NCBI RefSeq assembly: GCF_041146345.1
Contig: NW_027191406.1
Span: 744,001 to 808,000, forward strand
From: Neodothiora populina
Taxonomy: Eukaryota
Length of the DNA stretch: 64,000 bases
Direction of reading: 5' to 3'
The notes under the pieces are model-generated. The model did not search any database. It was not told the origin of the DNA and saw nothing but the letters and a program-made list of their open reading frames with translations. How positions within the stretch are numbered: position 1 is the first letter of the stretch; each line of letters starts with the position of its first letter. Positions 1-64,000 of the stretch are shown here, in pieces. Both the position numbers and the translations under genes were made by a program.

Positions 1-323
1 CTTCCCAGATTAATCTTCTGTCACCATTGCTTAGCATCGCTCTATGAGGACGGAGGACAGTTTTGCCCAAGACTCGACTCCTCAAAGAACTTGCACTTCT
101 TCCGTCCACACGAGGTTTGGATGTCTGTATCTATGTGACCATGCTCCATCTACACGGAGCAAGTTGCGCCGACTGCTACCATGCGTTCTATATATGAAAC
201 GCATGCGGGACTCGATGTAACAGCGGACGATGGTATTCAGATCACACATAGATGAGTATAAGAGGAAGGCATTCTCGTCGAGGTAGGTGTTGAATCGTGC
301 TCGGTGTCCGTCCAATTCCAGCC

Positions 324-1581
324 ATGAGATCCTGTGGTATTTCGCCTATTTGCAGTCTGCTGGCTGCCTCAGCCGGCCTTTCGTGGGCCGCTGATCCTTC
401 GTATCCAATTTGTCAAAGCAAAGCAAACTTCGCTAAGACCATCGATGGTCGATACTTTGATTTCAATGGTACCGGCACGCCGAAATACTTTGCAGGGACC
501 AACACTTGGTGGCTCTCTCAGATCATGAGTGATGCTGACGTCGACACCGTATTGAGCGAGATCAAGAAAGTGAGTTACATGTCATCTGCTGCTCCATTCA
601 GCCGCCCGATCTGGGCGGCCTCACGAGTAGGGTACACTGACTGACGTCCAACATCAGACCCAGCTTCAGATCACCCGTGTATGGGGTTTCAGTAGTGTGA
701 ACCAGGACCCTGGTCAATACGTCGTATGGTTCCAGCTTCTCAATAGTACCGGCTCTTACATCAATTATGCCGACAATGGCATCCCTCGCCTGGACGCAGC
801 AGTCTCCTATGCCGAGAAGCACAATGTCAAGTTGGTGGTGAACTTCGTCAACAACTGGGGCGATCTCGGAGGCATCCCATCGTACAACACCGCGTTCGGC
901 GGCGACGGCACTACTTGGTACACGGATGCCACCAGCCAGAAAGTCTACAGAGACTACATTGAGCTGTTGGTCAATCGTTACAAGTGCAGTCCAGCCATCT
1001 TTGCCTGGGAGTTGGCTAATGAGCCTCGCTGCCATGGATGCCCAACATCGACCATCTACGACTGGGCGAAGAACACGTCGTCTTACATCAAGCATTTAGA
1101 CCCTAACCACATGGTCACTCTCGGCGACGAAGGTTGGTTCGGTTCTCCTGACAATATCGGTGATGGCTCCTATGCCTACGGAGGAGGTGAGGGAGTTGAC
1201 TTTGTCCTCAATCTCGGCATTGACACCCTCGACTATGGTACCTTCCATCTCTACCCCGACAGCTGGAACTACAACGAGACATGGGGATCAACATGGATCA
1301 AGGAACATGATACCGCTGGCGCAGCAGTTGGCAAACCAGTCGTGCTCGAGGAGTACGGCGGTCCTCAGACCGCTCACGATCATGCCTCTGTCGAGGGTCC
1401 GTGGCAGGATACTGTGCTCAAGGACACCAAGATTGCGGCGGACCAGTTCTGGCAGTTCGCTACGATTAATCTGACGACCGGGAACAGCCAATATGATGTC
1501 AATGCTATTTGGTACAATGACACCGAGTATACTACTCTGGCAAGGGAGCATGCGGCGGCGATGCTCGACAAGGCCATTTAG
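324..1581 (+). CDS. Secreted GH5 (subfamily 7-like) endo-1,4-beta-mannanase; intron ~570-657
   Basis: Signal peptide (MRSCGISPICSLLAASAGLSWA), YFAGTN, RVWGF, NNWGDLGG, IFAWELANEPRC (acid/base Glu), TFHLYP, KPVVLEEYG (nucleophile Glu). The GTGAGT..CTGAC..CAG intron joins the two ORFs in frame. Confidence 0.93.
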
Positions 1582-1998
1582 CGCTGTAGCTCGAGCTGTG
1601 CTGAAACGAGGCTGTGTCTCAAATGAAGCGAAGCACCTTTGGAGTAAATTACCCTGGGTAATAGAAGCAATGTGCACGATTTTGACGCTGGGACGTTATA
1701 TCTACTATTAGATATTAGACGTCTAATCTCAGAGCTGACTTTCGCAATTGGACCAATCTCGTTGAGTCAGACAGTGCTTTTATGATTGAGGTGTGTTTGG
1801 TAAGAGGGGTGTCCAATCAATTTGCAACATTGAGCACGTGAAGCCTGATCATATTCATCAATTTGAATGTATGTAGACAGGGTCGCCCTATATTCGTAGA
1901 TTGCACAAAGACGAGTGCTTCTTTTCAGACCAATGGAAATCGTACAATAATTTATACATACACTTTTGCTGTAACTTGATAGCCAAAAGTGCAAAGGA

Positions 1999-2827
1999 CT
2001 ACTTGATCTTCTTGGCCTTGAGCTTGATGGTCTCCCCGTTGACAAAGATACCCTTTCCTTTGTATGGCTCAGGTTTCCTCCACTCGCGAATCTCGGCGGC
2101 AAATTGCATGACGACTTCCTTCTCGATTCCCTCGATCAAGATACGTGTTGGCTGAGGTGTGCTGGCCTTGACGCCCTTTGGGATGGGTAGTTCGATGGGA
2201 TGCGAGTAGCCAACCTTGAGAGACACGAATTGCTGACCGGGAAACTCGGGCTGTTTCGTCACTGCGGTGTTCTCAATCGTGGCACGGTAACCGACACCGA
2301 CAAGCCTTAGAATAGCATTATGACCCTCGCTCACTCCGATCATGTGGTTTTGAAGATATGCGCGTACAGTCCCTTCACCTTTGTGTCAGCAATAATGTAC
2401 AAGTGATTCTGATCCTCTTCGCTTTTGCTGTTCACTCACCCCACATTTCCCTCTGATGCCTCTCCTTGTCATCCAGAATGCTCAATGTATGCGAGCGCTT
2501 CGCTTCATCGGTGTGAATGGTCATGTATGCAGGAATCGGATAGCTCATTTTTCCCAGCGGTCCTTCTATGTCCACGACGGCTCCCGGTTGATCCCTGCTC
2601 ACACGTGCACCTTGTCGCGGAGCAGGCGACTTGTTGATGGTGAAGGTGACCTCCGGCGGTAACGAGATGGGTGCGCTGCCAATCTTCGAACGACATGATG
2701 TGCTTGTCGAGAAAGCGAGTGATCGCTGGGTCTGGAAGGCCGGAAGAAGGAACGATGGGATGGACAGCTCGGTAGCTTGCGTACTACTGGCTGCGTTCAG
2801 ACAGCGCCGTCGCGCTGAAGAGAACAT
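1999..2827 (-). CDS. MRPL6: Mitochondrial large-subunit ribosomal protein uL6m; one intron
   Basis: Arg/Ser-rich presequence, SKIGSAPI, VGVGYRA, LKVGYSHP and the L6 signature RKPEPYKGKGI; GTGAGT donor after REMWG. Confidence 0.95.
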
Positions 2828-3390
2828 GTTGGTCGTGAATGTGTGTAGATACAGTAATTACCGTCGCCTCAAGTCTGCGGAGTGAGCAAATCCCAAAGTT
2901 ATCCCGAACATGTTCAGAATGAAATCCCGCCCCGCTGTCCTTGGCATCTCCGTGCACCAGACAGAAGCTCCGCCCTGACTTCAACTCCGCGCTCTCACAT
3001 GCTTACATCAACTCAACTGCCTTATACGCATAGAGTGAGTGGAGTATGGCTCTACGCCGCTGACTCGAATCTGAGATACGAATAATCCTCGTAGACATAC
3101 TTGTGGTGCACAGTGACTGGTCGAGTTTCTTCAGCTCTCATGGAATTTCGTTCAAACATTCGAGGTTGTAGGTTCGGCATGTAGTATGTTGTGGCTCCTT
3201 CCTTTTACAATCAGAGTTCCTTCTATATGTTCTCTCTTAGCCATCTCTACCAATCCTCCCTCCTACCTCAACTCTTGTGATCGTAATAATTGCTACTTGA
3301 GCGAAGAGGCTATTCATCGCAGACCCTGACTTGGAAGACGACGTTGCACATCTAGCTGGTGACCTTTAGCTAAAGCACTGTCCGCTCAGT

Positions 3391-5335
3391 ATGAAGCTGA
3401 ACATCAAGGATGCTTTGCTGGTGGTGCCTCTAGTATTGCACACGACCCGAGCCTCTTCGGTAGCACATGAGACATCTCAGCAGATAGGTGAGCATGGTGC
3501 TAAGCAAAGTTGTAATCTATAATCTCATGCTAACAGACTTGAGGAGACCTCGCCGCAGCGATAGACATGTCACTTACTCCTGATATTGGTCTGCCGGACT
3601 CGATCAGCACTGTTGCACGTACCATGCAGTCAGTGAACAATATGCCATCTTGTGCCAAAGTTGCCTCAGCTGCATTACTCAACTCTTGTGCTCAATTGGA
3701 TTCCGATGCTGCCGCAAAGATGAATGAAGGACTCGACATCATGCTTGACAAATCAAAGTCTATCTACGCCACTAGGCTAGCAGTCTGCGAGATACTGGAT
3801 GTCGGTGCCCACATCACCAGCGCCTGCTCCACCTTCAAACCAAAAACACGCAATAGTAGGACATCAGGTTTCACCGCCTATATTCGACGTCAAAAGACCA
3901 GTCCATCAATGGCTCATTATGATGTCTATGATCAAGAGACTATCAAGCAACTCGATAGCTGTAAAGCTACGCTTCACGCTACTCCTCAGTCTTGGACGTC
4001 CTTTTCTAACGCTAGGCAAAACGCTGTCGTGATGTGCAACGCCATGAGAGCAGAGGTTGAACGAGGTACGCCTGTTCGCCATCAATTCAAGAACAAGTCA
4101 CTAAAGATCGCTTAGATGATGCCATTGCATTCCATAAGATTATGATGGAATACCATGAAAACGCCACCAGCAACATGGGTCAGGCAAGCGACATACTCTC
4201 CTCGGTCTTGACCAATTTCAAGTCGGTTCGACAGGGTATGGAGAGCTTCCATACCGAGCTGAGCAAAGACAACGAGGCCATGTCTGCCGCAGTTGCTGAG
4301 CAATGGTCACGGATTCGACAGGCTCTTGACAGCATCCACGACGGGATAACTACGGCTCAACAGGTATGGCTCCTCGTTTACAACTCTGTCTCATGCCACT
4401 GACCCTCGCAGGCTACACATGAACTGAACGCCGATCTTGATGGATACAAAGCTCAATCCGACCTCATTCACGAATCGTCGGTCACAGCTTTCAAGGACAC
4501 GCAGCATCGACTGAAGCACGCTCAAGAGCTTGTTTCGGATCTTCAGGTTTGGAGTATGAATATATCCGACCTCGCTACTTGTAGACTAAGAAATGGTTAG
4601 GCGAGATCGCAAGCCTCACTGGCTAGCCAGATGGAAATGGACGAGACGGTCAACGTAAGGTGTGATTTATCATTGCAATCCCAGCGGCACTGACAGAAGC
4701 TAGACGCTACACATGAACACAGTCAGCGCCGCTGAAGTAGTGACCTACCTCCGAACCATCGTAGAAGATGTCCAGATGGGCCTGATGACCATCAACGTGC
4801 AGGTGAACAACACCCAATCTGCTCTCTCGTCTCTCCGAGCAGATCTTGGACCACTTCAAGAATATGCACACTTGTTCAGCAATGTATTTGGGTCGGGTCA
4901 ATCGTTGAGAAACGCATTCGTGAGGATGCTGCTCTGGAGCACGATGTCTCTAATCATGTCTACATCGATCTCGATGGTGCTGTCGTGTCGAGGCTGTTTC
5001 CGCGGACAATGGCTTCGTCAATTGATACTGTCTCTCTCACTGAGCTGTGGTACGTGCTCTGCCGACCTGAATGATGGCCTCTGACTGACCGACGTATAGT
5101 ATTCACATGTTATTTGAACTGGTGCATCCCCTGGACGGCTGTGTCGAAGTGGGGATACTCTTGCCGCGACTGGACCCTACTGGCCTTGCCCATATGCTTC
5201 CTCGAGATCGTTGCTCTCGCTGATGATTTGCAAAACAATCGCCTTTTCAACATGCTATACTGCTCAAAACGCAAGAAGATGGAGGAATTTGGAGTTGACG
5301 CCGATGATGCGTCGGCTGGTACGATCAGCAATTGA
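3391..5335 (+). CDS. KAR5: Kar5/Tht1-like nuclear membrane fusion (karyogamy) protein, ~540 aa, 7 exons
   Basis: Exons 3391-3487, ~3559-4065, 4116-4363, 4412-4546, 4601-4654, 4704-5049 and 5100-5335 splice in frame. Signal peptide, Cys-rich domain (SCAKVAS..NSC..YATRLAVCEI..C..CKATLHATPQSWTSFSNARQNAVVMC), coiled coils and C-terminal hydrophobic helices match the Kar5/Tht1/GEX1/Brambleberry architecture. Confidence 0.8.
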
Positions 5336-5918
5336 ATTGCGATGCGAGCCTGGAAGCCTGTTGAGTCTTGACCGACTGGTTTCTACGGCACACTACGAAA
5401 AAAATAGAGGTGTTGATACCTCGAACGATTCACGAATTCAAAAACACTCATAGTATCTGTTTAGCAACAGGGCACCCTTCGTCGCTGAATGCTTATAGCC
5501 AGAGAGAAGTCTGGTGCCCTTAGACGAGTTTTTATTCATTTACAGGATACTATTAGCATCAATCTACAAATGAGCGCGAATGACTGCAAGACTGTTGTCA
5601 GCTATCGAACGTGTTCAGTGCCGTGTAAGGTACAGTAGTCTCCCAGTCGAGGACGATTAGTAGGTACTCTGTAAGGTAGGTACTCGGAGGCTCTTGCCCT
5701 CTACGGCTACAGATCCATCTCGCTTGAACTTCGGCTTATAGCGATAACTCCCAGGGCCGATACTGTGAGCATTTTGGTATTTGCGACAGACTTGACTTCT
5801 GTAGATCTACCCTAGACGTCATCTTTGTCTGCGATACCATATTGAGAGAGAGCAGGAGCCAGTAAGGTGCATTTCAAAAAGGGGGTTGGACAGGTGCGAG
5901 CTCAGAGGCCAGGAAAAG

Positions 5919-8900
5919 ATGGCGGTGCCGGAGGACGACAGCAAGACTGGCAAGGCCTACAATGTCCTTGTACGACTTGCATTACCGCCGTATACGATCC
6001 ATTTCAAATCCTCGACCTACATGAAAGATGCGACAATGGAAATGCTGGACAGAAAAGTGTGCAAGGAGTGTCTACGGGCGACGGCGCAAAAAGCAGAAGT
6101 CAGGTCAGCATCAGCAACAGCATCGGCAACAGCCACCACACTGGCAAGGCCAGGCCTCGCGCGAAGCACGGCAGGTGCTAACTGCCAGCAGAGACGCTCT
6201 CGGTGCCGATCCTTCTTTCTGGAATGAAATGGTTATTCTGTTTCGCGCCGCTATACCCTCGCTGGAACGCCGGTCTTTCGCCGTCTGGGATCCATCAGCC
6301 GTCGACTACGAGTCCACATCTGGCAATCTGATCGCAGCACACTACCCCGGCCTATGGAAGGACCTTGAGAGACTGAATGACTTGGTTTCGATATCCAGGA
6401 ACATTTTGACGATAGGCGAAAGAGCGCAAGATCTGGCTGCAGAGTGTGCATTTGACCAGGAAGTCTTCAGGCTGGTGAATTGCTGCGTCAGAGTCACGGC
6501 CAGAGGCTTCGATGGCGACGCCGGGACTGGCGATGAGGAGAAATGGCAGTGGATCGTGAATGCTTGTGTGTCTATCGAGGAAATATCATCTATCTCAAGG
6601 CCGGACGCTAACATCAGGAACAGATAAGAAACTGCTGATCACATCACTGCAATTCCTGAACAATCTTGTCGCGCAGAATGAGCGACGCAAACTCATGCTT
6701 TGGGTCGCTCTGTTTGACAACTCTACAGAGAGCATATTGTCAGACGATCCGGACGACTCAGCGAGCCCCAGTTACGCCGGGAAGATGCCCGAGCCACCTG
6801 TCTCGACAAGTGATATCTTGGTCGCCTTGGGAGAGTCAGACCAGGCAAAGGTTGATGCTGCCGCAGATGCGCTAAGAGCGAAGCGACTACTCGCGGGTAA
6901 GGACCAGCTGAAGCCACCTTCGAGACCTGTTTCAGGCTATGTCCTGTTCGTCAAGAACTTCCAGGCAGAGGCCAGAGATGAACTTGGTCCCTCTGCCACA
7001 CCTGATCTGGTTGCAAAATCGCTTGCGACTCGGTGGGCCAACATCTCGGACGCCGACCGATCGTCGTGGAACCGTCTCTACGACACTCTGATGCAGGAAT
7101 ACGAATCGGATCTGGCAGCTTACAACGAAGCCAAGCGCGTCGCACAAGAAGAGAAGGCGCAGTTGGACAGGGCACACACAAGCCAAGTTGCAGCTCGTCT
7201 TGCGCATCTCGAGGAACAATTGAGTGATAAGTTCCGGATTGATGGTGCACGAGTGGCGCCGCTTGAGATTCCTGTGTATGCCGAGGATGGAACCGTGTCC
7301 TTCCCTGAAGAGCGACATGACACAGGACCAAGGCCTCTTGAGGAGGAGGACTACAAAATGACCTTTTCTGCAGAGGCAGGCACTAAGATCCTCGAAAGTG
7401 GCAAGTCTGAGCTGATGAAGAGACTGGAAAACTACCCGGTTCCACCTCAGCAATTACAAATTGCAAGCCCTGCATCCCCGATTGTCTCTCCTGCATCACC
7501 AGTGTACGACAACCATACAGACGAAGGCGACGAGGGTCTGAAAGAGGAGAGCGAAGAGGAGGAAGAAGAAGAAGAAGAAGAAGAAGAAGAAGAGGAAGAG
7601 AGCGAAGAAGAGGAAGACGACTATCCTGGTTCTACCGAGGATGGACGCGGTCTTCTCACTGACGTTCCTCTTATTCTTGGTCCATCAGAGATCGAAGTGC
7701 TCCCGATGATAGTAATGTCGGGCATTGTCCCTCCGGCCAATTCGCCTCACATAGCGTCTACGACAGAAGAGACAAATGCGATTGTCAACATGCACACAGT
7801 GAGATGTCACCTTCTGCTGGCTCAGGACAACGGCAAGAACCTCCTGAGGGAGCTGCTTATATTTGTAGCAGCGTGGGACTTGCGAGAAGAAGAGCTTTAT
7901 TTCAAGTTCATGGTCAAGATCATGGAAGCGATCCTCATCAATGGTTTGATGCCCTATGCTTACCACGCTTTCCGAGACAAGTCGAGATCGAAAGATATCA
8001 TCTCTCCGGCTCAGGCGGTCATCATGAAGCTGTTGACCAATATCTTCCGCTCTCGTGCCGAAGCTGCGAAAGCGAAGCCTTCACCATCTGTTGACCTTCC
8101 ATCCTACCCATTGAAGGTGGATGTTCACATTGTCAACTTCATCTTCACCGAGTTCAGACAGCACATCATCCCGCAAACTTGCGCCTTAATATTCCTTCAA
8201 GGCAAGATACACCAGAATCTAGCATCACCAGAAGATTTCCCGCTTAATCTGTGGGACATGGAGAGGATGTACGAAGGCGTGTATCAATACTTGGAGTTCT
8301 TCGCCGTGCTCACCGAAGAGAGCATCTGGAAGGACGTCATGGCGGAGTGGGAGGTTGCGAGCGAACTAGTCACTTTACTAAAAGAATTAGAAGCAGCCAT
8401 TCCCAAACTTGGACCTGGCGGCGTGACCCATTCGCCAAGTCCAAGGAGAGCCGTTCAAGCCTCACAAGGCAGCGCCTCGCCGCATCCACCGCCTCCTGTT
8501 CCCACCAATCCTAAGACTCCGCCCGTCAGTGTGGAAAGACCCTTTGATCTTTCTCCTGAGGTGGTGCCTACTCTCCCGCCTCTGCCGATACCGCCAGCTG
8601 AGTCTGCGCCTCCGAACACTACCATCTTCGAGGCAGAGACCCCGCTGGCCTATCCCGAAGACCCGCAGGATGAGCCGTCCGACTTTGAGTGGAGGAACCT
8701 TAAGAAGTTGACTGTACTTGTCTTGTCATCGCTGATCTGGAAGAACAAGAAAGTCCAAGACCAGGTACGAGAGTACGGCGGTCTCGAGGCTTTGGTTGGA
8801 TGCTGCCGACATGACGAACACAACCCCTACATCCGCGAACATGCCATCATGTGTCTCCGTTTTGCGGTGGAAGGCAATGAGGAGAATGCCAAGGTCATCA

Positions 8901-9292
8901 AGAAGATGGCAGGTCTGCACATCGAGGGTGGAAGCATGACGTTGAACCCGTCATCTGCACTCGCGGGGTATCACATCGAAGGATCAGTGCCTCAGGAAGT
9001 GCTCGACACTAACGGCTACGAGACTTTCATGGACGGCAAAGGCCAGGTGGGACTCCGGAGAAAAGACAATCCCGCCATGGCTGGCGCGAGCAACTACAGC
9101 ATTCAGCAAGGACCAGCCAAGCCCAAGACGCAGACCAAAATGACCGCGGAGAAGGCGGCTGAACTGATGCAGACTGCGCTGAGGGACTTGCCTCTGGGCG
9201 ATAAGATCCTTGGTGACAAGGACAAGAAGGAGGCGCTCGCCAAACTGGATAGGGCCTTTGAGCAGCAAGACAAGGGAAAAGGCAGGAGATAG
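5919..9292 (+). CDS. Ataxin-10/Ctr86-like ARM-repeat protein with an inserted HMG box and an acidic tract; introns ~6104-6191 and ~6566-6623
   Basis: C-terminal Atx10-type motif LKKLTVLVLSSLIWKNKKVQDQVREYGGLEALVGCCRHDEHNPYIREHAIMCLRFAVEGNEEN. Two GT..GCTAAC..CAG introns join ORFs 5886, 6028 and 6560. Confidence 0.85.
7562..7591 (+). repeat. (GAA)10 coding microsatellite, poly-Glu
   Basis: Read directly; lies within the EEEE tract of the Ataxin-10-like gene. Confidence 0.95.
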
Positions 9293-10339
9293 AATCTTCC
9301 ACGAGAGAGGTTTGCAGAAGATGGCAGACCTCGACTACCGAATAACTTGACCGGAAGACAAGCAGCTGAGCGCCTGCAAACGTCGCTGCAAGAGCCGCCG
9401 ACGCAAGATGGGGCGCCACGCCAACGGATGGAGACTGTATCATACATGAATGCGCCGCAAGGAGATGGCCATCACAACAGCAAGTCAGGAAGAGGACCAA
9501 TTTCCGAAGCGCCCGTGCACGCAACAGGTGCCCTTCATGCAGCTACAGATACAGCTGTTGGCTTGACAGGGAAACACGCGGCGCAGCTCATCGGCGCAGC
9601 GCTAGGAAACCCCAGCCTCGAAGCACCTACCATGATGGTGAACCGCAGTAAGAGCGTCAGTGGTGACTCGACTTCTGGTGTGACAGCGCAATACGCCTCG
9701 CAACGCATCAAGACCGCTTTACGTATGTCGCGTGAAGGATTGCATCCCTCGAAGCCGTCAAATGATGACTACGATCGAACAGCTCAGCTCTTGACTCTAG
9801 CACTGAACAAGTCGCCGGGCGGCAGGGCGTTGTTGAAAAGCAAGCCAATGAGTTGGATCATCGCCGCAATGATCCAAATCATGGAATGGAGCGACAACGC
9901 CAAGAAAGTCAAAGATGTGACTGCCGCCGCCGCCGCCGCCGCCGTTGCCAGCAAGGGAGTAGAGGCGGATACGACGAGCATCGATGTAAACCCTACTGGA
10001 GACAGCGCTCCTACAGGGCGCTCAAAAGGAGGCACCGAGACTAGATTCAGAAAGCCGGAGCATCAGTCCAACGAAAACAAAAACAAAAGTACGAAATCAC
10101 GAGACACGAAGACGACTGCATGGGAAGAGGAGTACAGAGGGGCGATCAGACAGAACGAACACACCATTCTTTCGCAGCAGCAGACAAATGCCATACCCAG
10201 ATCTTCTTCATCTTCTTTTTCAGCTCTATCTTCCTCGGTCGCTTTCATGCCATCGACACCTCCATCAACCATTGACCGACAAGAAAAAGCTCGACGGTAC
10301 TACTCTCGGAGAGCGACGAAATGTAATCAAAAGTCGTAA
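9293..10339 (+). other. 348-codon open frame immediately after, and in frame with, the Ataxin-10-like TAG; candidate C-terminal extension (or a separate gene from ATG 9428)
   Basis: No stop from 9293 to TAA 10337-10339 in the same frame as ORF 6560..9292. Contains repeats of a motif also present before the stop. Confidence 0.65.
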
Positions 10340-10963
10340 GATGGGTAGTAAGCGACCTATAGTCTGCCCCTGCATGTTTTATCCTGCATCACCGCTCCTG
10401 GACGTGATGCGCCAAGTACACCAGGGAGATAGGAGAAAGGGAATCACGGACTTGGTTATCCTTTTCTTTGGATAGTGTTTCATTGCTTGTATATACACCA
10501 GGGAGTTGTCATTTCCAAGACGAAAGCACCATTATGGGGTTGGGGAGGAAGGAAAAGGGAGGGATGTGAGTGTTTTGACTAGCGATGCCTTTGGGTACAG
10601 AAGTCTCTGAAGAGGAAAAAGGGGCGGAGTATTGTTGTGCTTGTCTATACCTTGTTCGGCTCGCAAGCAGGCTGTAGAGTAAGAGGAGGGGCGGCTTTGG
10701 AGTAGCATTACTCTCTGCGGTTGGCGGTAGTGTATAAGATAGGATTGATAGCATCGTCAATATCAATATCGAGTGTCTCGTCGTGTTGGTATGTCACTGC
10801 TTTGTTCTCCTTTGTGTTTGCACTGCGCACGTAGATCATGTATAGCACATGAGTGAGGGAAATAATATATCTCGTAACAGGTGGCTTTTTATTTTGTCGT
10901 TACTATCTCTGTATTTTCATCATCAATTGACAGACTTTATCTAGCCATCGAGATCGAGTGAAA

Positions 10964-10996
10964 GAAGAAGAAGAAGAAGAAGAAGAAGAAGAAGAA
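10964..10996. repeat. (GAA/TTC)11 microsatellite just 3' of the MET22 stop
   Basis: Read directly. Confidence 0.95.
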
Positions 10997-10998
10997 AT

Positions 10999-12258
10999 CT
11001 ACTCCTTCTTCGCGCCAAGCACACTCTTAACAGCATCGAGAACCTCCCCATGCAGACCCTTAGGAGCAGCGACAACGCCCTTGTTCTTCGCCAGCGTCCT
11101 GCCCTGTCCAAAGTCCAGTCTCGCACCACTGACGTCCGTGACCTCACCGCCAGCCTCTCTGACAATCAAGTCTCCAGCAGCGTGATCCCAGATTTTCTCC
11201 TGGTAGTCCTTTCGGACGGGCAGACGCAGATAGACCTCGCCCGCGCCGCGCGCGATACTGCCGTATTTGGCCTGCGAGTCCATGCGCACGCTGGGCTTGG
11301 TGATGCCGAGTTTGGCGGCGATGTCGGCCTGGTCGCCGTGCGACGAGTGGCCGGCTTCGACAGACTCGCAGAAGGTGGCGTCTTTGAGCGAGGAGATTTC
11401 GCTCATGTGGATGGGCTGCGAGGGGAGGAGGGCGGCGCGGCCGAGGGGCCGCGAGGTGGCGCCTTGGGATTGTACGGCGGAGAACAGGACGCCTTTGCCC
11501 TCGGAGTCGGTGGCGTTGGCGCCTAGGTCTTCGGTCAGAGGCACCGAGTCGTCGACGGGGAGGTTGGGGCAGCCCAGCACGCCGACTTTGACGTCGCCGT
11601 CGACCATGAGCGCGAGGCACACTGCGTATTGTCCTCCACGGAGGAAGCCCTTGGTGCCGTCGATGGGGTCGAGAGCCCAGATGCGGCCCGTGTTGCCGCC
11701 CTTGGAGGCGCCCTTGTCGAGGACGTCGAGCATTTCGCCGTCGGACTTGATGGCGCCTCCGAGCTCTTTCTCGCTGGCTTCGTCGTCGAGTTTGGCGGCT
11801 TGCACGAGGTCCCACACGGTTGCTTTGAGTGAGGCCGACTCGCGGAGGTCCTTGGCTTCCTCTTCCCCGACGATCTCGTCGTCGGGGAAGTTGTGCGCGA
11901 TGGCGGCGATTATGAGGGCTTGGGCGCCGAAGTCGCCAATCGTCACCGGTGAGGCATCGGACTTATTCAGCGTGCCCTTTGCGTGGCTGTGGAAGACGGT
12001 CTTGGTCAGGAGAGTGGCACGTTGCACGGCCAGTTCGGCCATGTGCAGCTCCTTTGCGTATGATGATGAAGAGGCCATGATGTTGTTGGTGGTGGTCGAG
12101 GAAGAAAAGGTAGCGGTCTGAGGTGTGAAGTGGCGGGCGAGGAGGCGTAGACGGGGAACCACTGTTGGGAAAAGCGAAAAGGCCAGAATGACGATTGACA
12201 CGAGGACAATTGATCGAATAGAGGTGAATCCGAAAGAAGAAGACGACGACGGTGACAT
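10999..12258 (-). CDS. MET22: 3'(2'),5'-bisphosphate nucleotidase (Hal2/Met22); second in-frame ATG at 12078
   Basis: KSDASPVTIGDFGAQA, IVGEE, WALDPIDGTKGFLRGGQYAVCLAL, GCPNLP, MDSQAKY, YQEKIWDHAAG. Confidence 0.96.
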   Translation of the reverse strand: MSPSSSSSFGFTSIRSIVLVSIVILAFSLFPTVVPRLRLLARHFTPQTATFSSSTTTNNIMASSSSYAKELHMAELAVQRATLLTKTVFHSHAKGTLNKSDASPVTIGDFGAQALIIAAIAHNFPDDEIVGEEEAKDLRESASLKATVWDLVQAAKLDDEASEKELGGAIKSDGEMLDVLDKGASKGGNTGRIWALDPIDGTKGFLRGGQYAVCLALMVDGDVKVGVLGCPNLPVDDSVPLTEDLGANATDSEGKGVLFSAVQSQGATSRPLGRAALLPSQPIHMSEISSLKDATFCESVEAGHSSHGDQADIAAKLGITKPSVRMDSQAKYGSIARGAGEVYLRLPVRKDYQEKIWDHAAGDLIVREAGGEVTDVSGARLDFGQGRTLAKNKGVVAAPKGLHGEVLDAVKSVLGAKKE

Positions 12259-13000
12259 TTGTTTCGTCTAAAAGCGCCGTCTGGGAATGATGTGATGCTT
12301 CTTTCTGACTTTCTGGTGGGGTTGAACGGGGGCTTGGCGATGGAGGGGTATTTCACTGCATTACCTATTGTTCCGGTCAATCATTCTACTGAGTCTTCCG
12401 AGCCACTGTATGATCTGTGGTTGAAAATAAATCCGGCCATTGCTACTTGTACTGCACCGAGTCTTTGATACCTGCTGCAATCACGTCGGGTAGTCTCATT
12501 GGATAAGGTAGGTACCTCAGGCCATTGTGCAACAAAGTATACGCGTCCCTGAAGCAGATTCACAGCCCCTGATGGACGAACATGCGATCACAACTACACA
12601 TCTCTAAGAGACTTGCGAATTATGAGAAACACAATCTTCTGGCTCTGCTTGGACATTTGCTTACGCCAAACAGACAATCTCTTCCCAGATCCTCCAACAC
12701 AGTACAGGTATAGCAAGGTACATGTATCTCATGCACTCTGTGGATTGTGGCTGATTGGCAACAAGCCATGACGCAATGGGGCTCCTGCAAGCGAACATGA
12801 GGATCAGCAAGAAATCAGGTTTGTGGCACGGCGAGCATTGCTGTGCTGCCACGATCAAAACCCCAAGGGCCACCCCATTTCAGCCACCAACTGTGGCTAA
12901 CACTTCTTTTGCTCTTGTCTGCCTGTGAAATACGAACAAATATACACTGCAAATGCAAACCCAATCCTCTTTGCCTTGCTAGAACTATCAGCCACAAGAC

Positions 13001-13469
13001 ATGGCTTCCGCTGCAGTCACTCAAAAACCGGCAAAGACCCAGCAGGTCTCCAGGTCTGCGAACGAGCAACCTGTGATGCAGAGAGAGGAGAAGGAGGCTA
13101 GTGCTAGTGGTAGTGCATCTGTGGGTGACAACCCTCCCTGTCTCGAGAGCATAGGATTCGCAGCCTGTCCGAGATACTGCGGCAGCGTCATTGAGAAATG
13201 GCTGGTCATTGAAACGCACTGCAGAACATCCATCACTGATGCCACTCAATCCATAGGCTGGTCTGAATCTCAACATCTTCGGTGCCATCTCCGGCGCTTT
13301 CTCCGGCAAGTCCAGCAAGCAGCAGGAAAATGATGGCTCCTCCATAGAAAGAGAAGAGAAGACCTCTCACATTAGTGGAGTCGGTATGGGTCAGGCTAAT
13401 GCAGCCGCTGCTGCGAATGCTGAAGCCAGGGCTCGACAAGAGCGTGAGCAGATCATGGCGAGCAAGTAG
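13001..13469 (+). CDS. Small (110 aa) hypothetical protein; intron 13121-13256
   Basis: GTGGGT..CTGAT..TAG phase-0 intron gives MASAAVTQKP...SGSAS|AGLNLNIFGAISGAFSGKSSKQQENDGSSIEREEK...ARQEREQIMASK*. Confidence 0.65.
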
Positions 13470-13985
13470 TGCGCGAATCGTCGCTATCGCCTATTGCGTT
13501 ATGGCACGCATGAAACGAATACACGAATAGAATGACATAAATCACAAGTCGCCGAATCCAGCGTATAATGCGTCCTATATTTCCTATTGAGCTTGTTGTC
13601 GTATGCCGGTAGAAAGTGGTGCGGCTTTACTGTATCTCTACTGCCGTGCGTAGCCTTGCATTGAGTGTAGTCCATATCTCTGTCGTGATAGATCAACCCC
13701 GCTAGAAAGTAGCAGCAGCCGTACCGGTGGCGACGGTGTGATTCATGATTCATGGCTTGACAAGTTGTGTAGCAAGTCAATATAAACTGAAAAGGAATGT
13801 CTCAGGAACACGCAAGTGAAGGTAATTACAGTAACAATCTAAGCACAACCCAGATTGTGGGGAAGGACCGCAATCTTGTCGGAGACGTTGCCGATCTCAG
13901 GAACACACAACGCCCCTGATGGAATGTTCCTTGTTCGCTAGTAAAAGTCCTTCTCCTCGATTTCGAGACACGGAAACATAAAAGC

Positions 13986-15229
13986 ATGCCAGGCTCAGAT
14001 TCGCATACGAGTGCCAGGAGAAATAGAGGTGTGCAAGACGGCTCCGTGTCGGGTCTGCTCAACAGGGTATGGCTGGTTTGTGTACGTTCACTTGTGCTAT
14101 GGGCCCGCAGCGCCGCAAATATGGATCGAGTCAAACTAATCCTGGATGTCAAGGAACCCTATGCCGCCGACTACGCTGGCTTGGCCGCTCTTGTGACAAC
14201 ATATGTGGTCTCTCAGATATTTCTCTTTGATCAACCGTTTCATCGCATGTTTTCTCTCGATGATCGCAGAATTCAATACCCTCACGCAGATATAGAACAT
14301 GTTCCTGTCGGTATGTTTTGAGATGAGTAAAGATCGCTGATATAGAATTGCTGATATGCTCTGCAGTGTGGCTGCTCATATACGCCTTGGTCCTCCCTTG
14401 TGCTATCATTACGATATGGAGTCTTGTGCTTTTCAAACCGCACAAGATTCACGTGACCATGCTTGGTTTCGCCGTGAGCATGCTCCTGACGCTGTTCGTA
14501 ACCGATGTAGGTTGCCTAATGTTATGCATATCTATCATTCAACATCTAACGAAGCTAGATCGTCAAGAATGCTGTTGGACGTCCGCGCCCGGATCTCATC
14601 TCTCGCTGTAGGCCGGTACGTTTTGTTCGCCCTTACTTGTTACAAGCTGTTCACTGACATGTCCTAGGCAACTGGAACACCGGAGCATGAACTTATCGAC
14701 TGGCAGAGATGCACACAGACAGACCATCATGTCCTACATGACGGTTGGCGGTCGTTTCCTTCCGGACATAGTTCCTTCTCCTTCAGCGGCTTCGGATACC
14801 TCGCTTTCTTCATGAGTTGGTCCCTCGGCATCCATCTTTTGGCAGCATTTGTTGACGATTACCCTAGTGAGCCAATTCCGCGTTTGCTTGCCTCGCGCTG
14901 GGCTGGGAAAAACGCTACTTGCCGTGTCACCCTTTCTAGGTGCCTTACTGATAGCGGTGACGCGCTTGGAAGACTATAGACATGATGTTTTTGATGTCGT
15001 GGTGGGCTCGCTCATAGGCCTTTGCATTTCATATCTGAGTTGGCGGAGATATTATCCTGCACTATCGTCTGCAAAATGCAGTGAGCCGCACAAGGCACAT
15101 GCCGATGAGACCACCCACTCCAGGTTTGGTCGGGTCAGAGACGAAGAGGAGATGATTGGAAACGCGAGAGAGTTCGAACTGAGTGAGGATGAGAGCAGGA
15201 ATTCATTATCCATGCCGTGGAGCCGATAA
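13986..15229 (+). CDS. PAP2-family lipid phosphate phosphatase (Dpp1/Lpp1-like), 4 introns
   Basis: After splicing, all three PAP2 motifs are present: KNAVGRPRPD, SFPSGHSS, TRLEDYRHDVFDV. Multiple TM helices. Confidence 0.92.
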
Positions 15230-16402
15230 GGTGTAGGGTGCTAGATGTACTGTAAGATAGATAGTGGTCGGCCTTTACACACGCCGACCAGTTCGAAAGA
15301 GGGTCCCTGTCACAAAATCATAACAGGACGAGCAAGCGTCAAGTTTAGAAATTTCATTGGATTGATTATGGTTTGGATCTTACCGTAGAGGTTATAAAAG
15401 TCAGGGTCAAGCACCGGCCAAGAATTTATGCCACGTTCAAGCAACGCGCGTTCGAGAAACGGCCATAACGAGGGTGAGATCGCATCGCACTTACTTCTAT
15501 TGTCAAACACGACTGAGCTCAATTCAGTTGACTTTCTTGTCTTGCATAAAGAAAAGAACCTGAACATCTTCACAGAATGTCCTTCACCTGAGTGCTTGCA
15601 GGTTGATACTCCCAGTGTGGTCGCTCGTGTTGGGCCAGAGTGCAACAAGGATTCCTCGGGCAGTACTTCCGACCCCAGATAAGCGAGCCAGTTCACGCTA
15701 ACGCGCGCCCCTGTCTAACCGTCAAAGGTCCATCTGTTTTAGCATGCGTACAGTATGCTTCTGCGTCGGGTATCGACTTTTGAAGCGGAGCATGATGATC
15801 GCCATTGCACATGTCGCATCGTCGCTGGCATTCGGGAGAACAGTATATGACTATCTGGCGTCGAGTCAGTTTAATGGAAGACCATGATAGCAGATCATCA
15901 GAATAACTTGTGCGACTGAGGCGAAAAATGATCGTCGCGCGGGTCCCCCGTGGAGTGGAAGGTTTGAGGCTCGCGCGGGCCCAAGCTCAACTTGTTCTGG
16001 CCTTGGTCATTAGCCTTTGCCTCTGAGAATTGTTCCTTGGTCTGCCCTGCTTAAGGTATAGAGGACGGCAGAGTAGCTCCTACCTATTTCAACATCTCTG
16101 CTCTCTTTCCCCCTCCATCTCCGACCGTCTTTCGGAGAAGAAGAAGAAGAAGCACAGCGGTCGCTCTTGTGTCATTCGTTATCACAGACCCGCGCATATT
16201 CTCTCGCTTTTGGCTCTTTTGCCTTGCAACTATCGCCTCGTGTTGATCGCATCTAGTCTCGACTTCCTGTGGTGTTTCAGATCTGTGCTCTCCCAACAGA
16301 AATACTCCTAATTTACACATTAATTGATCTCCCGCATCCCAACCACGTACAAGTGTTTCTTGTTCAGACTGCTTGCTGCTGAGAAGAGTCACTACACACA
16401 AG

Positions 16403-17969
16403 ATGCGCTCAAGTATTGTTCTCGGTTTCACCGCTCTTGCGGCATCTGTTACTGCAATTCCTACCATCAGTGCCAAGGGTACTATCAATCCTTTGCAATC
16501 TGCGATTCTTTCCAGGACTGACACTTCCCAGGCGCAAAGTTCTTCACTAGCGAAGGAAACCAGTACTTCGTAAAGGGTGCGTAATTACTGGTCTTGTGTG
16601 TCTCAAGATCATTTCACTCATCCAAAGTAGGTATTGCGTACCAACTGACTCCTGATGACCCACTCGCGAATGCCGAGCAATGCAAACTCGATTCTGCCCT
16701 CATGAAAACATTGGGTGCCAACGCGATCCGAGTATACCATGTCGACCCGACTGCCGACCACACTTCATGCATGTCCACTTTTGCCGATGATGGAATCTAC
16801 CTATTTCTTGACCTGGACACCTTCACTTCTCAAATCGAGCAGGTATGTCATGTAGACTACAATAAAATCCATGCAACGCCAGCTGACCACAAGGATCAGG
16901 AAACCCCGTCATGGACTGAATCACAGTTCTCGGCTTTCCAGGCTGTAATGGACGAGTTCCAGCAGTTTGACAATACTGCCGGCTTCTTCGTGGGCAATGA
17001 AGTCTTGACCACAGGAAACAACTCCGTCGCCGCGCCATACGTCAAGGCTGCTGCTCGTGACATGAAGGCTTATCGCAACTCCAAGGGATACCGTGAGATT
17101 CCTGTTGGCTACTCTGCTGGTTAGTGAAGATCTCTTTCGCACTTCCATGGTATGACACTAACTCAAGACTAGCTGACATTTCATCTCTGCGGCCAAACCT
17201 CCAAAATTACATGGCATGTGGTGCAAATGCATCCGAGGCTCTCGATTTCTTTGCTCTCAACGCGTACGAATGGTGTGGCGATTCATCCTACACCGTCTCT
17301 GGATACTCCCAGCTCAATGCGAACGTGACCGACTACAACATTCCTATCTTCTTTTCCGAGACTGGTTGCAACACACCAAAGCCCCGTACTTTTGACGATC
17401 AAGCTGCTATCTTTGGCTCCGATATGTCTCAGTACTGGAGTGGCGCCATCATCTACGAGTGGATCCAGGAAGGTAACGATTACGGCCTGATTTCTTACGG
17501 ACCGACCGTGGCATCGACTGCTACCGCCAATGGTGTCTACGATGGATACAGCCGCACCGGAACACCGACGCCCATTTCTCCTGACTTCAGCAATCTCAGC
17601 ACGCAGTGGGCAACTCTGACTCCTACCGGTATCGCAATGTCTGCGTATACTCCCTCGAATAGCGCTCCCTCGTGTCCAGCTTATACTTCGGCGCAGTGGG
17701 ACGTTAACGGGGATGTCGCCCTGCCTAGCCTTGGCCAGATCTACAATGCTGAGGTCTCCTCTTCCATCACCGCAGGTACTGCGGCAGCGAGTGCAAGCCC
17801 CTCAGCATCTGCAAGCGGTAGCGGGAGTGCTGCTGCTGGCACTACCGGCAGTGCAACGGGGACAGCAGCATCCTCGACCAGCACAGGTATGGCAAACCCT
17901 AGCAAGGAGATTGCAGGCATGAGCGCTGGTCTTGTTGCCGTCATGATTGGCTTCGTGTGGTGGCTTTGA
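16403..17969 (+). CDS. GH72 1,3-beta-glucanosyltransferase (Gas/Gel family, no X8 domain), GPI-anchored
   Basis: Signal peptide, KGIAYQ, GANAIRVYHVDP, FFVGNEV and FFSETGCN catalytic Glu motifs, NAYEWCG, Ser/Thr/Ala tail and hydrophobic C-terminus. Confidence 0.95.
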
Positions 17970-19005
17970 GAAGGCTTACCACTAACCTGACGAAGTGGAG
18001 GAACTCATGCGCATTTTTTTACTTAATTTCTTTATGATGGGCGTCAAGCCCTTTTCATGATTCTTGTACCATAGATCTCATCAATCTGGGCCAGTTACTA
18101 ATGTGGATATTGGAGGTGGAAACGGAGGTACTGGGTTACACTGACTATGGAGGTGTATCAGTCCCTCTTTTAATCGTATCAATCGAATGATGATACCCAA
18201 CGTATACCTTGATAGGAGTTCGGTTCTGTTCACAGAATAATCGTTGTAGGATACATGCGCCAGCTTGGCCATTTGGCAACTACGCTTCGTGCACCAGATT
18301 TTTGCTCCAGTAACGATATCCCGAAAGAGCAGTCCACTACTATAGTCGTGCGACCGCGGTGACGCATGCGCAAGCCCAGCGAGATTCCCAGCTCGTCCAT
18401 GGTCGGACATGCAGACCAATCGACGAAGCGTGAGTGGTCGAAGAAGACAAGAAACGATATCGGTAGATAATACAGATAATGTCCCGTTCGAGAATTGGAT
18501 CTCGTCCCGACCAACCGCGAACGTCTGTGGATATCCTTTCAACGAGCCACTGACTTTGCTGTGCGAGTGTTTCTTGTTGCTTGCGTGAAACGAGATAGTC
18601 CTGGTGTGTTGGAGGGAAATGTGGGTGTAGCTCAGGTGCTGGTCGGTCGTCGCCGTCCGAACGTTCTATGCCTGTAGGTGTCGTATGTTTGTCGAATGCC
18701 TTGGACATCTTGAACCAGTCTTGCTTCTTGAGCGTGGGGTTTGTGTCGGGTGCTGGTTTGGCTTAGTCGAGTGGGTGGGCCGGTATACTTATAGTTCTGG
18801 TTGATCGTTACTGTGCATTTGGTTCGATGTCTTGACGGCAACCTGGTTTCGACAAATTCGGGATTGGGCTATAGTGGTATGGATAGGGTTGCCCTCCGTG
18901 CAACGCGAAGTTTGCGTCCGTCAAAGGACGTCATCTCTAAAACGTCCAAAAGGTCCTAAGAGAAAGACGCATCGAGTCGCGCTTCCAGCCACACACATAC
19001 ACACA

Positions 19006-19959
19006 CTACATGACCACGCAGGGAGGCGGCTCACTCCTGCCTCCAGCCGCAGTAGTGGTCATCGCAGCGGTCCTAGCGAGATCCTCAAACACCTGCGCGC
19101 ACAACTCACCCGTGTTAGCCGAACACTCGCAGTAGCGATCGCACCTCATTTCCTGCGCCGTGTTGAGGCCCTCGTAGGGCATCACCATGCCGTCGACGCC
19201 TTCGCGCCTCAAGTCACGTTTCAAGCCCAGCAGGATGACGGGCAGCGATTCGTCGTAGTTGAAGTGAGTCTCGACGATGTGCTTCCAGGTTGTTTGCACA
19301 GATTTCAGCGTGGCGCGAGAGGTGACGTCGTAGCAGAGGACAATTAGATTGGGGCGCAGCAGGGTGTAGTTTTCTGGACTGCTGGTGTCGGAGAAGTGGA
19401 GTCGAAAGGGTCGAGAGCCGAAGGTGGCGTCGAAGTTGAAGGGCTGGTTTATGTCTCGTAGGAGAGGGAGAGATTGTTTTTGCTGTCCTGACCCTGGGCC
19501 GAGGATGATTCGCCTGTTTGGGTTGGAGACAAGTGTCAGATTTATGAGAGGCTTTGCTAGCAAAGGTGGTTGCCGAGCATATCTACAAGTATGTCAAGCC
19601 GCCGAGGAATGATAAATGAAAGATGATGAGATGAGCAGGAAAGCTCAATGGCAAGACCATGAGTATGTGACTGATCATGTCTGGTCATTGTAGTCTCGAT
19701 TCGAACAGAGGAGGATATCGACCAGGGCGAGATCAACATAGCATATATATTGCTTGCCATTCCTTGCCAAATACAAGCACATATATCTTGACTTCAATGC
19801 AGTATTGAGAGTGCAGTAAGACGGAATAACCATGAGGAGAAACACGACAAGAGTCTCTTGCGGACTAATTGATATAGAAAATAACACTTACGAGAGAAAG
19901 GCTGATTTGCCCACATTGGCATCGCCCAACAGCAAGATGCCGATCTCGGGCACGCTCAT
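19006..19959 (-). CDS. Atypical Rho-like small GTPase with CAAX box; 378-nt intron 19891-19514
   Basis: Exon 1 MSVPEIGILLLGDANVGKSAFL joins via GTAAGT..CTGAC..CAG in frame to FSDTSSPENY, LCYDV, LGLKRDLR, YCECSA and C-terminal CVVM. Confidence 0.85.
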
Positions 19960-20555
19960 GGACAAGAAAGAGAAGCAGTGGTGGGAAGACAGACAAGTGA
20001 AACGAGGGATGAAGGGAAATCAAGGTACAGTACGATATGCACGAGCTTCGACGTCGCTGACTCTCTGAGCTCCCTTTGGTTGTCTTGCTTCGGAATAGGT
20101 GGAGAGCTGCAGGGGAGCGGGCGCATTGTGCGTGGCATGGCATCAGTGCATGGCAGATGCACAGCAAATGGCGGGCATATGGCGCAATCCGGCGTTAGCG
20201 TCTTTTGTCGATCCGTTCTTTTTGAGCTTCCCCAAGTTTCAGGAAAAGTCTACTTTGACATCCCACTATGAAGAACAACGACGTTGGAGCCTTCCATTCT
20301 GTCCTTCATAATTTCAGTATTTCGAGAGAGTCCCCGAGTAGAGAGTGGACCCTTGCTCTTCTGCGTCCAGATTGAAAGTCCCCGTCATCTGGGCTACAGC
20401 CGACTTTTCTTTCGCTCCAGTTGAAAAACCAAAAAAATTGAGAATTGCCCTTCGACTCGGACTGACTCACCTTGACGAGACGGAGACGAAGAGTAAGAAA
20501 AAGAAGAACAAGAACGAATAGCGCTGCGTCGCGATCCCACAACATATCTCTCACC

Positions 20556-22021
20556 ATGCGCAACTTGGTGGTCATGGGCGGGAGCTCCCACCCAAAGCTC
20601 GTCGAGGTGATCTGCAACCACTTGGGCATCGAAAAGGCGAATGTTCTTCTTTCCAAATTCGCTGTGGGAGAAACCAGAGTTGAGATCTTTGACTCGGTTC
20701 GCGGCAAAGACGTCTTCATTATCCAGTCTGGTGGTGGAAAAGTGAACGACAACCTGATCGAGCTCCTCATTGCCATTTCTGCCTGCAAGACCGCCTCGGC
20801 CAGGCGCGTCACAGTCGTGGTCCCGCTTTTTCCATACTCGAGACAGAGCGACATCCCGTACAACAAGGTCGGAGCCCCTCTCGCAAAGATTCCCACCCAC
20901 GGTGCCAGGCCCGACAATTACACATTCGATAGCCGCCCAGCCACGCCGCTACCAGGTCAAGCTGAAACCGGAGGAGTCAAAGGCGGAGATTTGCGAAAAA
21001 AGCTCATGGACATGCACTTGGCCAATGGTGACAAGGACTTTCCAAAGCAGGGCAGGAGGTCCACTGTGAACTCCGTGACCTCCGAGAAGTCCGAGTATCA
21101 GGAAGACAACAATGCCCTCACGCCCGTCGTGACCAACGGCAGCGTTGAAGGTGACAGCACCCTGAAGAGGACCCGCACAGCGAAGCCTCCCCACTTCGAA
21201 CCCCAGCGAGGATACAAGCAGTGGGTCGCTCAGGCTGGTACACTTGTGGCCGATCTCTTGACCTGCGCGGGCGCCGACCATGTTATTACCATGGATCTCC
21301 ACGACCCGCAATACCAGGGCTTCTTCGATATTCCTGTGGACAACCTGTACGGCAGACACATTCTGCGCAAGTACATTGAGCGCGAGGTTCCAAACTATGA
21401 GAACGCCGTCATCGTTAGTCCGGATGCCGGTGGCGCCAAACGTGCGACCGCTATCGCCGACGCACTTGGTATGCCGTTTGCTCTGATACACAAGGTAATA
21501 GTGAAATGGTGTAAGTGACGTTGTCTGGTATGAAACTGATGAATTATTGTAGGAGCGTCGTCCCACCCAGATCACCGATCGTCAAAATGCGACGATGATG
21601 CTCGTCGGTGATGTTGCTGGCAGAACCGCCATTCTTGTCGATGATCTGGCGGACACATCAAACACCATCACACGCGCTGCGAAGCTTGTGAAGAAGGAAG
21701 GCGCGACCAGAGTCATTGCTCTCGTTACACATGGCGTGCTTAGTGGCGACGCCATCGAACGCATCAATGCAAGCGCATTAGATCACGTCGTTGTCACCAA
21801 CAGTGTGGATCAGACCGAGCACTGTGAACAATGCCCGAAACTCGAAGTGCTCGAAATCGGACACGTCTTCGCAGAGGTAAGCCACACAAATGCTGTTGAA
21901 ATGGGACATGAGCCAACACTGCCTGTTGTAAGACACGAACGATCGATTGACTTTTATTCTACAGGCTATCAGGAGAGTCCATCACGGAGAGTCCATCTCA
22001 GTGCTCTTCCAGCACAACTAA
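20556..22021 (+). CDS. PRS5: Ribose-phosphate pyrophosphokinase, Prs5-like (long insertion after PYSRQ), 2 introns
   Basis: KFAVGET, SVRGKDVFIIQ, PLFPYSRQ, ITMDLHDPQYQGFFDIPVDNL, VSPDAGGAKRA, ILVDDLADTSNT, IRRVHHGESISVLF. Confidence 0.9.
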
Positions 22022-23157
22022 GCTGATCAAAAGACATTTCTTTGCAGACATGGGAATGTAGGAATGGTAAAAGTAAACGAGCAACTTAGGCGAGACATTG
22101 CACAACTGTATCGCGAGAGGTAAGGTAAGCGAGAATCATGATCACGGGCCTGTGATCTCATAGTGTACTCCACCTTCGAACCCGACAGGCTTGTCGAAGG
22201 GGCTGGTGTCACCACTACACAATTGCTGTTTTGCACCGCCTGTTATGGATGCCCTCGAGGAACAGATACTGTACAGAAAGATATACGAACTAGATGAAAG
22301 GGCATGAGGATCGTTATCCTCGCCGTCGGATTAACTAAAAAGGGCTTACTCGTTTTGAGATAGTGGTGTATCTCAGATTTCACATGTCACTGATCTAGAT
22401 GTGCTTTCTAGTGAAATTTGTGCAATCAATGCTTCTTGTTTGTGTTGTCCTATGTGCACATGAACTTTCCTTCTTCGCTTTCCCCTTCTTTCTTTTCCAC
22501 AAGTTCGAATATATTGAAGTCACAACAACTTCAATCGCAACAACCTCTTCACCTCTTTAGCAATAAGCTTTACACAACCTTAGGCTTAAGTCGAGCCTTC
22601 CACGCAATACAGGATTGCTTTAGCTGCTCCAACTGCCTCACTTGTTATCAACTACTCTCAACACGTCACATCACTTTCACATCGGCCTTTACATCAATCA
22701 TTACCAGCACACTGTACCTCCCCTGTCAGTGCTCTTGATATTCAACTCTTCTCTTTGCAACAGAAAACAACTTAAGTTCTGCTTGATTTTCGATTCACTT
22801 CTGTACCATCACCCTCTGCGCTTTCCTCATCCATCATCAACAAGAACGGAACAAACGAAAGCAAGGACAGCAGCTGCGACAGCAGCTGCATCATCATCAT
22901 CGTATCATCAGTATCATCATCATTGTCATCGTCATCTATTTCAATAACAACCTTCTATCTTCTACAAGGTAAGTTCAATTGTCTATCCACTCATCACATC
23001 TCGTTGCGGTTTGCACTTTGAGCAAATAGCGCGACAGCGCATAGCGCAAAGCTTCCGCGTCAAAGCTCGGACGCTTTTGGACTTTTGTTACCGCACCTGC
23101 CCTTTTGACTTGATGCGTATCGATTAATTCCCTTGCTTACACCCGTATTTTCACAGC

Positions 23158-25398
23158 ATGCCTCCAAAGCGTGCCTCTCGCGCTGGCTCGGCCAGCAAAA
23201 AGACCGCAGCGACCGGTAAAGTCGCCAAACGACCATCCAAGAGGGCGACAACGCCCAGTACTGAGCCTGTCCGTCGCAGCACGCGGCTGCGAGCCTCTTC
23301 GGCCGCGCCCAGCGACTCGGTTGCTGAAACCAGCGTCGCCGGCAGCTACGCCGGTACTCCAGAGCCCGAGGTCCCCACAGAAATGGAGATGGAGGAGCAA
23401 GCTGCTGCCGTCGCAACCGTTGAGGAGGAAGACGACGACGAGGATGGTATGCGCCCCGAACTACTGGAGTTGATTCTGGCTTTCCCGGACAAGATTCACA
23501 AGCTGACCAAACGCAAACGAGAAGACGTGTACAAACAAATGCGCGACGAGATCTTGCGTCTCAGACAGGCAGTTGCAGCAATGGAGAAGAAGGCGGAGGC
23601 GGCAGTCGTAGTGATGCCAGGCCCCTCGACCGCCCCCGTGACCCCTCGTGGCCCCGTCATGACCAGCTCTGCTGCCACCGCTACCACTCCAACCCTCGCC
23701 ACCGGTCGCAGAGATCTACGATTCGACATTTCAATCGCAAGGCCCGCCGCTGAGATGGCTGCCGCCGCCGCAGCTGCAGCAGCGGTCGCGGAGAAAGAGA
23801 GAGAGAAGATCGAGGAGAAGCGCGTCGTCGAGGCGCGACAGCAACTACAACTTGTCCAGGCATCGACAGTGGCAGCTTTCTCGCCGGCGCCCGCCTCAGC
23901 GCCATCCTCCTCCTTCCCTGCTTCCACCTCTCCACAGGCACCAAAGACTCCCCCCGCTGCCCCCGTCAACACTACCAACAATGCGGTCAGCACTCCCTCA
24001 CCCTGGGGATTGCGAACTCTCTTCGGCTCTGTCGCCAAGCGCGCCTTCGGAAGAAGCGTGTCTAGGTCAGAGCAGAATTCGGCAGGCACCCCGCAACAGC
24101 CATCGCAGCAGTCGCTCCTGTCCCCCGAAAAGAATGGAATGGCTGAGATTCCCTCACCGACATCTCCCACTCCAGCTCCTACCAGCTTGACGACCCCTGG
24201 TGCTCTGGTCAAGACACCCACGACCACGAACAGAAAGTCATCGAGGATGGACCGTTCGACACAGCCTCACACACCAAGTGCCTCCCGTGTTGAGGAATCG
24301 CCATCAACTGCTGTTCGCCAGCGCCGTCGCGGCTCAATGCCTGGTCAGATCCGCACTCCCAGAGCCAATTCATCTCTATCCATGTCTCGCCCCAAGCCCT
24401 CTCGTCCAGTCGAGCCAAACGCCGACAAGAGAGCACAGATGCTCGAGAGCGCAGCAGAAGCCAAACGTCTTCGGGACGAACAGGCCGCTGAACGTAAACG
24501 CATCCAGGAACAGGCTTCAATGCTTGAGGAGCAGAAGCGCGCCGCGGAAAAAGCGCAACAGACCCTCGACGAACAAGACTCAGCCAGTCAGCAAGCTGGC
24601 AGCAAACGCAAAAGAGTGCGCATCGACGACCTCAAGGAAATCCCAGCTCGTCTTCCTGGTCAGTCTTCTGGCACCTTCAGTTTCAGAGAAGAATTTTTCG
24701 AATACGATAGCGACAGCGATGGCGATGATTATGTCGAGATGGACGTTGACGAGGCGGAGCTTCTTCTCAACACTCGTCCAGCCAAGAAGATGAGATTTGA
24801 GGAGAATGTGTTCCAGTCATCCACCCCGCAGAAGACTTCCACACCTTCCACCGCATCTCCAGCCACTCCTTCCACTCCTCATCCTAGTGCGAAACTGCAA
24901 CAGCAGACCGCCGTCGAGCAGCAAAGACTTCGCAACTCCCAACACAAGCCCAAGAAGCCATCTGGTCTGCGTCAAGTCTCCAGCATAAGCCCAGCTGCTT
25001 TTGCCACTCCTCAGCAGATATCTGCAGCCACTCCAGCTCCAGCCTACTATCAGACCCCCGCTGCTTTGACCGACATCACAGAGATTACAGAGCCGTCTGA
25101 TACCCCAGCTGCTCCGTATACCCCAGCTGTACACGCATCCTCTCGGGCATTCGCACCTGCTACCCCAGCCGCCCCAGCTACATCCATGTCTGATTCTCAG
25201 TTCAGCTTCGCTGGCGGGGAGTCGTTGTGGACGAGTATGCCCCACATCTTCAACAAAGACATGGTGGATGGAGCTCTTCAAGAGCACGATGATCAGCAGC
25301 AGATTCAGAGTGCTGCGTCACGTTTCGCCATTGCCTGCAACGATCGTCTCCGACGTGAGCAATCCGGCGAACTCCCTGTCCAGGTTTCAGCATTTTAG
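23158..25398 (+). CDS. 746-aa low-complexity/coiled-coil hypothetical protein; 5'-UTR intron 22969-23156
   Basis: Long uninterrupted ORF, N-terminal MPPKR, NLS-like SKRKRVR and PAKKMR, many S/T-P sites; GTAAGT..GCTTAC..CAG intron ends 1 nt before the ATG. Confidence 0.85.
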   Translation: MPPKRASRAGSASKKTAATGKVAKRPSKRATTPSTEPVRRSTRLRASSAAPSDSVAETSVAGSYAGTPEPEVPTEMEMEEQAAAVATVEEEDDDEDGMRPELLELILAFPDKIHKLTKRKREDVYKQMRDEILRLRQAVAAMEKKAEAAVVVMPGPSTAPVTPRGPVMTSSAATATTPTLATGRRDLRFDISIARPAAEMAAAAAAAAAVAEKEREKIEEKRVVEARQQLQLVQASTVAAFSPAPASAPSSSFPASTSPQAPKTPPAAPVNTTNNAVSTPSPWGLRTLFGSVAKRAFGRSVSRSEQNSAGTPQQPSQQSLLSPEKNGMAEIPSPTSPTPAPTSLTTPGALVKTPTTTNRKSSRMDRSTQPHTPSASRVEESPSTAVRQRRRGSMPGQIRTPRANSSLSMSRPKPSRPVEPNADKRAQMLESAAEAKRLRDEQAAERKRIQEQASMLEEQKRAAEKAQQTLDEQDSASQQAGSKRKRVRIDDLKEIPARLPGQSSGTFSFREEFFEYDSDSDGDDYVEMDVDEAELLLNTRPAKKMRFEENVFQSSTPQKTSTPSTASPATPSTPHPSAKLQQQTAVEQQRLRNSQHKPKKPSGLRQVSSISPAAFATPQQISAATPAPAYYQTPAALTDITEITEPSDTPAAPYTPAVHASSRAFAPATPAAPATSMSDSQFSFAGGESLWTSMPHIFNKDMVDGALQEHDDQQQIQSAASRFAIACNDRLRREQSGELPVQVSAF

Positions 25399-25599
25399 TG
25401 CTGTTCGTCAGTGGACTCAGCAACAATAGCGCAACTTTACGACTATCACGACAACAGTCGAGCACAAATTCTCCTCTGATTGAATCATCTTTCGCGCATG
25501 GCGTTTCTCGGTCATTTACTTTTTCGATGTCGTTCTCTGTCTATCATGCTGCTCATTGTCAAGACAACCAATGTTATCGTCAAGACATACATTCCTTGA

Positions 25600-26538
25600 T
25601 CTGAATGCTTACCGTCAAGATAAGAATCGCAAAACACAACCTCTCTGGCTTGAATGCTCAGCTCGCTCGCAAGAGTTTGCAGCCGGCATAAAAACAGCCG
25701 AGACCTTGTTTCTTGTCTTCTCTGGACTTTGTCGGCATTGCAATATGGCTCTGTTACTGTTGAGTTGTGGTAGTGATTCGTTCACACGTTGGGGTTTCCT
25801 GGCTAGAGTACTAAGCTCGCTCGCAAGAGCTTGTAGCTGGTGCAACATAGCCGTTGCCTCTATGTCTACTTTTGCTGTTCAACATCATCGTCGTCATGGG
25901 GCTTTGCAAGCATGACAGAGCGCGGAGAACATGTTTTATCTGCGACACACCCTCTTGATCGCTTCTCCTGTGGTCGAGATGTGATGGCGACACATCGGTG
26001 CCCTCGGAGTCTCCTGGCTTGAGTGCTTAGTTCGCTCATTTGAGCTTGTAGCTGGCGCAATACAGCCGTTGCCCTTGCGGTCTCCTATTGTGTCCTAACA
26101 TCATCGTCTTTGGCTGTATTTGTATGCTCGATCGATTTGAGTCTTTGCAAATTTCTCTTCATTCTCCTGAGTCTAGGTCTTACATGAACGAGCAGTGGAT
26201 TCTTCACTTTTTTTTCTCGGGTTTTATGCTGGGTGGGCCATATCGGTTCAAGGGATATGCATAGGCGGCGTTTTTCTTTTCTTCTCCCAAACTCAATTCA
26301 TGGGTTCTTTGTATCTCCGCAAGCAAGCGAGCACATGAGGGTCGTCTTCTGCTGTCAGCAAGTGTGTTTTGTTCATCAGCCCGGTTCTTCCGCATAAGAT
26401 ACCCCACTGGGAGGAAGGTTCAGCAATTACAAAAAAGTTCTGTGTTATTTCTGCTCTTTCTTCTCTTCTTTGCTCCTTTTTTTTCATTTGGTGATAGTCG
26501 TCAAGTGAGAATGCGTGATTGAGTTGGCGAGGCATCAT
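25600..26538 (-). pseudogene. Probable degraded gene with three copies of an LxQLQxLASELSxQAR module
   Basis: Copies at ~26074-26010, ~25858-25795 and ~25700-25645 share many synonymous differences in one reading register but lie in different frames, with intervening TAG stops. Boundaries are approximate. Confidence 0.5.
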
Positions 26539-26762
26539 ACTGCAAGGGGTTCGTTTCGTCGTGGCAGAAAGCCATGCATATGCTCATTTGTGTCTGCCCG
26601 AGCAGTGAGTTCTATACCTGATAAACACAATCTATGTACAACCGTCACATACACCAAAGACACGGAGGATATCCCTGCGAAGAACGACTCCTTTTCCTTT
26701 CAAACAAGCTGTCATGCCCACAATCCATGTCTTCTCCGAGCTCCTTCGATCTTTGACCCTTC

Positions 26763-28552
26763 TTACTTCCTGTTGATCGTGCTATGCAGAGTATGCTGCC
26801 TAATAAACAAACCAATAAACCCACCGAGCGTAGCAAGCACAACAATCAGCACCCAAACGCCCCTCAAACTCTCCATATACCCGTCCTTGACGCCCGCCTC
26901 CCAGCCCCGCGGCACACGGGTCAAGTCGCCGATATCATCGCGGATAGACCGAATAATCTCCGCGGCGCCAGGCAGATCGCCGAATCTCGCCCACAGGGAC
27001 TTCTTGAGGATGTTCTGGAAGACAGCGGACGCGAGCGTGATGCCTATCGTTGAGCCTGTGGAGCGGAAGGCGTAGCTCGCGGACGTGATGACAGCTTGGT
27101 GCTCGTGGCCGACGGATGCGAGGAGCGCGAGGAGGGTGATTGTCAGGACGCCGCCGTAGGAGCAGCCGTTTAGGTAGAGGATGATGAAGGGGGGCCAGAC
27201 GGCCATGGTCGGCGTGAAGGTCACGGCGATCAGGACGACGGTTGTGATGGTTAGGATTATCACGATGATGTTCAGCGCGCGGTAGCGCCCTGTGGCTCTC
27301 ATTATTAGGCCTGCGCCGAGCGAGCCGGTGGAGGCTCCGAGCGATTGGGGGATCAGGCGGACGCCGGCGCCGGTTGCCGAGTAGCCTTGCACCGATTGGA
27401 AGAAGATGGGGAGGTAGTAGAACATTGCAAAGGTGACCATTGCGAGGAAGAAGTTCATCAGGCAGGCCGCTGCTGCGGTTCTGTGGAGGAGGAGGCGGAC
27501 GGGGATTATGGGCTCGGCGGCGTATTTGTCTTCGACGATGATGAAGCCGAGAAATGTGATGGCGCTCAGAGGCAGACTGACGAGAACCAGAGGATGGGTC
27601 CAGGGGACGATGTTGCCGCCGCTGTTCAGACCTAGTAGCAACAGCACCAGAGTAGTGACTAGCAGAAAAGCACCGGAAAAGTCGACACGAGAGATGCGGC
27701 TCTTGTCGGTCTCTTTGACGGGGACGTTGACGAAGATGCCGCCTAGGATGCCGACAAGACAGATGAAGGGGACCTGGATATAAAACGCCCAGCGCCAGTC
27801 GAAGTGGTCGTTCATGAATCCACCAAAGACTCCTCCGAGACCCATGCCGGCACCGTAGACGACATTGGCGAAACCTTGCCAGACACCGCGCTTACGAAGG
27901 GGAATCAGGTCACTCGCAATGAATACGGCCGTTGTGTTGATACACCTGTCAGGCCTCAGTCAGCATGTTCCGAAGGATCCAAGCGTCACAGTGCACTCAC
28001 CCTCCACCAATACCAGCAATAACACGGCCGGCAATCAGCATGGGAGCATTCCGTGCGCTACCGCAGATGAAGGTACCAATGGCAAAGAATGAAGCAGCCC
28101 AGATGACTCCGGCCCTGCGGCCAAAGATATCTGTAAGTCTTCCCGATAATGGCTGGAAAGCAGCATTGGCAATGAGGTAGCCGGAAGCAATCCAAGACAA
28201 GAGTGTAGAGCTTTGGAATTGAGAAGAAATGGGCGAAGCGAGTGTAGCAACCATTGTAGAGTCTAACCAGGTAAGCTTAGTATCGTAGTCTGCGTGCTTG
28301 TGAGTCTTTCGTATACTACATACCTAATGCTGCGAAGAAATTGCCCATCCACATGGCGAACATGATGACCAGAATCTTCTTCAAACTATGCTCTTCAGGT
28401 AGCGGCTCAGCAGATTCACCTCCATCAGACACATCATCCTGCATTGTGCCATGGTTTGGTTGACTGGCAGCTGCATCTAACAGCGGTCTCCGCTCATCCT
28501 CCAAGGGTGCGGGCGGAACCTCTCTCAGTCCAGCATCATTAGTTTGCGGCAT
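26763..28552 (-). CDS. MFS 14-TM (DHA2) transporter, Vba/Fnx-like; 2 introns
   Basis: FFAALDSTMVAT, GRLTDIFGRR (motif A), IAGRVIAGIGGG, SDLIPLRKRG, WRWAFYIQVP, RVDFSG, AAEPIIP; N-terminal ERRPLL dileucine-type vacuolar signal. Confidence 0.9.
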
Positions 28553-29748
28553 GATGGTCTGCCTCGATATCTCTGAGCTATTTCACGACTATTGGCACAG
28601 TCGAAAATAAAAATAAAAAGTTCGAGTATGTAGTGTAGGGAAACACGACTCCAGTTAGGCGTGGGCCAGTACTCGTATATGCAAAGTTCCGGAGCTAAGC
28701 GGACAAAAGCAGTAGTGGAGCGCCGGCACCCATAACTTTTTTCTTGCGAGAGGATCCTCCGTCGTTGCGGAACGGTTGTAGGCCTTGTTGGCCAATCACG
28801 TACGACGTTCATTCGGATGCCATTACCCACAGACTTCCGGGACTAGCAGGGGATATCCACTATTCGGACTTTATTGTATGGCCTTTGGAGATTAAGGCCG
28901 AGCGCTACGTCTGAGATGCGTCCTTTGTCTCCTTGGGTTTGCAATATATAAACAAGGGTGAAACATGACACGACTATGCTGGAGCCCGCGTTTGGCTACC
29001 ATTTCTCTCCTTGAGATCTTCAATAGGGAGACCCTGTTACCGGTGCAAAGTGAACATCTGCATGCAGCACATGCATTGGTACCGTCAGTGACAGGGTCCT
29101 TCTATGATGACAGCCGCCAAGCAATGGCTGCCTCTCTTGTGGTCTGTGTCTGCCCCTCTGGGGCTTTTATTTAGACAGACTTTCGGGTGCTCCCTCTTGC
29201 AAGTACGAGCTCCAGGTCGTGTGCGAGCGTCATGGAACGTATCGTGGTCAATTCCTTGGTGCATCTACCAATATACTTTATGAAAAGGTAAGACCTGATC
29301 AGTGTGTTCAAGAGGACTGTTTGTGGGTGGAGGATCAATGTGTTTTATTTCTGAAAAGCTTGCGATTCCCTTTTCTAATCTTCTGGTCGCCTGTCGAAGA
29401 AGCAATAACCAGTGGTGAGCAACTTGGTCGCGAAATCTTCGAAACAGAGCGAGCAGCAGACCAGTACAATCTACTTCCATGACTCGCAGGAGTCGAACCT
29501 TGGCTTGAACATCGACAATATTTCAGAGGCTATCTCTGATCTATATCTCTGATCCATATCAGTGTGCATCTGATTGAACATCTGACGGTCGATGAACGTT
29601 GTTGACTGTTCTAGTATTCTCTTTTCTTTGTTCTCGAGTCCGCGTCGCTTGTCCTCAGTCGGACCATCTTGCGCATGCAATAAAGTCTCAGGAGGCTGAA
29701 CTACGGCTGCAAGATAGTGAATATAAAGGAAGGGAAACCAATATTATC

Positions 29749-30959
29749 ATGGCCTGGACCAGGCAAAAAAGGCGGACTGCGCCTTCAGGATATGAAAGAG
29801 TCCGATTGACCTTCCACGCGCTGCGGACGGCGCAATTGATATGCAGTCTGATCGTGGGTGGGATTATGTCGTTTTTCATGTACCACCTTAGTCATGATCA
29901 TTGGGGAACACCGTGGACGTTTATTGTTGTAAGTGTATTTGAGCATTTCACGTCTTTCGTATCGAAACATTTTCTTTCTTTCCGTCCTCTTCGTTATTTG
30001 TATGAGAGTTGCGCGATTGCACACATAAGAAGATGCATCATAACACTCTTATGCTCATACTAATGAGGTACAATAAACAGCTAGCGACAGTATCTCTTCT
30101 GACAACTGCATGTCTGGTCCTCACCATCATGCTTCATTGCTTCCGAGGTCTGAGCCCGACCTTCAATCTCACGCTGAACAGCTGTCTATCGCTCCTCTGG
30201 GCTCTCGGATTTTCCATGTTGTCTTATTTCGCCTGGGCGACGACGCTGACCCATTCGTGCTCGTTGGAGCATTGGGACACTGGGCTCGGAGTCACGGTGT
30301 GCAGGATCTACAAGGCCGTGTATTCGTTCTCTCTGATCGGATTGTGAGTATCCCAACACCCTTGCTTTGCCACTTGCACTTGTCCACCATGTTCCTACCT
30401 CCAATATACTCTCCAAGTAACAAACTGATCGCCCAGCAGCATCTCGACTCTAGCCGCCCTCTTCTTAGACCTGCACATCCTAAACCTCTCCCGCCAGCGC
30501 GGCCAACACCACCGCATCGACTACGACGACAACAACAACAACAACAATGCCGCGGCCAACAACGGCCTGGTCGTCGACTACACCGACGGCGCCTTCGACC
30601 TCGACCTCGACGACAAACCGTACTCGCTACGGAAAGGCTGGAGGACCCAGACTTCCTCTGGGGCTTATCAACAGCAGCATTCGCGCGGGATCAGTAGTCT
30701 TGATTTGAACGACGATGATGAGGGGCTGGATGTCGTGCCGTTGCATAGTGGTGCTGATGGGACTGGGGCGAAGCAGAGACAGTGGGGCGGAGGGATTGGA
30801 GCTGGTGGCGTTGGCTCCACGGGGTATAAAGTCCCCTCTGGGCAGTTTGATGAGGACGATGAGGATGACGACGACGAGAGACAGCGAAGGGGTTGGGCGG
30901 ATACGTCGTATCATGGCGCTGCTGCTTCGTCGTCGACTCGATTGCGAGGAGGGTTGTGA
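29749..30959 (+). CDS. MARVEL-like four-TM membrane protein; 2 introns
   Basis: FHALRTAQL start and four hydrophobic helices with the C..W..CRIYKA loop; GTAAGT and GTGAGT introns join the exons to an acidic/Gly-rich tail ending DTSYHG...GGL. Confidence 0.75.
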
Positions 30960-31185
30960 TTGTCTTCTTGTTCTGGGTCTTCGGGGCAGTTTAATAGGAT
31001 ATGGTTCGGCAATGGATTCGAGATTTGGTGGCGAATGTGAAGGGGCTATCATTATTAGAGGACGAAAAAAAAAACATCATATATATTCTTCCGATCTGAA
31101 GAGACGAGCTTCTTTTCCTCTCTTTTGACTGCTCCTTAATCGCCGAGCTTCTGCATCTCATCAGATATATGTAGACCGAGGTTCA

Positions 31186-33012
31186 TCAAAGAAGAGTAGA
31201 CTGAGGTCTCACCGCAGCAGGACCCGAAGACGAAGAAGACGGTCTGCCTGCCCCACTGCTACCAGCACCAGAAGCGGGAGCGGAAGCAGAAGAATTCTTA
31301 ACCCGATTAAACCCAAACACAGACTTCAATCTGCGCAGCTTAGAAGTCCTCTCTTTGTCCAGGCGTTCGGTCTCCTCTCGCGTCAGTTCGGGCATTAGTT
31401 CCGTGCCGAAGTCTTCCTCTGTTGCTATTTCTCCACCCTGTCTTTCTCTGCTTACTTCGTCGTTGTTTCCAGCAATAGCATTGTGCTCGACGAGCTCTGA
31501 ACTCGCCCGACTTGGTTGCTGGTGCTGCTGTATAGCCGGGAAAAGACGATTTCTCGATCGTCGGCGGTGTTCGTCTGCGTAGCGCGCTAGAATGGTATGT
31601 AGGATCTTCCAAGCCGGGAAGCCGGCGTAGTCGCCCGTGGCGGATTGAGTGGTTGCGTTGCGCCAGGGGCAGTGTTCGCGATGCAGATCTAGGAGGTCGA
31701 GGGTGCGGTCTTCTTTCTCGTCTTCTTCATCTTCGTCGTCATCTGCTGCTGCTGCTGCTGCTGCTGTGCTGTCTGACCCATTCTGCTTTTCGTGGTTGGT
31801 AGTCGCTGCTGACGAGCTCCCGATGACGGGCGACGACGAGGCGGTTTTCGTCTTGTTGTAGTTGGGTTGGTACATCCATAGTCCCACTCTCTGGAAGCAG
31901 GCGTCGCAGCATAGCAGTTCTGTGCCGCAGTCGATGACGCCGTGCCAGCCGCACATGGCGACGACGAGGGCGCGCGCTCGTGCGGGTTCTGACGCTGCTG
32001 GTTGGGTGATGTGCTGCTGTGGGGTGCTCGGGGGCCCATTCGTCGGTGGCGGCGACAAAAGTGTGACGGGCAAGTCTGCGAGCAGTTTCTCAGGCGAAGG
32101 CTGCAGCTCTTCAGGCTTGATGTGCACAATCTGCAACGAAGACGATATCTTCAGCAAAACATTGTATCTCTCTCGTAATTCTGGTTGCCAGACCGAGGTC
32201 TTGACGATGGGCAAGCGGTAGATGTCGGGCTTGCATCCTGCTTGGCGCCACAGACACCCCTCGGCGTGGCCGTCGATAATCAGATCCTTGTATCTCTCTA
32301 CCAGTGCCCGTTCCAAGTTCTCCGCCGCGTCGTCGTCGATCCCGTCTTCGTCTTCAGAACCATCCTCCTCCTCCAGGCCATCTCCATTCCCCACTCTACT
32401 CCTCCGCCGCCGTCGAGGCTCCGGGTCAACATCAACCAGAACCCGCTGTCCACACCCTCCCTTGCAAGAAACAGTATTAGTGTCCACGCAAGACCATCCT
32501 CGCTTGGCCCACTCGACTTCACCCACCGCCTCGGGTTTGGGATGCCACAGCGTGACTCTGCTGAACGTGCGCAGACGCGAGAGGAACAAATCGTGAGACC
32601 ACGGCGCAAAGTTTGGCGGTTCGCGCGCTGGACGAGGAGGGGGCGCAGAAGGAGGATAAGCCGATACGGATGCTGGACGGACTCCTGTCCTGGCCGATGC
32701 TGCTGTTGTCGCAGTCGTTGTCTTGTTCGGTTGTTCTCTTGTCGAGAACGAGCGCACAGAAGACAGCGAGGTGCGGGAGGTGTTGCGATCTGTCAGAGTG
32801 CTGCGCAGAGATGCTTCGCCGGAGCGGATGCGCTTCGCTGCTGGCTCTGCCGCTGCGCCGGCGACGGTGATTCGGGATTCATTGACGTTGCTGGACGCGC
32901 TGGGATTTGTTGTTGCTGAGGGTGGCGGTGGTGAGGGGGCCTGAGAGGAGCCGAATCGACTGTCGAGGAGTCTATGGAATTTCCTCTTGGTTGTTGCCAG
33001 TGCCTCGGGCAT
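31186..33012 (-). CDS. zf-C3HC/Rsm1-domain protein (NIPA/ZC3HC1/Rsm1/Pml39 family, nuclear basket)
   Basis: FAPWSHDLFLSRLRTF, WAKRGWSC..CKGGC..GHAEGCLW; second module AMCGW..CDACFQRVGLW..HREHCPWRN. Confidence 0.9.
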   Translation of the reverse strand: MPEALATTKRKFHRLLDSRFGSSQAPSPPPPSATTNPSASSNVNESRITVAGAAAEPAAKRIRSGEASLRSTLTDRNTSRTSLSSVRSFSTREQPNKTTTATTAASARTGVRPASVSAYPPSAPPPRPAREPPNFAPWSHDLFLSRLRTFSRVTLWHPKPEAVGEVEWAKRGWSCVDTNTVSCKGGCGQRVLVDVDPEPRRRRRSRVGNGDGLEEEDGSEDEDGIDDDAAENLERALVERYKDLIIDGHAEGCLWRQAGCKPDIYRLPIVKTSVWQPELRERYNVLLKISSSLQIVHIKPEELQPSPEKLLADLPVTLLSPPPTNGPPSTPQQHITQPAASEPARARALVVAMCGWHGVIDCGTELLCCDACFQRVGLWMYQPNYNKTKTASSSPVIGSSSAATTNHEKQNGSDSTAAAAAAADDDEDEEDEKEDRTLDLLDLHREHCPWRNATTQSATGDYAGFPAWKILHTILARYADEHRRRSRNRLFPAIQQHQQPSRASSELVEHNAIAGNNDEVSRERQGGEIATEEDFGTELMPELTREETERLDKERTSKLRRLKSVFGFNRVKNSSASAPASGAGSSGAGRPSSSSSGPAAVRPQSTLL

Positions 33013-33528
33013 ATTTTGTTCTTTTGTTATTCTGTCTGATGTGTCGTGGTGATGTCGGTGTAAACACAGCTGCGAAGTCTGCGTGGATGGAAGCTGTTGT
33101 TTACAAAGTCAAAAGTCGGCTATAAAAGTGTATATCGGTGACATTCTTCTAAACACCATATAACCAAGGTATCTTGATGATACAAGTAGCCTTCACCCAC
33201 GTCAGCGCAGCTGTCGCAATGTTGATACCCTGTTGATGCCCTGTGCTTTTCCGGGGGGCGGAGACATCCAACGCGCCAATCTAAAGTGTTATCCTCATGC
33301 AGAGTAGCAGCAAAAGAATCAGAAACAAAGCGGCTTCCTGCTATTGTCTCAGATGACAAACATTTGTATCCTGGAACCTCTGCGCTGGAGACCTCTGCGG
33401 TGCTGTGCTGTTGTCTTGTTCTTTATTCACTCTACTTAAAACTTGTTGCTATAAAAGAATGAGAATGACCATTAGTTCCACACACTATCCTGTATCCTTT
33501 TACTGTGTTTCATTCCTTCGGCAGCCCG

Positions 33529-34956
33529 TCATCTCGCCGCAACATCTCCATGAAGGGGGCAAGCAAGCATCTCGAACGTTGACTCGAGCGCCCAGTGCAG
33601 CCAGGGTACGGACTCCGTTATGTTATGCTTCCGCCACTGGTTCTTGCTCATCCATCGATTGATGACATATGGCTCGGCGGCGCCCATCACACGCTTCGAC
33701 GACCCCTCCTTGAGCTTGTAAACCATACAAACCATGACTTGATGCTCTGGTCGCTCCTCTGGCTTCTTTCCGTCTGCCGGTGCGTTGTTCCATGACCCAT
33801 GAATGCTGTATTCCCTTTGAGCTTGCGATGATCCCTTTGGTGGTTCCCGACCATTGAAACGAAGAGTGCGTCCGAATCGATCAGGGACCGAATCCCAACC
33901 TTCGAGGCCCGCTCTACTGAGTAGCGTTGCTCGCTCAACCTTTGCGTGACTCGACGGTCGGAAAGGGTGAATGCCATAATGTGGTGTGGCAGCGCCAGCC
34001 ACTCGTCTGGCCGAGCTGGCCGGCACGTCGACCATGGCATGGTCGCATTCCGTGATCCAGTCACATATCCTTCGATCAACGCTCAGCTTCGCCAAAGATG
34101 ACATCCATTGATCGGTCCCGGCATCAGAGTCGCCATCTGCTTCAGACAGAGGTATCGTAGAAGGACGCGCGCAGGCGTGTCGTATCTGCGCCAATGAGGT
34201 GCCTGGCCCCCCAGATGGTGGCAGTATAGCTTGGGCTATGCAATCGTGTTCTCGAACGTGTTGTGGATTGCCTTTTCTCATGCCAAAGCCCGAGTACTCA
34301 GGATGATGGCCTTCAAAAGAGTATATGTTCTCTATATCGTCGCGGAGCGGGCCCTATCCTTTGCACGATATAGAGTCTTCCAGATCCTGCAATATATGGG
34401 CGCGTACACTTCTCCCCAGAAATGCCGGTGCGGACACGAGTTGTGGACGACCACGCTTGAGGTCCGGTAAAGGGACCAACTTTCCAACGGAAAGCCCCAC
34501 GTAGTCAGCTCGTTTCGACGTGGCCATCTTCTTTGTTCCGGGTAGAGTCCAGTTCGGCTCCTCGTCTTCAAACTCTGAATATGTGAGAGAAGACAAGAGA
34601 ATTCGTCCAGCTTCGCTGACCAACACTGGCACCGTTCGCACAATGATATTTCTCACGATATCAATGTCCGTGCTGCCCAGTCTGTTGAACAATTTATCAG
34701 ACCAATCGAGAAATTGGCCTGGTGTATGCTCATATCGTTCGCCGTCGGCCTTTTGACACTTGGGTATAGGACAGAAAGCGTGGCTGATGGGCGTTGAGAA
34801 GGGCCCGCGGAACCATTCGCAGGGACATGTCGAGTCTGGCAAGGGCAGGTGCATTGGCTTTATGCCGTACTGTATTGGTACATCATCTAGATTTGCTTGG
34901 AGATTCGGTGAGACGGGTAGACGATGTTCGTTTGGCGTGGGGTGTTGATGTGTCAT
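33529..34956 (-). CDS. Hypothetical protein: 476-codon frame interrupted by one TAG at 34356-34354 (or by a 54-nt intron ending there)
   Basis: ORFs 34354..34956 and 33529..34281 are in the same frame, and the 24 codons between them are open. Confidence 0.6.
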
Positions 34957-35470
34957 AATGGCTACTTATATCCAAATACCTAGCTGAGTATAGACTTGCC
35001 CCATATGACGAATAGTCGAAAAATAGTCGAACAGCGAACCCTCTCGTGTTATAGTGTGTCGTTAGCGATAGTGTGATAAATCTACTGCAAGAGTCCTGTC
35101 TGACGGATATTCAATGGGCATCGCAACATGAACTGAAAGGCCAAAGTGCCGCAGTCAGAGCAGGAGAATGGCAACATGGCTGAGCAGGAGGGGTGTCATG
35201 GCAATCTTCGTCATGAAAAGTTTTCGCGACCGCACCTTCCCCTTAGAGAGAAAAATGTCCCTTGCCGTTGACGACCATAGGATGAGCCACGGCGAGAATG
35301 ATCCAGAGAGACACAGGATCGGTAGCACGAGGCAATGTGTACAACATCTGCGTTGAATCATGGCTTCGGCGTCCAGACGAGCTGTGCATTGTCGAGTGAT
35401 TCGAATATCTCATGGTGTGGGGTATCAGTATACAAGAAGCGAACATAGACTGCATCTCAAAAACAAGACT

Positions 35471-37402
35471 TCAGTCGAATCCCTCAAACTCCTCCTCGAT
35501 GCCCTTTTCTTTGACAGCGGCGATCATGCGCTGCAGCTCCATCTCCTTCTCCAACTCGGCAGGGTTCATGGCCGCTATCCGCTCTGCTTCGCGCTTGCTG
35601 TGCTTCTTTTCTCGTCGCATGTCTCTCGTGGCCTTGATGTCCTTTTTGACGCTCCATGCCTTCTCCTTCTGCCTCTCCTCTTTCGTCTTGCTTTCCCTCG
35701 TCGGTCGTGGGTTCTTTTCCTTTTCCGCTTTGTATTTGGCCATCTCCTCCAGCCTGTGCTTTTCCCGCGTCTTGTCTTTGAACGAATATGTGTCGAAATC
35801 AATGTCAAGGCCCAATCGCTTGTCTCCCGTGAAGTTCTTCAGTTCGGGCATCTTAGGCAACCTCAACAGACCCCACGAGTTGGCCTGTTCGGTCCAGTCA
35901 ATGTCCTCCTTGCGGAAAATTGATGATGCCGCGTGCTTGCTGTATGCTTGCACCCAACTGACGAAGGCCCTCTGCGCCTTGTCGTGGATAGAGCGGTCCT
36001 TGAGAACAACGTCTCGAATCTTCTGGGTGGCTTCCTGACCTGCTTTTTCCGTAGGTTTGATTGCCGGGGTGCTGAGTGGGTATATGGGTGTTTGTCGAAT
36101 GCGCAGAAACTCAATGTAGTCCTCCTCTTTGCCCTCGTTCAGGAAGGTGACTGCCAGTCCTCGTCGCCCAGCGCGGCCGGCACGTCCACAACGATGTAGG
36201 AAGGTCTTGGGATCGCTAGGTGGGTCCAATTGGACAACCAAATCCACCTGGGGGATATCTAGTCCACGCGCTGCAACATCGGTGGTCAACAGTATTGACG
36301 GCGAGATCGAGTCGACGAACTTGTTGAAATTCTTGTTCCGGACATTGGACGGGTGCTTTCCGTGCAAGGGAACGACCGAGAAGTCGCTTGGTATTAATGA
36401 TGGCATCACATACTGCCAGTAGTCAACGGCGGCACAAGTCGAGACGTAGAGGACGGTCTTCTGGGGCGGAGTGGGCAGATCAGTGAGTAATCGCCGTAGC
36501 GCAGGGATCTTGAGCGTCGGTTTCGTCACAAGGTAAGACATCTGTAGACTGGCAGGGGTGCGCTTGTCCTGCGCTCCAGAAGCACTCTTTACTTTGACCG
36601 CTATCCTCACAGGATTGCGCAGACCCACGCGAACCAGTTGATCCAAAGCCTCAGACACACTTGCACTGAAGAGTCCAGTCCTGCGTTGCTTGGGCAGTCT
36701 CGACAGGATCTTCTGTAGCGTGTCACTGAAGCCAAGATCGAGCAGCCTGTCCGCCTCGTCCATGACCAGAGCCTCAAAGGACGACTGGGGACAGTGGACG
36801 TGCGGCGAAGAGAGGACTTCTAGCAATCGTCCTGGAGTACCGATCAAGATATTCGGGCTTGTTTTGAGGAAGGTGGATATGTCTTGCTGCGCCTTTGTGC
36901 TTCCTCCTAGAAGTAGTTGCGGCACAACCTTGGGGGTGGAGGAGGGGAATTTGGGCAAGGGCGGAGCCTCTTCACCATCAGTCATGGGCACATCCTCATC
37001 CTGCGCTTTTATGGCCGCCATTGCAGCAGACGACGGAGGGTGGTATGCGAGTAATGATAGTAACACCGAGTGTATCTGCGTCGCCAACTCTCTGGTCGGG
37101 GAGATGATGATGGCGCCAACGTGGTGCTTCTTGATCGGGTCTTCCAGCCGTAGTAGCCGCTCAATGGTCGGTATCAAGAATGCGAGGGTCTTTCCACTTC
37201 CAGTCACAGCCTCGACGACGACATCCTTGTTTCCCATGAACAGCGGTATGGCACTGGCCTGGACGGGCGTCATGCGCTGGAAGCCCATACTGGAGATTGC
37301 ATCCAGCATCCATTCTGACAAGCCAGGCGTCGGCCCTTGCCAAGCTCTTGCTGCCGATTTATCCACTCCCTTTGGCGCGCTTTTCGTCTTGTCCTGCGCC
37401 AT
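35471..37402 (-). CDS. SPB4: ATP-dependent rRNA DEAD-box helicase Spb4/DDX55
   Basis: [78 protein letters not shown]. Confidence 0.96.
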
Positions 37403-37622
37403 TTCTGATGTTTCGTATGGTTGTGGTATGGAAAGGCGCAAATGTCTTTCCTGCAATAATAATTTGATCCGTCGGAAAAGTTGCTGCAAACAAGGCAAAT
37501 TCTTATCTTATCGCTTCGGCACCAAACGCCGCCTCGGCGGTTCTTGAAGCCGAACGAACCTGCCCGGGCATATATCTGCGAGTACAGTCGATGACACACC
37601 TACTAACCATGTCACACGCATC

Positions 37623-39002
37623 ATGTCGTATGAAGACCGTCTGGCTCTTGCCGAAGGCATCAGACAGGCTATACATGGTCTAGAGGACGATGACCCCATA
37701 CACGGCTGTGGTGTGGCGCCACTGCGCATCATAGAAAAAAGACCATCCGATGTACTTTCGCTCGCGCACGTAAAACTACACACGTGGAAGTACTCCGAAG
37801 TATCGGTATGTTGGAGACGACTGTACGAGGAGGCAAGCCTCTGGAAGGTTGTGTCTGTCTTGTCTTCCGAGCGTGCTGTTCTGCCTCTCCGTCAACTAAA
37901 GCGCAAACGAAGTGGATCTCAGACGCCAGAAGTGAGCGGAATCGAGTCTGTCGACAATGCTACCGATTGGATGACCCATGTCGTACATGTTCTTGATATG
38001 GCCATCATTCTCACAGGTGCTCCACGTCGGCGACCTCTGATTCATCAAATCTTTGATTCACTGCAAGCATTTCTACCTGAGACTGTTGATCAGCCTGTTC
38101 ATTTGCCTATGCCTCCTCCACATGTGCTTTCACAAGACACAATCGCTCGCAAGGTCAAACCTGACTTTCTAGCATTCCAAGCACATCTTGACGCCGGTCG
38201 AGGGCCGCTTATCATGTCTCACGCCATAGATGACTGGCCAGCAATCGCTGACACTAATCACCTCTGGAGCGATCCATCTTACCTGCTAGAGTCGACGCTT
38301 GGAGGCCGTCGTCTGGTGCCTGTTGAATTAGGCCGTAGCTACACAGATGAAGGTTGGTCACAGAAAATCATGACGTTCGGTGAATACATGCGGGACTATC
38401 TCCTTCAGCCAAGGCAGAAACAGACTGGTTATCTGGCTCAGCACGATCTGTTCGATCAGATACCAAGCCTGGCCGCCGATACGAGAACTCCAGACTACTG
38501 CTACACAGATCCGCCGCGGTCGGAGACGGTGCAGTCGACCACGACTACTGTCCGACTGGACGAGCCACTACGAAATGCATGGCTGGGACCTGCAGGCACC
38601 ATCAGTCCAATGCATACGGACCCATATCACAACATATTGTGTCAAGTAGTCGGGTACAAGTATGTACGATTGTATGCTCCGTCAGAGACCCCTAACCTCT
38701 ATCCGCGAGGAATTGACGAAGCAGGCGTCAACATGGAGAACACATCGCATGTCGATGTAGCATTGGCGAGAATATTGTATGGCAGCTTGTTGCATGAATC
38801 GTCTGCTCCGGCGCTGGAGTCATCAGATGAAGCTATCAGCAGTCGCAAAACAGAATTCGAGGCCAAGTACCCGCTCTTCAACAATGCTAGCTTTGTTGAA
38901 GGCGTCCTAGGTCCAGGCGAGTGCATGTACATTCCTACAGGTTGGTGGCATTATATCGAGAGTCTGAGCACAAGTTTCAGCATGAGCTTCTGGTGGAATT
39001 GA
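37623..39002 (+). CDS. JmjC/cupin-8 2-oxoglutarate oxygenase, JMJD5/KDM8-like
   Basis: RLVPVELGRSYTDEGW, YLAQHDLFDQIP, NAWLGPAGTISPMHTDPYHN, KYVRLY, IPTGWWHY, SFWW; HxD..H triad intact. Confidence 0.93.
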   Translation: MSYEDRLALAEGIRQAIHGLEDDDPIHGCGVAPLRIIEKRPSDVLSLAHVKLHTWKYSEVSVCWRRLYEEASLWKVVSVLSSERAVLPLRQLKRKRSGSQTPEVSGIESVDNATDWMTHVVHVLDMAIILTGAPRRRPLIHQIFDSLQAFLPETVDQPVHLPMPPPHVLSQDTIARKVKPDFLAFQAHLDAGRGPLIMSHAIDDWPAIADTNHLWSDPSYLLESTLGGRRLVPVELGRSYTDEGWSQKIMTFGEYMRDYLLQPRQKQTGYLAQHDLFDQIPSLAADTRTPDYCYTDPPRSETVQSTTTTVRLDEPLRNAWLGPAGTISPMHTDPYHNILCQVVGYKYVRLYAPSETPNLYPRGIDEAGVNMENTSHVDVALARILYGSLLHESSAPALESSDEAISSRKTEFEAKYPLFNNASFVEGVLGPGECMYIPTGWWHYIESLSTSFSMSFWWN

Positions 39003-39301
39003 AGCACTAGAGTCATGAGATTGACTCGACGACTCGCCACGGTTGTGTCTGTTCCAACCAGAAAGACGACTGTACATTCGGGCGAAGCTAATCCAACCAT
39101 CGGTAGACCATCATTGATACCAAGGTACTCGCAGTTCATAAGATACCTTATGGAAGCGAAAGCGGCTTCTTCTCCGCTTCGGACCCCGCGCTGTGGGGGG
39201 GTTTGATGCGGGGTATCGGCATACAAGAAGGACCACAACTCTACTGGACCTCGTTGCACTTTTGATCAATATCTATCGATTCGGTCCAATTGTTCTCAAC
39301 A

Positions 39302-40357
39302 ATGAAAGAAGGCAAAGAAAGAAGCACCCTTCAAATGGCTAGTGATCGACTCCAGGCCCTCAAAGCCACCATAACCGGCACACCAACCGTCATCTTCCCC
39401 GCCTTCGACGACCTCCCTAAAGTCGAAGGTCAACCTCAGGGCTGTTGCTGGGGTCTGTTCGACAATGACAGTGGCAAAAAGGACGAAGTCGGCACAATCA
39501 ATCTGCTGACTCCTCCCGTTGTCCAATCTGCAGCCAAGGAGATCAAGACAGGCCGGCACGTACAGCTCGATTGGCCTCTGGAGAACGTCCAGTTTCCTGG
39601 ATTCAATCGGAAGGAGTTTGGCCAGAAAATCCTCGATCATACCGAAAGTGGAATCTATGCCCTGGACGATGAACTTCATATCAACACCCAGTCAGGCAGC
39701 CAATGGGACAGTCTCAAGCATTTCGCTCATCAAAAGACTCGCATGTACTACAACGGTCTCGAACACTCCGAAGCCCTCAAGACGACGACAAACGGCACTC
39801 ACAACTGGTGTGAACGAGGCGGCATCGTCGGCCGCGGCATCCTCGTCGACTGGCTACGTTGGTACGAGCACAAACACGGCAACCCCCCGTCGCCCGTGAC
39901 CCGCCACGAGATCCCGGTCTCCGAACTGATCGAAACAATGAAATACCAAGGCCTCGAGCCCCGCCCCGCCGACATCCTGATCGTTCGCTCGGGCTACGTG
40001 CGCTGGCACAACTACTCGAACAGCGAAGAGCGCAAGCGCGGCACCCGCGACAACAACACCGCCATCGGCGTGCAGAACAACGAGGACACGGTCCGCTGGC
40101 TGTACGACAACCACTTCTCCGCCGTGGCGGGCGACACCGTGGCGTTCGAAGCGTGGCCGCCGCCGTTCGAGGCCGGGTGGTGCTTGCACGAGTGGTTGCT
40201 TGTGCAGTGGGGCACGCCGATCGGCGAGATGTGGGATCTCGAGACGCTGAGTCAGGTGTGTGAGAAGGAAGGCAGGTGGAGCTTTTTCTTGACTAGTGCG
40301 CCGCTGCATGTCAAGGGTGGGGTCGGCAGTCCGCCGGGAGCCATTGCCATTTTCTAG
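39302..40357 (+). CDS. Putative cyclase-family (kynurenine formamidase-like) protein; start at 39302 or 39335
   Basis: DEVGTINLLTP, DDELHINTQSGSQWDSLKH, GIVGRGILVD, DILIVRSG, AVAGDTVAFE, LHEWLL..WGTPIGEMWDLE, GGVGSPPGAIAIF. Confidence 0.9.
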   Translation: MKEGKERSTLQMASDRLQALKATITGTPTVIFPAFDDLPKVEGQPQGCCWGLFDNDSGKKDEVGTINLLTPPVVQSAAKEIKTGRHVQLDWPLENVQFPGFNRKEFGQKILDHTESGIYALDDELHINTQSGSQWDSLKHFAHQKTRMYYNGLEHSEALKTTTNGTHNWCERGGIVGRGILVDWLRWYEHKHGNPPSPVTRHEIPVSELIETMKYQGLEPRPADILIVRSGYVRWHNYSNSEERKRGTRDNNTAIGVQNNEDTVRWLYDNHFSAVAGDTVAFEAWPPPFEAGWCLHEWLLVQWGTPIGEMWDLETLSQVCEKEGRWSFFLTSAPLHVKGGVGSPPGAIAIF

Positions 40358-40807
40358 TCTTCTCCGTTTGTGTTGATGGCAAACACGAGGACTGAGGCGT
40401 GAGCGGATACGATCATTCCTGTCCTTTTCGAGTCGAGACGAGAGATTGACAATTGGCAAATACCGACACCCATGCATATGTGTATTGTATTCTATGACCG
40501 AGTCCATTCCCAAGCAGGGAAGAATGTCTCCATTTGGATAAGTAACAAGCAAGTATTATTCGGAGCTAGAACACGTATATATATAACCAACAACCTGCGA
40601 AAAGTCGTGTCCTACTCTTCTTCTTCTTCCTCTTCTTCTTCTTTCTCTTCAGCTTGACAGAAGTGTCCAACGTCAACCCCTGCCGAGATGAACAGTCGCT
40701 TACATACATCTATGCCGATTATGCCCCTGGAAAAAGGGAGAGGTGAAAGGAAAGAATAGCACAGATTTGCGGCCAGGGAAAAGTGTGGCGAAACTGGGCC
40801 TGCGCAA

Positions 40808-41956
40808 TCACCCGCGTCTTCTACTCCTGAGCTCACGGCCCTGGATCTCAAGCGTCTTGCGGCCGTCGTCAAACACGCCCTTTTGAACCAGCGGCTCCTC
40901 GTTCAGAATCTCCTGCTTGGTTTCCGCGCTCTTGCTCTTGCTCTCCGCTCTCTTCGTGCCCAGAGGCGGCTCGAACCTGCTCCGCAGCGTCTGGATCATC
41001 TTGTAGAACCAATAGTAGTTGAGAACGTTAAGCACAATGTTCGAGGCCAGATAGCTCAGCGCCAGCCAGACGGGGAGTTCCCTGCGGCCGGCGAACTGCA
41101 TGACTCCCGTAGCGTCGGCGAAGACAGGCACGCTGTCGGGCGACAGAGGCATCATGTCGTCGCCGAGTCCCGTGTGTTGCATCGCGTGCCAGATGTCTGT
41201 GAAGACGTAGACTGAGTTGATGCTGCCCCATACCAGGCGGCAGAAGAAAAAGGTGCTGATCAGGATGATTCCGTTTATGAGTTGGTAGATGGAGCCGGTC
41301 AGCTGCAGTTTGTCCATGAACCAGTGCATGTTCAGGGCTGGAGAGGAGAGCTCGTAGAGCACGAAGACGGGGCCGTAGTAGTTGAGGAAGGGACGCTGTA
41401 AGTGTTTGCACAAAAGATCAGCTCTCCATACGCGTTGCTCGACATGGCGGTTCTATCACAGAAAGAAACTTACGAATCCCAGGGAAAAGACGGTGACGGC
41501 AGAAATGGCGTGCATCAACATGCCGACACCGAAAATGTCAAGCCACCTAATGGTGATGATCAGATCCCAAATGAAGTATCCACCGGCGAGTCCTTGCAGC
41601 ATTCCACTCGCGCCATCGTATCCCCATATCCTGCCCGCCCAGTTCATGTTCTTCCTCTCCTCGTCGTAGAAGATCAGATACAGCGCGACGCTGTTGACAA
41701 TGAGCGACTGCGTCAGGGACACAGTGTGGACATCCCAGTTGATACGCGTGCGTTTGTTGAAGGCGGCGTAGCGCTGCGGCACGAAGAGCCGAGACAGAGC
41801 GGGCGAGATGTACGAGTGGATTGTCTGGTACATGCAGAAGGCCAGGAAGATCTCATGAATGTGGAAGGGCAGAGTGGGCAGGGCGAGGCGCTCTGCTATG
41901 GGAGTTGTTGCCTTGATCACCCACTCTGGCGCCGGTACTATGAAAGGGTCTCGCAT
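40808..41956 (-). CDS. TLC (TRAM/LAG1/CLN8) domain membrane protein, TMEM56/Tda4-like; one intron
   Basis: NWDVHTVSLTQS, RIWGY, GYFIWD, MLMHA, RPFLNYYGPVFVLYELSSP, FFFCRLVWG, LNYYWFYKMI. Confidence 0.9.
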
Positions 41957-42606
41957 GGTGTTCGTGGATGATGTTGTTGTTGTTATTGAGGAGGAGGAGA
42001 GAAATGTGGCAGCGGTATAGAGGTATGGGATGGAGTAATAGAGGGAAAGAGAGGGAGGAGAGAGGTTGAAGCTAGAACAGAGCGGGCTTCGATAGCTTCT
42101 ATCGCATACTGTGACTGTTCTGCTCAAGTCAAGTAGAATAAAAGAACATTAATATCAATGATCAGAGAGAGATATGTGGCGATGCTGCTCCTGCACTTTG
42201 GGGGATCCCGACGTTATCGGGGAGGGAAGGTGACCCTGAGGTGATCTCAAATGTGGGGAAACGTCTATCTCGCTTCTGCTTCTATTAGCGACGCTACGCT
42301 AGCTACTTAGCCGTCATGCGGTCAAGTCATCGGTCAAGTCATCAAATGGGGTGATTCACCAGAGAGACAGAGTCATCGTTGCTCATGACTTTTGCAAGTT
42401 GTTCTGCTAAATGCATGTGTGCGTTGTCATCTGTTGTTGTGTCTGTAGTCTTCAAAGCACGCTCGAGGTTCTAGACAAGCCACGACGACGACACTTGTTA
42501 AGATCTTCCACACCTGCATGAGACATCGTGCGAATCTAGAACCATTGTCTGCATGACGATCGCACATCATCCTCAATCTCCGTCGTTTGATCATCCATCT
42601 CGCACG

Positions 42607-44105
42607 TCAAGTCATCTCCTCTAGTCTGCTAAACACCCGACCGATCCCTTCGTTTGTCGGTAAGAAAATCGTGTCGTGATTCGTGCCCGGCACCAAGACC
42701 GACTCGAATTCGATCATACCGTCAGTGACGCTGTTCCTCCAGCAATCTTCGAAATACTTTTGTCCGCCTTTGCCAATCAACAAGTCGGACTGCGCGAACA
42801 AGGCCATAACCCTCAGCTTTTTGGCAGGTGAATCTTCTGTTCTCGCTGCCTGCTGGACTTGCAGTTGTTCCACAAGCCTTGTGATATAGGTAGGGTAATC
42901 ATCACAGACCCCCCACGGGCTTTCACCTTTCTTGAGGCAAAGCATGGCCTCCTGGCTTATCCCGCTGTTGTAACGGTCATTAGCAGTCTGCTCACCTCTA
43001 AACAGAGCATTTCCATAGACGCACCTTCTATCTTCTTCCCTGAAATAGAGCAATTGCAGTCTCTCTACCTCTTTCCTGACTTCGGGACTCATTCCATATG
43101 TCTGACTGATTTCTCTGGCCTTCTCTATCTCGGTCGCTGAGCTACTGTCATTCTTGAAGACACTCGTCAGGCTCGCGAAGACGCCACTGCTATGTCCCAT
43201 GCTCGGGATGATGTTGTCTCCTATAAAGGTCTGAAGGCCACCAGTATTACTAACCCATGACTGGGGTAACTTGGACGCAACCCCTAGCAGGCCGGCCGAA
43301 GAATGTGTGGGATGAACCCAGGGAGCTAGAGATGGACACAAGTCAGTTTTCTCACCACGTTGGCATGTTCATCACAAGGCGAGTTCCTCGCAAGCATCAT
43401 CGCCACAGCAGGAGACTACGGCGATTGCTACTTTCTCGAACCGAACATGATGAAGTAAGAATAGACCCACCTAGCATCGCAGCGAAAGGTCTGTCAGGAC
43501 CAATTATCTGCGGCAGTCTCATCAAGGTGTTCAACAGATAAATGACCCCTGCACTGTGCGCAACAAGTGAGACGTGCTTGACTCCCAGTTTCGCTAACAC
43601 CGCAGGCACCACTTCTATCCAAGCATCCACTCTGTGTTTGAGCGGCACGGGAGTCGAGCCTCCGAACCCAGGTCTAGAATGTCAGTATAGGTAAAGTATG
43701 CAGCTTGACAGATCTATTGTCACGCATCTGGAACTCGAACCCGATCAAGTAACAAGAAACATATAAAACAAAACAAAGGATCTCTCACCTATCAACAAAA
43801 ATAACCCTCACACCAGCTTTCCGCGCAGCATGATCCAGTTCAAGCACCATGTATCTCGATCCAGCCATAGGTGAGCAGTACAAGATCGTGGGCACCGTCG
43901 TCGAAGACCCATCGTTGAAATCCGTCGTGGTAGAATAAGTCACGCGCAGGGGAGCATCGTGCAGATCTGTTGGTGGAATCACGAGGGATTGGTGGAATGA
44001 GGTGCTGCAGACGTATTCGATGGCTTTGTTTGTCGCGTCTGTTTTTGGCGATGATGATGATGATGCTGCTGTTGCAGATGTTGATGCTGGAGTTGCGTGC
44101 GGCAT
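42607..44105 (-). CDS. Alpha/beta hydrolase-fold protein; 3 probable introns
   Basis: LRVTYS, spliced VDRPGFGGST, nucleophile elbow VAHSAG, APWVHP, D in SDLLIG, His in GTNHDT. Confidence 0.85.
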
Positions 44106-45161
44106 AGTGTCGAACTTTTCTTTTTAGTAACAATAGTAACAGTCAAAACCAAGTCACTGGATCCTCTTAAAGATCTCGTGCAATGATTTCCAGTACACGA
44201 TCAAGATACGAGAGTAAAGGTAGAGTAAGGTACCTAGGTAGGAGAGTATGCACCGCCACAGATATGTCAAGAACCTCCGTTCTCCAACAATCAGGCAACC
44301 CACATTGCTAGCTTCCACACCGGTATCGAGTAGATAGTCTTCCTTCTACGCGCAGGAAGAGAAAACGAATCTCCAGCGCTCAAGTGCTCCAAGCAACAGG
44401 ACAATACTGAACACTACTATAACAATTTCAAACACCTACAACTTGACTCACTAACCCACTACTCCGGATAACAAACATAAGAAGTAGAAGAGGGGCGCCC
44501 ATGTATCGCCTGACTCGACGTCGATAGTGTCTTGCAGAGTGGAAGGATCCAAGAGGTGGGAACTCGAAGGATTCCACTAAGGTACTCTAGTTCAGCCCCG
44601 CTCTCTTGCTTGATGCTTCCCTTCGTTGATCCGTTCTCCCGTTTCGGGTGGATATTCATCTACTTCATTGTACTGCTGTAGCATGGAGTACAGTACACTA
44701 CTGCTTTCCTTGCATGCGCCTGTAGGCTATAAGTAGTCCTACAAAATAGCGGCTGGGTGGGTCGGGAAGAGATCGGTCTATGCGTTATAACTCGTTGCAA
44801 TAAAGATTGGGGTTAGGTGTGTGTACTGAATGTATTGTAATTTGCTATTTCGCTGGTGCGGATTGCAACTCGTCTAGTTAGTCGTGAGTGTATATGTCGC
44901 TATAATGGGCATCTAACAGAAACAAAAGCCGAGAAGTCGAAACACGACAACGTGAGGATATATCTGACCCGAAAGAAAACACTCGATCCGACCCAAATGC
45001 AAGAAAAGCAAACGCAAAACGCTGGGAACAAGTCGCAGAGGCCGTACGTTTGTGTAATGCACGAGCAAAGACACCACCTGTAGATGATTTCGCCAACATG
45101 CATGATGTGCACGCGCTCACACATGCACACACGTGGTGCAGCCAGCCCGTCACTGTTGCTG

Positions 45162-46243
45162 CTATTGCTGTCGTCTGCCGGCAACGCGCTTGCGTTGAGG
45201 CTGCACCTGCACGGAGGTCGGCTTCAGGCCCAGAACCTCCATGCCCTCACCCACGCCCTCGCAGAGACCCCCGGCGACTCCCTGTATCCACCACGTCACG
45301 ACCGCCTCGACCATTTCGCCCACCTGGCCGTTGTTCCAGGTGCAGACCATGTTCGCGGTGGATACCGTGCGCTTGCTGATGGCGTTCGCTGTCGACCACG
45401 TTGATGTTGCGAAGCGTTCGGAGATGTGATGTTGTCTCTCGTACTCGTATGCATTACGCGCAAAGACCTGGATGTAGGGCCAGAGAAAGGAGAAAATGAT
45501 GAAGAGCTGGAAGACGCTCGTGGATATGATTCGATGTAGCACTGTCGGCTCGCGAGCTGCTTGTGGTGTTCGCTCCAGGTCTTGCGGTTCGGCTCTTGGG
45601 ACCAGCTGGTCGTCTACTGGCGTTTGAGGTCGAATCAAATCTTCAGGTGCTGCTACACGCAGACTAATCAGTTCTTCTTCGGTCAAATCCTCCGGCATTC
45701 CGCGCAGCACATATGTCGCGGCATCTATGTAGAGTTGCCGACTGAACGAGGGGTCTGAGGTAGGCAATGAGGACTACTGTGCAGAAAGTGATAGTAAATT
45801 CAATCCTGGTCACTCGGTTAGTCGACTGTATCTGTGTTGTCTGTCATGGTCTCCTACTTGCCTTGACTGGCGTACTTCCACTGGATACCGGTCTGCTCGT
45901 TCTCTATAAAGGAGGAACGCTTGCTGGAGCAAGGTGTCGACTCTTCTGTGCTAGCATCCTCATCATCGCAAAGCGCTGATGTCAGCGGAGCCAACGTTTC
46001 ATGGTAGGCCGGTGGTGGAGTAGCGCTGCCGGAATCTACGTAGTCTATGCTCGAGCCGGTCGAGTAGCCGCCAAATGACCTGTATGTGTTGAAAGAACGG
46101 CGCAGTGATTTTACTTTGGGCATGGATCGCCGGACGACTGGCGGAAGAAAAGAATATATCAAGGAAAGCGAAGCATCGTCTTCTGACACTGCACTCTGGT
46201 TGACGGCATTCTTGCCAACGCATCCGTGGGAGATGGTCGCCAT
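45162..46243 (-). pseudogene. Hypothetical-protein gene with a GC-AG intron (45861-45806) and an in-frame TAG at 45776-45774
   Basis: G|GCAAGT..GACTAAC..CAG| splicing gives TGIQWKYASQGLNLLSLSAQ*SSLPTSDPSFSRQLYIDAATYVLRGMPEDLTEEE, then ~180 more open codons. Confidence 0.65.
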
Positions 46244-47023
46244 CTTTCGGATCTCTCTACCTTGCAATTACAGTGATTGGACAAGAGATGTGATCTGAGA
46301 TGGAGGGCAACATGTATGAAGTTTGTCAAACCCTGAGTGGACAGCGGGAGCCCAAGGCTATCTATACTGGACCCGTCCTGTTCATGATGTGATTCCATTG
46401 CAGATAAGCGCTTGGAATGTGTTGAGCCCAAAATACTACATTGCCGTTGAACCGTCAAAAAAGATTGAAGATGCATGTGAAAGTGGGCTGCTTTCCGCGC
46501 GTGCATGTGTCAGGGTCCTGTTTCTCTAGTGACACTTGATCAGTGCCAATCGCAGCTCTCCGATCATCCCACGCTTGTATAAGCGAATGATCGTGTCAAA
46601 TCACTTGCTCGCTGGCGATCCTGCGTCGCACCCGGAGTATGGTTGTGTCTCGATATTGTTGCTATCATATTTCCCATCAATCAACGTCGCTCTACTTCCG
46701 GCATATATGATAAGGAAATGCGCAACAGACGTTGAAACGAAATGTTGTCGGCTACTCTCGCAAACGCTTTCGCGCCAGGGGTGACAACAACCGAACATTG
46801 CTTGGAGCTCTGAGAGGCAGGTTTTGGCGTCTTTGTATGATGGAAACGCATGTGAAAGTGCTCTACTCAGATATCCGACGACGCTCTGTCCATAATGAGT
46901 CATGCGCGGACGCGCTCATGACGTGGGAGCTGCCTAGTGCAGTCCACGACAGTGGCAAGGCTCGAGGTTCACTTTCACAGACGACACACTGTCACACTCA
47001 AGCAGGTCGTCTGATATAATGTC

Positions 47024-50000
47024 ATGGGTGTTGCCGGGCTATGGACTGTCGTGCAGCCATGCGCTCGTCCCATCAAGATCGAGACGCTGAACAAAAAGCG
47101 ACTCGCTGTCGACGCCTCAATCTGGATATATCAATTTCTAAAAGCCGTGCGCGACAAGGAGGGAAATGCTTTGCGTAACAGTCATGTTGTCGGTTTCTTC
47201 CGGCGCATATGCAAGTTGCTGTTTATCGGTATCAAACCCGTTTTCGTCTTCGATGGCGGAGCCCCGGCACTGAAGCGACAGACGATAAGAGGCCGCACGC
47301 AACGAAGGGAAGGAAGACGAGAAGATGCGACTCGCACGGCTGGCAAGCTGCTGGCATTGCAGATGCAAAGGTTAGCCGAGGAAGATGATGCTAAACGGAA
47401 ACGTGAAGCAGAGAGAGGCCGCGAGGAGATTGAAGAAGACATTGGAGAAAACCCTGTATATGTGGACGAAATACTCATGACGCAGCAAGAGCGTCAGCAG
47501 AACAGGAAGTTCAAGAAGAAGGATCAGTATCATCTCCCTGAGCTTGATGTTTCACTGGCTGAGATGGCGTCCAATGATCCGAGAATCATGTCACTAGAAG
47601 AGCTCGAGGCCTACGCGAGACAATTCGATACAGGCGAAGACATCAACGTATATGATTTTTCCAAGATCGACTTTGACAGTACCTTCTTCACCAGTCTTCC
47701 TGCCAGCGATCGCTATAACATCCTCAATGCTGCTAGATTGAGGAGCAGACTGAGAATGGGTTACTCCAAGGAACAGCTCGACACGATGTTTCCCGATCGC
47801 ATGGCCTTTTCCAAGTTCCAGATTGAGCGAGTCACGGAGAGAAACGAGCTCACCCAACGTCTGATGAACATCAACGGCATGAACGACGATGGCATGTTTG
47901 ACACTGCTGGTTCCGGGCGCATCGCTGGTGAGAAGGGAAGGGAGTACGTGCTTGTCAGAAACGAAGGTGTCGAAGGTGGTTGGGCTTTGGGAGTCGTTGG
48001 CGGCAACGATGAGGGTCGCACGGAAAGCAAGCCCATCGACGTTGACCAGATTGAACGCGCCAAGCAAGAGGAGGAAGAAGACTGGGAAGAAGAAGATGAT
48101 GAATTCGAAGACGTACCTATCGAAGGTCTCAACAGATTACCCAAAGCGACGAAAGGACCCGATGGCGCGAAACCGATTCCTGTTCTCCAAAAGAAGCGTG
48201 CAGCTTACAACGCACGCCGTCGAGGACCTACAAAACCTCAGAGGACTGCAACAAGACCCGTAGTCGACGACCCAGACTCACTCTTCGTGGCGGACGAAGA
48301 CGCTGCCCCAGTCGACATACCTGACAACGCCGACAACGAGGTCGCATCTGACGAAGAAGACTTACAACGAGCTATCGCCATGTCTCTAGAGCAAGGTGAT
48401 GCAGATGAGGAGGAAGACAAGGAAGATTGGCTTGACGTCTTTGAGCAAAAGCGCGCAGATGAAGCACAGCCACTTCCACGTGGTAGAGGACAAGCTATTG
48501 CGCATATAGTCAACAACCGAGCCAACAAATTTGTGCCTTCAGCTAAGAGCGCTAGCCCTGACAAGATGGAAGCTGCCGTTGAGTCTGCAACTACGCGTCC
48601 AGCCCATTCTGCGCTTGCGGCTGATACGGATGATTCAAATGACGGCAGTGATAGCGATGATATGGACTTTCAAGCAGCATTGGCTGAGTCTCGCAAGTCC
48701 AAATATCAAGTCAAACGCAAAATCCCTCGTCCGGGGCCAGTCGAGTCGAAACCACCGACGACATCTTCGACTGAGCCTAAGAAGTCTGCTTTTGGCGGCC
48801 CCCTGCCCTTCGAGAAGCTGGACCTCGGCAGCTCCTTGCTGGGGAAGAAGAAGATGGAGAAACTCCAGCAAGAAAACGCCGGAGGCTTCGAAAAAGCAGA
48901 CACAGAGAAAACCAAAGCGAAGAAAGAACCATTGCCTCCATGGTTCGAAGGCGATCTTGATGATGGCCTGGCAGCACAAAAGAAGATCGAGCAAGAAGAT
49001 CGCGAGAAGGCGAAGACTTTTAGGGAGAGTTACGAGTTTCAGCAGTTACCTACTCTCCAGAGAAGGTCTTCAAGGGAGGTCATTGATCTTGATGACGAGC
49101 CCGACAATACTCAACCGACAGAAAACTTCATCGAACTCGAGTCTTCGGACGACGAAATGTTTCCTGTCGCTCGTAATACTTCGAAGCAGAAAGAGGAACC
49201 CACAATGGGTGACATTGCTGACACTATACGTGCTGATCCACCGAGTCCTGAGCCCGCGCCGTTGTCTGCCAAACCGCCGATCCCCCGACCAGCTGAAGAC
49301 ATGTCCATGGATTCCCAGCCCGAAGTGCATACTGAACGTGACGAAACGAGTATACAGCCGGAACAGTCCGCAAATGCACACGATGGAGCCGAAGACGAGC
49401 CTTTCGAGTGGGAGGAAAGTGACAAGGAGGAGGGACAAGAAAAGACAGGACCAATCACTAACGAAAAGAGAGAACTGTCTGAGTCTCCCCTACCAGACTT
49501 TGAGGATGCTGACGTTCCTGAGCAGCCGAATGACGCTACTGTTGAAGCTGCCCGCGAGAAGACTGCATCTCCAGATCCTCAGCCCACGCCTGCTTCGGCG
49601 CCCACTTCAGGTTTGGCAGATCAAAATCTGCCTGCAGACGCCGGCGAAGACGAGTTTGGTTATATGTCTGATTCTGATGACGATGAACTGATGCGTGCTC
49701 TCGCGATCGAAGCAGAGGAACATGCGCGATTCGCCTCTACACTAAATCACAAGACTCAGCAGCAAAACGTCGAAGACTACGAGCGTGAGCTGAAGCAGCT
49801 CCGCTCACAGCAGAAGAAAGATCGACGAGACGCAGACGAGGTCACCCAAGTAATGATTCAAGAATGCCAACAACTCCTCAAGCTCTTCGGCCTCCCTTAC
49901 ATTACCGCTCCTATGGAAGCCGAAGCACAGTGCGCCGAGCTAGTGAACCTCGGTCTAGTAGACGGCATAGTGACAGACGACTCTGATTGCTTCCTCTTCG

Positions 50001-50818
50001 GCGGCACACGTATCTACAAGAACATGTTCAACCAAGCCAAATTCGTAGAATGCTACCTCATCTCCGACCTAGAGAAGGAGTTCGATCTCACTCGGCAAAA
50101 GCTCATCGGCCTAGCCAACCTCCTCGGATCCGACTACACCGAAGGCCTACCCGGCGTAGGTCCAGTCACAGCGCTCGAGATCCTCTCCGAGTTCCCCTCC
50201 CTCTCAGACTTCAGATCATGGTTCGAAGCCGTGCAGATGAACCAGATCCCCAAGACCGAAGACGCAGGGAATCCCTTCCGCAAGAAATTCCGCCGTCAAG
50301 CCTCCAAACTGTTCCTGCCGCCCTCCTTCCCAGACCCACGCGTCGACCTCGCATACCTTCAACCCGAAGTCGACAGCGACCCTTCGCCCTTCCAGTGGGG
50401 CGTGCCGAACCTCGACGCTCTGCGCTCTTTCCTCATGGCCACGATAGGATGGTCGCAGGAGCGCACGGACGAGGTCCTCGTGCCTGTCATCAAGGACATG
50501 AATCGCAGGATGGACGAGGGCACGCAGAGCAATATCACTGCGTTCTTTGACGGCGGCACGGGCACAGGTGCGTATGCGCCGAGGAAGAAGGTCGATATGG
50601 GGAGCAAGAGGATGGGCAGCGCGCTCGAAAGATTGGCTCGTGAAGCCAAGAGGAAGAGAAAGAGTGGTGCAGATGTAGACGGAGATGACGGTGACGATGA
50701 TGCTGATGAGGTGGCGGGGAGTGATAATGCTGCTGCTGCTGCTGCTGCTACTGCGAAGTCGGCGCCTGCTCGGAAGACGAGAGCTAGCAGGGCTACTACT
50801 GCAAAGAAAAGTGGATAG
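47024..50818 (+). CDS. RAD2: XPG/Rad2 nucleotide excision repair endonuclease
   Basis: XPG-N (MGVAGLW..LAVDASIWIYQF..PVFVFDG), XPG-I (APMEAEAQCA, TDDSDCFLFGG, LLGSDYTEG), UIM-like EDLQRAIAMSL, PIP box QSNITAFF. Confidence 0.97.
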   Translation: MGVAGLWTVVQPCARPIKIETLNKKRLAVDASIWIYQFLKAVRDKEGNALRNSHVVGFFRRICKLLFIGIKPVFVFDGGAPALKRQTIRGRTQRREGRREDATRTAGKLLALQMQRLAEEDDAKRKREAERGREEIEEDIGENPVYVDEILMTQQERQQNRKFKKKDQYHLPELDVSLAEMASNDPRIMSLEELEAYARQFDTGEDINVYDFSKIDFDSTFFTSLPASDRYNILNAARLRSRLRMGYSKEQLDTMFPDRMAFSKFQIERVTERNELTQRLMNINGMNDDGMFDTAGSGRIAGEKGREYVLVRNEGVEGGWALGVVGGNDEGRTESKPIDVDQIERAKQEEEEDWEEEDDEFEDVPIEGLNRLPKATKGPDGAKPIPVLQKKRAAYNARRRGPTKPQRTATRPVVDDPDSLFVADEDAAPVDIPDNADNEVASDEEDLQRAIAMSLEQGDADEEEDKEDWLDVFEQKRADEAQPLPRGRGQAIAHIVNNRANKFVPSAKSASPDKMEAAVESATTRPAHSALAADTDDSNDGSDSDDMDFQAALAESRKSKYQVKRKIPRPGPVESKPPTTSSTEPKKSAFGGPLPFEKLDLGSSLLGKKKMEKLQQENAGGFEKADTEKTKAKKEPLPPWFEGDLDDGLAAQKKIEQEDREKAKTFRESYEFQQLPTLQRRSSREVIDLDDEPDNTQPTENFIELESSDDEMFPVARNTSKQKEEPTMGDIADTIRADPPSPEPAPLSAKPPIPRPAEDMSMDSQPEVHTERDETSIQPEQSANAHDGAEDEPFEWEESDKEEGQEKTGPITNEKRELSESPLPDFEDADVPEQPNDATVEAAREKTASPDPQPTPASAPTSGLADQNLPADAGEDEFGYMSDSDDDELMRALAIEAEEHARFASTLNHKTQQQNVEDYERELKQLRSQQKKDRRDADEVTQVMIQECQQLLKLFGLPYITAPMEAEAQCAELVNLGLVDGIVTDDSDCFLFGGTRIYKNMFNQAKFVECYLISDLEKEFDLTRQKLIGLANLLGSDYTEGLPGVGPVTALEILSEFPSLSDFRSWFEAVQMNQIPKTEDAGNPFRKKFRRQASKLFLPPSFPDPRVDLAYLQPEVDSDPSPFQWGVPNLDALRSFLMATIGWSQERTDEVLVPVIKDMNRRMDEGTQSNITAFFDGGTGTGAYAPRKKVDMGSKRMGSALERLAREAKRKRKSGADVDGDDGDDDADEVAGSDNAAAAAAATAKSAPARKTRASRATTAKKSG

Positions 50819-51059
50819 TAGACAACAAATAGAGACTGCGAGCACAGCATGCACGACGACAATGGTCATGTATATTTATAAGTGAAAAAATCAATTCATA
50901 ATATACGGGCCAGTCCATGAAACGACTAACATTCATTCCATTTTTTGGTCTTCCTCACTCCCATCCTCATATAAAACAAGTTTTGTAACTATGTAGTGGA
51001 TAATGCATCATGACTGCCTCCTCATGACTGCCTCAACTGCAATGTAAAAAAGAGTAAAT

Positions 51060-53928
51060 CTACACAGTGATGTTCATCTCGTCCTCCTCTGGTGCAGCGG
51101 CTGCGACGTCTTCGTTGCCATCAGCAGCATCAGCATCAAGCTTGACGCCACCGTCCTCATCCGCAAGAGTTTCCTCTTCGCCCGCCGCGGCAGTCGCCGG
51201 CGTGTCTTCGGCAGATGTAGCGGCAGCGCCTGCTGAACCATCGGCATCAGTGGCGGCTTGTGGTTGACGACGAGCCTGGCTGTGGTCGATTAATGGCGTC
51301 TCGTCGTTGTAGAGACGGAGCAGCATGGCGCGGCGTTCTTCCTTGGGTAACATCAGGTTGAGGGCCGAGATTGAGCGCCAGAGGGGCAGGGTGAGTCGCT
51401 CGCTGTGTGGTTGTCAAATGTCAGTGAGATGTATCTTGAGAACAAATCTGTTTGTCATGAAGGATGAAAGAAGAACTTACCCGAATCCATCTTCGTCGGC
51501 GCTGGGCTCGACGCGGAGAACACAGCATCCCATGCCGATGTCTCGCACTCTCTCGCCGATCTCGCCTAGTTCGGTCCAGCCGTTGCCAGAGACACGAGGG
51601 AACATCTCGATGAGGAGTTTGCGCAGAGTTTCGCGCTTGGTCAAGCGTACGATTCTGCCCTCGCCGACCCAGCCTTCGAGGATGGGAAGACCCTCGCTCT
51701 GGACGCGCCAGCGGCATACGTCTTGGCCTTGGGCGTCTTGCTTGACGAACATCTTGACGCCGGAGTGGACGAACTTCATGCCGCGTCCCTCATTCTTGGT
51801 AAGGATGTCTTTCGCTAATGCGGTGGTGTAGTAGATGGCCTTGACGGGGTTGCCAGAGGCGTTTCGCACCATGAATCTGTCGCGTGGGAAACGATCGGAG
51901 ATCTGATAGAAGGAGAAGATGCTCTCTAGCTCCTCGTGGTCGGGTGACAGGTACTTGAAGGGCTCCTCGTGCGGTTGGTTGTTGCGGCGCTGCTTCGTGG
52001 GCGCATTTGCTACGCTCTCCGAGGCGGTTTGACCGTTCGAGAAAGGAGCGTTTGAATCCGTCACAGGCGCCGATTTAGCGGGTGCTGACTTGGCAGGCGC
52101 TGTGTCGTCGTTCTCTCGTGGTTGTATCGAGGGAGGTAGGGGAGTATGTTCCATCTGACCAACCTCTCCGATAGTGCCACCACCAGTCGATTCGTCCTTT
52201 TCGGTTCTTGCGCGCTTGATAGAGGCGTTGGCAGAATCTCCAACTTCATCGAGGGGACGCTTGTTAGATGCAGGCTCGGGGTCTTCCAGAGCTTCCTTGT
52301 TCTGTCTCTGCGCTGCCGATGCGTTTCCTTGGTCCATGGCGACGTCGATGGTGGCAGGTGCATAGTCCTCAATGGTGTCCAATTTAGGAATCACGCCGTC
52401 CGACTCGGGCTTGGACACGATCTCCTTGGCGATAGAAACAACGGAAGGTGTGGTGTTGGAGGATTTGGTGTCCGACTCGGGCTTCGCCTTGATCTCTGAC
52501 TTCTTCTCGAGGACAGTGATGAAGAAACCCCCGGTATCCTGTTGTTGAGGGTAAACACGGACACAACGATCCAGAGGAAGCTGGCTGCTCTCAGGTGCGA
52601 ACATGCCAGGCACAACACGTTCAAGACTAGCCTCGAACTTCTTGGATTTGGCGTCCTCGACCTCGGCGTAGCTTCCCCAAATGCGACCTTCCTTGTCCAT
52701 GATCTTCCAGTCCTTGAGACCATGGTTGCGCTTGAGCTCAGGCAACTTGGTGCTGACGTCGATGATGTCGACCTTCTCGATGCCACCACATCGCTCGATG
52801 GCGCTGGCAATGACGGCCTCGTTCTCCACAGGGTTCAGACTGCAGGTGGAGTAGACAACGCGGCCTCCGACCTTGAGCATCTGTAGAGCACGAACAAGAA
52901 TGCGCACCTGGGTCATGTACAGACCCAGACCGTTGCCGGGAATCCAGTCTTTCCAGATGTTGGGGTTCTTTCTACAGGTACCGTCACCAGAGCAGGGGAC
53001 ATCAGCCAAGATACGGTCAAACTTGAGCCACTTGCTCTTTGGTCGCTGGCCGTTGGGTACACGGTCAGATGGAAGCTCGATGGAAGGGAAGAGAGTGGCA
53101 TCGTGGTTCATGACGACCAGATTGGGGCTGTTCAATCGCTTGACCTGGTGGACAAGCATCTGAGCACGCTGGTAATTGACATCGTTGGCCACTAAGAGTC
53201 CGGTGGACCTTCCTTCGTCGCTGTAATCGCCCTCTTCCAATTCTTCGCCATCGGCCTTGTCCAAGACCTTGCGGAGACGCGATTCCTCGCCAGCATGGAG
53301 CATCTCCACGAGCTGGGCGCTCTTGCTTCCAGGAGCAGCGCACAGATCGAGAACTGTATGATGAGACTGAACATCGAGCAGAAGTGGAGGAATCATAGAC
53401 ACCGCCTCCTGCCTACTGATGTTGCCGACTGCCGTTTCAGACACAAGGAATTTCTGGAAAGCCGAGAATGGAGCGAACTTGCGGACGACGTTCTTGGGCG
53501 TGGTCATTGAGTAGGCCAACTTCTCTGGATACCACTCAATGGGCTTGGGAGGCTCAACAGCCTCGTCGTTGAACTTCATCGAAAGGATCTGAGGGATGTA
53601 ATTGTCCTTGAGGTTCTTCTCAACGGCAAGCGCATGTCCTTTGCTGCCACAGAAACGGAAGGAGTTGGGCAACTCTCTTCGCAGCGCAGCCCAGAACTGA
53701 TCTCTCTCTTCACCCTCGGGCACAATGCTGAGCTCATTGTAATATCTCTCGAACTGCTCATTTTCCTTCTTTACTTCTTGATAATTTTGTCGAGTCGTCG
53801 ACCAGGCCCCACCGCCGCGGCCCTTGCTGCCGCCACCTTTGTTCTTGCCCCAATTCTGTAATTCGATTAGTGGTCGCACAGAGAACCCACGTTGCGACAT
53901 GTCTACCTACTCCTCTTTTCTTTCCCAT
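51060..53928 (-). CDS. NCL1: tRNA (cytosine-5)-methyltransferase Trm4/NSUN2; 18-nt first coding exon, 2 introns
   Basis: GNISRQEAVSMIPP, VLDLCAAPGSKS, FDRILADVPCSGDGTCRKN, VYSTCSLNPVENEAV, QDTGGFF; last exon LPLWRS..LNLMLPKEERRAML. Confidence 0.96.
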
Positions 53929-55829
53929 TTTTTCGATGCTTTGCAAAAGTCTAGAAATACAATCGGATTTTGGATTGTAAAGAAATCCGAAGCTCCAGAG
54001 ATCTCCATGAATGCACGGACTAAAGCTAAAAGCCGGTGCGTACAATATTTCAAACTTATCAGATCAAACATTTCACTCTAGTCACATGTCGCAATCGAAG
54101 ACTACACCTACCTACTCCTTCAGAGTCATGTCCTTCAATCTGGATATGGCAGTCAAGTACCTCGCCAAGGCAGTATGCAAAGGATAACAAGCATGTACAC
54201 CAGTTGTAACATATCTTTCCATAAAGTATATTGTTCGCAGTTTACGCTGAAGCTTGTGCGACTCTGCAGTGCGTAAGCGGTGTTCGGTATCGCTGACTAC
54301 GAATGAAACTGTCACCGAGGTAGTAGACTCACTTGCAATGCCTTTCTTTGGAGAATAATCACTAGCAATGCTTGTAGTCCTAGAAACTGGCGTGCCAGGT
54401 TGCAAAGACATGTATACGTTTTTCCTTGTGGAGGGTCGAGTCCTGAATGCAATCTCCAGCTAATACGAGCACCAATAACACGCTCTTGGCTTCATGCGCC
54501 GCGAAATTGGTGATGCATTGAACAATGCTGACTTTGATCATACCATGGAATTGAGCTCTCCCATCCAATCTCGCACGCTACTGCGCTTTTGTTTCTGGAT
54601 CTCGTGAGCAGCATGGCGACGAACATGTGTCTCTAACCTAGCAGCATAAACTGCTTCAACAAGATCAGGGAGGCTCTCGTGGTTGCTGCGAGGAGCGAAA
54701 CTACAGGCGAGCAGCATTTCTGTAGGACTCCATCGAGAAGGAGAGAGGAGCTTCGGCATCCTGCCAGGATAGAGGTTCCATTACTTGTCTGCACACTCCG
54801 CCCGCAGCCCGACTGCAGTACCCACGTTCAGGTAGAAATACCAAACTTTCGATGTCTTGCTCGCTAATGAACCATGCAACGAAGCTTTGCTGTCTGGCGC
54901 ATATCATCTTGCCTTTCTACTGGACCCATGAGAATGTCTTCATACAGAACACGAACGATACGTGTTCCCCGGAAAGCTGAACCGCAGTGCGTAAGATATG
55001 CAGATGAAACAGCACACCACTTGCCATCTGCAACATGCCGCCCCATGCTGACAAAATGATACGCTTAGGACCTACCTCCGAATTTCTCTCGAGGCTCATA
55101 ATAGCTTTGTGTGTGCATGGCGATAACGTGTGTGCTTGACTTTGTCCAAATATAAATGGCCCGACCAGCCAGGAGAATACGTTTGACTGTGCTAGAAGCA
55201 GAAAGCGGTGCTGTTACGGTATTCTGGCTGCATATGTGCTGGCGGTCTCTTCGTTCACAGTTGTTATGGTTTCAGGATCACTTGACATCATATGTCGCAC
55301 GTAGCACTTTGTGGTTGTGGTATGTATCACCGGCTGTGTGCAGTATGTCGTAGCACATATAGCCAACCACGATCGACTCATCAATGTACTTTCGTATCAA
55401 TAGACTCGGATCAGGGCGGCATCATCATAAGCTTGAGCATGATTTGCGGATTGGAAAATACTGTACACTCTGATTTTTGATACCAGATAGTTGCTAAAGA
55501 AAAATAATAATAAATTATCCATGCGTTGTACAAGTATATCTGTGCTTGAGTAAGGTAAGATACCTTAGTTAAGATGTCCTCTAGCGATGTCATTGTGAAT
55601 AGTGATAAGAGATAGGCGAAGGTCCGTAGGCCGATCTCCGGCGGGCCATTAAAGAACGACCGCACCCCGCAATGCTGTATGTTCGGGATTAGTTAAAGCA
55701 GACCACGGTGAACTTGTCAATGAGGTAGTTTCTGAGACTCCGCCTCGATAAATAGTAACACGGCATCGTGAAGCTGCATCACTGTTCAACAGCAATATAT
55801 TGCGTTATACCGTCACGTCGACTTACATC

Positions 55830-56439
55830 ATGTCTAAGACCCCAGTGCTCACCGTCAAGGCACCTCAGCCTCTGCCTGGCATCTTCTCGCAAGCGATAAT
55901 CGCCAATGGTACCGTGTACTGCTCGGGCTCCATAGCAGCAGATCCCGAAACCGGGAAACTCATCGATGGGGATATCCAGGTAATATATATCAAGTTCCGA
56001 GCAACAGCCAGATTTTTACTGACGATGCGCTGCTAGGCTCATACAGTAAGACGGGATCAACAGACGATAGATTGGCTAGAGCTCCATCTGACCGTTCATT
56101 AGCATCAATGCATCAAAAACCTCAGTGCTGTTCTAGAAGCCGCTGGTTCTTCGATCGACAAGGTCGTTAAGGTCAATGTGTTCCTCGCAGACATGGGTGA
56201 CTTTGCCAAGATGAACGAAGTCTACATGACCTACTGGGGAGATATCAAACCCTGCAGAACGTAAGTGCTTATACATGGATCATTTAGTCTCGACAAGCGA
56301 TGCTTGTGATCGAGGGCGAAGTCTCGAATGCACTCAAGGCGTGTCGCAGGTGCTGACAGATTTTATCTATAGCTGCGTGGCAGTGCAGACGTTGCCATTG
56401 AAGACGGATGTGGAGATCGAGTGCATTGCAGTGTTGTAG
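55830..56439 (+). CDS. RidA/YjgF/YER057c/UK114 enamine-imine deaminase; exons 55830-55979, 56037-56045, 56103-56260, 56373-56439
   Basis: [64 protein letters not shown] (catalytic Arg), VEIECIA. Confidence 0.92.
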
Positions 56440-56783
56440 ATGGCATATATATGCCATCGTAGATTAGGCGGACGAGCTCTCATTCTTGCCCGATGAGCGA
56501 GCCTGCTCTTGTTTACGGCAATTGCTCTGAAGACAATTGCTGAAAGAGTGAAGACGAAACTCTCATGTTGCAGATAACAAAAAGAGAAAACCCCTCAAGG
56601 CCGGGAAGAAGAAGGAGAAGAAGAGGCAACGAGAGTCTGTACAACGATGCTGTCTAAGACGACGCAACTATTTCTGCAGCTGCATGAAGCGAGTGCGAAT
56701 AATGTTGAGCAGTGTTTGGTATAAGAAGGCACTCTGTATGCACAATACATTAGTAAAGTAGGCCGGAAGACATCTGCTGCAGC

Positions 56784-56797
56784 TCGGCAAGTTCCGG
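56784..56797. promoter_or_regulatory. TCGG-N6-CCGG, a UaY/Ppr1-type CGG-N6-CCG site upstream of uaY
   Basis: TCGGcaagttCCGG, ~290 nt before the ATG; one mismatch to TCGG-N6-CCGA. Confidence 0.35.
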
Positions 56798-57084
56798 AAT
56801 AGATTCACCGCGAATCCTACAGCATAGGATTAGTGCATTTCTTATCAACCAAGCTTGGATAAAGACCGAGGCGCGGCTGGCAAGTCAGTGAACACATACT
56901 AAGGTAGAAACGTCGACACTACTATCATCGGATGAACATCATTCTTCCCCGACCTTGTAAACCGACGACGCGTTTCGCCGCCGTGTGGCCATCATATTAC
57001 GTGCTTCACTTAGTTTTGCCTATACAACACTGATTCGTTCCGCATGACACACCGGCTCTTCCTGGTGGAAGCTATGCCGCGCAG

Positions 57085-60000
57085 ATGAACCCCACCAATG
57101 CCCCCAAAAAGAAGCGCCCTAATCAGCAGGCAAATACGAATGACCCTGAGAATAACGAGGGCGCAAGTGATACTGGCGCGAATACATCACCAATTTCTGG
57201 GGCTAACGGATCGTCGGCCATCTCGTCCTCTAATTTTCGTAACGTGAGCGCATGCAATAGATGCCGATTGCGGAAGAACCGCTGTGATCAGAAATTGCCT
57301 GCGTGTACCAGTTGTGAGAAGGCGAATGTCAAGTAGGTGAAATTCAAAGTAGAATCCTTTCGAGAGCGAGACACTGATATACATAAACTAGGTGCGTTGG
57401 ATTTGACCCTGTCAGCAAGAGGGAAATTCCCCGAAGGTAAACACTTCATTTACAAGAAAAAGGCTTCGTAGGGATTGTGCTAAATGTTGTAGTTACGTAT
57501 ATTATCTGGAGAGCCGAGTCCAACATCTAGAGTCTCTACTTCAGAAGAACAACGTTGACTTTGCTCCTGCGGATGATTTTACATTGAGTGTCAACTCTGC
57601 AATACCGCAGACTGGTGATTCAAATACAAAGGATGCCAGCAATGGTGCTCAGCAGCAGGTCGTCCAACATGAGGATGAGCAGACTCGGGAACAGCAAAAC
57701 CATAAGAAGCTCACGAACCTGGTCCACAATGTTGGGCTTGTATCTGTTCAAGGCGCCTCTGACAACCGGTATCTCGGCTCTACGTCCGGTATTTCTTTTG
57801 CGCGCGTTGTGTTTGCCGCAGTCAAAAGTTCTATATCTGGAAATGGATCAGATCGAGGTGGCGTACGACCTTCAAAGCCACTTGGTGGCGCAACAGGTGT
57901 AGGCGGCACGACGATGCGAGACTCGTTCTTTGGTTTGCACACAAAACCGGCCATCAAACCTGCCCCTTTCCCAAGGAAAGAAACAGCACAAGCTCTAGTA
58001 GAGCTCTATTTCGAGCACTCAAATCCTCAGATCCCTGTTTTGCATCGAGGTGAATATATGGACCTTTTTGAGCGATGTTATGCGACAGACGAGAAGAAGA
58101 GGACGCCCAGAGAGCTGTACTTTTTGAACATTATCTGCGCTATCGGCTCCGGAATCATCATGGACACATCTGATTCGGGACAGAACAGGTCCGCGGGATA
58201 TGGAGATCCATCTGATGAGACTCTAGACGAGGCAGCCAAGACGAAAGAAAACCTACCAGATCGCCAAACGCAGCCTGAAGAATATCACTCCTCTGCTATC
58301 ATACATTTAGAATCCTTTCTAGGCTCATCGCCGGCTGCAGAAGGGTTTGGTGGCGGTCTTGAAGAGCTGCAGGCTGTATTACTCCTTGCCGGATTCGCGT
58401 TGCTGCGTCCTGTCGCGCCTGGTCTTTGGTATATAGTGGGGGTTGCCGTTCGCCTTGCAGTCGATCTGGGACTGCACAACGAGGACCCTGAGGCGGTTTC
58501 CGAGCTGAATACCGAGCAGCATAAGTCTGATCGAACAGCGTTGGAGATCGAAGAAAATGGCCGTCGCGAATGGATCCGCGATCTTCGCCGGCGGTTGTGG
58601 TGGTGTGTGTATTCCTTTGATCGCCTTGTCTCGATCTGTGTCGGTAGACCTGTTGGCATCACCGATCAGGTCATCACTACTGAATTTCCTACACTTCGGG
58701 ACGACAGGTATATCAGTCCCAGGGGGTTCCTCACCCCACCTCCTGATGCTTACAGCTCGATACCGAGCTACAAGCATGTTTCATACCACTATTTCCGGCT
58801 GCGTTTGCTGCAATCCGAGATATTACAGGTTCTACAACACCGTCAAACGCAACAGGTACGAGAACGAGGCGTGAATGCAACGAATCAGTGGATGCACGTT
58901 GGCCTTCCTTCGCCGTTCTTGCAAAAACATGGCAGTTTCAGAGAGTGGCGTAGCGACGTCGACAAGAGGCTATGGGAGTGGATACAGGCCTCTCCTACTC
59001 AAACAATGGCAGGCGTAGCATTCTCGCCACTATTCCTCGAGCTCAACTATTGGCAAACTGTCATCATGTTGTATCGTCAGTCCTTATCTGTACCTCCGTC
59101 GCTAGCTGGCGAGCTCGATGCCTCGACTGGAGACGACGTGACAAGCCCAGGCCATGTCGACTATGAGGAGGAAGGAGACGAGGAAATGGTCTTCCTCAAG
59201 GTCGCCGAAGCAGGTCAGAAAGTTTTAAAGATCTACCGACAACTGCATCGAGTGAGGCTTGTGAACTACACCTTCCTCGCCACGCATCATTTGTTTATGT
59301 GTGGTATGTGTTCTCTCAGGTCAATGCTTTCAAGTTAGAGCTAATTCAACCTAGGTATATCATTCCTATATGCGATCTGGCACAGTGTCGTGGTGCGAAG
59401 TAAACTAGTAAGTGATCGTATGGCATGCAACAAGGAAAAAACTAACGGTTTTAGACCTTGGACGATGTCGATTTCACAGTCCTTGCTGCAACCTCAGTGC
59501 TTGACGATCTGATATCGAAATGTGGACCAGCGGAAGCTTGCAGAGATGCCTTCGATAGGATGGCTAAGGCTACGATAGCTATGGCCATGAAAGAGACTGG
59601 TTTTGGTCAAGATGCGCTTAGACATCTACCAGAACGAGTGCAAAATTCGACTTCAAATAACCAATCTCAGATGAAACCTCCGCAGTATACGCAAGACGAG
59701 CACAACATGCTTGACCCCAATCTCCGTCAGCAGACCCAACAGCGACAGAAACGTCCCGCCCCACGCTTCGATATGGATCTTAAGGACTTGTTTTCCGACG
59801 ACGAGTACCCGAGTCGAGCGTCAAAGTTACGTCGGACTCAATACCAGCCTACACACTCACCGAGTACTGCGATCAAACGGGAGCCGTCGGGCACATTCTC
59901 AACTACAAGTTCTGTGCCTCCTCAGATGAGCACACACGGCCCTTATAGGCAACAGCAGACAACTTCACCGCATATGTACTCGCCTTCCACTCCTGTCGAT

Positions 60001-60126
60001 CCTTCTCTGCAAACGCAAACCAGGCCTACACCGTCAACATCTCCGAGTCAACATCAGCAACAAGAGCGGACATATTTTGCGAACGTGCCAAATTACACGG
60101 TTCAACAGCAACAACGACAGCAGCGA

Positions 60127-60157
<31 letters not shown>

Positions 60158-60477
60158 CACAACGACAACAACGACAACAGCTGCCACCGTCACAACAGCA
60201 ACAAGAAGGGTACGCCTACCCCGGCGCTAGCAACGCCTTTGATTCCCTTGACTTCCTCGAGAATTTCCCTGCAGCGGGCCCGCACGGGGAACCCATGCAC
60301 GGCGCCGTGTCTGCGGACCACAACGGAGCCGGCGGCTTCCCGGATTACGATCTCGGGTTTGGCGTGGGCGGACTGTCGTTTGACGGTGGTGCCGGACCTT
60401 CGTGGGACGAGAGCGGGGGCTTCGATCTCTTCGATGGTTTCTTCTTCGGCGGCGGGGCTGGCCACGCTGGCGGGTAA
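57085..60477 (+). CDS. uaY: Zn2Cys6 transcription factor, UaY/Ppr1-type positive regulator of purine utilisation; 4 introns
   Basis: FRNVSACNRCRLRKNRCDQKLPACTSCEKANVKCVGFDPVSKREIPRSYVYYLESRV, YLGSTSGISFARVVF, RRRLWWCVYSFDR, acidic-aromatic C-terminal activation tail. Confidence 0.92.
60103..60203 (+). repeat. Imperfect CAG/CAA poly-Gln tract in uaY
   Basis: Read directly: QQQQRQQRQQQQQQQQQQSQRQQRQQ. Confidence 0.9.
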
Positions 60478-61527
60478 TCTAACATGATTAATACAAAACA
60501 GGCTCACAAAAGATCGGGAACCATATTAAGGGAAAGAGAAAAAAACTCAAGGCAAGGCTGGCTGGCAGGGTTGGGCTTCAATTGCGAAATGATGTCTTTT
60601 ATGCTTTCACGCTTCGTAGATTACAATATGGCGGTCAGACCTCCACGGCCGGGGACACGTTTTGTTCTGGAAATTTTCGAAGAATGCGAATGACGTCGGT
60701 TCTCTTGGTTGCTGCACTGTGCTGCACAGATGGTGAATTCGCTAGGACCTTACCGTGAGCACTGTCGGCCTATCATTTTAGTCGTTCATGACTTGTGCTA
60801 TGGGACCATCATTGCGAGAAACAGGCGGTGCACAGGTGCCTTGCTGCAAGCACTACGCTCGGAGCAAGTTGTCACTTCACGTGGTGCCTCGCTGGGCAAT
60901 ATTTATCCGACCTTTGCCAACCCCACTCCGTTGCGCTGTAGTTCCATCGCATCGAATATTACTTTATTTCACCCTGAATACATGTACTTATTTTTGGCGC
61001 AATGGAAAAAAAAGGGATCTACAACGTGGCGGCTATGAACTTTCCTTCCAGGCTAAGGGAGATTGAATTGAGGCTCTTCTCTTGTTCCATCTGCCTGTCG
61101 GAGCGGTAACTGCTTTCTAGGTACAGTATAACAAAACGCCACGCCGCACCGGTTCCATGGCAGGGTATAAAAAAAGCCTCCTTGAGGATGCCAAAACAAA
61201 AAGTCCCCGATGAATATCCTCCATTTTCCCCCCAATGCCCCACAAACCAACGAAGCATAATGGACCGTATGAAATATGACGAACGCCCCCACCCCAATTC
61301 TCTATAGCGCAAACCCTCCCATATAGCTTCATGCCCAACCAAAGGCCGCTGCAACTTCGAAAGCAGCTGCGGGGATATTTTGCCCAATGAGAAAATATGC
61401 TGCGCCTGACTGACCAACTCCCCGGTAAAACTCGCATTATTAAGCCCTAACCCTCAAACTCCTTGACGTCGGTCATTCGTGGCATCTGGTACAGCCGTAC
61501 ATATGCCAAAGTAGGAGACGTGGTCGC

Positions 61528-63480
61528 TCACGGTTGGTGCGTGGTAGATTCGGACGTACGCTGGTAGATTGGCAATGCATCCACCGAGTTGTGTTCACAT
61601 GAGTACAACGAATCGGCTAAATTTCCAGACTCGAGGTTTGTGGCATCGAAGTAGGAGTCGTATTCGTCGTCCAATTTAATATTAGCTTCCTCGGCTTTGC
61701 TGTAGGCTCTGTTTTCCTCAACCATGCAGAGACAGAGAACAGATCCAATCATAGCAACCAGCCCGTTGGTCCACCATGGCAATCCTAGAGCTCCTACCGA
61801 CAGTCCAGCGGACTGCACAAGTCCGGACAGAGTTGGGCCGAATGCTCTGCAAAGACTTGCAGCAGAAGCTGATACGCCGTTCAAGGTTCCTAGGATCTTC
61901 TTGGAAGGCGCGGTGTTCGCGAGCATGATGGCCAATGAAGGGAACGTCAATGCTTGTGCTGACACTTTCCAGACGAGCAAGGCATAGATTCCGGGCGTTC
62001 GTAGTGAGACCGGAATAAGTGTGAGGTAAGGCACCAGGATATACAGAATCGGATAGCTGAGTGCCACCAGACGGAATGTCTTGATGCTACCAAGCTTGCG
62101 GTTGACCATAGGGAATATGAAGATTGTAACGAACATCTGGATAAACCCTTGGACTGATAGAATAAATCCAATCTGCTTCGTTGGCAATGCAAAGCCGCCG
62201 ACAAATCTGAATGGAAGTTTTGGAGCTTGGCCGGATTCTGGCATACTGAAAAGGACTGGAAGTAGTTGCTCAGCAGATATCGTGTGATAAGCCAAGATGC
62301 CGTATGAAACAATGTTCAGAATGACCTGTCGTGTGAAAGGATTGGGGAGGGCGGGTCGAGAGGGCCGCGGCAGTGGCTTGATCATGTCCTGTAGCTGCGG
62401 TGGCAAATCTGCTACCACCACAGGAGTCAACGTAGGGGAGGATTCCTGGGACGAGTAGCCTGGTGGTGAGTCGGCGAGTAGATTCAGCGACTCCTCACCA
62501 AATCCAATCTTCTCACTTCCCCTTGCAGGGCGAATCAAACCAAGAAGCCATTTTCCAGCTTCCAGACCAATGTCCTTGCGTTCTTTCTTGTCTTCGTGCG
62601 TTTCCTCTAGAAACAAAATACCGACAACCATACCGAACACGACTACTCCTGTGCACACAATATTAGGAAGCAGATACGGATATGTCGCGAAGATCGAGTC
62701 TTCACTAAAGTAGCCAGGGTAGTTGCGGACAGGATCCGCCAGAGTACCACCAAGTCCAGATCCAATGATTGATCTAAAAGCGATTAGCCAATATAGTGAT
62801 GTAATCAAGACATGCACTTACCCGAGGCACCAGACAAATGGCATAATTGAGTATGCACGAGCTTCGAGAAAGTCAGTCAGAACGAACTCGATAGAGCATG
62901 CAGTAGCAACAAACCTTGATGAGCTTCTACCGTCACAACCTCAGCCACTGTCGTTTGTAGTACTCCAATGTTGCTATTCAGAGTCAGTATGAGATGTTGG
63001 TCACTTGAAGAGATCTTCTGTCACGAACCCGTTCAAAAGTCCACCCAGCGCACGCGCTATTAGTGCCGAGGTCAAGTTGGGCGCAAATCCGAATGCAAGC
63101 ATACTGATACCGGTGCCAGCAAGGCCCATAAGCAGAATAGGCTTTCGCCCAAATTTGTCGCTCAATCGTCCCCATACCACCCCGGTAGAGAACTCGGCGA
63201 ATGCGAAAGCTGATGTCACCATGCCAGCATACAAGGCGATCTTCTTTTCGTCATCCGTGATGTGAAAGGAAGAGACCATGTAGTAGACATATGGAAATAT
63301 GGACATGAAAGCAATTGGCTCGCATATCCGACATAAGGCTGGATGATCACGTCAGTCTGGATTTCATGGGCAAGTAGACGACAATAATGACTGTTTCTCA
63401 CCTAAAACGAACAACTGACGTGTGGGGAAGGCAGTCTGGCGCTTCCCGGACTGCCATTGACTGGCTTGTGGAGCTGCCAT
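61528..63480 (-). CDS. MFS transporter, YCR023C/ZIFL-like; 3 introns
   Basis: FPTRQLFVL|ALCRICEPIAFMSIFPY, WGRLSDKFGRKP, ARALGGLLNG, YPYLLPN, FLEETH, LGTLNG, RAFGP. Confidence 0.92.
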
Positions 63481-64000
63481 GAGTGTGGTCGAGAGCCAGT
63501 GGTATGAAGGAGATTGGTGGTGTAACTTAGACAGCCAAGGGTAAGGTTTGGGACAAGCTGTGTCAGACCTCGACCTTGAAAATGGGGTCGCTCTTTCTTA
63601 TCACAAGTTCAGAGAGATCTCGGACAAGACACGGCAGCAGAATGTAGAGATAATTGTGTCACACGGGAGCAATATGATCCACAGATTCGGGATTGGAAAG
63701 CCAACGCACAGGAAGTGGCAAAGGGCAGAATGTCACCAAGGCAGAGGGAATGAACAACCACGTAGCGGGGCGTGGGTAGACGGTGAAGAAGATGATGAAG
63801 AGATGCAGACCCACGGCGGCGTGAGCAATCGCACGACCTCGATCCAATTATCGCAGCGACCCAGTGACGATCGAAACGAGGGACAGTCCCCGTTTGAGAC
63901 CCGGGAACCCATCATGGATGGTCTTGTCAGTAGTGTGAGCATATGGCGATTGCTTCTGCCCCTGTCCATGGTCGAAACTCTGAAGAACGATTTGAAACCA

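Follow-up and report, generated by a model that had tools for sequence, protein, structure and literature searches.

In a dothideomycete fungus, an Ataxin-10/Ctr86-like gene ends at an old TAG codon in a conserved position; the 348 codons that follow in frame contain no stop and carry three further copies of the gene's own C-terminal helix motif that are alike only at the protein level. The explanation that we tentatively favour, with a confidence a little short of even, is that these 348 codons form a lineage-specific C-terminal extension, reached by the fraction of ribosomes that bypass the canonical UAG. The evidence comes from a window of 64,000 nucleotides, the whole stretch of DNA that was analysed; all coordinates refer to it, and the features are on its forward strand unless stated otherwise.

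The gene and its stop codon

The Ataxin-10/Ctr86-like gene comprises 1,075 codons in three exons and is closed by the TAG at 9290-9292. Exon 1 (5919..6103, starting with the ATG at 5919) was located by tblastn with the full-length orthologues P0003 and P0009; exon 2 (6192..6565) is 92% identical to residues 63-187 of P0003 in the tblastn match, and exon 3 (6624..9289) encodes an HMG box (PF00505, E 1.6e-07 in Pfam) and the Atx10homo_assoc domain (PF09759; 84.6 bits, with a Pfam cut-off of 28.9, E 4.7e-24). Jointly, the three exons cover residues 1-1106 of P0003 (tblastn). Intron 1 (6104..6191; GTCAGC ... GCTAAC ... CAG) occupies the gap between tblastn segments, with boundaries placed such that the frame and the orthologue sequence are kept and with splice and branch signals taken from the sequence. 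Removal of intron 2 (6566..6623; GTGTGT ... GCTAAC ... CAG) gives ...WIVNAYKKLL..., as in P0003.

Homologues of this gene number 401 proteins at E <= 0.001, and the best named ones are annotated as Ataxin-10 homolog or copper transport protein 86, at 77-71% identity. Judged by its domain content and these matches, the gene is a clear member of the Ataxin-10/Ctr86 (PF09759) family. The HMG box is also present in 17 of the 120 listed orthologues. The nearest named relatives by protein matches are Dothideomycetes sp. NU459 and Aureobasidium, and by this measure the source organism is a Dothideomycete close to Aureobasidium; an earlier reading of the window (hereafter, the sequence-only reading) had named such a host merely as a condition.

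The stop itself (9290..9292, context AGA TAG AAT CTT) was assessed from the ends of orthologues and from contigs of sequencing reads. The orthologues P0001 (94%), P0002 (85%), P0003 (77%) and P0004 (72%) all terminate in ...GRR at the same place, the more distant orthologues have their C-terminus a few residues past LDRAF, and in 19 metagenome loci the stop falls ~10-60 codons past the motif. On this comparison, TAG 9290-9292 is the canonical, old stop of the gene, conserved in position among relatives. Contigs from two read sets, which possibly represent the source sample and are not independent of the sample used for the assembly, show 0 differences from the window over 8600-10600, and the TAG is present in the DNA as read. 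The sequence-only reading had envisaged a sense codon at 9290 in reads or relatives; the reads are identical to the window, and P0001-P0004 stop at that very position. The coincidence of the stop with the conserved C-terminus of the family refutes both a nonsense allele private to this genome and a mistake of the assembly at 9290.

Reassignment of TAG was likewise rejected, since TAG also terminates other long ORFs of the window, that of the convergent neighbour among them, and these continue only briefly behind it or not at all. A tRNA scan of the window detected none and, therefore, no suppressor candidate within it. The choice of stop codon varies among relatives, with TAG here and in all five Aureobasidium-like metagenome loci (L001, L002, L003, L005 and L020), and TGA or TAA in 13 of the 14 other metagenome loci with a visible stop.

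The open frame behind the stop

The stop-to-stop ORF that ends in this TAG (6560-9292, 910 codons) is followed at once, in the same frame, by the extension ORF (9293..10339, 348 codons, TAA at 10337-10339), which is rich in A, S, T, P, G, Q and N. In agreement with the sequence-only reading, there are 0 internal stops in frame 0; the other five frames contain 16, 10, 13, 7 and 14 over the same interval, and given these 7-16 stops per frame, the chance of 348 open codons is roughly e^-12. Of 4,190 ORFs counted from stop to stop across the window, only 15 extend over at least 348 codons. The frame behind the stop is far too open for chance.

The extension also carries a coding signal. Base composition differs by codon position (chi2 26.8, p = 1.6e-4), and this periodicity is found in both halves of the ORF (p = 0.019 and 6.8e-4). 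Codon-usage log-odds are +0.055 in frame 0, versus -0.30 and -0.19 in other frames, and range from 0.06 to 0.31 in twelve long ORFs of the window. Along the extension, the score is weak in the first 300 nt (-0.04), remains so upstream of 9598, peaks mid-ORF at 9599-10198 (0.13-0.21) and is weak again in the last 300 nt (-0.09). GC content (0.52-0.58) and a positive AT skew continue unbroken from the gene through the extension, and the first low-GC stretch appears only beyond ~10200-10340. By these compositional measures, the extension looks translated; we infer its translation, the arrival of ribosomes from upstream through the stop and a function of the tail from the nucleotide sequence. When the C-terminal 60 residues of the gene product were modelled together with the extension (single sequence, TAG taken as W; mean pLDDT 46, pTM 0.18), the predicted structure had helices at every motif copy, at a confidence too low for use.

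Copies of the C-terminal helix motif

The conserved C-terminal helix motif of the family, delineated by the pattern in orthologues, lies just ahead of the stop (copy 1, 9140..9202, MTAEKAAELMQTALRDLPLGD). Under a strict pattern, it occurs once in 64 of the 120 listed orthologues, at a median distance of 54 residues from the end of the protein, and a second copy occurs in 0 of these 120. With the 16-residue motif core at 9140 (MTAEKAAELMQTALRD) as the query and BLOSUM62 scoring, three further copies are found behind the stop: copy 2 (9347..9409, LTGRQAAERLQTSLQEPPTQD, score 39), copy 3 (9563..9610, LTGKHAAQLIGAALGN, score 27) and copy 4 (9680..9727, VTAQYASQRIKTALRM, score 32). The sequence-only reading had claimed recurrences at these three places, and they rank first, second and third among all non-self matches when the 127,906 six-frame positions of the window are scanned, the next best elsewhere scoring 24; when the extension was shuffled 2000 times with its composition preserved, 0 shuffles reached the best score or the sum of the top three. 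The additional weak copy that it had placed at ~9764-9767 scores 15, which is below the window background, and a fifth copy is thus unsupported. Its count of 9 identical residues out of 21 between copies 1 and 2 agrees with ours.

Because the copies were picked by protein similarity, the figures that describe their divergence lean towards constraint: comparison of the four copies gives 48, 20 and 62 differences at codon positions 1, 2 and 3 (96 comparisons each), 27 of the 37 identical residues use different codons, and the similarity of copy 2 was equalled or beaten by 14 of 20000 random-mutation trials at its nucleotide difference count, with 17 of 20000 for copy 4 and 685 of 20000 for copy 3 in the same neutral simulation. 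With that leaning, the prevalence of third-position differences is consistent with the selection on protein that had been proposed from the letters. This protein-evolution pattern comes from three motif copies; the codon periodicity spans the whole extension. At the DNA level, the only repeats are GCC and AACAAA microsatellites and one chance 14-mer pair. Taken together, these comparisons show genuine motif copies whose likeness is confined to the protein level.

A larger duplicated unit was also considered. A BLAST comparison with the 120 orthologues gave a hint of similarity between 9413-9490 and the conserved VPxEVLDTNGYETFMDGKG segment, with a distance to the following motif of 50 versus 51 residues. 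The ungapped score of this match is 17, inside the window background (best 25), and such a unit is therefore not claimed.

The extension in relatives

Searches for homologues of the extension returned none by word index, either at near lengths or among proteins of 692-2204 residues, none by HMMER against 1.84 billion representatives and none in metagenome contigs; there was no Pfam match and no usable ESM Atlas match (recognition value 1186). The 120 listed Ataxin-10/Ctr86 orthologues, with a single C-terminal motif at most, likewise contain no match to the extension. It may be missing from the relatives at 94%, 85% and 72%, the contigs of which measure ~5.2 kb.

A parallel that speaks for bypass comes from Aureobasidium-like metagenome loci, where the TAG of the gene is likewise followed by an in-frame ORF, here a Cys-rich one. 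This ORF spans 150 codons in L020; in L001, L002 and L005, which are identical over the stretch shown, it consists of 21 codons, a second TAG and 84 codons without an ATG. The two Cys-rich forms align in frame 0 only (score 162, reached by 0 of 500 shuffles, with at most 59 in any other pairing of frames), and the two in-frame TAGs of L001 lie in similar contexts. Tandem duplicates of the 3' end of the gene also occur in L001 and L003.

The duplicate in L003 differs from its source by 11, 9 and 7 substitutions at the three codon positions (3220 of 20000 simulations), keeps its own TAG and looks neutral, and the ORFs behind the stop are short. This locus shares with the window C-terminal coding copies that lie in frame behind the stop. 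Its copy, however, shows likeness at the DNA level and no protein-type pattern, whereas the copies in the window are stopless and alike only as protein. L003 shows the same kind of duplication in a neutral state.

Such a locus is what the extension would resemble if it were an untranslated relic, that is, 3' UTR with decayed tandem duplicates, open by chance or youth. The evenly spread, TAG-retaining differences of the L003 duplicate, the lack of a homologue of the extension in the searches and the low-confidence structure model (mean pLDDT 46) all fit this possibility. We nevertheless consider it rather improbable: the chance of so long an open frame is minute, both halves show codon periodicity, and the copies are old, with third positions near saturation and no detectable DNA repeat, yet have acquired no stop. 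The stop being old, an untranslated ORF would not be expected to remain open for so long.

Routes past the stop and around it

Translation of the extension could start within it. The frame contains an ATG at 9428..9430 (context CGG ATG G) and another at 9632 in a better context (ACC ATG), and it is conceivable, albeit unlikely, that the ORF is a young gene in its own right, made by tandem duplication of the 3' end behind the stop and now transcribed or translated alone, from either of these ATGs or from a near-cognate start (for example, TTG 9347), the shared frame being a leftover of the duplication. The ORF is indeed open and coding-like, its in-frame placement has a 1-in-3 chance by itself (a point that also speaks against bypass), the relatives L001 and L003 have tandem duplicates of the 3' end, and the best codon-usage scores lie in the central part of the ORF, after the weakly scoring stretch before 9598. 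Copy 2, however, which is the best preserved, lies upstream of the first in-frame ATG, as the sequence-only reading had pointed out, and accordingly ATG initiation within the extension cannot translate it, yet it shows protein-type substitutions. The ATG at 9428 has a C at -3 and follows the stop by just 135 nt, over which GC does not drop, unlike what a terminator plus promoter would produce, and L001 lacks any ATG in its parallel Cys-rich ORF. If the ORF is an independent gene after all, it would be a clear case of a new coding sequence made from the duplicated 3' end of a neighbour.

Splicing could, in principle, remove the stop, through a frame-preserving intron at 9213-9317 or another GT..AG interval. 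The 105-nt interval proposed in the sequence-only reading (9213..9317, donor GTGACA) does exist, but with a weak donor and no CTRAY branch site (that reading had noted the lack of CTRAC) it is not supported as an intron. Only two GT dinucleotides are found in 9000-9292 (GTGGGA at 9047 and GTGACA at 9213), and a further one upstream at 8987 (GTGCCT). There are 118 in-frame GT..AG candidates, and where other long ORFs of the window succeed one another in one frame, they are probably exons with introns in between. Yet none of the candidate donors resembles those of the real introns of the gene, and a CTRAY branch site 4-50 nt from the acceptor occurs in 0 of the 118 candidates, whereas both real introns carry GCTAAC. 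A credible stop-removing intron is likewise absent at L001 and L020. By its splice signals, no credible intron removes the stop, and we regard splicing as the least likely bypass route and, overall, as very improbable.

Near-cognate translational readthrough of the UAG appears to be the likeliest route of bypass, although, taken by itself, it is a doubtful one. Contexts that promote readthrough include UGA-CUA and UAG-CAR-YYA. The stop here, in the mRNA context AGA UAG AAU CUU CCA, is of the type UAG-AAU-CUU and differs from both. The RNA around the stop folds locally no better than shuffled sequences do (z = 0.08 for 61 nt and -1.9 for 121 nt). Both the non-leaky type of context and the ordinary folds count against bypass, as do the two successive TAGs of L001, which simple readthrough would rarely pass, and the L003 locus, with only its neutral-looking duplicate and short ORFs behind the stop. 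So does the length of the extension: 348 residues far exceeds the 24, 11 and 27 residues of fungal stop-loss extensions given in the available text of PMC13123824.

The stop could also be bypassed by A-to-I editing of the mRNA, converting UAG to UGG. In Sordariomycetes, stop-loss editing of this type takes place in the sexual stage, in line with the background invoked in the sequence-only reading (PMC13123824 and PMC11087585, in the portions available). According to the available portions of PMC11087585 and PMC10041177, editing is common in Sordariomycetes, occurs in one Pezizomycete, with a likely independent origin, and was not found in Leotiomycetes, and the required Ame1-Tad3 interaction arose in Sordariomycetes. 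A literature search on the class, across texts that were partly accessible, returned no report of mRNA editing in Dothideomycetes, and the host falls outside the editing lineages known from these texts (Sordariomycetes and Pyronema).

Editing in a Dothideomycete, as a special case of stop bypass, draws on several features of the locus. The gene ends in TAG here and in 5 of 5 Aureobasidium-like loci, as opposed to TGA or TAA in 13 of 14 others; UAG is the preferred fungal editing triplet (PMC13123824, available text); editing could pass both in-frame TAGs of L001, which readthrough rarely would; and in minimum-energy folds of the window and several relatives, the A of the TAG sits in a small hairpin loop. 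These hairpins, however, are no more stable than those of shuffled sequences, and the TAGs in the L001 and L003 duplicates came with the duplication and are therefore not independent. Because the organism is a Dothideomycete, outside the lineage in which the accessible parts of PMC11087585 and PMC10041177 place the origin of the machinery, we rate editing below readthrough, as decidedly improbable.

Stop bypass and known systems

Under stop bypass, which we prefer among these explanations, the main product would be the ordinary 1,075-residue protein, and a long form of ~1,424 residues would add a mostly disordered tail with three extra copies of the C-terminal helix motif, thereby multiplying whatever this motif binds. 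The tail probably originated when the 3' end of the gene was repeatedly duplicated in tandem, after which translation would have maintained it as an open, motif-bearing sequence. The tail would add a third to the length of the protein and multiply the conserved motif of the parent, and the gene would thus encode two forms, with a change of valency between them built in.

Programmed readthrough in Ustilago and Aspergillus gives glycolytic enzymes a cryptic peroxisomal signal, through extensions of ~10-20 residues behind UGA-CUA, with a PTS1 tripeptide at the C-terminus. Other fungal stop-bypass extensions also serve as targeting signals. The candidate described here would share with these systems the production of two protein forms from one gene via an in-frame extension behind a leaky stop, but it differs in its UAG-AAU context, in a tail of 348 residues and in a C-terminus, ...NQKS, that is not a PTS1.

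Fungal stop-bypass extensions, in the available text of PMC13123824, are short, at 11-27 residues, and function as signals for degradation. Among the Fusarium graminearum genes covered there, FgDBF2, FgMOB1 and FgCDC14 share with the present gene a canonical UAG and an in-frame, poorly conserved, disorder-biased extension, and the editing targets of Fusarium also share the use of TAG where relatives from other lineages use other stops (PMC13123824, same portion). In that text, the Fusarium extensions comprise 11-27 residues, whereas the one here has 348 and repeats a conserved motif of its parent instead of being a featureless tail. In contrast to the Sordariomycete cases, moreover, the host is a Dothideomycete, the editing site is a putative one and the hairpin is not significant.

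A broader version of stop bypass would have the UAG of Ataxin-10/Ctr86 passed efficiently and specifically across Dothideales-like fungi, most strikingly by A-to-I editing outside Sordariomycetes and Pezizomycetes; we consider it a long shot. Each lineage would then have built its own module behind the same TAG, motif repeats here and Cys-rich modules in the Aureobasidium-like fungi, including one that lies behind two TAGs and lacks an ATG. Situated in a fungal class for which the partly accessible literature yielded no report of mRNA editing, the locus provides a sharp test.

Downstream spacer and convergent neighbour

The extension ORF is separated from the next gene by a spacer of lower GC content (10340..10998, GC 0.446) that shows no codon periodicity (chi2 p = 0.79); from its position and composition, both transcription units probably have their 3' ends within it. 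The convergent neighbour (10999..12078, reverse strand) belongs to the inositol monophosphatase family (PF00459, E 4.5e-48) and is, we assume, HAL2/bisphosphate-nucleotidase-like. The same convergent partner is found in the metagenome loci L004, L015 and L017, at distances from the stop of ~0.5, 0.19 and 0.04 kb, respectively, compared with 1.7 kb here.

Gene structure and termination

The Ataxin-10-like gene, modelled by mapping full-length orthologues with tblastn and inspecting the splice sites, consists of three forward-strand exons (5919-6103, 6192-6565 and 6624-9289) separated by two introns (6104-6191 and 6566-6623), each with a GCTAAC branch site, and its frame is closed by TAG 9290-9292. 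In the 1,075-residue product, Pfam recognizes PF00505, an HMG box (E 1.6e-07), and PF09759, the Ataxin-10 domain (E 4.7e-24). The HMG box, encoded at 6900-7110, is present in 17 of the 120 listed orthologues in precomputed Pfam annotation, chiefly those of Aureobasidium and close relatives; a long GAA/GAG run at 7553-7615 encodes a poly-Glu tract.

The last 271 residues upstream of the TAG match 401 proteins, of which the closest named ones come from Dothideomycetes sp. NU459 (77% identity) and Aureobasidium species (about 71%), with other relatives at 94%, 85% and 72%. By these homologues, the host is a Dothideomycete, not a Sordariomycete, the case that the sequence-only reading had singled out. 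The four closest orthologous proteins share a ...GRR C-terminus that is the exact end of the protein in the window. When the 120 listed orthologues were searched with a strict pattern for the C-terminal motif, 64 had a single copy (median distance to the C-terminus, 54 residues), 56 had no copy and none had two. A stop follows soon after the same motif in the 19 metagenome loci with a visible stop, and contigs from two read sets that may derive from the source sample span 8600-10600 with 0 differences. TAG 9290-9292 is thus the normal stop of the gene. Because orthologue ends, metagenome stops and read contigs agree, we reject both a private nonsense allele and an assembly error; the sense codon at 9290 envisaged earlier was seen neither in the reads nor in the four closest relatives.

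The open frame behind the stop

Immediately behind the TAG, the gene's frame is indeed open for 348 codons, up to TAA 10337-10339, and this is not due to chance. The remaining five frames of 9293-10339 contain 7-16 stops each, and stop-to-stop ORFs as long as the extension number 15 among 4,190 in the window. Base composition varies with codon position in the extension (chi2 26.8, p = 1.6e-4; each half significant) and is independent of it in the lower-GC spacer at 10340-10998 (p = 0.79). A length-matched segment of the upstream gene has stronger periodicity (chi2 63.7), and the codon-usage log-odds of the extension, +0.055 in frame 0 as against -0.30 and -0.19 in the other two frames, lies at the low end of the range for the long ORFs of the window (0.06-0.31) and is weak over the initial and final 300 nt. 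That the tail is a relic seems improbable to us.

The residues A, S, T, P, G, Q and N make up 55% of the tail, its single-sequence structure model has low confidence (mean pLDDT 46), and protein word-index, HMMER, metagenome contig and ESM Atlas searches found no homologues of it. Beyond the spacer lies a convergent gene of the inositol monophosphatase family (12078 down to 10999, reverse strand; PF00459, E 4.5e-48), which we take to be HAL2-like; a pure (GAA)n microsatellite at 10962-10997 abuts its stop. At 37545 (+), 34356 (-) and 20951 (-), an ORF of at least 200 codons is followed, after a single stop, by a same-frame ORF of 184-484 codons; these pairs probably represent exons interrupted by short introns.

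Motif copies on the two sides of TAG 9290

The repeat straddling the TAG is real. Scored against the 16-residue core at 9140, before the stop (copy 1), the copies at 9347 (copy 2), 9680 (copy 4) and 9563 (copy 3) reach 39, 32 and 27, values attained by 0 of 2000 shuffles, and they are the top three non-self matches among 127,906 six-frame window positions, the next scoring 24; chance similarity is therefore excluded. With a score of 15, the proposed fifth copy near 9764 is unsupported.

DNA repeat searches find the copies dissimilar. As the sequence-only reading had suggested from synonymous codons, 27 of 37 identical residues are encoded differently, and the differences at codon positions 1, 2 and 3 number 48, 20 and 62; when copy 1 was randomly mutated to the observed nucleotide-difference count, the observed similarity was retained in 14 (copy 2), 17 (copy 4) and 685 (copy 3) of 20,000 trials, all these figures being biased towards constraint, since protein similarity was used to find the copies. 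Descent under constraint and convergence alike would require translation in frame 0. Between copies 2 and 3, 9413-9610 permits an in-register alignment to the conserved VPxEVLDTNGYETFMDGKG segment preceding copy 1 (spacing 50 versus 51 residues), with a score inside the background.

Copy 2 does lie upstream of the first post-stop in-frame ATG (9428). An independent young gene in the tail is nevertheless a serious rival, rather unlikely in our estimation and still ahead of the relic and of an intron.

Proposed routes past the stop

Our leading, though tentative, reading is that UAG 9290 is bypassed, yielding a minor long form of the Ataxin-10-like protein. Splicing out of the stop is unlikely: within 9000-9292 the only GT donors are GTGGGA (9047) and GTGACA (9213), with GTGCCT further upstream at 8987, and none of the in-frame GT..AG candidates, including the one suggested earlier with the 9213 donor, has a CTRAY branch site near the acceptor. 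An intron removing the TAG is accordingly scarcely credible.

Readthrough is the favoured bypass route, preferred over A-to-I editing because the Ame1-Tad3 interaction that such editing needs arose in Sordariomycetes, as described in PMC11087585 and PMC10041177; the stop-loss tails described in PMC13123824 comprise 11-27 residues. Counting against readthrough are the UAG-AAU context, the lack of significant RNA structure around the stop in folds compared with shuffles, and a double TAG in L001, a metagenome locus carrying the orthologous gene. Peroxisomal examples of readthrough exist.

Related loci and the origin of the tail

The stop is TAG in all five Aureobasidium-like metagenome loci; the other 14 loci with a visible stop have TGA (12), TAA (1) or TAG (1, L014), with at most 50 open codons behind. 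In the locus L020 (372-827), the TAG is followed by 150 in-frame codons with two Cys-rich repeats (C.QCL...RC.CR.C..C....HKCRC.GG), and in L001 (5565-5888), a 21-codon copy and the second TAG precede 84 codons that contain one repeat of this kind and lack an ATG; L002 and L005 are the same as L001 over the stretch shown, and the Cys-rich ORF is missing from L003. This ORF has no Pfam match at E <= 0.01. Its L020 and L001 forms align solely in frame 0 (score 162, other frame pairs reaching 59 at most; 0 of 500 shuffles), and a rough estimate puts dN/dS at about 0.29; since dS is 1.7, far above the 0.42 of the adjacent gene, the alignment may join paralogous repeats. These ORFs are suggestive, not proof, of a bypass of this TAG that would predate the tail in the window.

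The distance from the stop to the convergent neighbour is about 0.5 kb in L004, 0.19 kb in L015 and 0.04 kb in L017 versus 1.7 kb in the window, and therefore roughly 1 kb was gained behind the stop in this lineage. An in-frame tandem copy of the last codons of the gene, with its own TAG, is located in the 3' UTR of L003 (5568-5726); its differences are evenly spread over codon positions (11/9/7; 3220 of 20,000 simulations), a pattern that suggests neutral duplication of the end of the gene. The 21-codon copy of the gene's end in L001, also with its own TAG, has some bias towards conservative changes (161 of 20,000). Together, the two duplicates would show how material is added behind the stop.
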